In this document: piece by piece, positions 1-64,000 of the stretch
How positions within the stretch are numbered: position 1 is the stretch's first letter
Layout: the number at the start of each line of letters is the position of its first letter
DNA from: Polyangiaceae bacterium
Lineage (GTDB): Bacteria > Myxococcota_A > Polyangia > Polyangiales > Polyangiaceae
Assembly (NCBI GenBank): GCA_046351325.1
Contig: JAXLYR010000002.1
Span: 688,334-752,333, forward strand
DNA: 64,000 bases
Direction of reading: 5' to 3'
Notes under the pieces: generated by a model
Database searches by the model: none
What the model was told of the DNA's origin: nothing
The model's input: the letters and a program-made list of their open reading frames with translations, nothing else
Program-made: the position numbers and the translations under genes

Positions 1-71
1 CCTGAAGGCACCTCGCTAGGCGTTGCACGCCACAGAGCTGCCACGACGCAGCTCTGCTCTATAAGAAGGTC

Positions 72-1028
72 GTGGTCTTCAGAAATCTCGATGGCACCTT
101 CGTCGACAAGGGCTTTTCGGAGGTCCTGAAATGGAAGCTGCGGCTGGCGGCTCCAGGCGAGGTTCGCGAGGAATTCCTCGAGCAAGTGCGTGGCGTGACG
201 TCGGCACCTCGGGTCGAGAACGACGGCTCCGCGCTCGCGAAGGCCGAGCGCTCCGCGCTCAGCTGGATTGGACACGCATCGTTCCTCGTCCAGCTCGGTG
301 GGTGCTCGATCCTCATCGATCCAATCTTCTCTACGAGGCTCTTTGCCGTCCGCAGACTCGTGGCGCCTGGGCTCAGTCGAGCCGCGTTGCCTCACGTCGA
401 CGCGCTCGTCATCACGCACAATCACCGCGATCATATGGACGCAGCCTCACTCGTCGACTTCGCGCGACGCGAGCGCCAACCCGTGATCATCGCGCCGAAG
501 GGACTGGGCGGTTGGTTCGCCGGCCGCGGCTTCAGCGACGTTCGCGAGCTCGGCTGGTGGGAGCACACCGATCTCGGCAGCAGCTCGGCGGGTGACGTCC
601 GCATCACGTTCGTACCCGCACAACATTGGTCGCAGCGCGGCGCGCTCGATCGCAACACGAGCTTGTGGGGTGGCTACGTGTTCGAGGACGGCACGCACCG
701 CGTCTATCACTCTGGCGATACCGCCTATTTCGAGGGCTTCGTCGACATTGGCAAGAAGCTCGGTCGACTGGATGCTGCCATGTTACCGATTGGAGCTTAC
801 GAGCCGCGTTGGTTCATGCGCCCACAGCACATGAACCCGGAGGACGCTGTCCAAGCCTTCTTGGATTTGGGCGCTACGAAATTCGTAGCAATGCACTGGG
901 GCACCTTTCGATTGACCGACGAGCCCATCGGCGAGCCACCTGTCTTCACGCGGGCAGAGTTCGAGCGCGTCCGGCTCGAGCTCGAGCGGCTCGCGATCCC
1001 CGCGGTGGGCGAGACGCTCGCGCTCTGA
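72..1028 (+). CDS. Metallo-beta-lactamase-fold Zn-dependent hydrolase (NAPE-PLD-like)
   Basis: 318-aa ORF with the HNHRDHMD His-cluster motif typical of the MBL fold; further His/Asp ligands downstream (HWSQRG, HSGD). The GTG start at 72 is uncertain. Confidence 0.65.
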   Translation: MVFRNLDGTFVDKGFSEVLKWKLRLAAPGEVREEFLEQVRGVTSAPRVENDGSALAKAERSALSWIGHASFLVQLGGCSILIDPIFSTRLFAVRRLVAPGLSRAALPHVDALVITHNHRDHMDAASLVDFARRERQPVIIAPKGLGGWFAGRGFSDVRELGWWEHTDLGSSSAGDVRITFVPAQHWSQRGALDRNTSLWGGYVFEDGTHRVYHSGDTAYFEGFVDIGKKLGRLDAAMLPIGAYEPRWFMRPQHMNPEDAVQAFLDLGATKFVAMHWGTFRLTDEPIGEPPVFTRAEFERVRLELERLAIPAVGETLAL

Positions 1029-1064
1029 GCTCACTCGCGCTTTACCCGCTACTCCGATGTCCTT

Positions 1065-2537
1065 ATGGCCGAGACGAACGAGCATGACGGCGCGTGGGTG
1101 CCTCACCTCATCGGTGAGATCGAACGGATCTCGAACGCCGTACTCGAGCGCGAGGCCGTGGGCTTCATGGGTTCGAGCTACCGCGTTTGGATCGCCGGAG
1201 AGCTGGGCCAGGTCGTTCGCCAAATCTTGACCGGGCTGCGGATCGAGCGCGGTCCGCTTCGCGATGACGCCAATCGGGTGGCGCGCGACTTCGACGAGCG
1301 CAGCCTCGCTATTCAGCAGTCGCTCGACCGAACCAATCCGGCTCTTCTGCTACTTTACGCGGCCTTCGAGGCCCGCGCCGCAGCGCGCGCTTCGATTGGA
1401 TACGACGAGCCGCGGCTCACCGATCGTGGCGAGCTGGAGCTCACTCCGACGGGCGCGGTCAGCGCCCTCGTGCTGTTCGCAGTCATGCGGCTTCGGCACG
1501 TGGCCCGCGTGGTCCTCGAGGCGCACGTCAGTGCGTTTCAAGGACCGTTTCGACGTGCCGGCTCCGTCGATGAGTCGGTGGGCGAGCCCCAGCTTCAGCC
1601 ACCCAGACTGCAGGCTCAAATGCTCCAAGCGCTCTTCTTCACGACGGTCCTTGATGGCTGGCAGAACGCAGACGAGAAAGAGCGGGAGGGCAACCCGTTC
1701 TCGTTCCTGCGCCCACTAGAAGAGCCCCTCGTTTTGGAGGCTCGTCGTCGCGCGATGAAGGAGCTCGACCAGGCGAAATGGCGGGCCGTCTCCACTGCGC
1801 CCGGCGATCTCGTCGGCGGCGCCTATGCGCTCGAGGCCGTGCGCCGATTGTCCGCGCTCGCGGGAGCCGCGGCACCGTCCGACATTCGGGTCGCCATGGG
1901 CGCAGTGGACGAGCTCGCGAACGTTCTTTCGCAACGGACTGGCATCGTCGGCGAGGTCGACGACTTCCTGCTCGAGGCTTACGCGTCTGTCGAGGACAAC
2001 ACCGTGCCACGCTCAATCCTCGAGCGACTCAAGCGAGCACGCGATGAGGGCGGCTTGTCGAGGCGCGGCAACCTCGCAAACGCCTCCGCGCCGTGGGTTT
2101 CACTCTATTTCTTGGCGACGCTCGTCGCTCCACAATCTCGGCCACACGTCTCGTTCTTCTCCCGGTTCCGCCAAGAGTCCCCCGAGCACGTGCGCGCCCA
2201 GCGATGGCAAGCGCTCCGCACGTGGGTCGAGCAGCGGTTCAAGCCCACAAGCCGTGAGGACCACGAGACCGCGGCGTTCATCGTCCGCGCGATGGACGGC
2301 ACGGAAGCTGGGCTCTACTTCTCTCTATCCAGCCTTCGCGCGGTGATCGGCGCGCTCAGGGATGATCTATCGCTGGAGGCTCCAATCCGAACGGCGCTCA
2401 GCCCGACCGAGATTGTCGTGCTCGAGCTCGTCCTCACCGCTTGGTGCCCGCAGATCACGGCCGTCTACGGCGCTCTGCGCCAGCACGGCCAGATATTCTG
2501 GGACGAGATCCGCCGACAGCTCAGGCCGTCGGAGTGA
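1065..2537 (+). CDS. Hypothetical protein (no recognisable domain)
   Basis: 490-aa ORF 37 nt downstream of the MBL hydrolase on the same strand. High-GC codon usage fits a real gene. No motif recognised. Confidence 0.45.
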   Translation: MAETNEHDGAWVPHLIGEIERISNAVLEREAVGFMGSSYRVWIAGELGQVVRQILTGLRIERGPLRDDANRVARDFDERSLAIQQSLDRTNPALLLLYAAFEARAAARASIGYDEPRLTDRGELELTPTGAVSALVLFAVMRLRHVARVVLEAHVSAFQGPFRRAGSVDESVGEPQLQPPRLQAQMLQALFFTTVLDGWQNADEKEREGNPFSFLRPLEEPLVLEARRRAMKELDQAKWRAVSTAPGDLVGGAYALEAVRRLSALAGAAAPSDIRVAMGAVDELANVLSQRTGIVGEVDDFLLEAYASVEDNTVPRSILERLKRARDEGGLSRRGNLANASAPWVSLYFLATLVAPQSRPHVSFFSRFRQESPEHVRAQRWQALRTWVEQRFKPTSREDHETAAFIVRAMDGTEAGLYFSLSSLRAVIGALRDDLSLEAPIRTALSPTEIVVLELVLTAWCPQITAVYGALRQHGQIFWDEIRRQLRPSE

Positions 2538-2551
2538 GCCGACGCCAGCCC

Positions 2552-3346
2552 CTATTGCTGAGCGAGCTGATAGGTGTTCGAGAGATCGTCCTGGACGATG
2601 GTCGCCATCGAGTCGATGGCAGTTACAACAAGGTCAGCGTCGAGCACGCGGGATTGGTAGACCCAGTCCGCCGGCAGGCTCAGCTGAGTGTCGAGTGTGG
2701 CGAGGTCCCCCTCGGTGAGTGGGGCCTTCATCGTCGTGTACGACTGCATGACGAACACCTGGCCGCCTGGGTCGCGCAGCTCGTAGACCGAGGTGCCGGC
2801 GAGGTACACCCAAGACGTCGTCCTCGCGACGGTGCGCGTCACGTAGGGCATCTCGCCGCCCGAGACCTCGGAGAGCGGGACTACCAACGTGCCCGCGAGG
2901 CGCATATCCAGGTCCCCGAAGGTATGGATAGTAGGGTCCGCGACCATGCTGTTTACGAACTTGTCCATGAGCCAATAGCGCGGCCCATTGAGGATGATCG
3001 CGTCGGCCATCTCGGATTGTTTGATGGCGTTCGCGTCGAGCGCGTCCCACGCGGCCTGGGGGCAGTCGTTGAGGAGATAGGTGTTGTAGACGTCGACCGC
3101 TACGTCGCTGCCCGCGAGGTTCCCGACGAGCACCTCACAATAGCGGTCGCCGCGCACGTCCTCGACGACGGGAGCGCCGCCACCACCACCCGAGCCGCCC
3201 GGAGCCTCGCCGCCACCGACGCCCCCGGTCGCTGCCGCGCCCGAACCGCCGGCCCCGCCCGAACCGCCGCTGCCGTCATCACCACAAGCGACCGCAGCGA
3301 GAGCCCAAATCAACGATAAGGAGGCAGCCAAACGGCGAACGAGCAT
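2552..3346 (-). CDS. Secreted lipoprotein with Gly-rich linker
   Basis: Internal Met MLVRRLAASLSLIWALAAVACGDDG gives a signal peptide plus lipobox Cys, followed by a GGSGG-rich low-complexity linker. Start moved from 3439 to the Met at 3346. Confidence 0.5.
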   Translation of the reverse strand: MLVRRLAASLSLIWALAAVACGDDGSGGSGGAGGSGAAATGGVGGGEAPGGSGGGGGAPVVEDVRGDRYCEVLVGNLAGSDVAVDVYNTYLLNDCPQAAWDALDANAIKQSEMADAIILNGPRYWLMDKFVNSMVADPTIHTFGDLDMRLAGTLVVPLSEVSGGEMPYVTRTVARTTSWVYLAGTSVYELRDPGGQVFVMQSYTTMKAPLTEGDLATLDTQLSLPADWVYQSRVLDADLVVTAIDSMATIVQDDLSNTYQLAQQ

Positions 3347-3381
3347 GGGTGCAGCATAGCGCCTCGGAGCGGGCGCAGGCC

Positions 3382-4011
3382 TCACCAGTTCGCGCGGCCC
3401 GCGGCAATATCGGCATATTCGGGGCGCACCCTGAACCAACCGGCATATGCGGTCTTCGGCTCTTCGCCTTCGATGTCCGAAATACGATGTTCGAGCCCGT
3501 GGGAGAGCCGAAATAGGACCGCGTCTCCCAAGCCGAGATTGGGGACCTCCGCGAGGAGCTCGGTCTCGCCGGCGCGCCGAATCCGGAGCACGCCACCTCG
3601 ATAAGGGTGCTCACTCAGGTTGACCGACACGGCAACCATGCGGCCAGCGACCATGTCCGTGTGCCAGCCGTCGCCGTGGCCGCGCCCAGGAACGATGCGA
3701 TAGATGCGCCCTTGAAAGCAGCCGAACGGGCCCGCGCCGGTGAGCTCGTCGGCGAAGCGCCGCGTGGACTCGTCGTTCATCATCCGCTCGAGTCGCTCGA
3801 GCAGGGGGCTCGCTGCCAGGCAGACCTCGCTGCCGAATTGCCCGTGGCTGCGAGGCTCGAACGTGCCAGTGGCCAGGCCGTCGAGCACCGCGCTGACGAG
3901 CTCCGAGCCGAAGAAGCCGGGCAGCTTGACCCAACCCTGCGCCTGGTAAGCGGCGCGGGCCGCGTCCAAATCCCAGCCCGTCGGCAGCGACGGCATGTGC
4001 ATGGCTCTCAT
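3382..4011 (-). CDS. 2OG-Fe(II) oxygenase superfamily protein (PhyH-like)
   Basis: 209 aa. Putative HxD (GWHTDMVAG) and a distal His (SHGLEH) match the 2-His-1-carboxylate facial triad spacing. Confidence 0.45.
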   Translation of the reverse strand: MRAMHMPSLPTGWDLDAARAAYQAQGWVKLPGFFGSELVSAVLDGLATGTFEPRSHGQFGSEVCLAASPLLERLERMMNDESTRRFADELTGAGPFGCFQGRIYRIVPGRGHGDGWHTDMVAGRMVAVSVNLSEHPYRGGVLRIRRAGETELLAEVPNLGLGDAVLFRLSHGLEHRISDIEGEEPKTAYAGWFRVRPEYADIAAGRANW

Positions 4012-4153
4012 GCGGAATACCTAGCGGGTGAAGTCCGCTCTGGAAATCACGCGATGCGACCCTAACGAGCTTTTGGGTGGGTTCGACGGCGCTCCGTGAG
4101 GCAGCGCGGCGAGCTCGCGCGCTCGGGGGAGCGCGTCTTCGAGGGAGGTCGGG

Positions 4154-5521
4154 GTGACCCCTACGGATTGGGAACTTCACATCGACGTGGGGCCGCTCGC
4201 AGAGCTCGCCGTGGGCGCGCGCGGGCTCTTGCGGTTTCGGTTGGAGAACTACTCCACCACGACGGTCGCGCGGGCGGAGCTCCGCTGTCGCCTCGCCGAG
4301 GTCGAGCTCGCCGCCGCGACCGACGGAGAGCTCACGGGCGCGCAGGCCTTCGTGCTGACAATGTTGTTCGTTCCCCGCGTCGCCGGCTACGCCGAGCTCG
4401 CGGGTCGGCTCAGCATCATGGACGAGGCAGGCGTGTTGCACGAGCTCGACCTCGAGCCGCTCCAGCTCCTCGTCCGGAGCGGCGCGGCGCCTGTCTATCA
4501 GTTCGTGCATGTCGACCAGCGGAGCGCGCGCGTCGTCGACAACAGCCACGGCCAGTTCGGGGGCAGCGGCGGCGTGGGCACGCGCCTGCTCGGCGAGCGC
4601 TCGGAGGGCATGTGGCGACGGGTCGAGCTCCTCGCTCGGCCGACCTCTCGCGCGATTGACAATTCTGTAACCGAAGCGCCCTTCGCCGCGTTTCGCGTGG
4701 AGACCGGCGGGGCCAGCTATTCGATGCGGTCGGTCCTCGCGCGCGGCGACCTCGCGACCGTCTTCGCCGGTGAGGAGAACGGCGCGGGCCGGCAGATCGT
4801 GGCGAAGATCGCCGACGACCCCGCGGACAGCGACCTCCTCGAGGTCGAGGCGCGCGTCCTCTCTCGGCTCCGCGCGGCGCCGAGCAAACAAGCGAAGCAC
4901 CTGCCGATGCTGTTGGATCGCTTCCGGACCGCGGACGGTCGCTTCGGCACGATCTTCGAGCGGCTCGATGGGCTCGACCTCGTGACGCTGCGCGAGCGCC
5001 TCGGTGGGGCAGTCCCAGGTCGCCACCTGCTCTGGATCCTACGCCGGGCGCTCAGCGTGCTCGGCTGGGCGCACCACGCGGGCGTGGTGCACGGCAACGT
5101 CGAGCCGGCGCACCTCGTCGTGCGCCCGCGAGACCACAATGTCTGGCTGGTCGATTGGTGCTGGAGCGTCGTCGAGCCGGCGCGTACGGGCGAGGGTTTT
5201 CGCTGCGCGAACGAGGTCTACGGCCCGCCCGAGGCCCGCGAAGGCGGCCCCCCGCTGCCTGCGTCCGACCTCTACGCGCTCGGCAAGACGCTGGTCTATG
5301 CGGCAGGCGGCGACCCGGTGAACAAGACTGTAAGTGATGAGGTCGACCCGCGCATCGGGCGCTTCTTGCGGTTCCTCTGCCAAGAGAGCCAAGCCGGCCG
5401 GCCGCAGGACGCCTGGGAGCTCTACCGGCAAGTCGACCATTTGCGCCGCGAGGTCTTCGGGCCTCACACGTTCGTCGAGCTCGAGGTCCCAGCCGTGGGG
5501 GAGGGGCCTGCGAGTCGATAA
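4154..5521 (+). CDS. Protein-kinase-like pseudokinase with N-terminal domain of unknown function
   Basis: GTG start 5 nt after GAGGGAGG. Kinase subdomains are recognisable (VAKI beta3 Lys, hinge FERLDG), but HRD is replaced by VHGNVEPAH and DFG by DWC, so the catalytic Asp and Mg-binding Asp are absent. Confidence 0.6.
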   Translation: MTPTDWELHIDVGPLAELAVGARGLLRFRLENYSTTTVARAELRCRLAEVELAAATDGELTGAQAFVLTMLFVPRVAGYAELAGRLSIMDEAGVLHELDLEPLQLLVRSGAAPVYQFVHVDQRSARVVDNSHGQFGGSGGVGTRLLGERSEGMWRRVELLARPTSRAIDNSVTEAPFAAFRVETGGASYSMRSVLARGDLATVFAGEENGAGRQIVAKIADDPADSDLLEVEARVLSRLRAAPSKQAKHLPMLLDRFRTADGRFGTIFERLDGLDLVTLRERLGGAVPGRHLLWILRRALSVLGWAHHAGVVHGNVEPAHLVVRPRDHNVWLVDWCWSVVEPARTGEGFRCANEVYGPPEAREGGPPLPASDLYALGKTLVYAAGGDPVNKTVSDEVDPRIGRFLRFLCQESQAGRPQDAWELYRQVDHLRREVFGPHTFVELEVPAVGEGPASR

Positions 5522-5587
5522 GCAGTGGATTGGAAATTCGTGGATTGGAAGTCCGTGAATCGGATGTTCGAGATAGGAGCGTAAAAA

Positions 5588-7057
5588 ATGGGTGGGGGAA
5601 TCTACAGTCAAGACGTCGCGACCGATTATCGCGCGACGCATCCGTCGGCTTTTGCGTCTGCGACGGTGCACGGCCCGGGCGAGCCCGCGCGGCGCACGCT
5701 GCACCTCGCGCTCGACCCGTTCGGCAAGCGCCGCGAGGTGAACAACGAGACGCCGATCGTCGTGGCGCTCGACGTCACGCGGTCGCGCGGCGACGACACG
5801 AAGCTCATGTACGAGAAGCTGCCGATGCTGATGGGGCAGATCGAGCTTCGGGGCTACGTGCCGAACCCGGGGATCAGCTTCGCCGCCATCGGCGACGCCA
5901 AGAGCGACGCGGCTCCCTTACAGGTTGGTCAGTTCGAGGCGGACAATCGGCTCGACGAGGTGCTGAGCCGCATCTGGATCGAAGAGGGCGGGGGCGGGAC
6001 TGGGCAGGAGTCTTACGAGCTCTGCGCCTATTTCTACAGCCGGACGAACTGCGTCCGCCTCGCGCAGGGAATTGGCAAGAAGGGCTACTTCTTCTTCGTC
6101 GGGGACGAGGGCTTCTATCCCGAGGTCTCTCGGGCAGAGGTGAGGCGCGTCATCGGCGACGAGCTCGAGGCCGACCTCGACTCGGCCGAGGTGTTCCGCC
6201 GCCTGAAGGAGAAGTTCCATGTCTTCTTCCTCTATCCCGAGAAGCCGATGGCCGAGCGCCGGCGCGACATCGACGCCGAGATCAAGCAGCGCGTCGAGGC
6301 TGCGGGTGGTCAATACGCCAACGTGGACATTCGTGCGTCGCTCCTCTGGAACAGCTGCCACGACCTCGACCTCCACGTGGTGCCGCCCTCGGGTGAGGAG
6401 ATCTTCTACGCGCACAAGCGCTCGGCCTGCGGAGGCTGGCTCGACGTGGACATGAACGTGCGCGGCGAGACGACGAAGCCTGTCGAGAACGTTCGCTGGG
6501 CGAAGGGTACGGCGCCGGCTGGTCGCTATCGGATCTACGTGCGGAACTACTCCTATCGCGACGACTCGCGCGGCCCCATCGACTTCCGGATGGAGGTCGA
6601 GCTCGGCGGTCGACTCGAGCATTTCGAGGGGACGATCTCGCCCCACTCGGAGACTGGGCCGAAGAGCGATGTACGCGTCTACGAGTTCGACTTCGACCCG
6701 GCGATGGTCGCGCGCTCCGTCGAAGGGGCGCCCGAGGATCGCTACGCGCGCTACTCCGACAGCGTGGTCCTCGCGGAGTGGGCTCGTGTCATCGGGCGCG
6801 AGCACATCCTGCAGGTGAGCGATCCGCGGTCGATCGTCGACGTGCTCCTGGGCGCGCTCGCGATCGTCGAGGGCACCGCGACGCTCGACGCCTACGCGAA
6901 GGATCTCGCCACGCGCGGCTCGACCGAAGCGCGCGTGAAGCAGGTGCGGCGCGCGCTCGAGCGGCTCACACCGGTGGAGAGGACCGCGCTCGCGAGCGTC
7001 GCGATCCCAGCGCCTGCCCCGCCGCGTCGCGAGGGCCGCACGCTGCGCCTCCGCTGA
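5588..7057 (+). CDS. von Willebrand factor A (vWA) domain protein with C-terminal beta-sandwich domain
   Basis: MIDAS-like DxTxS (ALDVTRS) at the N-terminus. C-terminal conserved block SLLWNSCHDLDLHVVPPSGEEIFY...GGWLDVDMN...PVENVRW. Good RBS (GATAGGAGC) 8 nt before the ATG. Confidence 0.6.
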   Translation: MGGGIYSQDVATDYRATHPSAFASATVHGPGEPARRTLHLALDPFGKRREVNNETPIVVALDVTRSRGDDTKLMYEKLPMLMGQIELRGYVPNPGISFAAIGDAKSDAAPLQVGQFEADNRLDEVLSRIWIEEGGGGTGQESYELCAYFYSRTNCVRLAQGIGKKGYFFFVGDEGFYPEVSRAEVRRVIGDELEADLDSAEVFRRLKEKFHVFFLYPEKPMAERRRDIDAEIKQRVEAAGGQYANVDIRASLLWNSCHDLDLHVVPPSGEEIFYAHKRSACGGWLDVDMNVRGETTKPVENVRWAKGTAPAGRYRIYVRNYSYRDDSRGPIDFRMEVELGGRLEHFEGTISPHSETGPKSDVRVYEFDFDPAMVARSVEGAPEDRYARYSDSVVLAEWARVIGREHILQVSDPRSIVDVLLGALAIVEGTATLDAYAKDLATRGSTEARVKQVRRALERLTPVERTALASVAIPAPAPPRREGRTLRLR

Positions 7058-7088
7058 GGCTCCCAGAAAGCAGGGGCGGGCTTGCCAA

Positions 7089-7111
7089 CTGTACTATGTG
7101 TGTTAGTACAG
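7089..7111. promoter_or_regulatory. Perfect 8-bp inverted repeat CTGTACTA-N7-TAGTACAG; candidate GntR operator
   Basis: Seen directly, 7 nt upstream of the GntR ATG (7119). The GT..AC core fits the GntR-family operator consensus, and the position overlaps the RBS/promoter. Confidence 0.4.
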
Positions 7112-7118
7112 ATAGGAC

Positions 7119-7538
7119 ATGGCGCTACGACTCCAGATCGTCACGGCCAGCACGACGCCGATCTATCGCCAAATCGTGGAGCAGGTGCGCGCGGCCATCG
7201 CGCGCGGCACGCTCGCGACCGGCGAGCCCCTCCCCAGCGTGCGCGCGCTCGCCGAGGAGCTCGTCGTCAACATGAACACCGTCGCGAAGGCCTACGGTGA
7301 GCTCGTGCGGAGCGGCGACGTCGTCTCCGAGCCTGGTCGCGGCGTCTTCGTGACGGGTCGCCCTCACGCAGTCCCCGCCGCCGAGCGCAGGCGCAAGCTC
7401 GCGCTCGCGATGGACCGCCTCATCGCGGAGGCCGTGCACCTCGGGTTGAGTCGTCGCGAGCTCGTCGCGGCGCTCGCCGAGCACTGCGAGCGCGTGGGCC
7501 TGCCCCCCGACGGCCCGACGGAGCGGCGCCATGCGTGA
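7119..7538 (+). CDS. GntR-family transcriptional regulator (winged HTH only, short)
   Basis: PSVRALAEELVVNMNTVAKAYGELVRSG HTH signature. Overlaps the downstream ABC ATPase start by 8 nt. Confidence 0.8.
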   Translation: MALRLQIVTASTTPIYRQIVEQVRAAIARGTLATGEPLPSVRALAEELVVNMNTVAKAYGELVRSGDVVSEPGRGVFVTGRPHAVPAAERRRKLALAMDRLIAEAVHLGLSRRELVAALAEHCERVGLPPDGPTERRHA

Positions 7539-8490
7539 GCCCAAACCTGTCACGCTGCCGTCGTATCGGGGCGCGAGCGACGACGCCGTCGAGGCCGAGG
7601 GGCTGAGCCTCTCGTACGGCGGGCGACCGATCCTCCACGCTGTCTCGCTCCGCGCGCGACCGGGGCGAATCTCGGCGATTTTGGGGCCGAACGGCGCGGG
7701 CAAGTCGACGCTCTTCCGCGCGCTGCTCGGGCTCGAGTCCGTGTCGTCGGGGAGCGCGCGCTTGCTCGGCAGGGACAGCCGAGAGCTCGGCCCGCGAGAG
7801 CTCTCGCGGATCGCGTTCGTCCCCGAGACCCACGTCGAGGAGCCGCGCGCGCGCATTCGTGAGCTCGTCGAGCTGCGCTCCGCGCTCTACCCCCAATTCG
7901 ATCGAGACATGTTCGCCGAGCTCGCCGCGACCTTCGGCTTGCGTCGTGAGGCTCGGATCCGCGAGCTCTCGCGCGGGCAGCGCGCGGGCGTCGTGGTCTC
8001 GCTCGCGCTCGCGCAGGACCCCGAGCTCCTGCTCCTCGACGATCCGACGCTCGGGCTCGATCCCGTCGCGAGGCGCCTCGTGATCGACGCGCTCCTCGGC
8101 TACGCCCGCGACAAGGCCGGCGCGCTGGTGTTCGCCTCGCACGACCTCGGTGACGTCGAGCGCATCGCGGACGACGTCGTGGTCCTCAGCGAGGGCTCGG
8201 TGCGCGCCGCCGGGCAGCTCAGCGACATCGTCGATCGCGCCTGCGCCGTGACGGTCGCCGCGACCACCTCGCGCGTGCGCCTCACCGCGATCGCCGGCGT
8301 GCTGCGCGTCGAGCCCCGCCGCGACGCGCTCCACGTGGTCGTCTACGGCGAGCGTGAGACGCGGCGCGACGCCCTCGCCAGGATCGAACGCGAGAGCGGC
8401 GGGCTCCTCGGTGAGCCGGCTCCGCTCTCGTTCGAGGACTGCGCCCTGTCGCTGCTTCGACCGTCCTCTCACCTGGAGTCCCTGTCATGA
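7531..8490 (+). CDS. ABC transporter ATP-binding protein
   Basis: Walker A GPNGAGKST, ABC signature LSRGQRAGV, Walker B LLLLDDPT. Its stop overlaps the next start (ATGA). Confidence 0.85.
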   Translation: MREPKPVTLPSYRGASDDAVEAEGLSLSYGGRPILHAVSLRARPGRISAILGPNGAGKSTLFRALLGLESVSSGSARLLGRDSRELGPRELSRIAFVPETHVEEPRARIRELVELRSALYPQFDRDMFAELAATFGLRREARIRELSRGQRAGVVVSLALAQDPELLLLDDPTLGLDPVARRLVIDALLGYARDKAGALVFASHDLGDVERIADDVVVLSEGSVRAAGQLSDIVDRACAVTVAATTSRVRLTAIAGVLRVEPRRDALHVVVYGERETRRDALARIERESGGLLGEPAPLSFEDCALSLLRPSSHLESLS

Positions 8491-10277
8491 GCCTCGCCGA
8501 ACGGATCGCTCCGCAGCTCCGCGCGCTCGTCTCTCGTGAGGTTCGCGCTGTCCGTGTCGCGTCCCTCGCGGGGCTCGCGCTCTCGACGTTGGTCGTCCTC
8601 GCGGCGCTCGCGACGACCGCACCCGCGGATCGCTACGCGGCGCTTCGGCACGGGTCCTTGTCGATCGGGATGCACGGCGCCGCGGGCGTCCTCGGGCTGG
8701 CGCTCGGTTGGCTGTCGGTCGAAGACGAGCGACGCACGGGCACGTGGCAGGGCTATTTGCTCCTGCCGGTCGATCGCAGGCTGCTCGTCGGGGTGAAGTT
8801 TGCCGTGTCCGCGCTCGCGATCGCCCTCGCGGTGGGGGTTCCTTCGTTCGTCCTCGTCTGTGGGCTCTTCCTCCCGCGCGCGACCGGGGGCCCGATCGAT
8901 CCGCGGTTCTTCGCGATGCCCCTCACGGTCTCGCTCACGGGCTTCATCGCCCTTGGTGCGGCGTGGGTCGCGAGCCTCAGCGTCGAGTCCCGGCTCTTCG
9001 GGCTGCGCTTCTTGCCGATCCTCTCGGCCGCGCTCGTCGGGCTCGCGCTCACGGCGTTGGCGCACGCGAATCTGGCGGTCCTCTTCGGTCTCGCCGGGCT
9101 CGCTTTGCTCGCGTTCGTCTGGCTCGCGTGGCTGCGGGCGCGCGCGCTCCGCGGTGCGTCGCCTCCGTCCGCGAAGTGGCTCGTGGCGCTCGTGCTCACG
9201 CCGCTGATGCTCATGGTGCTGCTCGTCGGCTACGACGTCGCGCACTCGCGGTTGTCGCGATACTTCGCGTCCGCGAGCCCCGCGGTCGAGCCCTTCTTCG
9301 TCGAGTTCGATCCACACGGTGAGCTCCTCACGGGCAACGTCGCGGCGCTCGCACGCCGGCAAGATCGGGCCATCGTGCTCTCCCCGCTCGACCGACGGAC
9401 CTTCGAGGGGGACAGCCCCACGTTCACGACCCTCGAGCGACGAGCCTTTTACGATGTTAAAGCGCGCACCTTCGCGTTCTACGATTCGAAGACGGGGGAG
9501 CCCCAAGGTTGCCTCGGCGCGAGCGGGCTCGAGCGCCCTTGCAAGCCGCTCCCTGGCGAGCTCCTCGACGTGCTCTCGCTCTCGCCCGGCGCGGCGCTCA
9601 TCGTGACCACCGAGGTCGTGTGGTCGTACTCGGACGACATGGCGGCGCCGCTCGAGGTCTTGTCGGGTGACCTTCACGGCGCCCACGTGCTCCTCCGGCA
9701 GGACGCTGCCTTCGCCGTCGAGGTCGGTGATGAGGTGCTGGCCGTCGACTCGCGGTTCGACGTCGTGGCGCGGTGCCGCGTCCCCGCGGGGCTCAAACGG
9801 AACGCGAGCGATCGGCTGAACGTCGGCGTGACCCGCGAGCGTCGCGTGGTCGCGCTCCTTCAATCCGACGCCACCGCGCGCGCCTTCTCGTGTGGGACGG
9901 GCGAGCTCACGGAGATCGCAGCGTTCGACCGAGCCATGCCGCCACCCATGACGCCGCGCTCGCTCGAGCAGGTCGTCGGCGGGCCGCTCGGGTGGCTATT
10001 GCAGAGCGCGTTCGGCAGCGGCGCGAATCCAGCGTCGATGCCCCTCCTCGCGAGCGCGGTGAGCTCGTCCGCGCTCGCGTGGCTGCTCACGCTCTTCGCA
10101 GGGTCGCGCGGTCGTCGCCGCATGGATGGCCTGCGGTCAGCGTGGCCGTGGGTGGGCGCGATGAGCGGTCTCCTCATCGGCCCTGCGTACGTGGTGGCGC
10201 TCCTCCTCGTCTCGCTCGAGGGGATCCGCGCCCAGAAGAGGAGGCCCGAGGTCTCCTGCGAAGTGACAGTGATGTAA
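8487..10277 (+). CDS. ABC-2-type permease-like polytopic membrane protein with large extracytoplasmic domain
   Basis: 596 aa. Multiple hydrophobic helices at the N-terminus and again at the C-terminus, with a soluble region of about 300 aa in the middle. Translationally coupled to the ABC ATPase. Confidence 0.55.
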   Translation: MSLAERIAPQLRALVSREVRAVRVASLAGLALSTLVVLAALATTAPADRYAALRHGSLSIGMHGAAGVLGLALGWLSVEDERRTGTWQGYLLLPVDRRLLVGVKFAVSALAIALAVGVPSFVLVCGLFLPRATGGPIDPRFFAMPLTVSLTGFIALGAAWVASLSVESRLFGLRFLPILSAALVGLALTALAHANLAVLFGLAGLALLAFVWLAWLRARALRGASPPSAKWLVALVLTPLMLMVLLVGYDVAHSRLSRYFASASPAVEPFFVEFDPHGELLTGNVAALARRQDRAIVLSPLDRRTFEGDSPTFTTLERRAFYDVKARTFAFYDSKTGEPQGCLGASGLERPCKPLPGELLDVLSLSPGAALIVTTEVVWSYSDDMAAPLEVLSGDLHGAHVLLRQDAAFAVEVGDEVLAVDSRFDVVARCRVPAGLKRNASDRLNVGVTRERRVVALLQSDATARAFSCGTGELTEIAAFDRAMPPPMTPRSLEQVVGGPLGWLLQSAFGSGANPASMPLLASAVSSSALAWLLTLFAGSRGRRRMDGLRSAWPWVGAMSGLLIGPAYVVALLLVSLEGIRAQKRRPEVSCEVTVM

Positions 10278-10278
10278 G

Positions 10279-12210
10279 CTACCGTGGCGGGTCGTAGTTC
10301 TCGGGGATCTGGTTCGGCATGATCCGATAGAGGTCCCGCGCGAACGGGCCGAGTTCGCCACACGCCTCTTCCCCCAAATCGGTCTCCTCCTCGGGGTCGT
10401 TTTCGAGGTTGTAACACCGGTATTGGTCTTGTGTGTCCGGCGCCCTCGCGGTGAGCTTGAAGGGGTATTGAATTGCGCCGTAGTTCGCGACGCGGCACTG
10501 CCATATCCAAGAGCAGTTCGTGAGCGCGACGGGCTCGTTCGTGCGCTTGCCCCGGGTGAGGGGGTAGCCGAGCATCTTGCCTTTGAACGGCGCGAGCGCG
10601 GGCGCGTCCCAGAGCCCCATGAGGTCGAGCATCGTCGGCCCGAAATCGAGGTGATAAACGGGCTCTTCGCGCGACCGCGACAGGTTGTGTCGCTCGACCG
10701 GACTCAGCGCGTCACCAGGCGCCCAAATCCAACCCGGCACGTGGACCTCGGCCTCGTAGATGCTTTGGGTGTGACCGTTGGCGTCGTTCTCACCGAACGA
10801 CTCGCCGTGATCCGAAGTGAAGACGACGATGGTGCGAGCTGCCTTGTCCGACGCCTCGAGCGACTTCAGGATACGGGCCATCGCGACGTCCGAAGCATGA
10901 ATGGCGTTATAGTAACGAGCGCGCTTCTTTTTCAGCTTCTTCGAGGCCTTGAAGGGAGCATCGTCGGGGTCGACGAGGTAGGGGCTGTGGACGTTCGCGA
11001 GCTGGACGACCGCGAAGAAGGGCTCTTTGAGTCCAGGCAAATCCTGAATGAACCGGTCGGCGAGCGCTCCGTCTCTCGCGCCCGAGTCGGGGTCGGGAGC
11101 CTCCTCCAGGTGGGTCGAGACGACGAACCTGTCGAGCGGCTCGTCCTGCGCCATGAAGCGCATCCCGAAGAGCTGGACTTGCTGGCTTGTCCAATAACCA
11201 GTCGTGTAGCCCGCGGCCTTCGCGAAGGCCCAAAGGGTCGGCGCGCTGTGGAGCGCGCTGAAGCTCTCGGTCGGGGGCAACCCCGTGAGAATGACGGCCA
11301 TGGAAATGACGGTCGAGGAGTCGACAGCGCGCAGCTGTTCGAACGGGACCCGTGTGCGCGCGACGCGACTCGAGGCTTGTCCGGCGCGCTCGCACTTCGG
11401 ATCAGGGCCGTTGCAGAAAGCGTCATATCGGACGCTCTCTTGGAGCAGAAAGAGGATATTGGGCGGCGCCGATTTGGTGGATACGAGGGCCGGAACCGGT
11501 ATCGGGTGTCGCCGCTGAGTCCGTGAGATGTTCACCTTGCGCAGGGCCGGGACCTTCTCCCTGAAGGAGATCGCGAGCGCGTTGAAATAGATGTGCTCGG
11601 GTGTCGAGGCCTGCCATCTCGCGTAGCTCGAGGGGAGCACGAAGAGGCCGATCAAGAGCGCCGCTGCGGGGACTGGAGAGAGCCGCAGCACGCGTCGACG
11701 CAGGCGAACGACGCGGCTCGCGAACACCGAAGTCGCGAGCGCCGCGAGGAGCGCCACGGGGACCGCGGCCGCGAGGAGCCCCGCGCCGAACGCGGGGAGG
11801 CCGCAGGTCAAAGTCGAAAAGACTGGGCGGTATTCGAGCAGCGAGTCGACACCACAATACGTGTGATACCGGCCGAAATAGGCGCCTTGGACGCCGAGTG
11901 ACAGACCGAAGAAGAAGACGAACAGCGCGCGCGCGACCCACCGCAAGCGACCCCGCTGGCGCGCGCCGACTGCGAGCAGGCAGACCCACGTCGCGGCGGA
12001 CAAGAGCGTCGAGCCCACGTAGCCGAACGCGTGCGCCACATCGAGCGCGAGGAAGTGGCGCGGCCGTCGCACGAGCTCGAGCGCGAGCACGAGCAGCGTG
12101 GGGATCGCGAGGGCGAGCGCGGTGCGCAGTCGAGCGCGGCGCCGGCGAGCGACACGAGGTCGCGAGCGCGCCGTTCTTTTCGAGGGAGCAGCGGCTTCGT
12201 TGGAGCTCAT
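10279..12210 (-). CDS. Membrane-anchored sulfatase-family enzyme (LtaS/EptA-like phosphotransferase/sulfatase)
   Basis: N-terminal TM helices, then the alkaline-phosphatase/sulfatase core with the TSDHGESFGE motif. Start set to the ATG at 12210 because the track start at 12255 is a TTG. Confidence 0.7.
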   Translation of the reverse strand: MSSNEAAAPSKRTARSRPRVARRRRARLRTALALAIPTLLVLALELVRRPRHFLALDVAHAFGYVGSTLLSAATWVCLLAVGARQRGRLRWVARALFVFFFGLSLGVQGAYFGRYHTYCGVDSLLEYRPVFSTLTCGLPAFGAGLLAAAVPVALLAALATSVFASRVVRLRRRVLRLSPVPAAALLIGLFVLPSSYARWQASTPEHIYFNALAISFREKVPALRKVNISRTQRRHPIPVPALVSTKSAPPNILFLLQESVRYDAFCNGPDPKCERAGQASSRVARTRVPFEQLRAVDSSTVISMAVILTGLPPTESFSALHSAPTLWAFAKAAGYTTGYWTSQQVQLFGMRFMAQDEPLDRFVVSTHLEEAPDPDSGARDGALADRFIQDLPGLKEPFFAVVQLANVHSPYLVDPDDAPFKASKKLKKKRARYYNAIHASDVAMARILKSLEASDKAARTIVVFTSDHGESFGENDANGHTQSIYEAEVHVPGWIWAPGDALSPVERHNLSRSREEPVYHLDFGPTMLDLMGLWDAPALAPFKGKMLGYPLTRGKRTNEPVALTNCSWIWQCRVANYGAIQYPFKLTARAPDTQDQYRCYNLENDPEEETDLGEEACGELGPFARDLYRIMPNQIPENYDPPR

Positions 12211-12284
12211 AAGATCACGGTGCGCGACACGCCCCCCGGCGACGGTGTGTCGCAATCTACCCCGCTATTGGCTAGAAGGATCGC

Positions 12285-13921
<1,637 letters not shown>

Positions 13922-13925
<4 letters not shown>

Positions 13926-15163
13926 CGAGCGGGCGTCGGCCCGCCTTCGCCGTGCTCGTCGCGGCGCTCGGCTACTTCGTCGACATCTACGATCTCGTGC
14001 TCTTCTCCGCGCTCCGCGTCCCGAGCTTGAAGGGCGTGGGCGTCGTCGACCCCGTCGCGCTGAAGACGGCGGGCAAGATGCTGCTCGACGTGCAGCTCGC
14101 GGGGATGATGGTCGGGGGCGTGGCGCTCGGCATCCTCGGCGACAAACGCGGCCGCATGAAGGTCCTCTTCGGCTCGATATTGCTCTATTCGCTCGCGAAC
14201 TTTGCGAACGCTTTTGTAACCAGTGTATCGGCGTACGCCGTCCTCCGCTTCGTCGCGGGCTTCGGCCTCGCGGGCGAGCTCGGCGCTGGCATCACGCTCG
14301 TGAGCGAGCTCCTGCCGAAGGAGCGGCGGGGCATCGGCACGACGATCGTCGCGGCGGTCGGGCTCTCCGGCGCCCTCGCGGCCGGCGCGCTCGCCGAGGT
14401 GCTGATGAACCGATATGGCCCCTCGGGGTGGCGCTACTCGTTCGGGCTCGGCGGCGTGATGGGGCTCTTGCTCTTGCTCCTCCGCGTCGGCGTCCTCGAG
14501 AGCTCGATCTTCGAGCGGACCCAAGCCGAGAAGGTCTCGCGCGGAGACGTTCGCATGCTGCTCTCACCACCCGAGCGGCTCTTCCGTTTCCTGCGCGTCA
14601 TCGCGGTCGGTATGCCGATATGGTTCGTCGGAGGCGTCGTGTTCGTGTTCTCGCCCGAGCTCGGCAAAGCGCTCGGGCTCGCGACCCCACCGACTGGCGC
14701 GCGGACGATCTTTTGGGGGTATTTCGGGGTCGTCCTCGGGGACATCCTGAGCGGTTTGCTCAGTCAGCTATTGCGGAGTCGCAAGCGCGTGATCACGGCC
14801 TATCTGGGGCTCTTGGTCGCGGCGGTCGGCTTGCTCCTCGCGCTCGGTGGGCGCTCGGTCGCGACCTATTACGGACTTGTAAGTCTGGTCGGGTTCGGGA
14901 CCGGCTATTGGGTGCTCTTCGTCACGACCGCGAGCGAGCAGTTCGGCACGAACCTGCGCGCCACGGTGACGACGAGCGCGCCGAACTTCGTGCGCGGCAC
15001 GGCCATCCCCATCACGTCGGTCTGGCTCGCGCTCGGCCCGAGCCTCGGTGTAGTCGGTGCGACGGCCGCGACGGGCGCAGCGGCCGTGCTCCTCGCGCTC
15101 GCGTCGCTCCGCGGCATGCGAGAGAGCTTCTCCGCCGACCTCGACGTGCTCGAGGATCGATAG
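13922..15163 (+). CDS. MFS transporter
   Basis: About 12 predicted TM helices and the MFS signature region GDKRGRMKV. The GTG start overlaps the pgm stop (GTGA). The 435 nt upstream of 13922 in the tracked ORF is a wrong-frame overlap with pgm. Confidence 0.75.
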
Positions 15164-15170
15164 CGATCGT

Positions 15171-16286
15171 TCAGCGCTGGTGAATCGTCGGCGTGGGCAC
15201 GTAGTAGCCCTGCGCGCGCAGGCGCACCTCGGAGGCGCTCGGCGGCAAGTCGAACTCGAGCTCGAGCGCGTCGCCCTGGCGAAGGAGCAGTGGCACACCG
15301 TCGGCGACACAATAAGCAGGAGCGTCGGCGGTCGCGCAGGCCTTGGGGCTTTGGGCGACGCCGTCGATGTCGAGCTCGATCGCGTCGAGGTGCGTGGTCT
15401 CGAGCTTCTCTTCCTTCACCCTCACGCGGAGCGTCCGCTCCCCCGGTATCGGATCGAGGGCGAGCTCCTGTGTCGTGTAAGCGGCTTTGCCGCGGAGCTC
15501 GCGCAAGATCTCACCCGCGAGCGTCTCCTTCTCTCCGTTTACGACATAGACGTAGGGACACGCGGCGAGCTGGTCACAAGCCTGCTTGAGCCTGCCCACC
15601 TTGCGGCTCGTCTCCTTCATGGTGTTGCCGACGACCGCCAGCGCGACCTCGTGGCGCGGCACGGTCGTCTGCGCGACGGTGACGTGCGCGCACGCCGTCC
15701 AACCGTCTTCGACGTAGTGCATGGTCCCGTCGCCGGGGAACGTGACCTCGGTGATTCCGTAGTTGCCGAGGATGGAGTCGAATACGCGCTCGAGCGACGC
15801 TCCGCGGACGAGGAACAGCTGATATCGATTCGGCGGGTCCTCCTCTTCGTCGGTGGGGAACGTGACCAATACAGCGTGCAAGCCAGCGCTCTTGTCGAAC
15901 TCCACGGCGCGGAGCGACGCCTGCCGATCTTGGAAATAGCGGGACCCCGTCGGCGGCGCCGCGGTCCCCTGCGCCTCACCGGCGACGAGCGAGCCGTCGT
16001 CGTAGAGCTCGATCTGCTCGAGGCCTGGTTTGCCGTCGACGTCGCCCTCGCCACGCATGAGTCTCGTGCGGTGCTTGCTCGGCAAGGTCGCAGCCGTCGC
16101 GGCAGCTGCGCTCTCGCTGGTCACCGGAGATGCCGTGCTGGTGGAGGCCGTGGAGGCAGCGGAGGCGGTCGCGGTCGTCGTGGTCGTCGTCGTCGCGTCC
16201 TCCGGGGACTGGGCGGTAGAGCTGCTCGGCCCGCAGGCGAAGAGGGGAGCGAGCAGCGCGAGACAAAGGGGTAGGGCAGGGCGCAC
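15171..16286 (-). CDS. Lipoprotein, hypothetical (Thr/Ala-rich linker)
   Basis: Signal peptide with lipobox LFACG, then a poly-T/A low-complexity region and a globular C-terminal domain with no recognised motif. Confidence 0.45.
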   Translation of the reverse strand: MRPALPLCLALLAPLFACGPSSSTAQSPEDATTTTTTTATASAASTASTSTASPVTSESAAAATAATLPSKHRTRLMRGEGDVDGKPGLEQIELYDDGSLVAGEAQGTAAPPTGSRYFQDRQASLRAVEFDKSAGLHAVLVTFPTDEEEDPPNRYQLFLVRGASLERVFDSILGNYGITEVTFPGDGTMHYVEDGWTACAHVTVAQTTVPRHEVALAVVGNTMKETSRKVGRLKQACDQLAACPYVYVVNGEKETLAGEILRELRGKAAYTTQELALDPIPGERTLRVRVKEEKLETTHLDAIELDIDGVAQSPKACATADAPAYCVADGVPLLLRQGDALELEFDLPPSASEVRLRAQGYYVPTPTIHQR

Positions 16287-16338
16287 GCGCTGAGTACGCC
16301 GTTGGCGTGCGCCTGCATTCCGTTCTTCGACGGCGTGA

Positions 16339-16734
16339 CTACGGGTTACTAGGTTCTTGGTCCGCGGGCTGCCAGAGCTCGATCTTGATGCCAGCCGGAC
16401 CGAGGACGTGCGCGAAGCGGCCGTTCTCGTCGGGGTCGAACACCTTCACGATCTCGACGCCTCGCTCGCGCAGCTTTGCCAATACGGCGTCCAAGTCATC
16501 GACGCGGAAATTGAGCATGAAGGGCAGGGGACTCGGGTCGAAGTAGTCCGAGCTCGTCCGGTGGATCCCCATCACCGTGCAGCCCTTCTTTTCAGGGTCT
16601 TCGAGCTCACGCCACTCGAACATTCGCCCCCAGGTCTCTGTGGGGACCTCCAGCTTCTCGGTGAAGAAGCGCGCGACGGAACTGGGGTCTTCGACCTTGA
16701 AGAAGACGCCGCCCAAGCCGGTGATCTTTGCCAT
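16339..16734 (-). CDS. VOC (glyoxalase/bleomycin-resistance/dioxygenase) family protein
   Basis: 131 aa with a paired beta-alpha-beta-beta-beta pattern and the GVFFKVED start typical of VOC proteins. Confidence 0.55.
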   Translation of the reverse strand: MAKITGLGGVFFKVEDPSSVARFFTEKLEVPTETWGRMFEWRELEDPEKKGCTVMGIHRTSSDYFDPSPLPFMLNFRVDDLDAVLAKLRERGVEIVKVFDPDENGRFAHVLGPAGIKIELWQPADQEPSNP

Positions 16735-16782
16735 CGCCGGATGGTAGGCGTCGAGCGCTGTCCCGCAATCCTGGACACGCGG

Positions 16783-17610
16783 TTACGGCGCGCCGCCGGC
16801 GACCTCGCAGAGCGCCACGATCGGGTTCGACATGAAGGTGTCGAGGTAACAGGGGTGATTCCAGAGGAGCCCGTTGAGGAGGAAGACGCAGGCCTGGTTC
16901 GGCAGGCCGTTCGGCTCCTGATAACCCCACGGGTATTCGCTCGGGAGGGAGCTGCCGTAGGTCCAAGGCTCGCAGCTCACCCACTCGAAGGCCGAGGTCG
17001 TCTCGTTGTAGCGGGCCCCAAGCCAGGCCTGCGTCGCGACCGCCTCGATCGCCGTCGTCGCGTCCGCGAGCTCTGCGTCGTTCGTCGGAGTCGCGAGCTC
17101 CGTGATGATGCCCGGCGCTTGGTCTTTGCAGGCCGCGAAGGCTTCGTCGGCGGTCTGCACGCCGCCGAGGACCCGATAACAGACTCCGGAGCTCGCCCCT
17201 CGCTCGAAGCCGACTGGGCAGTCCGTGACATGGCAGTTGGCGTCGCAGAGTCCGGCGCTCGGGGGCTCACACGACTCCCCGGTCGCGACGTCGATGTGCC
17301 CGTCTCCGCAGGCCTCGGGAGCGCCGCCAGCACCGGAATCACAGCTCACGACGAGGATGGGCGGGCCGCCGCCGGAGCCGCCCTCGGGGTTGCCGCCCTC
17401 GCCGCCCTGACCAATGCCGCCGTGCCCGCCCTGAGCCTCACCTCCGGTGTTCGAACCCCCCAATCCACCGGCGCCGCCCGTGTTCGGGTGGCCGCCCGTG
17501 TCGGGCGTCCCGCCAGCGCCGACGCCCCCTTCTCCCCCAGTCGGCGCATGCCAAGTCGTGCACGCGAAGAGCCCTGCCGCCAGCAGCAAGAGGGATGTTT
17601 GGAGGTTCAT
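16783..17610 (-). CDS. Secreted lipoprotein with Gly-rich linker and C-type lectin-like domain
   Basis: Signal peptide plus lipobox (LAAGLFACTT), a G-rich linker, and a C-terminal domain with the Cys spacing and WLGARY..EW..C motif of the C-type lectin fold. Confidence 0.5.
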   Translation of the reverse strand: MNLQTSLLLLAAGLFACTTWHAPTGGEGGVGAGGTPDTGGHPNTGGAGGLGGSNTGGEAQGGHGGIGQGGEGGNPEGGSGGGPPILVVSCDSGAGGAPEACGDGHIDVATGESCEPPSAGLCDANCHVTDCPVGFERGASSGVCYRVLGGVQTADEAFAACKDQAPGIITELATPTNDAELADATTAIEAVATQAWLGARYNETTSAFEWVSCEPWTYGSSLPSEYPWGYQEPNGLPNQACVFLLNGLLWNHPCYLDTFMSNPIVALCEVAGGAP

Positions 17611-17745
17611 AGCGATTGGGGTGCTGCATCGCACGGGCCAATAGGTAATTGCGCGAATGCACGGAGCGCATTGAGGACTTCAATGCAGCTCTTGCGGTGA
17701 GCGCACCATGGGTGCACTCCTCGAGCGCTCTTTGGGAGTTCGACT

Positions 17746-18093
17746 TCAGCGTTGTACGAGGGTGAAGACGGTCCCCTCGGTGTCGCGGACGATGGAGATC
17801 ACCACGCCGGGCGCGACCTCGGTGGGGGCGTTCTCGACGGCGCCGCCCGCGCTCTCGACTCGACTGCACGCTGCACCCAAATCGCGAACGGCGAAATGGA
17901 GGCCAGTCCGGCTGCCCCGGTAATCGGCGCTCCGCGCGAGCCCGATGCGGACCCCCGCGACGTGCAGCGACGCCCAGTCGGCCGAGGAGAACGACACCGA
18001 CGCTCCAAAGGCGCTCACATAGAACTGCGTCGCGCGCGGGATGTCTTTGGCGTCCAGTGCAAAGAAGGTCTCGACGACTTCATTCGCTGACAC
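17746..18093 (-). CDS. VOC/glyoxalase-family protein
   Basis: 115-aa single VOC module (GLHFAVRDL). Confidence 0.5.
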   Translation of the reverse strand: MSANEVVETFFALDAKDIPRATQFYVSAFGASVSFSSADWASLHVAGVRIGLARSADYRGSRTGLHFAVRDLGAACSRVESAGGAVENAPTEVAPGVVISIVRDTEGTVFTLVQR

Positions 18094-18161
18094 GATCGTC
18101 GGTAGAGGCTAGCGGGCGCTCCCGACGTTCCGCAAGGTGGCCGCCGTTGTTTTCGAGGTGT

Positions 18162-20123
18162 TCAGCGCGCGCGCTGGTCGTCGACGGAGGGCGGCGGGGG
18201 CTCGACGAGCATCGCGGCGCTGGGCAAGAGGGCGGTCAGCTTCCACCGCTCGAGCTGCGCCCGCTCGGCGTTCGACGTGAGGAGCTGACGGAAATAGGAA
18301 GAGGCGACGGCGAGCAGGAGATAGATGCCTATCGTCGTCCCCGTGACGGTGAGCAGCGTCGTGCGCGCATCGAGCGGTACGACGACGGAGTGCACGTGCA
18401 TGCCCGCGCCGTCGAACATCGTCGTAGGCGCGAGCACGCCGGCCTGCTCGAGGACGATGGGGGACACGATGGTCGCCAGGCCGAGGGCGACAGTGCCGGT
18501 CTGCCATTGGCGCTTTCCGAGCATGACGAACAGGGCCACAGCGACGGTGATGAGACCCGGAGTCGTGACGAACGGGCCGATCACCCGCGAGGCGATCGCG
18601 AGGCTCGCGAGGCACGCCCCGAGCGTCACGAAATAGAGCCCACGCGTGCGCTCGCGCACCTGCGTATTCAGGAACAAGAGCCCGATGAACGCGATCTGCG
18701 CGACCGCCCAAAGGGCGAGCGTGACGGGTTGCCGCGGATGGGTGAGCGCCAGCAATCCCATGAGCGGCAGGAACGCCGCGGACATCTGCGCGCCCGCTCG
18801 GGCTGCTCGTCGGTAGACACGCATGTGTGCAGCTTCGACGGCGTTCGCGACGGACTCGGGGACCTCGGTGTCGGGCAGCGCCTCGAACATCGCTCGGAGC
18901 ACCAAGTCTTGGACGCCTTGGTTGGTCGGATCGAGCGCGAGCGCACGGCCCGCGTGGCGGAGCGCACGCTCGCGGCTCCCGACTGCCTCGCTTTGGGACG
19001 TGAGCGCGGCGCTCTCCGCGAGGAGCTGGCCTGCCTTCTCGACCTCGCTCGCGGCGATGGTCGCGCGGGCCTGCACGTCGCGGTCGCCGTCGAGGAAGCG
19101 CTGCACGTCGTCGATGAGGAGATCGAGGGTCGCGTAGCGCTCCTTCGGATCGAGCGCGGTCGCGCGCAAGCAAATGGCCACGAGCTCGGGCGGGGTTCTC
19201 CGGGCCTCGGTCACCGAGCGCACGCGCGCCGAGGCGTCCTTCAGCGTCGCGTCGAGCGCGTCGACGGAGCTGCCGCGATGCAGTCGCTCCATCGTCAAGA
19301 GCTCGAACAAGATCGCGCCGAGCGCGTAGACGTCCGCCCTCGCGTCGACGCGCGCCGCGTTGCTCAGCTGTTCGGGGGCCATGTATCCAGGTGATCCGAG
19401 GAGCTCGCCTTGATGCGTGCTGCCCTCGGCGAGCGGCGTCGGCGGAATGCTCTCGAGGTGGCTCCGCTCGATGCCCGCGCGCTCGGCGAGCGTTCTGCCG
19501 TCGGGTGCGTCGCGCCGCAGCTTCGCGATGCCCCAGTCGATGACGTAGACCTCGCCGAACTCGCCGAGCATGATGTTCGCGGGCTTGAGATCGCGGTGAA
19601 TCACGCCGTTCGTGTGCGCGTAGTGGACCGACTGGCAGATCGTGACGAAGAGCGACAGGAGTCGCACGCGACTGAAGCGCGCCGACACGATCGGATCCCC
19701 TGACGCGAGCCGCGAGAGGACCGACTCGAGCGACGCTCCGCGGACCCACTGCATCACGAAGAACGGGTCGCCCTCGCTGGTCGTTCCGGCGTCATGAACC
19801 GGGACGACCCCGGGATGATCGAGCTGCGCTTGCAGCTGGTATTCGCGTTCGAAACGGCCGAGATCCGTCGGGAGTTGCGGTCGCGCGACCTTCACCGCGA
19901 CGCGGCGATTCAGGCGCGCGTCGCGCGCGATGTAGACCTCTCCCATCCCACCGATCGCGAGGGGCTCGGCGACCCCGTAGCGCTCGTCGAGCAGCTTGGG
20001 CTCACCGCGACGTGCCGGCGGGCTGTCGAGCGGGCGCGTCGGCACCTCACCCGTCGGTCGAGCCCCGTCGTCGTCATGACGATCGTGCTGACTCGGGTGC
20101 AGTCCCCCAGACTTCACTCCCAT
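18162..20123 (-). CDS. Ser/Thr protein kinase with C-terminal polytopic membrane domain
   Basis: Canonical [21 protein letters not shown] and APE motifs, followed by about six hydrophobic helices in the C-terminal 300 aa. Confidence 0.85.
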
Positions 20124-20295
20124 ACCGGCGATTGTGCATAAGCGCGGCGGACGCCGCTTCCCTCTTCTGACGGGTCAGTTACCTTGCCCAGCGTCATGCG
20201 CCTTTGAACGCCCCACCGGCCCGACGTGTTCGGGCCCGACGACCGACGCGCTTAGCTCTCGTGTTTCCGGGGAGCGAACGCGTCCCGGAGACCCC

Positions 20296-21408
20296 ATGTT
20301 CGACTACGAGAAGCGCTTCGAAACGGTTGCGGAGATCGCCAGGGCACAAGCCACCAAGACGGACGTGGGGGCCTTCCCCGAGGCCTCCCTGAAGGCCCTC
20401 GCAGAGAACGGATTCTTCGGCCTGATCTCGAGCCCCGAGGTCGGCGGTCACGGGCTCGGGATGGAGGCCGCGGCTTGGGTCATCGAACGCCTGGCCCGCG
20501 AGTGCGGATCGAGCGCGATGGTGCTCACGATGCACTACGCGGCGACCGTCGTGATCGAGCAGCTCGGACCCATCGACATCCGCCGCGCGATCGCGCGCGG
20601 TGAGCACCTCTCCACGCTCGCCTTCAGCGAGCCCGGTTCGCGCAGCCATTTCTGGGCTCCGCTCGGCACCGCAGCTTCCGAGAGCGATGGCGCGCGCCTC
20701 GATGGCAAGAAGAGCTTCGTTACTTCGGCGCGGCACGCCGACACCTACGTCTGGTCGAGCAAACCTCTCGCGGGCAACGAGCTGAGCTCGCTCTGGCTCG
20801 TCCCGCGCACGACGCACGGCCTGCGCATCGACGCTCCCTTCGACGGGCTCGGCCTGCGTGGCAACGACTCGAGCCCCGTGACCGCCGAGGCCGCGCGCGT
20901 GCCGCGCTCGGCGCTCCTCGGTGAGGACGGCGCTGGCTTCGGCGTGATGATCAACACCGTGCTTCCTTGGTTCAACGTCCTGCTCACGGCGAACTCGCTC
21001 GGCCTGATGGAGTCGGCGGTCGAGAAGGTCGCGGGCCACGTCCGGGCGGCCTCCCTCGCGCACGCGTCGAGCTCGCTCGCGGACCTCCCGACGGTGCGCG
21101 CGTACATCGCCCGCATGCGGATCGCCACGGATCAGACGCGCGCGCTCCTCCGCGACACCATCGCGGCGATCTCGACCGGTCGCGCGGACGCGACCTTGCG
21201 CGTGCTCGAGTGCAAGGCCGCCTCGGGCGAGAGCGCCATCACCGTCACCGACCTCGCGATGCGCGTCGCAGGCGGCGCCGCGTTCCGCAAGGAGCTCGGC
21301 CTCGAGCGCGCGTTCCGCGACGCGCGCGCGTCCGTCGTGATGGGTCCGACGGCGGACGTCCTCTACGATTTCATCGGCAAGGCCGTGTGCGGCCTCCCAC
21401 TCTTTTGA
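20296..21408 (+). CDS. Acyl-CoA dehydrogenase-fold flavoprotein (SfnB/DszC-like; catalytic Glu not conserved)
   Basis: ACAD N-terminal, middle and C-terminal domains are recognisable. The YEGTSEI catalytic-base region is replaced by MGPTADV. Start trimmed to the ATG at 20296. Confidence 0.65.
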   Translation: MFDYEKRFETVAEIARAQATKTDVGAFPEASLKALAENGFFGLISSPEVGGHGLGMEAAAWVIERLARECGSSAMVLTMHYAATVVIEQLGPIDIRRAIARGEHLSTLAFSEPGSRSHFWAPLGTAASESDGARLDGKKSFVTSARHADTYVWSSKPLAGNELSSLWLVPRTTHGLRIDAPFDGLGLRGNDSSPVTAEAARVPRSALLGEDGAGFGVMINTVLPWFNVLLTANSLGLMESAVEKVAGHVRAASLAHASSSLADLPTVRAYIARMRIATDQTRALLRDTIAAISTGRADATLRVLECKAASGESAITVTDLAMRVAGGAAFRKELGLERAFRDARASVVMGPTADVLYDFIGKAVCGLPLF

Positions 21409-21418
21409 GGTCAAACGA

Positions 21419-22255
21419 ATGAGAGAGCTCGTCCTCGGCGCCGTCGCTTACGACGCGAAGGTCGTCCCGATTTGGGAGGGCTTCCGCGCCTTCTTCACCG
21501 CGCGCGATCTGCCCTTCGATTTCGTCCTCTATTCGAACTACGAGCGCCAGGTCGAGGCTCACCTCGCGGGCGCGATCGACGTCGCGTGGAACTCGCCGCT
21601 CGCGTGGATCGAGAGCGATCGCGCCGCCAAGGTGCAGGGCCGCCGCGCGACCGCGGTCGCGATGCGCGACACCGATCGCGATCTCACGAGCGTCGTGCTC
21701 GTGCGCGCCGACTCGGCCATTCGCTCGGTCGCCGACCTCCGCGGCGCGCGCGTCGGCGTCGGCGCCGCGGACTCCCCGCAAGCGACGCTCATCCCGCTCG
21801 GCGCGCTCGGCGAGGCCTCCGTCGAGGTCCAAGCGGTTCGGCACGACGTGCTCGTCGGCAAACACGGCGATCACATCGGCGGCGAGCGCGACGCGGTGAA
21901 GGCGCTGCTCTCGGGTGCGGTCGACGCAGCGTGCATCATCGACGGCAATCGCCTCGCGTTCTCGCGCGAGGGGCTCATCGGCACGAGCGGCCCGAGCGCG
22001 GTGCGCGTCGTCCACCAGACCGAGCCCTACGATCACTGCAACTTCACCGTGCTCGACGACGGCCACCCGAACACCTCGCGCTTCGTCGAGCTGCTCCTCG
22101 CCATGTCCTACGACGACCCGACGCTGCGGCCGCTCCTCGACATGGAGGGGCTGACCAAGTGGCTCCCCGGTCGCGTGTCGGGCTACGCCGCGCTCGAGCG
22201 CGCGGTCGATCGCTTCCACTACCTCGACGACTGGCTCTCGCGGATCGCGAAGTGA
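21419..22255 (+). CDS. SsuA/NMT1/PhnD-like substrate-binding-fold protein, no signal peptide
   Basis: 278-aa periplasmic-binding-protein type II fold pattern. No N-terminal signal sequence. Confidence 0.45.
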   Translation: MRELVLGAVAYDAKVVPIWEGFRAFFTARDLPFDFVLYSNYERQVEAHLAGAIDVAWNSPLAWIESDRAAKVQGRRATAVAMRDTDRDLTSVVLVRADSAIRSVADLRGARVGVGAADSPQATLIPLGALGEASVEVQAVRHDVLVGKHGDHIGGERDAVKALLSGAVDAACIIDGNRLAFSREGLIGTSGPSAVRVVHQTEPYDHCNFTVLDDGHPNTSRFVELLLAMSYDDPTLRPLLDMEGLTKWLPGRVSGYAALERAVDRFHYLDDWLSRIAK

Positions 22256-23430
22256 CTTCGAGCGCGAGCGAGCCCGTCGAGCTCGGCGATCTCGGCTTCG
22301 ACGAGGGCGCGCACCTCCTCGTCGCGCGCGCGCTCGCCACGAGCGGCGAGCGTCGCGTCCTCGTCCGCGGCACGGCGCCCGAGCTCGCGATCGACCTGCG
22401 CGCTTGGTGTCGGTCGCGCGGTCACGGTTTCGAGCTCTCTTCCGAGGGCCTCTTCATCGAGCGCGGGAGCGCAGATCGCCTGGCGGGGGCCGAGCGCGCG
22501 GGCACGGTCGCCGCGCCCGTCGAGCACGCTCCGGCGCGTTGGGGGCTCGCAGCGCGTGGCGCGCTCGTCGAGGCCGGCGCGCCCGAGCTCGATCTGCCGA
22601 TCGCTGACAAACACCTCGTTTGGGCCGACGAAGCAGCGCGCCTCTACGCGCAGGCCGCGGCGGCGCAGTGGGACCCCGCGACGGCGATCCCCTGGGACGC
22701 GCCCGTCGACCACCCGCCCGAGGTCGAGGACGCCATCGTGCAGCTCATGACCTACCTCATCGAGAACGAGACGGCCGCGCTCCTCGTGCCCGTGCGCTTC
22801 CTCGGGCGACTGCATCCGCACTTCCGCGAGGTCATGCAGCTGCTCGCGATCCAAGCCGCCGACGAGGCTCGCCACATCGAGGTCTTCACGCGGCGCGCGT
22901 CGCTCCGTCGCGAGGTCCTCGGCCTCTCGACCGCGGGTGGTCAGGCCTCGCTCGCCACGCTCTTCGACGAGCCGGACTTCGCGGTCGCGAGCTTCCTCCT
23001 CGCCGTCCTGGGTGAGGGCTCGTTCCTCTCGCTCCTCTGGTTCATCAAGGCGCACGCTCCCGACGCATGCACGAGCGCCGTCGCCCGGCTCGCCGCGCAG
23101 GACGAGGCTCGCCACGTCGCGTTCGGGCTCGCCCACCTCGGCCGGCACCTCGAGCTCGATCCGCTCTTGCGTGGCAGGCTCGCGCTCGCCGTCGAGCGCA
23201 GACACGCCGCGCTCGCGAACACCGCCGGCCTCAACTCCGAGGTCTTCGACGCGCTCGTCCTCGTCGCCGCCGGCAGCTGGGAGCCCGCGGCGCTCCGGCG
23301 CGGCCACGCCGCGGTGGTCGATCTCCACCGCGAGATGCACGACGGCCGCCGTCAGCGGCTCGCGCGGCTCGGCTTCGACGCGGACAGCGCAGCGGCGCTC
23401 TCGGCCTTACACACGCGTAACTTCATGTAG
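22252..23430 (+). CDS. TusA-like domain fused to ferritin-like diiron-carboxylate domain
   Basis: N-terminal IDLRAWCRSRGH resembles the TusA/SirA sulfur-carrier signature. The C-terminus has two E...ExxH pairs (ENE...DEARHIEVF; GEGS...DEARHVAFG) typical of diiron oxygenases and ferritin-like proteins. The GTG start overlaps the upstream stop (GTGA). Confidence 0.5.
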   Translation: MTSSASEPVELGDLGFDEGAHLLVARALATSGERRVLVRGTAPELAIDLRAWCRSRGHGFELSSEGLFIERGSADRLAGAERAGTVAAPVEHAPARWGLAARGALVEAGAPELDLPIADKHLVWADEAARLYAQAAAAQWDPATAIPWDAPVDHPPEVEDAIVQLMTYLIENETAALLVPVRFLGRLHPHFREVMQLLAIQAADEARHIEVFTRRASLRREVLGLSTAGGQASLATLFDEPDFAVASFLLAVLGEGSFLSLLWFIKAHAPDACTSAVARLAAQDEARHVAFGLAHLGRHLELDPLLRGRLALAVERRHAALANTAGLNSEVFDALVLVAAGSWEPAALRRGHAAVVDLHREMHDGRRQRLARLGFDADSAAALSALHTRNFM

Positions 23431-23436
23431 CGCGCG

Positions 23437-24246
23437 TCACAGCTTGAACACGCGCCGCGCGTTCTCACCGAGGAAGAGCGCGCGGGCCTCGGCGTCGAGG
23501 CCGAGCTGATCGAGCCCCTCGAGCGCCGCGGCCGGCAGGATCATCGGATAGTTCGACCCGAAGAGGACCTTGCGACGGCCGCCCGCGCGCAGATATCGGA
23601 CGAGCTCCTCGGGATACCGCCTTACCGTGTAAGCCGAAGTGTCGATATAGACATTGGGGTACTTGCGCGCGAGCGAGATCATCTCCTCGGTCCAGGGGTA
23701 ACCGATGTGTCCCGCGACGATCACGAGCTCGGGGAACTCGAGGGCGACGTCGTCGAGATACGGTATGGGTCGCCCCGTCTCGGACCGGCGCAGCGGCCCC
23801 GTGTGCCCGACCTGCGTGCAGAACGGGACGCCGAGCTCCACGCACTCTGCGTAGAGTGGATAGTAGCGGCGGTCGTTGGGAGGTAGGTCCCAGAGCCAGG
23901 GCAACATGCGCAGGCCCTTCATCCCGAGCTTCTGGACACACCGGCGCAGCTCTCGCACGGCGGACATCGGCCTGTGGAGGTCGACCGACGCGAGGCCCGC
24001 GAACCGGGTCGGGTGGCTCGCGACCCACGCCGCGACTTGGTCGTTGGAGATGAGCGGACCCATCGGACCCCACCAAGCCGACAGCATGCCGAACTCGATG
24101 TTGGCGGCGTCCATGGCAGCAATCGTCATGTCGATAGGCAGCTCGTCGGTGGGGACTTGCGAGCCAGTCCACCGCATCAGCGACTCGAACATGTCCTGGC
24201 GCAAGAGGTGTGGAGTCGGGTGCTGCATCCAAGCGTCGATTGTCAT
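23437..24246 (-). CDS. Amidohydrolase-2 family metal-dependent hydrolase (ACMSD-like)
   Basis: 269 aa with TIM-barrel amidohydrolase motifs (GHIGYPW, IDTSAY, VLFGSNYP). The upstream 1 kb of the tracked ORF is a wrong-frame shadow of the methyltransferase gene. Confidence 0.7.
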   Translation of the reverse strand: MTIDAWMQHPTPHLLRQDMFESLMRWTGSQVPTDELPIDMTIAAMDAANIEFGMLSAWWGPMGPLISNDQVAAWVASHPTRFAGLASVDLHRPMSAVRELRRCVQKLGMKGLRMLPWLWDLPPNDRRYYPLYAECVELGVPFCTQVGHTGPLRRSETGRPIPYLDDVALEFPELVIVAGHIGYPWTEEMISLARKYPNVYIDTSAYTVRRYPEELVRYLRAGGRRKVLFGSNYPMILPAAALEGLDQLGLDAEARALFLGENARRVFKL

Positions 24247-24579
24247 GATGAGCGCGAGCGTACGTGATTGACGAACTCCAGACTTTGCGAGAAGGTAGCG
24301 ATCGGCCGCGCGCTCCGGCCTCACCTCGCGTTGACCGTCCCCCCACGGTCCCCCAGCGAGGCGAAGAGGGTTGACCTCGGAGCTCTCGGAGCCACGTCTC
24401 TTCACCACGTTTGCCGGTAGGGGGGTGCCAGCCACGTGGTCGGAGCAGACGACATGCCGAGCCACCTCAAAGAACGAGTCCGCACCCGCATGGAAAAGAC
24501 GGGTGAGAGCCACCAACAGGCCCTGCGCCAGGTCCGTCGGCAGGGGCCGAGCGACGGCGGCAGCGATCGAAACGAGCGG

Positions 24580-25356
24580 ATGCGGACCGTCTCCGACACC
24601 GCGTTCTCGATGACCGTCGTGCGCGCCGCGGAGGGTGAGCTGCCTGTGGCCGAGCGCCTGTTCGAGGACCCTTATGCGACCTACTTCGCGGCCGCGGGCG
24701 CCCACGCCGCGGAGAACACGCAGCGCTTCTTGGAGCTGCCGTTCTTCGTCGACGGCATCAGGCTGCGGACGCGTTTCATCGACGACGTCGTCCGAGAGGG
24801 ACTCGCCGCCGGCCTCACCCAGGTCGTCGTCCTCGGCGCCGGCTTCGACGCGCGCGCCCTGCGAATGCGAGAGATCGTCGAGCGCCACGCGCGCGTCTTC
24901 GAGGTCGACACCGCCGAGCAACTCAGTCGTAAACGGCGCGTGCTCGCGAGCGCCGGCGTGCGGCTTCCGGCCTACGACCGCTATGTGCCATACGAGTTCG
25001 GTGCTGTCCGCGACGAGGCCGAGGCCGAGCTCGCGCTCTCGGCGGCGCTCGCCAAGAAGGGCTTTCGCAGCGGAGCGGGTGCTGTCTTCGTCTGGGAGGG
25101 CGTCATTGGCTACATCACGGACGCCGAGATCGATTGGACGCTCCGCTTCATGGTCAAAGCGGGTGGGCCGGAGAGCCGCGTCGCCTTCACGTTCGGCCCG
25201 TGGAGCTTCGACCCCGACGGCGCTCGAGCGCGCTTGATGCACTTGGGCTTTCGCGCCTGCGATGAGCTCAATGGCGAAGAGCTCTGGCGGCGCTATTGGA
25301 CGACCGAACCGCACCCGGCGGCGCACGTCATGCGCATCGCCGCGGCGCGGGTATAG
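24580..25356 (+). CDS. Class I SAM-dependent O-methyltransferase (TIGR00027/LCM-like)
   Basis: The start MRTVSDTAF...TVVRAAE and the SAM-binding VVVLGAGFDARALR motif are characteristic of the putative S-adenosylmethionine-dependent methyltransferase family. Confidence 0.7.
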   Translation: MRTVSDTAFSMTVVRAAEGELPVAERLFEDPYATYFAAAGAHAAENTQRFLELPFFVDGIRLRTRFIDDVVREGLAAGLTQVVVLGAGFDARALRMREIVERHARVFEVDTAEQLSRKRRVLASAGVRLPAYDRYVPYEFGAVRDEAEAELALSAALAKKGFRSGAGAVFVWEGVIGYITDAEIDWTLRFMVKAGGPESRVAFTFGPWSFDPDGARARLMHLGFRACDELNGEELWRRYWTTEPHPAAHVMRIAAARV

Positions 25357-25369
25357 CGTTACATAAATG

Positions 25370-26779
25370 TCACTTCGGGGCGATGGTCACGACGGCCGGG
25401 TCGCCCGTCGGGGCCTTGTCGACGACGAGCTTGCCGTCGGCGGTCGTCGTCTCGCAGCCATCGCACTGGACGGTATAGCCGGTCGGATACACGCGCGCCG
25501 GCACGGAGATCTCGGTCGGCGCTGTGATGGACGCGTCGGGCTTGTACGTCAACGTGAAGGTCTGGGTCGCGGGGTCGAACGCGTAGCTCACGGGGTCCCC
25601 CGCGACGCGCTCCGGCCAGGGCCGCACCAACGTCGAGACCAGAGGCTCACGCTCGGCGCCGTCGGCGTCGAGCACGCTGTAGCCCCCGCCGCGGTCGTAG
25701 GCCCAATAGGTGGTACCCGCGGCCGACGCGCCGAAGGCGTCATATTCGGCCGTCATGTACTCGACGATCCCGGGGGAGTCGGCCATTCCGCCGTACTCGC
25801 CAATCCATAGCGCCGCGCCGAGGGCGTTCGCCTCGTCCGCGAGGGCCTGCCCATTGTCGAGCACGTATTGGCGCTGCGCGGGGTCGAAGCCCATCCCCGA
25901 CTCCGCGTCTCGGTCGTACGAGTGGGGCGAGTAGACGACGCCTTTGAATGGGAGCTTCGTCAGGCCGGTGGGCAAGCCCAAATTGCGGCTCGACGCGGGC
26001 TCGAGGAACGCTATCCAGTCAGGGCGAACCTCACGAACCTTCGGGACGACATCCTCGTAGAGGACTTGCAGTTTGTCGGCCTCGAAGGCCGTCATCGAAT
26101 AGGAGCCCCAATAGGGTTCGTTCATCGGGTCGAAGCCCAAGATGACATCGTCGTAACCCTCCAGGCGGCTCGCGACTCGACGCCAAGCCTCGGCGTACTC
26201 GGCTTGGAGCTCGGGCGTGTTCCAGAAATGGTCGTAACAAGCGGTGACCTGAGCGCTGAGATAATTGTAGAACCACTGGCTCGGGTTCGGCACGAACGAC
26301 GCATAGTTGGCTTCATCGCAGGTCCAGCGCGGCGCGCCGTCGCCGCCCCCCGACGCGAAGCCCTCTCCGTAGACGTCTTGGTGCATGTCGAGCACGACGA
26401 AGAGCCCAGCCTCACGCGCCCAGTCCATTCGCTCGGCGAGGGCGTCGAGGTACGCCTCGTCGAAGACGCCCTCCTCCGGCTCGACGGCGGCCCACGTGAT
26501 GAGGAAGCGCACCGCGTTCATGCCCCAGTCGGCGCGGACCCGCTGGAAATCCTCGAGCGTATGGAACGAGAAATAGGGCGCTGCCTTGTGCGCGCCCGCG
26601 AGGTTCAAACCCCTCAAGAGGAGCGCGCGACCGTCATCGTCGCGGATGAAGCCGTCGCGAACGCGCGAGGCCTCCTCGACCGGCGGGGGCGTGTCCGAGG
26701 GCGGGTCGCACGAGGCGCCGAGGCAAGCGAGCCCCAAAGCCAGCGAGGGCGCGAACAGGGCAGCGAGGCGCGACTTCAC
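25370..26779 (-). CDS. Glycoside hydrolase family 5 lipoprotein
   Basis: Signal peptide plus lipobox, GH5 catalytic NEP (FDPMNEPY) and upstream acid/base region. Cellulase-type TIM barrel. Confidence 0.75.
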   Translation of the reverse strand: MKSRLAALFAPSLALGLACLGASCDPPSDTPPPVEEASRVRDGFIRDDDGRALLLRGLNLAGAHKAAPYFSFHTLEDFQRVRADWGMNAVRFLITWAAVEPEEGVFDEAYLDALAERMDWAREAGLFVVLDMHQDVYGEGFASGGGDGAPRWTCDEANYASFVPNPSQWFYNYLSAQVTACYDHFWNTPELQAEYAEAWRRVASRLEGYDDVILGFDPMNEPYWGSYSMTAFEADKLQVLYEDVVPKVREVRPDWIAFLEPASSRNLGLPTGLTKLPFKGVVYSPHSYDRDAESGMGFDPAQRQYVLDNGQALADEANALGAALWIGEYGGMADSPGIVEYMTAEYDAFGASAAGTTYWAYDRGGGYSVLDADGAEREPLVSTLVRPWPERVAGDPVSYAFDPATQTFTLTYKPDASITAPTEISVPARVYPTGYTVQCDGCETTTADGKLVVDKAPTGDPAVVTIAPK

Positions 26780-26942
26780 CGGGGGATCTTCGCGCCCGAG
26801 GCCCGAGCTGTCCAGAGCCCGTGCTGCGTGGTTACAGAGCTGTCACGACTGGGGTGGAGTCGCACCGGGGCAGTGGTCCTTGGACGCGGCTTCTTGTAGC
26901 CTCCCGACCCAATCACGGTTTGAATTTCGTAGGCGAACGACG

Positions 26943-27800
26943 ATGAATAGAGCACTCGACGGCAAAGTAGTCCTTATTACTGGTGCAACCGAAGGCGTGG
27001 GCAAGGCTGCCGCGCTCGAGCTCGCTCGCCAGGGCGCCAAACTGGTTCTGGTGGGCCGAAACCCAGAGAAGACCCAGCGGGTGGTAAGCGAGGTGCAAAA
27101 CGTCGCGAGTCATCCGGTCGAGCAAATCATCGCTGACATGTCGTCGATGGCGGACGTGCGCCGCGTCGCCAAAGAGTTTCTCGCCAAGCACGACCGCCTC
27201 GATGTTCTGGCCAACAACGCGGGTGCGCTCGTCAACGACTACATACTGTCGGCCGATGGCTTTGAGATGACGTTTGCGCTCAACCACATGGGGTACTTCT
27301 TGCTCACGGCCGAGCTCTTGAATGTCCTCAAGAAGACGCCTGGCGCTCGCATCATCAGCACCTCTAGTGGAGCGCACAATTCAGGCCGAATCGACCTGGA
27401 GACCTTCGTCAAGCGAAACGGGCGAGCGGGCTTTTCGGCGTACACAGCGTCCAAGCTCGCCAATATATTGTTCACGCGCGAGTTGGCGCGCCGGATAGAA
27501 GGCAGCGGCGTCGTCGCAAACTGCTTTCATCCAGGGTTCGTGCGGACTGGCTTCGGCGTCAGCAATAAGGACATTCTTGGTAAAGCCATTGGCGTGGTTG
27601 CTAGCATCTTCGGTCGAACCCCGGAGAAGGGCGCCGAGACCCTCGTGTGGCTGGCCACCAGTGAAGAGGGGGGTCGTGTGTCGGGCCAGTACTTCTTCAA
27701 TAACAAGGTCGCGAAAATCTCGAAGCGCGCTCAAGACGACGTCATGGCAAAGAAGCTCTGGGAGCTCAGCGAACGGCTAGCCGCTAAACAGGCCTCCTAA
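26943..27800 (+). CDS. Short-chain dehydrogenase/reductase (SDR)
   Basis: TGATEGVGKA Rossmann motif, NNAG, and catalytic YTASK (YxxxK). Confidence 0.85.
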   Translation: MNRALDGKVVLITGATEGVGKAAALELARQGAKLVLVGRNPEKTQRVVSEVQNVASHPVEQIIADMSSMADVRRVAKEFLAKHDRLDVLANNAGALVNDYILSADGFEMTFALNHMGYFLLTAELLNVLKKTPGARIISTSSGAHNSGRIDLETFVKRNGRAGFSAYTASKLANILFTRELARRIEGSGVVANCFHPGFVRTGFGVSNKDILGKAIGVVASIFGRTPEKGAETLVWLATSEEGGRVSGQYFFNNKVAKISKRAQDDVMAKKLWELSERLAAKQAS

Positions 27801-27839
27801 GGCACGCGAGCCGACCCAAGCGGTACGTCGAATTGGGCC

Positions 27840-28559
27840 TTGTTTCCCTGGAAAATCCCAGCGAGAAGAACGCCAATCCAGATGGTCTACGAGGCGCAAG
27901 CAGAGGTGTGCCAGCGTCACGAGGCGAGCTACCGTAGTTCCGGTCCTGAGTTTGTAAGGGTGCTAGGACAGGGACGCACATCATCGGTCGGCCCCGGTCT
28001 AGCCTTCCTTCTGATGCTGGTCCTCCCTCTCGGCTGTGGGGACTCCAGGAGCGCAGGCGGCTGGCATGGGAGTGACACTGTCGAGGTGGTGGACGGGCCG
28101 AGCGGGACCGCGCAGCAGAACGCCGCTGCGACGATGACTCCAAGTGTCGTCCCAACACAGTCAGGTGCCGCCGCTCCAGCGACGCCCTCGGTCGCTCAGC
28201 TCGAGACGGCGTCCGCGTCCGCGAGCGGGTTGGTGACGAGACCACCCAACGTCCGTGGAGATATGGGGGCCACGGGCAAGCTCCCGCCAGAGGTGATCCA
28301 ACGCGTCATTCGCCAGAACTTCAGTCGCGTGCGGCTCTGCTACGAGGAAGGCCTCAAGAAGGACCCCAAGCTCGCGGGGCGCGTGACCATCAACTTCGTG
28401 ATCGGGCGCGATGGCTCAGCGTGCTCTGTCAGCGGTGGTGGCGTGCCAGACGCCGCCCTCGTCAACTGCGTGACGAAGACCTTCTACACACTGAAATTCC
28501 CGAAGCCCGAGGGTGGCATTGTCAAGGTTACCTATCCAATCGAGTTCCAGCCTGATTAA
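27840..28559 (+). CDS. AgmX/PglI C-terminal domain protein (myxobacterial gliding-associated family)
   Basis: The C-terminal 90 aa (VIQRVIRQNFSRVRLCYEEGL...VNCVTKTFYTLKFPKPEGGIVKVTYPIEF) match the AgmX/PglI domain. Internal signal/TM segment. Start uncertain. Confidence 0.5.
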   Translation: MFPWKIPARRTPIQMVYEAQAEVCQRHEASYRSSGPEFVRVLGQGRTSSVGPGLAFLLMLVLPLGCGDSRSAGGWHGSDTVEVVDGPSGTAQQNAAATMTPSVVPTQSGAAAPATPSVAQLETASASASGLVTRPPNVRGDMGATGKLPPEVIQRVIRQNFSRVRLCYEEGLKKDPKLAGRVTINFVIGRDGSACSVSGGGVPDAALVNCVTKTFYTLKFPKPEGGIVKVTYPIEFQPD

Positions 28560-28605
28560 CCTAACCCGGCGAACGACACTCGGCTGAACAAGGAGAGATG
28601 CGGCG

Positions 28606-28683
28606 TGGCGTCCCCAGCGGGATTCGAACCCGCGTGACAGCCTTGAAAGGGCTGGGTCCTGGGCCGGACTAGACGATGGGGAC
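28606..28683 (-). tRNA. tRNA-Glu (anticodon UUC)
   Basis: The reverse complement reads GUCCCCAUCGUCUAGUCCGGCCCAGGACCCAGCCCUUUCAAGGCUGUCACGCGGGUUCGAAUCCCGCUGGGGACGCCA. It has 7-bp acceptor stem pairing, a GTTCGAATC T-loop, a CUUUCAA anticodon loop and an encoded CCA. It is near-identical in architecture to E. coli tRNA-Glu. Confidence 0.9.
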
Positions 28684-28778
28684 TCTGTTTATGTGACGAG
28701 CTCGGTCGGCGTCGCCTGACGCTGGCGGCGCTCGAACCGCGAGCAGCGCGAACGAGACGCGGCTAAGGTCCCGCCCCT

Positions 28779-37570: not shown

Positions 37571-38116
37571 ATGCCCTCTCGCATCGAGCCGCTCGAGCCG
37601 CCGTTCCCACCCGAGATTCAGCAGCGGCTCGACGCGCTCATGCCGCCGGGCGTACCGCCGCTCACGCTCTTCACGACGCTCGCGCGGTCACCCCGCGTCT
37701 TCGAGCGGTTCATGGCGGCGGGCCTCCTCGATCGCGGCCCCGTCGGCATGCGCCACCGCGAGCTCATGATCGATCGCACGTGCGCGCGGCTCGGCAACGC
37801 ATACGAGTGGGGCGTCCACGTCGCGTTCTTCGGTCCGCGCGTAGGCCTCGACGACGCGCAGATCGGAGCGCTCGCGCGTGGCCCTTGGGACGCGCCGTGT
37901 TTCGCGCCGTCCGACCAGGCCGTGCTGCGGCTCGCGGACGAGCTCCACGAGACCGCGCGCATCTCCGACGAGGCTTGGGCGCTCGCGCGCACACACTTCG
38001 ACGAGGCCTCGCTCCTCGAGCTCATCGCGCTCGCTGGATTTTACCGCACCGTCGCGTACTTCTGCCTCGGCCTGCGGCTCGCGCCCGAGCCCTACGGTGC
38101 GCCGCTGCCGGCCTGA
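37571..38116 (+). CDS. Carboxymuconolactone decarboxylase (CMD/AhpD-like) family protein
   Basis: 181 aa, divergent from HxlR. Two AhpD-like helical repeats. Confidence 0.65.
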   Translation: MPSRIEPLEPPFPPEIQQRLDALMPPGVPPLTLFTTLARSPRVFERFMAAGLLDRGPVGMRHRELMIDRTCARLGNAYEWGVHVAFFGPRVGLDDAQIGALARGPWDAPCFAPSDQAVLRLADELHETARISDEAWALARTHFDEASLLELIALAGFYRTVAYFCLGLRLAPEPYGAPLPA

Positions 38117-38189
38117 GCGCGGGGCCTTCAGGTCGCCGGCCTTGCGCGTGGCGACGGCGGACCCTACGACGCCGCCACGCGGCCGCCCG

Positions 38190-38774
38190 ATGATCAGCCC
38201 CTACGAGCTACTCGCGATCGCCCTCATCCTGCCGATTGTGTTCGTCGGGGTCTGGCTCGATCGGCGCTTCGAGGTCGCCGGCCCGCGAGAGCTCGACTTC
38301 GAGGAGTGGTGCAGGGCCGCGCGGCCGCTCCTCTTCGCGATCCGCTGCGAAAGAGCGTCCAGTGAGCGTCTCGCAGCGGCGCTCTCGGCTCGGTTCGGCG
38401 CGTTCGTCCAACATCGCACCGGCCGCTATCCGTGGCCGCGTTATGCGTTCGCGGTCCACGTCGACTGCGGCGGACCGCCGGGCTGGAGCTCGAGCGAGGG
38501 CATCCACAGCGCAGACGGCGTCGTGCGGGGCCGGGTCGAGCGCGCCGTGATTCGTCGCTTGCGCGACCCGTGGCCCGACCTCGGCGCGACGCTCGAGGAG
38601 GTCGTGCGTGACCTCGCCCTCGACGGCGAGGTCTGGCTGCACACCGAGCTCTGCGAAGGGGACGACGCGCGCGGGGAGGCTCGCCGCGGGCGCGGCTTCA
38701 CCGCGCTGCTCGCGGCTGGAGAAATCGGGGAGCGCACGCTCGCGCCGTCGCCACCGGCTTGGGCAGCGCGCTGA
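38190..38774 (+). CDS. Hypothetical protein with N-terminal TM helix
   Basis: Internal ATG at 38190 (MISPYELLAIALILPIVFVGVWL). The upstream part of the track ORF overlaps the CMD gene. Weak evidence. Confidence 0.3.
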   Translation: MISPYELLAIALILPIVFVGVWLDRRFEVAGPRELDFEEWCRAARPLLFAIRCERASSERLAAALSARFGAFVQHRTGRYPWPRYAFAVHVDCGGPPGWSSSEGIHSADGVVRGRVERAVIRRLRDPWPDLGATLEEVVRDLALDGEVWLHTELCEGDDARGEARRGRGFTALLAAGEIGERTLAPSPPAWAAR

Positions 38775-38784
38775 GCGCTCGCGC

Positions 38785-41185
38785 TCAGGCCCGCGCGCGA
38801 TACGGGCGGCTCCCACCGTCGAAGCTGTGGATCGCGGGGCGCAGTCGGCGCTCGTAAACCCAGCCGAAGGCGATGAGCAGGACGCCGAAGCCCAGCATCA
38901 GCACGCCGAAGTGGACGCGCCCCGCGAGCTTGCCGAAGTACTCGACGAGGACGGTGATCGCGATGGCGACCGAGCCCATCCTCACGAGCGCGCGGCGCTG
39001 GAAGAAGAGCCCGACGCCGAGCGAGAGGGAGGCTGCCGCGAGCTCGATCGTGCCGTGCACGAGGTCATGCGCGAGGTTGAACGTCATGACGACGCCGAAG
39101 ACGACGAGGACCACCGCGGGGGCGCCGATCGCGACGACCTCGCGGGTGGTCGCGGCGCCCGTCGCGGGCCGTCGATCGAGGAGCGCCGACGTGGTGACGA
39201 CCGCGACGCCGCCGAGCAGCACGAGCTCGGGGAAGAGCGGGCTCTCACCCGCACCGAACGCGCGCGCGACGCCGAGACAAGGTGGGATCGTGAGCGCCAG
39301 CGCTCCGAACGCGAGGGCTGCGGCGTCCTTCCTCCAGCGCGCGAGGCCGACGAGCGCCGCGCCTGCCAGCGTCGCCCCGACCAGCACACTCGGCGCGAGG
39401 GCGGTCGCAGCGCAAACCCCGAGCCCGAGCGTCGCGTAGGCCTGACCACGCAGCCCCGCGCCAGCGTCGGCCGCGGCCTCGCGCCGACGACGCGCGATCT
39501 CACCGACGACATCGAGGACGACGGCGATCGTCGCGACGCTCGCCACGAGCGGCCACGGACCGAGACGCGAGGGCGTAGCCTCGTTGAAGAACATCGAGAT
39601 CGTCCACGCCGCCGCTGCGAGCGAGAAGCTCGCCCAGAAGGCGCGCGACCGCGGAGCGACCCAAACGAAGGTGAGGCCGAGCGCGAGCAGCGCCCCGAGC
39701 CACCCGGCCGCCGCGAGCGCGAAGCTCGTGCCCGCGCGTGTCGCGCTCAAGAAGACGTTCGCCGGTCCAAGCACGACGAACACGTGGCCGGCGGCTTTGA
39801 CGAGGTCGATCGAGAACACTCCAACGCGTGGTGGTGAGCCGTAGCGCGAGCGCTCGAGCAGAGCGGCGAGCCCGATCGCGATGGGGCCGACGACCAGCGC
39901 AGCGATCGCGGACGAGGCGAAAGACACGTGGATCGCGTGTGATTCGACGAGCCCAGCGGAGAACATCGCCGCGCTCAGCCAGACGAGGAGCACGACGGCG
40001 CCGAGCGTGGGCACGCGAGCGAAGCGCACCGAGGCCGCGAACACTGCGCCGCTCACGAGCGCGCCGAGAGCGATCCGCGGCAGCAACGAGAGCTCGGGCG
40101 CGACCGCGATCTCGAGCTGCAAGACGAGCGCCGCGACGATCGCGAGCGCACCCGGCAGCGGGCCCAGCCACGCGCCGCGCGAGGTCTTTCGCAGCCCGAG
40201 CGCGAGCGCTGCGGCGACGAAGAGCAGAGCGTGTGGCAAGAGGCGCGGCAGCGAGGTGTTCGACAATGCCGCCGTCGCGGTCGTGGGGACGAAGAGGAGG
40301 ACCGCTGCGCACATCGCCAAGGTGGCGCGCACGCTCCGAGAGCGCTGCGGCGACGCGACGACGAGGAGACCCGCGACGACCACGCTCGCGAAGGCCGTAG
40401 CCGCGAGACCCGTGATGCTCGGCGCGCCCTGATGTTCGACGAGCGCGAGCTCGAGCGCGGGCAAGAGGACGAGCAGCGCGGAGGCCACCTGCGCGAGCGG
40501 TCGAGACGCCCGAACGAGAGCTCGACTCAGGCGACGGTTGAACCAAGGCCGCGCCATGAGCGCACCGAGGACTGCGAAGAGGGCCGCCAGCCCGCCCGCG
40601 AGCGGCGACGGCGGTCGCGTCGCGAGCAGCGGGAGCGGCGCGAGGATCGCGATCGCAGCGTAGAACGCAGCGAGGCGGCCCGCCGCCCGCGAGAGGACGT
40701 CGACGCGCGTCCGCGCGCCAGCGACGGCCGCCGCGATCGCGAGCCCGGCGGTGGCCGCGGAGAGGAGCGCGCTGATCGTGAGCGGGCTCGGTGATCTCGA
40801 GCGCGAACCCAGCGAATACGCTCGCGACGATGAACGAGCCTGTCGCGAAGACCGCGAGGCCCGACGAGCGACGAAGCGCTGCCATCCCGGCGTAGAGCAC
40901 CGTCATCAGGGCCGAGATCGCGGCCCACGAGGGCATCTCGGGCTGCGGCCAGCGCGCGAGGAGCGCCTGGCGAGCGGTCACCTGAGCCCGAGCGCGACGG
41001 TCTCGAGCGCGTTCGCAGCGATCGAGAGCTCGCGACGCCGCGCGACCTGAGAGGCGACCGCGCACGCCACGATCGCAGGCGGTCAGCAGGCCGATCGGTC
41101 CGATCGTGCGGTAGTTCGCAAGCGCGAGCGCGACCGCGCCGAGGATGACGAGCGCCGCACCGACGGTGGCGACGACCCGCAGCAA
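38785..41185 (-). pseudogene. Large polytopic membrane protein (DUF2339-like), apparent frameshift near 40790
   Basis: The 590-aa ORF (38785..40557) stays open and hydrophobic upstream of its first Met as far as about 40790. A second frame (41185..about 40775) encodes further TM helices. The two join only through a 1-nt frame change. Confidence 0.45.
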
Positions 41186-41379
41186 CGTGGCGCTCGTTCA
41201 GCGGCGCGACCTTCGGCGGCGGGGGCTCGGACTTCGGCAGGCGCGACGCTGGGTTCGGGCCTGTCGCTTCGAGGTCGCGGCGCGCTCCGCGGATGGTTTG
41301 ATCTGCAAAGCATCGCGGAGCATGTGCAGCGCGGGCCGGCGGGCGCGGTCCCTGTCGAGCGCGCCGCGAAGCCAGAGCC

Positions 41380-41976
41380 TCAGGAGCTCGCTCCTCGAGA
41401 GCGCCTTCGCGGACTCCTCTGCAGGTGGCAGATCGTCGGTTGCGAACTGCCGGATTTGTCCGAGGGGGAGCTCCCCGAAGAGCGCGAGGTGCGTGATCGC
41501 CGCGAGCAATGCACACGACGCGGGGCGGTCGGGGAGCGCCCCGCGACGACCTCGGGGGCGGCGAAGGCGACTGAGCCCGGGGGTGCGCCGTCGCGCAGGC
41601 GTGCCCTGAAGGCGTGTGCGTCCACGTCGGGCAGCACCACGAGCGCCGCGCCGGCGTCGGTCAGACGCAGGAGCTCGGGCGACAGTGCGCCGTGCACGCG
41701 CCCCGAAGCGTGCAACGCGGAGAGGACGTCGACGGCCACGAGGAGCGCAGCGCGCAGCTCGTCGGTGTCACGAGGTGCGAGCACGTCGTGTTCGCCGACA
41801 GCCGTGTAAACGACGTCCACGGCGCCGGCCTCTGCCGCGACGACGCGAACATCGATTCGCTGCGCTTCATCGGTCTTCAGCTCGGCGAGCGACGTCGCCG
41901 CGTCGCGCGAGGTCAGGGGGCATCGGGCGAGGACCTGTGCGGCGGCGCCCGAGACGCGCTCGCAAACCAGGCCATT
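41380..41976 (-). pseudogene. Protein-kinase-like remnant (C-lobe only, degenerate)
   Basis: Degenerate subdomain VIb-VIII pattern (HASGRVHGALSPELL, AFAAPEVV). No Gly-loop or N-lobe. Confidence 0.3.
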
Positions 41977-42132
41977 TTACCAGGCGATCGGCTACCCATT
42001 GAAGAGCACGGCGCTCGCCGCCGTGCGGCGCCGGAGTCCCTCGGTCGAGGTCAAGGTCATGGCCGAAGAGCTGCAGCGCGCGTGCCCGTCGACGCTCGAC
42101 GTCTCGACACTGCAGCTGCATCCGCAACGTGG

Positions 42133-42615
42133 CTACGAGTTGGAATCGGTGGGCGTCGACGCGCCGCGCAGGAGCTGGCGATAGCGAACGAACATGTTCG
42201 CGCGCCACACGACGATCATGCCGAGCGCCAGCAAGAAGAAGATCGAGCCCGTCTGGATCGCGTCGACGTATTGCTCGATATAGGCCCGGGCGATCAGGCG
42301 GATAGCCACGAGTCCGAGCAAGATCGCTAGGAAAGCGGGCGACCGACGCAGCATCACCGCGTCTCCCTCGCGCACGAGCTTCGAGGTCGCGACGAGCACC
42401 CAGCTGAGACCGAGCGCGCCGATCCCGAAAGCTGCGGCCGCCCACCCCACGGGGATGCGCGCCGGGGGATAGACGAACATCAAGAGGCCCGTGCTCATCG
42501 CGATGGGCGGCAGCAGGATGCGCGAGGCGTTCGTCGGGCGTGCGGTCTCCCTCGCACGCCAAACCAGGATGGCGGCACTGCCTGCGATCGAGGGGATCAG
42601 GAGCTCGAGCCTCAC
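42133..42615 (-). CDS. CcdC/DUF1453-like small membrane protein
   Basis: 160 aa, four hydrophobic helices. Confidence 0.45.
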   Translation of the reverse strand: MRLELLIPSIAGSAAILVWRARETARPTNASRILLPPIAMSTGLLMFVYPPARIPVGWAAAAFGIGALGLSWVLVATSKLVREGDAVMLRRSPAFLAILLGLVAIRLIARAYIEQYVDAIQTGSIFFLLALGMIVVWRANMFVRYRQLLRGASTPTDSNS

Positions 42616-42701
42616 CTAAGGGCGAGTATGGCACGCCGCGAGCGGTTGGTCAGTCGAGCCAAGGAGTGTCGAGCCGACCTCCAGCGTTACTCTCGCAGAC
42701 C

Positions 42702-43946
42702 ATGCTCGAACGTCTCAGCGTCGTTGCCGTCGCGCTCTCGAGTGCACTCTTTTTCCAGGCCTGCAGCTCCAAACCAGACGAGAAGGCCGCGCCCGAGACG
42801 CGCACGGCTTCCTCGGCGCGTGAGGTGAGCTCCTCTTCGGCTGCGCGCTCGGCAGCGTCCAGCGCTGCGTCGACCGCGGCCTCGGCTGCGCAGGCGTCCG
42901 CGACGCCGGTCGCGTCGGCGTCGGTGAGCGCCGCGCCTGCGCCAGCGTCGAGCTCGCCCCCGTTGTTGGATGCCAGGTGGAGCAACGACGGCGTGCTCCT
43001 CGCCGTTCGCGGAACGAAGCTCAGCATGTTCTCCCCGAAGGGCGGGACGACCTCGTTCCAGATCGCGGCGAACCCACGCGGAGCCGCGTGGAGTCCGCTC
43101 GGACACTTCGTGCTGCTCCCCTATGAAGACGGCCACGTCGACGTCGTGAGCACGTCGAACGGTCAGCGCGCGGGCGGCGCGCCTGCTCCGGCTGGATATG
43201 CCTCGTACATGACCACGATGGGGGCCCTCTCGACGGATGGCTCCGTGATGGTGGTGTCCACCGATCGGGCGCGCATCATCGAGGTCGCGACGGGCGCGAC
43301 GCGCTGCGAGGGCCCCGCGGACTACGCGGCGTTCGACCTGCGCTTCGTGGACAACGACAGCGCGGTCGTCCTGGTCACGAGCGGGCACTACACGCGCATC
43401 GACGCGAAGACCTGCAAGGTCCTCGATGATGGGACCTCGTCGACGGGCGGTACGTTCGTGACGCTCTCCTCGCCAGACGGCAAGTGGGTCGCCTCGTCGG
43501 CCGACGACGGGCACGCGCTCGAGCTGAACGCGACGATGCCCTTCAAGACGAAGGCCGTCCTCGCCCACGCGAAGGACTGCCAGGAGCACATCGGGGCCTG
43601 GTTCAGCCACGACGGGTCGGTGCTGCTCTCGAGCGGAGGGTTCGTCTGGGTGAAGACCTTCGAGGTCCCCAGCATGAAACCGATCGCCGACTACAGGCTC
43701 GATCCGCACGGTACCTATGACAGCGTCGATCTCACCGACGATGGGAAACACGCGGTTATTCGCAGCGGGGAGAAGCTCAGCGTGATCGACCTCGCGACGA
43801 AGAAGCAGCTCTGCTCCTTCGAGGAGAAGGGGGTGTCGTGGATCGCGTCGAGCCCGGACAGCAAGCTCATCGCGGTGATCCTGGAGGCCTCGGTTCACGT
43901 GCGCGACGTCGCCACGTGCGCCGACGTCGCGACCGTCGCGATGTAG
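42702..43946 (+). CDS. Lipoprotein with WD40/PD40-like beta-propeller repeats
   Basis: Signal plus lipobox (FFQACSS), a Ser/Ala-rich linker, and repeated xSxDGxxxxxS blade motifs. Confidence 0.45.
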   Translation: MLERLSVVAVALSSALFFQACSSKPDEKAAPETRTASSAREVSSSSAARSAASSAASTAASAAQASATPVASASVSAAPAPASSSPPLLDARWSNDGVLLAVRGTKLSMFSPKGGTTSFQIAANPRGAAWSPLGHFVLLPYEDGHVDVVSTSNGQRAGGAPAPAGYASYMTTMGALSTDGSVMVVSTDRARIIEVATGATRCEGPADYAAFDLRFVDNDSAVVLVTSGHYTRIDAKTCKVLDDGTSSTGGTFVTLSSPDGKWVASSADDGHALELNATMPFKTKAVLAHAKDCQEHIGAWFSHDGSVLLSSGGFVWVKTFEVPSMKPIADYRLDPHGTYDSVDLTDDGKHAVIRSGEKLSVIDLATKKQLCSFEEKGVSWIASSPDSKLIAVILEASVHVRDVATCADVATVAM

Positions 43947-44052
43947 GGTGCATCTCTCCCCCCAAAACCCGACTTCGATTGAATCGAGGACCCACCACCT
44001 CACTCGAGAATCGAGGTAAAGCTGGGAGTTTCAGGAAAGGTCGAGACAACAC

Positions 44053-44484
44053 ATGAAGGCGTTGGGTTGGGTTTTAGCGGGTCTCGTGGCGCTGGTGGGT
44101 TGTGGGGATGACGGCACCGGCGGCTCGGGCGCGACCGGCAATGCCGGTGGTGCAGGCGGCAGCGGCGGCAACGTCAACGGGGTGGGTGGTAACAACGGTG
44201 TCAGCAGCACGGGCGTCGGCGGCAACTTCGGCGGCGGTGGCTGCGTGAGCTGCGCGGTGAGCATCACCCCAGGCGAGAACCCCGACGGGTTGCCGACGTG
44301 CGTCGGGCTCTCGACGGAACTCTACGACGGGCTCGTCAACTGCATGTGCATCGACGCCTGCGTCGTCGAATGCGGAGACAACATCTGCGCGGGCGGGGAC
44401 ATCATGCAGTCCTGCCAGGACTGCATCCTCGACACCGTCGCGGGCTGCGGAAATCAGTTCAACGACTGCGCGAACGACCTCTGA
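44053..44484 (+). CDS. Small Cys-rich secreted lipoprotein
   Basis: Lipobox LVGCGDD, G-rich linker, 14 Cys in the last 90 aa. Confidence 0.4.
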   Translation: MKALGWVLAGLVALVGCGDDGTGGSGATGNAGGAGGSGGNVNGVGGNNGVSSTGVGGNFGGGGCVSCAVSITPGENPDGLPTCVGLSTELYDGLVNCMCIDACVVECGDNICAGGDIMQSCQDCILDTVAGCGNQFNDCANDL

Positions 44485-45011
44485 CGGATCAGGCGGTTGC
44501 GGGTGCGGAGACGACCGTGGAGGCCGGCTGGGGGCCGTCTCGGCGGGGTGCCGATGAACGGCACGCGCGTGCCCATCACGTAGTCGAAGAGCGGCGTCGT
44601 CACGCACCAGTTCTTGTGCTGGTCGGGACCGAGGTGATGGTCCATGTGCCAGGGCACCCATTTGCGGCCCCACGCCGGATCGATGTGGCTCTGCTTGTGG
44701 ATTGCGTAATAGGCAATCCCGCTGAGGGCGCCGGCGGCGACGAAGCTCGGGGAGACGGCGAGGAGCGGCGCGGTGATCGCGGTCGTGAGCGCGACGCCGA
44801 AGATCTCCTTCGCCTTGGAGGGGGTCTCGAGGATCGGCTCGCGATACATCGGGTCCTCACCTCCCGTCTTGCGGACGTTCTTGTGGTGCTCGTGCCAGTG
44901 GAAGGCCCAGAAGCTGTCCTTCTTACGGCCGAGGCCGTGCAGCACGTATTTGTGCGCGACCCACTCGAAGGCGTTTGCAGCGACGAGACCGAGAGCGAAC
45001 CCAGCGAGCAT
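44454..45011 (-). CDS. Fatty acid hydroxylase / sterol desaturase superfamily membrane enzyme
   Basis: Three His boxes (HWHEHH, HKQSH, HMDHH). Confidence 0.65.
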   Translation of the reverse strand: MLAGFALGLVAANAFEWVAHKYVLHGLGRKKDSFWAFHWHEHHKNVRKTGGEDPMYREPILETPSKAKEIFGVALTTAITAPLLAVSPSFVAAGALSGIAYYAIHKQSHIDPAWGRKWVPWHMDHHLGPDQHKNWCVTTPLFDYVMGTRVPFIGTPPRRPPAGLHGRLRTRNRLIRQRSFAQSLN

Positions 45012-45027
45012 CGTGACCTCCCAAGGT

Positions 45028-45055
45028 CAAAAAGTGACCATCGAGTCACTCTTTT
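45028..45055. promoter_or_regulatory. Inverted repeat AAAAAGTGAC-N6-GTCACTCTTTTT; candidate TetR operator
   Basis: Seen directly in the 52-nt divergent intergenic region between the hydroxylase and the TetR regulator. Confidence 0.35.
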
Positions 45056-45063
45056 TCTGGTGC

Positions 45064-45942
45064 ATGCTACGGGCAGTGTCAAGCCGAAACGTGACTGAAG
45101 AGTCATCTTCTACGCCGGTCGCGCCCCAGCCCCCTGCGGGCAAGCGCGCCGAGAACCGTCGGATGCGGACCGAGGCGCTGCAGCGCGCCGCGCTCGCGCT
45201 CTTCCTCCAGTACGGGGTCGAGGCCGTCACCATCGATCAGATCGTGGACGGGGCGCGCACCGCGAAGGGCAGCTTCTACCGTTATTTCCGGGACAAAACG
45301 GATCTCGTCGCGACGCTCGTCGAGCCGATGCGCCTCGACGTACGCGCGGCGTTCGCGACCTGCGCCGAGGGCCTCCGAGAGGCCTCGCGCGCGGGCAACG
45401 TCGCGAAGCCCTACGAGTCGCTCGCGCAGGATCTCATCCGCGTGGTCGTGCAATACGCCGACGTCGTGCGCCTCTATTTGCACGAGTCGCGCGGGCCGAA
45501 GAACGGGGCGCGCGCCCCGATCGTCGAGCTCGCCGAGGAGGTCCTCGACGGCGCGACCGAGCTCAGCAACGTCGCGCACGCGCTCGGGCTCGTGCGCGGG
45601 CTCGTCGGTCGGCTCAGCGCGATCGTGGTGGTCGGCGCGTCCGAGCTCATCGTGGCGCGGCTCTTCGCGGGGGACGACGTCGGGCCGATCCTCGAGATGC
45701 CGGGTGAGCTCGTGAGCCTGGTGCTCGACGGTGTGCGCGCGCGACAGCCGAGCGCGCAGCTCGCGCCGCCGACGAAGGAGCGCGAGCCCGAGCGCGAGCC
45801 CGAGAAGGCCGCGGCGCGCAAGGGCGCTTCACGCGGGGCGAAGGGGCCGGCGAGCAAGCGCGCGGCGGCGCGCGGCACGACGAAGGTCGCGAAGAGCAAG
45901 GGCTCCAAGGCGAGCGCGCCGACCTCGAAGCGACGTCGCTGA
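45064..45942 (+). CDS. TetR-family transcriptional regulator with Lys/Ala-rich C-terminal tail
   Basis: N-terminal HTH (AVTIDQIVDGARTAKGSFYRYFRDKTDL). Confidence 0.75.
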   Translation: MLRAVSSRNVTEESSSTPVAPQPPAGKRAENRRMRTEALQRAALALFLQYGVEAVTIDQIVDGARTAKGSFYRYFRDKTDLVATLVEPMRLDVRAAFATCAEGLREASRAGNVAKPYESLAQDLIRVVVQYADVVRLYLHESRGPKNGARAPIVELAEEVLDGATELSNVAHALGLVRGLVGRLSAIVVVGASELIVARLFAGDDVGPILEMPGELVSLVLDGVRARQPSAQLAPPTKEREPEREPEKAAARKGASRGAKGPASKRAAARGTTKVAKSKGSKASAPTSKRRR

Positions 45943-45963
45943 CAAAATTGTTCGGGCGCCGGC

Positions 45964-46629
45964 TCAGTCGAAATGCAGGGCGTCCGACACGAAGAGCGCG
46001 CCCCCCGTCGGCGGTCGGATGTGGACCTGGCGCGGCAGCACGCGGTAGCTCTGCGGCTCGCCCGCGGCGCCCGTCGAGGCCGCGACGCCGATGACCGTGA
46101 CGAGCTCGCCCTCTTCGAGCGCGCCCTCGGAGTATCGCAGGGCGTTCGCGCTGCCGAGGAGCGCCGCGCCGTTCGAACCGATTCCATAGAGGAAGCGCTC
46201 GAGTTCGAAGCGCGTCTCCGGGTCGGTCTCCTGGGCGTTCCAATAGGAGTCGATGACGACCTCGACGATCATGCGCGAGTCGTCGATGAGGGCGCGCCCG
46301 CTGCCGTCGCGCACGAAGAACGGCGCTGACTTTCTCTCGACGAGGAAGCGGCGGAAGCCGCGCGCGCGAGGGATCTCGACGACGGCCTCGTAGTGCGCGC
46401 AGCGGCGCCCGCTGAACGGCGCGACGAGCGGTGCGCCAGCGAGCTCGAGCGTGCCTACGAGGCGGACGACCTCGCCGTCGGCCGCGTCGACGACCGGCGT
46501 CTTCGGCAGGCGCTCAGCCGCGCGTCGAGCGCGGCCGCTCGGTGAGAGCCGCGACCGCACGACGAACGGGCTGACCGCCGCGGCCAGCGTGCTCGCGCTC
46601 GCGGCGAGAAACCAGAGCACGCTGCTCAT
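45964..46629 (-). CDS. Hypothetical membrane-anchored protein
   Basis: N-terminal TM helix. No motif recognised. Confidence 0.4.
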   Translation of the reverse strand: MSSVLWFLAASASTLAAAVSPFVVRSRLSPSGRARRAAERLPKTPVVDAADGEVVRLVGTLELAGAPLVAPFSGRRCAHYEAVVEIPRARGFRRFLVERKSAPFFVRDGSGRALIDDSRMIVEVVIDSYWNAQETDPETRFELERFLYGIGSNGAALLGSANALRYSEGALEEGELVTVIGVAASTGAAGEPQSYRVLPRQVHIRPPTGGALFVSDALHFD

Positions 46630-46671
46630 GTCGCAAGCATACCTCGCGGCCGCGCGCAGGCGAGGCGAGGT

Positions 46672-48301
46672 TCACTCCGGATCGGACGCTGTCGGCACGC
46701 GAACGTCGGTGATCGTCGACTCGTCGGCGATCAGCGAGGTCTGGCTGCGGGCGGGCTCGCGCGGGCGCGGCATGTCGTCGCTCATCGAGGCCTGCGCGAG
46801 CCCCGTCATGTCCATCTCGAGGGTGGGAAGCGGCTCGAGCGGCGTCAGCGCGATCGCCATCGGCGCGAGATCGATCTCGACGGTGCGGCGGACGTTCTCG
46901 ACCACCGTGGTCTCGTTGTCGAAGTCGTAGCGGGCCTCGCGCAGGTTCGGGAGCGTCACGGACGAGGGCGACGCGCTGACTCGATGCGAGCGGTCGTGGG
47001 TCTGCGCGTCCTTCTCGAAGAGCGCGAGCGTGTGTCCCTCGGCGGCGAGCTCGAAATGAGGCTCGAGCGTGTTCGCGAGATCGGGCAGGACCGCGATGCG
47101 TCCGCGCGCGGTCTCGTCGAGCGCGCGGGCCGCGGCCTCGAGCGAGCCTTGGTGCGCGACGCCTCCGCGCGCGACGACGAGCGACGCGGCGGGCATCGCC
47201 GTCTGCAGGATGAGCGCAGCGCGCGCGGCGCGAATGACGGCGGCGTTCACGGCCGCGGTCGCGGTCGAGGAAGACGCGACGTGCACGGTGACGGTCGAGT
47301 CGTCGACGTGATCGACGCGCCCGCCGAGCTCGCGCACGAGCAGCTCGACGCCCTCGAGGACGCCCTCGGTGTCGAGCGTGCGGCCGATGGGCTCGGGCGA
47401 GCGACAGAGGACCACTCCGCCCCCTGGATCCGACCTCACGAACGGCGCGAGGAGGGCGCTCGCGTCCTCACGCGCGAGGTCGGGCGTGAGGCCGTCGTCG
47501 ATGGCCTCGATCGCGGCGAGGGCCGAGTCCGCCGTGGGGCGCGCGACCGGATCCTTCGTGAGCAAGCGAACCGCGAGCGTCTCGAGCGCGGGCAAGTGGC
47601 GTCGGCCTGGGTCGACGCTCGCGACGGGCGGCGGAGCCTCGTAGAGGACGCGCAGCTGGCTCGCGAAGACGTTCTCGGCCGCGAACGGCGAGCGCCCCGC
47701 GAGCATCGTGTAGAGGAGCGCGCCCGCGGCGAAGACATCGGCGGCGGGGCTCGGTCCCTCGCCGCGAACGCGCTCGGGCGAGAGGTAGCTCGCGGCGCCG
47801 AGCTCGAGGCTCGGGAAGCTGCTCTCCGAAGCGATGAGGGACGGAGCGACGAGCACGACGTCGACGAGGGTCGCCTCGACGATGCGGCCGCGCGCGAGCG
47901 CGACGTGCGCCGGCGTCACGGAGCCGTGCGAAAGACCGAGCTTTTCGAGGTGCGCGAGCGCGTCGAGCACGCGACGAATCACCACGACGGTCTCGGTGCG
48001 CGAGAAGCCCTCGGGCAGGACCTCGGTCAGGACGGGGCCCTCGACGGGCTCGACGATGACGTACGCGTCGCCGTGGGGCGCGACCTGCGTCGAGCACGCG
48101 CTCGAGCGCGGGGTGCGGCGCCTGCGCGAGCGCGGCCGACGTGCCGCGCAGCTGCTCTTCCCGGCGGTCGAGAGGCAAGTAGAGGCGCACCGCGATCGCG
48201 CGACCGTGCGGATCGACAGCGCGAGAAGACGGCGTGCGGCGCTGCGCGCGACGCAGCGCTCGATCACCTGCCGCCGACGACGTCGCCTCGCTCCACGTCA
48301 C
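46672..48301 (-). pseudogene. Kinase-like (pseudokinase) plus degenerate class III cyclase-homology domain protein, frameshift near 48080
   Basis: The N-lobe (AIAVR, HPALERVLDAG) lies in the 48301 frame. The hinge, catalytic loop (LSHGSVTPAH, no Asp) and the cyclase-like C-terminus lie in the 48267 frame. Confidence 0.5.
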
Positions 48302-48361
48302 GTCATGGTGCCGGAGGCTGCCGCGGGGGTAAAGCGAGCGATTCGCCGTGCGAACGTGCGA

Positions 48362-49788
48362 TCAGGCGACGACCGAGAGGGCGCGCCGGCCCTCGAGGAA
48401 GGTCGACGATGCGGCCGCGATTCGACCCTCCGCGATGGCCCACACGATGAGGCCCGCGCCGCGGCGAGCGTCCCCATGATGAAGACGTTCGCGGCGCGCG
48501 CGTGACCCGCGAGAGCCCGGCCGCGTCCGCGCCGAGGTTGCCGCGCGCGTCGACCTCGACGCCGAGCTCGGCGTAGAGCGGCTCGGCGCGACGCCGGTGA
48601 AGCCCGTCGCGACGAGCACGAGACCGGCCGGCTGCACGACCTCCGTGTCGGGGACGATGATGAAGGCACCGAACGAATCTCTGCGAGCCTCGGAAGAGAC
48701 GCGCGACGCGACTGTTGCCTCGAGGCGTTGGCCGTGATGCGAGCGAAGATGCGCCGCCCTTCGTGCGCGGCGGAGGTTCGGTGCACGAGCGGCCACTGGC
48801 CAAGGGTTCTCGCTCGCGCGGCGCTCGCCTGGTGGCCGCGGCATGATCTCGATCTGCGACGCCGCGCGCGCGCCCTGGCGGTGTGCGGTCCCGAGGCAAT
48901 CCGCGCCCGTGTCGCCGCCGCCGAGGATCACGACGTCAGTGCCCTGCGGCGTCGATGCGAGCGTCCGCGGGATCCCGTCCCCTGCGACCACGCGGTTCTG
49001 CTGCGTGAGGTACCCATCGCGGGGCGCACGCCGGGCAGGTCCTCAATGGGCACGCCGAGGCGGCGCGGCGCTTCGGCGCCGACGGCGAGCCCGATCGCGT
49101 CGAACTCGGCGAGGAGCCCGCGCCGCGCACGTCCTTGCCGACCTCGACGCCGGCACACGAAGCGCACGCCCTCTCCGCGGAGCTGCTCGAGCCGCCGGTC
49201 GATCAGCGCCTTTTCCATCTTGAAATCGGGAATTCCGTACCGGAGCAGGCCCCCTGGTCGATCGGCCTTCTCGTAGACGGTGACCGCGCGGCCGCGGCGC
49301 GCGAGCCCTTGCAGGTGCACGCGAGGCCCGCCGGGCCTGAGCCGGACGATCGCGACGCGCTTGCCGTTCGCCGCGCGCCGCGAAGATGCGGGCGCGGGGG
49401 CGAGCTCCGCCGAGGTGATGTGATCGGCGATCACGCGCTCGATCTGCTTGATGGGTGACGGGCTGATCGTTGATCGACAGCACGCACGCGGGCTCACAAG
49501 GCGCGGGGCAGAGCCGGCTGGTGAAGGGGGAAGTTGTTCGTCGCCTCGAGGCGTCGGCTGCGCGCGGGGTCCCCGCGATAGACGAGGTCGGTCTTCCACC
49601 CGGGGATGAGGCTGCCGAGCGGACAGCCGCGATGATAACCGATGCCGCAGTCCATGCAGCGGCCCGCCTGTGCCCGAGCCTTCGGCCTGGCGAGCGCGCT
49701 CGAACTCGCGGTAGTCGCGGACGCGCTCCTCGATCGGACGCTTCTTCGCCGTCTCGCGCGGCGTTCCATGAACCGTCGGCTTGCCCAT
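48362..49788 (-). pseudogene. gltD: Glutamate synthase small subunit (gltD), five or more frameshifts
   Basis: GltD segments are recognisable in all three minus-strand frames: MGKPT..RPIEERVRDYREF; CMDCGIGYHRGCPLGSLIPGWKTDLVYRG..ATNNFP; KRVAIV; VTVYEKADRPGGLLRYGIPDFKMEKALIDRRLEQLRGEGVRF; DVVILGGGDTGADCLGTAHRQGA. Confidence 0.6.
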
Positions 49789-50127
49789 CGCGCTACTCCG
49801 CCGCCACGAGGTGGACCTTCTGTTTCCTCGCGCCTCAATGTACGCGCTCGAGTCGAAGTGGCAGGACCTTTGACGAGCTCGGCCTTCGCGGTGGCCCAGC
49901 CGTCGACGAGGCGCCGCCCGAGCACGCTACCGGTGAGTCGATGTGGCGGTTCACCGTCGCCAGCACGAAGTCCTCGTCGGCCTCGGTCAGCGTGGTGAGC
50001 CGCACCATCTCCGGGTTCACGCGCAGGGCGAGCGCGCCCGTGCGATCCCACACGAACGCGAGCCCGCCGCTCATGCCAAGCCGCGAAGTTGCGACCCGTC
50101 TCACCGAGCAGATCACGCGGCCGCCGG

Positions 50128-54507
<4,380 letters not shown>

Positions 54508-54736
54508 CTGACGCGACGCATTGTGCCCCGGTGTGACGCGCTGCCCAAGCGAATTTCTTCGTTTTCTCTCCACGAGCTACCTCGTTTTGACGCACACGTT
54601 GCCGCACCTCGGGCGCGACCCGCCGCCGCGCTCGATCTCGCTTGACATCGAGATCGTGCCCTCGACTCGGACCATGACTGCCGTCAACTCGCGCAGCGCG
54701 GCTCCCGCCCACGATGACCTCCCCAGGAGGTCTCCT

Positions 54737-56278
54737 TTGAAAGTCGTCCTCATCAACCCGAACCGCGAGCAGATGCCTTGGCCGACGGTGCCGAGCGGTC
54801 TCGCGATCGTCGCCAGCGCCCTCGCCGCCGAGGGACACACGGTCTCGCTCGTCGATCTCACCTTCTCGAAGGACCCGCGCCGCGACCTTCGGCGCGCGCT
54901 GCGTTCACAGTCACCCGAGCTCGTCGGCGTGACGATCCGCAACCTCGACAACTGCAACTTCGAGGAGCCCGTCTTCTATTTGCCGGCGATCCGCGACGAC
55001 GTGATCACGACCGTGCGCGCGACCTGTCCCGGCGTGCCCGTCGTCATCGGCGGGAGCGGCGTGAACGTCGCGCCCCGCGAGACGCTCGCGTTCCTCGGCG
55101 CGGACTACGCGCTCGTCGGCGACGGCGAGGAGTCGATGGTCGCGTTCACCGAGGCGATCGAAAGCGGTCGGAGCCTCGCGTCCGTCCCCGGCCTGCTCTC
55201 GCGCGACGAAGCCCCCGCGCCGCGCGCGCCCGCTGTTCCACGCGCCGAGGTGAAGGACTTTCGCTGCTCGGTCCGCAGCCACGCCCACCGCTGGGTCGAC
55301 CTCGGGCGCTACGCCGCGCTCGGCGCGCCCTATCCCATCCAGACGAAGCGCGGCTGCACCCAGTCGTGTTCGTATTGCGTCTACAGCCGCGTCGAAGGGC
55401 GAGCGTTTCGCCTGCGCGATCCTCGCGAGGTCGCAGACGAGATCGAGTTCGTCGTGCGGACCTACGGCGTGAAGCGCGTCGACTTCGTGGACTCGACGTT
55501 CAACCTGCCGCTCGGCCACGCCATCGCGGTCTCGGACGAGCTCGCGCGTCGCGCGCTGCCCGTCGAGCTCTCGACGATGGGTCTGAACCCCGCGGCCATC
55601 ACCGCGCCGCTCCTCTCCTCCATGCGGCGGGCCGGCTTCGCGAACGTCATGTGCACGCCCGAGAGCGCTTCGGAGCTGACGCTCGCGACGCTCGGCAAGG
55701 CCTTCTCCAAGAAGGAGGTGATCCGCGCGGCAGAGGTCCTCCGCGAGGCGCGCATGCCGACCTATTGGTTTTTCATGTTCGGCGCCCCCGGCGAGACCAT
55801 GGAGACCGTCTTCGAGACGCTCGCGTTCTGCGAGAAGCACATCCCACCGACCGATATGGTCCTCTTCACGACCGGCATTCGCGTCTACGAAGGCACCGCG
55901 CTCGCGGCGCACTGCAGGGAGACTGGCTGGTTCGAAGCCAGCGACTCGCTCTTCGAGCCCTCTTGGTATGTGTCTCCGACGCTCGACCTCCACGAGTTCT
56001 ATCGCGTGCTCGTCGACGCCGTTCTCACGCACCCGAACTGGATGACGAACGCCGAGACCGTCGTCGATCCCAAGCGCGCTGCGCTGATGAAGCGCGTCTT
56101 CCAACTCCTCGGTTGGCGCGGCGCCTTCTGGCAGCATCTGCCGAAGGTATTTCGCTGGGCCCACCGCGCCCGGGCACGCGGCCTCGAGGAGCGGCTCCAG
56201 CGGCTCGGCGAGATCACCGACATCGCCCATCGCCGAGCGCAGCGCCGAGCATCCCCGGCCAATTCATCGGCGATGTAG
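54737..56278 (+). CDS. B12-binding domain radical SAM enzyme (class B)
   Basis: TTG start 6 nt after AGGAGG. N-terminal cobalamin-binding Rossmann-like domain (KVVLINP...VSLVDL). Radical SAM CxxxCxxC (CTQSCSYC). Confidence 0.75.
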   Translation: MKVVLINPNREQMPWPTVPSGLAIVASALAAEGHTVSLVDLTFSKDPRRDLRRALRSQSPELVGVTIRNLDNCNFEEPVFYLPAIRDDVITTVRATCPGVPVVIGGSGVNVAPRETLAFLGADYALVGDGEESMVAFTEAIESGRSLASVPGLLSRDEAPAPRAPAVPRAEVKDFRCSVRSHAHRWVDLGRYAALGAPYPIQTKRGCTQSCSYCVYSRVEGRAFRLRDPREVADEIEFVVRTYGVKRVDFVDSTFNLPLGHAIAVSDELARRALPVELSTMGLNPAAITAPLLSSMRRAGFANVMCTPESASELTLATLGKAFSKKEVIRAAEVLREARMPTYWFFMFGAPGETMETVFETLAFCEKHIPPTDMVLFTTGIRVYEGTALAAHCRETGWFEASDSLFEPSWYVSPTLDLHEFYRVLVDAVLTHPNWMTNAETVVDPKRAALMKRVFQLLGWRGAFWQHLPKVFRWAHRARARGLEERLQRLGEITDIAHRRAQRRASPANSSAM

Positions 56279-57400
56279 GTCGCGACGAACGCTCTCGCAT
56301 GGGTGGTCGGGGCTGCGGCTGGAGCTCGAGAGCACACGCACCGGGACCAGCCAGGAGTCTGGGCGGCAACGCAGAGGGCCCGGAATACCAATTGGCCCTC
56401 GCACCTCGGAGACCCCTAGGCACCACCCAAGATAGGGAAACTCGAACGCACCCAAGGTTCCAGGTGGGGGGATCGTGAGGGCGACGTCGTTCGGAGGCGG
56501 CTCCCGCGCGAGCCGCTGGAGGAGGTTCTGCTCCTTCGCGACGACGAAGGTTCGACCTTCCACTGCATAGAGCCAAACAGCGTCGTCGGATTCGTTGGAG
56601 GCTTCGCGCCAACTGAGCCTGAGCTGGTGGATTCCATTCCTCATGCGCTCGTCGTCGACGTGGACCTCGAACGTCGATGTCCGCTCGCCAGGGTCCTCGT
56701 ATACCCACTTGTTCCCGAGCGCGAGCGGGAGTCCCGGACTGCTCTCTTCTGCCCTGACGACGAGTCTCCTGTGACGCGTGACCCTCAAGAATGGGCGGCC
56801 GGCGACGACGTCGACCGTCATCTGACCGAGCTCGTTGGCCTTGAACGACCCGCCGGTGATCCCCCAACCACTCGGGAGCGAGTTGGGGCGCAATTGGTAT
56901 TCGTAACCGGCATGCACCCAATCGCCCCAAGCGTCCGTGAGGGGTGGCATCGCGCCGACGCCTAGCAAATACACTGGATAGAGACCGCCCAGCAGGGATA
57001 AGCCCCATACCGCGAGCTGCACAATTCGGCGCGCGAAGAACGGACCTACCCGCGCTTCGTCGCCGGACCACGCGATCGCGAGCCTGGAGAGGCGGACGCC
57101 CGTGAGCAACAGTGCCCCGACCTCGAGCAGCCCCAGCTCGGGGAAAATCAGAACTATCGCCGAGCGGCCGTGGACGAACGCAGAGCCGGTGCCCAATAGC
57201 AGCAGCAAACCCGCGGCAATGAACGATACCTGACGAATCACCTTCGCCTGAGCGGTCGCTTCGTCTCGCCGGCCCACGCTCGCGCGTGCGCGCCGGTGCG
57301 CCCACTCCGCCAGCGCCGCCGCGATCAGCGCTGGCGCGACTGGCCAGAAAGCGACCGCATAGGTGGTGTCATCGACCGTGCGCTCCAACATGCAGCGCAC
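56264..57400 (-). CDS. Hypothetical membrane protein (4 N-terminal TM helices plus C-terminal soluble domain)
   Basis: Hydrophobic N-terminus. No motif recognised. Confidence 0.4.
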   Translation of the reverse strand: MRCMLERTVDDTTYAVAFWPVAPALIAAALAEWAHRRARASVGRRDEATAQAKVIRQVSFIAAGLLLLLGTGSAFVHGRSAIVLIFPELGLLEVGALLLTGVRLSRLAIAWSGDEARVGPFFARRIVQLAVWGLSLLGGLYPVYLLGVGAMPPLTDAWGDWVHAGYEYQLRPNSLPSGWGITGGSFKANELGQMTVDVVAGRPFLRVTRHRRLVVRAEESSPGLPLALGNKWVYEDPGERTSTFEVHVDDERMRNGIHQLRLSWREASNESDDAVWLYAVEGRTFVVAKEQNLLQRLAREPPPNDVALTIPPPGTLGAFEFPYLGWCLGVSEVRGPIGIPGPLRCRPDSWLVPVRVLSSSSRSPDHPCESVRRDLHRR

Positions 57401-57448
57401 AGCCTAAGTGGCAGCCCGCTTGGCCGCCAGGCGGCGCGGGAATGACGT

Positions 57449-57694
57449 TTGGCTGGCGGCCCTTTCCCGGGGATTGTCTCGGGCTCAGCGCTTTTGGCGG
57501 TGGTGATCCAGCGTGTCCTCCGTCAACACTTCGGAGAGTTCAAACGCTGCTACGACAATGGGCAGGGAGCAACCCCAACCTCAAGGGATCAGGGAGTCAT
57601 AAACTGCCTGACAAAGGCCTTCTATCAAATCACCTTCCCGCAGCCTGACGGCGGGGTCGCGAAGGTCAGCTACCCGCTCTACTTTACGCCCTGA
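57449..57694 (+). pseudogene. Truncated AgmX/PglI C-terminal-domain remnant
   Basis: The 81-aa ORF retains only VIQRVLRQHFGEFKRCYDNG...VINCLTKAFYQITFPQPDGGVAKVSYPLYF. It lacks the signal peptide, linker and middle block of the full copy at 27840..28559. Confidence 0.4.
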
Positions 57695-57714
57695 TGCTGA
57701 CACTTTGGTAATTG

Positions 57715-58446
57715 TCATCCGTGGGAGCTGCGCTCGAGCTCGTTCAGGCGGGCGCGGAGGGCCGCATCCTCTTGCATTGAGAGCGCCATCCGGAACGCCT
57801 CGATCGCGGAGAGGCTGTTCTTGAGTCGGTCCGCGTAAACATTGCCCAAATCGCGCCAGAGCTCGAAGACTACGTTCTTGGGGGCGCTCGCGTGAACAGT
57901 ACGACGGAGCATCCTGCGATAGTTGCGCTCGAGGAGGCTCCAGTCAGAGAGCCGAGTCAAGGTGCGTACAATCTTCTCGAAGGGTGCCAGGCGCGTCCAG
58001 TCGAGCTCCAGGGCTTGATTCCAGGCCTCGATGGCTTCCTCGTGCTGACCGAGCTGTTCGGCGAGTTGACCGAGGAGTTCATGATAGCGAGCCACCCTTT
58101 CTTGCGCGACGCGCGGCATGGGGACTTGCTCGGGTTCGAGCGCGATCATCCTCTTAACCAGAGCGATCATCCGTGGGTAGTCCTGCGCCTGCCCAGCCTC
58201 GTCGAGCGCCTGCCGCAGCGCCTCGAGGGTATCGGGTGTTTCCGTGCCGCCAGTCGGCGTCGCCTCTTTTGGAGGCAGGCTCTCTAGGGGTATTGCGGCC
58301 CATTTCTGCGCCTCGGCGCTCGGGAGGTCGAAGGCATCCATGAGGATGCGCTCGACCATGAAGTCGGTGCAGAGCGCTCGCTTCAATGCGGCGACGAGCA
58401 CCTCGAGTCGGATTGTCTTGGATACATTCTCTCTAGCGTCGGGCAT
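57715..58446 (-). CDS. TPR-repeat protein
   Basis: Helical repeat pattern (AIEAWNQALELD, AIEAFRMALSMQ). Confidence 0.5.
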   Translation of the reverse strand: MPDARENVSKTIRLEVLVAALKRALCTDFMVERILMDAFDLPSAEAQKWAAIPLESLPPKEATPTGGTETPDTLEALRQALDEAGQAQDYPRMIALVKRMIALEPEQVPMPRVAQERVARYHELLGQLAEQLGQHEEAIEAWNQALELDWTRLAPFEKIVRTLTRLSDWSLLERNYRRMLRRTVHASAPKNVVFELWRDLGNVYADRLKNSLSAIEAFRMALSMQEDAALRARLNELERSSHG

Positions 58447-58556
58447 GGGCGTCTTCTCTTGGCGGGTGAAATGGCCGAAGGGAGCCATTCAGAGGAGAGC
58501 TTGACGACGGCCGCACCGCTATCCAAACCGGCACACTTCTCGCTGGCGCGAGGCCC

Positions 58557-59192
58557 ATGCTTTGCTTTCGCACCCGCTCGGCAGGCCGTGCCTTCGGCGA
58601 GGTAGGGCGTTCGTGTCAGGGGAGGTTCGTCCTCGCCAGCCTTTTGGGGATTGGGGTCATCTGCATCGTCTCTCCAGCGCGCGCTGACGAGCCCTACGCA
58701 TTGCGCTTCGGGGTCAGCGGTGGATTGGGCGTCCTATTTTCACCTGGGCACAGCTCCGTCCCGACACCGACTGGAGAGTCTCAGGACTTTTTTGCCGGAG
58801 GTATTGGCGGCGATGTTCGCCTGGGCGTCCAGCTCGGCCCCTATGTGGCAATCGACGTGCAGGTCCTCGCAGAGACGCTCCTACTCGCAGGTGACCTGCG
58901 CGCCGCGGCGCTCTTCGAAGTCGCGCCTATCCCGCAGTTCGCGTTTGCGCTCGGCGGTGGGGTGGGCACGATGTTCTCCGCCAACTTCTTCTTCGACAGT
59001 CCGTCAGCCGACTTCGCGAGTGGCTTCATCCGGCTCGAGGGCCGACTCGCGTCTTCGTACGACGATATGCGTGAGGACGGGCAGTTCGTGTTCGGCGGAG
59101 AATGTCAGTTCGGATATGTCTTCAGAGGCTCGCTGCCGGAGGGCGCCGCCCTCATCGGGCCGCGGGCCTTCGTGGGGATCCTCTTGCGGTGA
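58557..59192 (+). CDS. Secreted hypothetical protein, probable outer-membrane beta-barrel
   Basis: Signal peptide (ARA-DEP), alternating hydrophobic beta-strand pattern, C-terminal aromatic-rich strand. Confidence 0.4.
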   Translation: MLCFRTRSAGRAFGEVGRSCQGRFVLASLLGIGVICIVSPARADEPYALRFGVSGGLGVLFSPGHSSVPTPTGESQDFFAGGIGGDVRLGVQLGPYVAIDVQVLAETLLLAGDLRAAALFEVAPIPQFAFALGGGVGTMFSANFFFDSPSADFASGFIRLEGRLASSYDDMREDGQFVFGGECQFGYVFRGSLPEGAALIGPRAFVGILLR

Positions 59193-59241
59193 CCAGCGCG
59201 CCCGGGCTTGACTTTCTGCGCGCGGCGGCAACGCTCGCTCG

Positions 59242-59892
59242 ATGCTGTTTGGTTCCAAAAAGGCCGTCATGCCAACCCCCGCCGACGCTCTGCCCGGTCG
59301 CAGCGCGCCCGCGTTCGACATCAGCCCGCGGCACGTGGTAACTGGCGCTCCCATGCGGCCCCCGTGGCCCGACAACCTCGCTCTCGCGATGTTCGGGATG
59401 GGGTGCTTCTGGGGCGCCGAGCGCAAGTTCTGGCAGGTCCAGGGCGTCGTCTCGACCCAAGTCGGATATGCGGCAGGCCTTACGCCGCATCCCACTTACC
59501 GCGAGGTCTGTACCGGCCTCACCGGCCACAATGAGGTCGTTCGCGTCGTCTTCGACCCGAGCCTCGTCCCGTACTCCCAATTGCTCCGTGTCTTTTGGGA
59601 GAGCCACGACCCGACCCAGGGGATGCGCCAGGGCGCCGACAGGGGCACCCAATACCGCTCAGGCATCTATGTCTACGGCGGGGAGCAGCGCGCCGCTGCG
59701 GAGGCAACGAAGACCGAATTCGGCGGCGCGCTCTCACGCGCCGGCTACGGTCCAATCACGACCGAGATCCTGGACGCCCCCGAGTTCTATTACGCAGAGG
59801 ACTACCACCAGCAATATCTGCACAAGAACCCAGACGGCTATTGTGGACTCGGTGGTACGGGCGTGAGCTGCCCAGTCGGCCCGCGGCTCTGA
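59242..59892 (+). CDS. msrA: Peptide methionine sulfoxide reductase A
   Basis: GCFWG active-site motif, MRQGxDxGTQYRS block, and near-collinear with E. coli MsrA from the N-terminus (PADALPGR). Confidence 0.9.
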
Positions 59893-59955
59893 GGGCTCCG
59901 TTCGCTTGCCCAACAGGTTTGGGCCGGCGGCGCGCTCCACGTATCCTCCGCCCGC

Positions 59956-61632
59956 GTGACCCCGGCCCTCGAGACGACTGACTGCCCTCACGCGGCCTCG
60001 TGCCCGGGCTGCACCCGGCTCGGGCAACCGTATGAGCAGCAACGATCCGAGAAGCGGGAGATCCTCGCGCGCGAGCTCGGTCGCTACCCGAGGCTCGCGG
60101 ACGTCGCGCAGTCGTGCACGCTGCGCGGCGCCGGGAGCACGCTCGGCTACCGCACCCGCGCGAAGTGGGTCGTGGGCCCCTCGGGCGAGGTCGGACTCTA
60201 CGGATCCGAGCACCGCGTGCTCGATTTGCCGGGGTGTATCGCGGTCGAGTCCGCCATCTCGATCGCAACAGCGCGGCTGCGCGCCGCGCTCGCGGAGCCG
60301 CGCTTCCGAGCCCTCGCGCCGAGGCTGCGGGGCGCCGACGTCCGCGCGACCTCGACGGGGCGTGTCCTCGTCACGCTCGTCGCGCTCGGCGAGGGCGGCG
60401 CGCCCGATCCGAGCGTCGTGCCGCTCGCGAGAGAGCTCGCGCGCTCGCTGTGCGACGGCGCGAGCGCGGCGGAGGGCGCGGTCGCGGGGGTCGCGATCTC
60501 CTGGATTTCACCTCGCTCGCCGCAGGTGCTTGGCGCGGGGCACGAGCTCCTCGCGGGGGTGGCGGAGCTCGAGGATCCCATCGGCGGCGCGCGGGTCCTC
60601 GCGACCTTCGGGGCCTTCGTGCAGGCGCATCGCGAGCAGGCCGCCGCGATCTCACGCGAGCTCGCGGAAGGCGTTGGAGCTTTGGGCGCGTCCCCGCGCG
60701 TGCTCGAGCTCTTCGCGGGCTCGGGCGCGCTCGGGCTCGCGCTCGCAGCACGCGGCGCCGCAGTCGAGTTCGTCGAGGCCTTCGCGCCCGCCGCCGAGCG
60801 CATCTCGCGAGCCGCCGAGGGGCTCGGCGTCGCGGTGCGCGTTCACGCCGCGGACGCTGAGGATTTCCTCGTCTGCGCGACCGAAGGTTGGGACGTCGTG
60901 CTCGTCGATCCACCGCGTCGAGGGCTTCGTCCTCCGCTCCGCGCGGCCCTCGCGGCGCGCCGGCCCGCGCTCGTCGGCTACGTGTCTTGTGACCCGCGGA
61001 CGCTCGCGCGAGACCTCGATCACTTCGCGCGCCTCGGCTACACGACCCGCGAGGTGATCGGCTTCGACATGATGCCGAACACCGACCAGATCGAGGCGCT
61101 CGCGTGGCTCGTGCCGGCGACCGCGCCCGAGGAGAAATCCAGCTCGGAGCTCGATCCGTACGAGCCGAGAAAGGACGCGCTCGCTCCACCCGAGGGCGCG
61201 AGCGGCGCGGTGCTCTCGGGTCGCAAGAGCGAGCTCGTGCGCGTTCGCTTCACGGCGATCGCGGTCCTCGTCGGCGTCCCCCACGAGAAGGGCCGCGTCC
61301 ACGCAAAGAACGTCGAGGCTCGCTATCGACGCGTCGCGATCGCCTCGGGGCACGCGCTCGTCGCGCTCGAGGGCAGCGGCGATCCGCGTGGGCTTTTGCC
61401 TGCGTTCGCGCGCATCGGACACGCGATCGCGGGCGACCCCAGGGCGGCCGCGTCGACCCGACACCTCTTCGAGCGGCACGGGCTCGACCGCCTCGCGCTC
61501 CACCTCACGCGGCTCGAGGCAGGCGCTCGCAGCAGCTCGAGCGCTCGCGTGGCGCCCGATCTCGGCGGCTTCCTCGCGAGCCTCGGCTTCACGGAGCACG
61601 ACGTCGCGGGCCTCGCAGCTCCGGAGCGCTGA
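59956..61632 (+). CDS. RumA/TrmA-family RNA (uracil-5-)-methyltransferase fused to a partial RluA-like pseudouridine synthase C-terminal module
   Basis: N-terminal Cys cluster CPHAASCPGC, SAM motifs LELFAGSGALG and DPPRRG, nucleophile region VSCDP. The C-terminal 170 aa show an RluA-like pattern (GRVHAKN...GHAIAGDPR...RLALHLTRLE). Confidence 0.65.
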   Translation: MTPALETTDCPHAASCPGCTRLGQPYEQQRSEKREILARELGRYPRLADVAQSCTLRGAGSTLGYRTRAKWVVGPSGEVGLYGSEHRVLDLPGCIAVESAISIATARLRAALAEPRFRALAPRLRGADVRATSTGRVLVTLVALGEGGAPDPSVVPLARELARSLCDGASAAEGAVAGVAISWISPRSPQVLGAGHELLAGVAELEDPIGGARVLATFGAFVQAHREQAAAISRELAEGVGALGASPRVLELFAGSGALGLALAARGAAVEFVEAFAPAAERISRAAEGLGVAVRVHAADAEDFLVCATEGWDVVLVDPPRRGLRPPLRAALAARRPALVGYVSCDPRTLARDLDHFARLGYTTREVIGFDMMPNTDQIEALAWLVPATAPEEKSSSELDPYEPRKDALAPPEGASGAVLSGRKSELVRVRFTAIAVLVGVPHEKGRVHAKNVEARYRRVAIASGHALVALEGSGDPRGLLPAFARIGHAIAGDPRAAASTRHLFERHGLDRLALHLTRLEAGARSSSSARVAPDLGGFLASLGFTEHDVAGLAAPER

Positions 61633-61637
61633 CGAGC

Positions 61638-62534
61638 TCACGCGAGTGAGCGCACGACAGCCTCGATCTCGCCGGGAGCAGGCAGTCCGACGTTCGCGAG
61701 CGCGCGGCAGAACGTCGACGTCGACGCGAACCCGACGGCGTTCGCGACCGTCGCGGCCGTCGCGTCGGGCGCCGTCATGAGCGTCGCGCCCATGAGCAAC
61801 CGCCAGCGATTGCGCGTGTCCCGCCAGCCCGAGGCGTTGAACCCGTAGCGCTCGTTGAACTCGCTCACGAGGCGATTCAGCTGCCGCGCGCTCAAGCCGA
61901 GGTGCTTCTCGAGGTCGATCATCATCGGCGCCCCGTGCAGGTTCGATTGGAGGGTGTCGAGCGCTCGGCCGAGCTTCGCGATGGCGTCGCTGACGGGCTC
62001 GCAGAGATCGGCCTCGGACGACGGCGCGAGCGGGACGCCTGCGTCGCGCAGCGCGGCCCACGCTCGGGTGACGGGCGCGGTGACCTTCGTCGCGTCGTCT
62101 CCAGCCTTCGAGAGAGCGCTCGCCACGGTCTCGAGCTCGCGAAGCGTCGCAGCGCTCGCTCGCTGCTTCGAGAGCGGGGTCGGTAGCTCTCCGCCGAGCT
62201 TGCCAGGCTCCCACTCGCACATGACCGCGCGATACCGCGGGCCCTCCTGGCGCATGAGCACGGCGCCCTTGCGGGCGATCAAACACAGGTCGCCGGGGAT
62301 CAGATCCTCGACGCCCTCGGGGACGCGGACCTTCGCTTTGCCCTCGAGGAGCACGGTGACGGCTGGTCGCCCGACGGCGCCCCGCCGGTCGAAGCCCCGC
62401 ACGAGGAGCGCGTCCTCGGAGACCACGTTGCGCCGGAAGACCGCGTGCATCCGATACCCCGAGTGGACGACCGCGTGGGTCGCTAGCTGGGTCTCGCTGT
62501 CGGGGAGCTCCACGGTGCGATGGGAGAGCAGCAT
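61638..62534 (-). CDS. AraC-family transcriptional regulator
   Basis: C-terminal double HTH (IDLEKHLGLSARQLNRLVSE...VANAVGFASTSTFCRAL). Confidence 0.7.
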   Translation of the reverse strand: MLLSHRTVELPDSETQLATHAVVHSGYRMHAVFRRNVVSEDALLVRGFDRRGAVGRPAVTVLLEGKAKVRVPEGVEDLIPGDLCLIARKGAVLMRQEGPRYRAVMCEWEPGKLGGELPTPLSKQRASAATLRELETVASALSKAGDDATKVTAPVTRAWAALRDAGVPLAPSSEADLCEPVSDAIAKLGRALDTLQSNLHGAPMMIDLEKHLGLSARQLNRLVSEFNERYGFNASGWRDTRNRWRLLMGATLMTAPDATAATVANAVGFASTSTFCRALANVGLPAPGEIEAVVRSLA

Positions 62535-62712
62535 CCTGACGAGCGACGGATGATCCCACGAGCGAGGCCGACTTTGCACGCGCGAGCGTGCGCGTCGGTC
62601 TTCTGCGTGTCCGAAAATGCAAACAGCGCGAGTCGGCGGCGCTCTCTAGGTTGATTCGAGTCGAATCGTTTGACCCCCAAACATCGAGGGGTCTCTTCCC
62701 TGGAGGAACTGC

Positions 62713-64000: not shown

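Follow-up and report, generated by a model that had tools for sequence, protein, structure and literature searches.

A contiguous 2-kb block of small indels across gltB, gltD and a pseudokinase gene in a Polyangiaceae MAG contig is probably a consensus artefact

Introduction

The glutamate synthase operon (gltBD) in the 64-kb stretch of Polyangiaceae DNA analysed here, called the window below, raises the question of whether the NADPH-dependent glutamate synthase (NADPH-GOGAT) of this organism is decaying or whether the deposited sequence of its genes is locally wrong. The operon resembles other bacterial gltBD operons in its gene order (gltB then gltD), in the presence of all GltB domains and in the Fer4_20 and Pyr_redox_2 domains of GltD, but differs from them in that the deposited gltD cannot be read in a single frame and that gltB ends within the GXGXG domain. 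A first-pass annotation, made from the letters of the sequence, had reported a cluster of six or more frameshifts over three consecutive genes and had left two explanations side by side, namely a patch of low-quality sequence, or a decay of gltBD that would imply a second GOGAT or a GDH route. Here we describe the damaged genes, count and classify the lesions against orthologous loci, and weigh the explanations against each other.

The gltBD operon and the adjoining pseudokinase gene

The main open frame of gltB (50,128..54,573, minus strand) encodes 1,481 amino acids without a frameshift, and the architecture expected of GltB was found in its product, since Pfam recognises all four domains, i.e. 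GATase_2, Glu_syn_central, Glu_synthase (in which FMN lies) and the C-terminal GXGXG beta-helix. The in-frame GXGXG match covers only positions 2-135 of the 190 profile positions, and the frame ends with 'GCGDHRLRYR*', within the conserved GDHGCEYMTGG motif. The remaining GltB C-terminus (GMSGGLAFV...KVLPL..ERV) was found in other frames at 50,131-49,840, and the displaced 3' tail (49,835..50,149, minus strand) amounts to ~115 codons spread over three frames. The displacement of the GltB end proposed in the first-pass annotation is thus correct, and its size, left unclear there between 93 and ~150 residues, is ~115 residues. The gltB product is 76% identical in amino acid sequence to the GltB of one relative (locus L082) and 73–76% identical to those of its Polyangiaceae relatives; compared with L082, the gltB body shows identities of 0.81, 0.85 and 0.64 at codon positions 1, 2 and 3, respectively. 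Moreover, it is 100% identical to the deposited protein MFO0548725.1, annotated as 'MAG: glutamate synthase-related protein [Polyangiaceae bacterium]', which shows the same aberrant C-terminus. The lesions therefore belong to the deposited record. This protein sits on a MAG contig of 1,141,454 bp, which suggests that long reads were used.

After MFO0548725.1, the best GltB match is no more than 75% identical, and four relatives of this kind were compared. In three of them (L081, L091 and L092), gltD is intact and begins 3-5 nt after gltB. The operon in L081 consists of a gltB of 1,552 aa and a gltD of 477 aa, is followed by a Pkinase gene and is adjoined by a GDH gene; gltD in L092 (492 aa) is likewise followed by a Pkinase gene, and that in L091 encodes 474 aa. 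The fourth, L082, lies on a 1.67-Mb MAG contig; downstream of gltD its gene order agrees with that of the window (Pkinase, a 223-aa gene, TetR and FA_hydroxylase), and its own gltD contains one +1 frameshift, in which CC has become CCC (CCT to CCCT). When genome contigs were searched with the C-terminal 500 aa of GltB, only relatives of 61–69% identity and no close kin were returned, because the peptide patterns are too conserved. Searching metagenome contigs with the pseudokinase described below returned only relatives of 26–31% identity and no independent copy of the organism. Within the 64-kb window, there is no second gltBD and no GDH gene.

Peptides resembling GltD were detected by ORF listing and tblastn in all three minus-strand frames at 49,788-48,362, just as had been noticed at first reading. 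The gltD remnant (48,362..49,788, minus strand) lies directly 3' of gltB, a position that agrees with that in the relatives. Its length is approximately intact (1,427 nt vs 1,429–1,434 nt in the relatives), and the motifs GSGPAGLAC and ILGGGDTGADC are present. It carries 12 well-supported frameshifts, or 16–19 at a permissive penalty, and only after frame correction does its product show both Fer4_20 (E 2e-12) and the FAD/NADPH oxidoreductase domain (Pyr_redox_2, profile positions 2-291 of 291, E 1.5e-15). No in-frame stop is present in gltD after the correction. A single-frame GltD with an intact Cys-ligand motif (C-x-x-C-G-x-P-F-C-H-x-G-C-P) was not found: at ~49,640 the deposited motif reads CMDCGIGY-HRGCP, CGIPFCH having become CGIGY-H by substitutions and a 3-nt loss besides the frameshifts.

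The coding signal of gltD reappears once the frames are joined. The GC3 of the corrected gene is 0.87, vs 0.92 in the flanks, and its identity to L082 at codon positions 1, 2 and 3 is 0.72, 0.73 and 0.56; for comparison, the values for the intact gltD of L081 against L082 are 0.81, 0.87 and 0.56. Positions 1 and 2 are much better conserved than position 3, which reads as the signature of evolution under purifying selection. The corrected GltD shares 54–61% identity with the relatives, while the relatives share 64–74% among themselves. L081 and L082 are 74% identical in GltD but 86% in GltB, and the other GltD pairs of relatives are 64–66% identical. These values indicate that, within the clade, GltD diverges more quickly than GltB, and that the identity shortfall of the corrected GltD would be only about the cost of 25 local garbles.

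The third gene affected is a kinase-like ORF of 531 aa located 3' of gltD (48,267..46,672). Its catalytic loop reads SHGS instead of HRD and its Lys site reads IAVRL instead of VAIK, and the product is therefore labelled a pseudokinase on this reading. The term 'kinase-cyclase' used earlier goes too far, as Pfam supports a Pkinase domain only. In the open frame, the Pkinase domain is recognised only from profile position 70 onwards, and the called start of the ORF encodes ~65 out-of-frame residues. At the 5' end of the gene (48,070..48,296, minus strand, ~75 codons) there are three frameshifts, where a single frame switch, near 48,080, had been noted before. The remainder (46,672..48,069, minus strand) is a single open frame, whose homology to the L082, L081 and L092 proteins extends from end to end. 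The aligner also placed frameshift pairs in this kinase body, which were rejected as spurious, since the stretches concerned are of low similarity and the ORF is uninterrupted.

Number of lesions

Frameshifts were located with a purpose-written, frameshift-aware aligner, in which a protein is aligned to DNA by dynamic programming with one- or two-base frame slips. The references were three to four intact orthologues (from L081, L082, L091 and L092) of the GltB tail, the GltD protein and the kinase N-terminus, and a site was counted at the strict frameshift penalty only if at least two independent references agreed. Under this rule, 20 frameshift sites were found on the minus strand between ~48,070 and 50,149. 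Five are in the gltB tail (50132, 50109, 50078, ~49940 and ~49871), twelve in gltD (49698, ~49525, ~49450, 49344, 49312, 49152, ~49117, 49013, 48796, ~48726, ~48580 and ~48478), and three at the 5' end of the pseudokinase gene (48268, 48224 and ~48075). The intermediate penalty gave 22 sites with at least two references, and the most permissive penalty gave the 16–19 frameshifts within gltD alone mentioned above. Thus, the cluster over three genes reported by the first-pass annotation was confirmed when indels were counted against orthologous loci, as it had proposed, but its count was understated, since there are at least 20.

In addition, reading the codon alignments by eye revealed extra compensating events that the aligner had absorbed as mismatches. 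One such pair in the gltB tail consists of an inserted C at 50146 and a lost A at 50138, by which GGC TGC GAG TAC has become CGG CTG CGG TAC; the gltB tail has at least five frameshifts, and seven or eight when this pair is counted. Another example is a group of three 1-nt deletions at 49,776-49,760, by which MGKPTGFME has become MGKPTVHG. The true number of indels in the 2,080-bp patch is probably 25–30, which corresponds to ~1.2–1.4%, or roughly one per 70–100 bp. As a control, the 4.4-kb gltB body was treated by the same method; it gave no frameshift at the strict penalty, in agreement with the intact body described before, and two or three spurious calls at permissive penalties, which fall in a variable linker and the N-terminus. 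Global alignments at the nucleotide level were also made with L081 and L082 (~80% identical), but in these spurious 1-nt gap pairs occurred at ~10 per kb in intact genes as well. Single indels could not be placed against such noise, and the alignments were used solely for length and overall identity.

Shape of the block and kinds of lesions

The lesions form one contiguous block of ~2,080 bp (48,070..50,149), which we regard as an inferred low-quality consensus patch. Its outermost lesions are at 50146 and ~48075, and the widest gap between detected neighbours is ~210 bp. The block takes in the final ~115 codons of gltB, gltD in its entirety and ~75 codons at the start of the pseudokinase gene. 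Beyond its edges, there are no lesions in 4,430 bp of gltB and none in ~1,400 bp of the kinase gene, and no frameshifts occur in the GIDE-like and TetR genes of the syntenic segment either. The contrast is seen within single genes: gltB has at least five lesions in its last 0.3 kb, and the kinase gene has three in its first 0.2 kb. At ~1 lesion per 100 bp, a lesion-free stretch of 4.4 kb has a probability of ~e^-44. The block is therefore set by DNA position and not by gene, its sharp edges cutting two genes while a third is swallowed.

Such a shape bears directly on the possibility of real pseudogenisation, in which NADPH-GOGAT would have been lost. The end of gltB, gltD and the start of the pseudokinase gene would then be decaying, and ammonium would be assimilated via GDH or a further GOGAT encoded at another place in the genome. 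In natural bacterial pseudogenes, the lesions are gene-wide, and small indels are accompanied by stops and substitutions as well as by multi-bp deletions, the indels being biased towards loss. A dead gene should collect lesions throughout, and decay is thus disfavoured here because the lesions of the patch are locally confined; they are neither spread over whole genes nor following gene units, but stop abruptly in both gltB and the kinase gene. Furthermore, the rest of gltB is strongly conserved, as its amino acid identity of 76% and its position-2 identity of 0.85 demonstrate. The multi-lesion pseudogenes of reductive genomes, such as that of Mycobacterium leprae, share the many frameshifts per gene with our locus, but in them decay follows gene units and is accompanied by stops, substitutions and deletion-biased multi-bp losses.

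The kinds of lesions point in the same direction. All 20 strict-penalty sites are of ±1–2 nt, and their direction is balanced, with 10 sites of '+1' and 10 of '+2 (= -1)' and no net length change. Most insertions copy the adjacent base, for example C to CC at 50146, 49344 and 49152, CC to CCC at 49453, T to TT at 50078 and AA to AAA at 49871. No large deletions are present in the patch, and after frame correction no substitution excess was detectable, by a test of limited power, which would miss an excess of a few per cent. Hence none of the stops, excess substitutions, deletion bias or multi-bp deletions that mark natural decay was found, while the codon-position conservation and the high GC3 are kept. 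In favour of pseudogenisation, it can be said that the frameshifts do stand in the deposited sequence, that substitutions and an in-frame loss have also damaged a Cys-ligand motif in GltD, and that the family does have another route, as the GDH gene next to the operon in L081 shows. Taking both sides together, we consider real pseudogenisation improbable. The decay alternative of the first-pass annotation is not supported in view of the block shape, the absence of stops and of deletion bias and the preserved coding signal, and neither is the second GOGAT or GDH route that was implied as its consequence.

At the edges of the block, a search for repeats and for mobile-element or IS ends gave only chance GC-rich matches, and there is no composition change. 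The GC content is ~68% in the window and ~72% in the gltBD region (0.72 in the patch). GC content was tried as the cause of the patch and rejected, since the segment at 60.0–60.5 kb has a GC content of 0.75–0.77 and yet is intact. The clean edges also argue against localised hypermutation and against recombination import of a decayed fragment, and the corrected sequence differs from the relatives by about as much as vertical descent would lead one to expect. A related proposal would be biological recoding, that is, programmed ribosomal frameshifting or transcriptional slippage. Programmed frameshifting uses one defined site; no single slippery site conserved in the orthologues was found here, the shifts, at least 20 in number and of either sign, are incompatible with such a process, and the orthologues encode single open frames. 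Nothing specific speaks for recoding, hypermutation or import apart from the bare presence of frameshifts, and the probability that we attach to this whole group is close to nil.

Frameshifts elsewhere in the window

The patch is not the only place in the window where reading frames are broken. There is a well-supported +1 shift at ~44,547, in a C4 run of the fatty-acid hydroxylase gene, by which the conserved end of the hydroxylase has been replaced; it turns up in the shifted frame, where PASTVVSA corresponds to PEATVITA of L082. A further probable shift is located at a C4 run at ~41,522 in a kinase-like gene, and another at ~40,795 in a multi-TM protein, without clear homopolymer context, and the part of this protein that lies downstream lacks a separate start codon. 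For the proteins at 40.8–41.5 kb, word-index search, exhaustive phmmer, Pfam and tblastx against the fetched loci gave no homologues other than the MAG's own proteins, and this suspected second frameshift zone is proposed on intrinsic evidence, its proteins being orphans. At least one isolated homopolymer frameshift thus occurs elsewhere in the window, and there are probably more. The frame changes given by a GC3 hidden Markov model at 16–18, 26–28, 33–36 and 36–39 kb were rejected, as they are separate complete genes according to Pfam.

Discussion

We assign a probability of about 0.88 to the explanation that the patch at 48,070-50,149 is a technical artefact, all sub-variants included, whose cause is inferred from the sequence. 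The patch would be a stretch of the deposited MAG contig in which the consensus is below the quality of its surroundings, most likely a place at which a long-read metagenome assembly (nanopore or PacBio CLR-type) had low coverage or was left unpolished, and where random ±1-nt indels would have broken the end of gltB, the whole of gltD and the start of the next gene. An artefact is favoured because the block ignores gene boundaries and has sharp edges inside two genes, because its indels are small, balanced and length-neutral, and because the coding signal survives correction in the lack of stops, the GC3, the codon-position pattern and the Pfam domains. It is also favoured because the source is a MAG with a contig of such length that long reads are likely, because other frameshifts occur in unrelated genes of the window and one occurs in the gltD of L082 as well, and because gltB and gltD are intact and adjacent in L081, L091 and L092. 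The indel type, the physical block and the errors elsewhere in the assembly are all those of a long-read consensus error patch, and of the two explanations offered by the first-pass annotation, it is the low-quality sequence that these observations favour.

It has been reported that indels are the commonest error in nanopore sequences, that they make apparent pseudogenes in MAGs and that the problem is worse at low coverage (PMC8103633; see also PMC12007338 and PMC11017572). The locus shares with such indel-error 'pseudogenes' of long-read assemblies and MAGs the 1-base indels, often homopolymer length errors, the ORFs split into three frames, and the restoration of the coding signal by frameshift-aware correction (PMC8103633; PMC12007338). 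It differs in the distribution of the errors, which are usually evenly spread, whereas here they are packed into one 2-kb block at ~1–1.4% indels. Some observations count against an artefact. Most of the other 62 kb of the window is clean, so the failure must be strictly local; many of the indels in the patch lie outside long homopolymers; and the Cys motif at ~49,640 has the substitutions and the 3-nt loss in addition to the frameshifts.

Among the artefacts, the consensus might alternatively have been corrupted during polishing by reads of co-occurring related populations, as in a mixture of strains or species, or a gap might have been filled from a single raw read in the course of a hybrid assembly. 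The block-like pattern fits such an origin equally well, cross-mapping is plausible for genes as conserved as gltBD, and the patch does contain non-homopolymer errors and some substitutions. Against it, the gltB body, which is the most conserved part of the operon, is untouched, and the sequence gives nothing to tell this origin from simple low coverage. We regard it as a possible but rather unlikely variant, and its share is included in the overall probability given above for an artefact.

If the frameshifts were true, a Polyangiaceae population would have lost NADPH-GOGAT by a burst of small indels confined to 2 kb and three genes, which we judge very unlikely; it would require an unknown localised indel-generating process together with reliance on GDH or another GOGAT. 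A free-living myxobacterium that has lost GOGAT would be a moderately interesting case, but the evidence points against it. Under the preferred explanation of a consensus artefact, the patch is not a biological feature but an annotation warning for this MAG, and the main value of the finding is a quality flag on it. MFO0548725.1, the 'glutamate synthase-related protein', carries a false C-terminus, and dense local error blocks of this kind can be mistaken for gene decay when long-read MAGs are surveyed for pseudogenes. In the organism itself, gltB (~1,545–1,555 aa), gltD (~475 aa) and the pseudokinase gene are most probably intact, and the NADPH-glutamate synthase operon is most probably functional. 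If metabolism were reconstructed from this MAG, GOGAT, a core step of nitrogen assimilation, would be recorded in error as missing or as a pseudogene.

Frameshifts inside and outside the gltBD patch

The sequence GGTACC occurs five times in the window, and two of these sites, at 50,133 and 49,009, lie inside the patch of dense frameshifts over the gltB 3' tail, gltD and the 5' end of the adjoining kinase-like gene. At both positions the orthologues have GAG TAC and the window's GAG lacks its A, which may reflect a context-specific consensus error or may be coincidence.

Near the 3' terminus of a fatty-acid hydroxylase gene (45,011..44,454, minus strand), a CCCC run at ~44,547 holds a likely isolated +1 frameshift. 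Read in-frame, the tail is an Arg-rich stretch of 32 aa, and in the shifted frame the C-terminus ('...GTRRDGPQPASTVVSAPATA*') matches the C-terminus ('...GTEAELKKPEATVITA*') in L082, the locus of a related Polyangiaceae MAG (GCA_016704335.1, JADJAJ010000051.1). The gltD of L082 has a single +1 frameshift of its own at ~15,408 (GTT CC[C] TGG), where no gene is called; this MAG contig is likewise longer than 1 Mb.

A second cluster of two to six frameshifts is possible at 40,784-41,540 (minus strand), where a GC3/stop-aware hidden Markov model placed six minus-strand frame switches. Here the kinase-like ORF 41,820..41,380 (minus strand) has a continuation in another frame past a C4 run at ~41,522, and the frame changes again at ~40,795 (minus strand) within a multi-TM protein, whose downstream part, in the open frame 40,902..40,558 (minus strand), lacks a separate start codon. 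An Ala/Leu-rich multi-TM protein of 590 aa (38,785-40,557, minus strand), compared with 1.84 billion representative proteins, matched only itself and had no other homologue, the best non-self match spanning ~85 residues at an E value of 2.6e-7.

Genes adjoining gltBD

In L081, another of the four relatives' loci compared, a glutamate dehydrogenase gene (ELFV_dehydrog; 17,926-19,158) lies immediately 3' of the gltBD-kinase cluster; the corresponding position has no such gene in the window and L082, and tblastn found no glutamate dehydrogenase across the whole 64-kb window. Directly downstream of gltBD there is a kinase-like gene in the window (46,672-48,296); of the four relatives, three carry one at that position too (L081, 16,322-17,866; L082, 16,173-17,789; L092, 10,209-11,846), and the products share 42–46% identity. 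The first-pass annotation had labelled it a kinase-cyclase protein, and the 'cyclase' part is unsupported, since Pfam gives a Pkinase domain alone. The HRD and VAIK catalytic residues are absent. A regulatory tie of this gene to nitrogen assimilation would be speculation.
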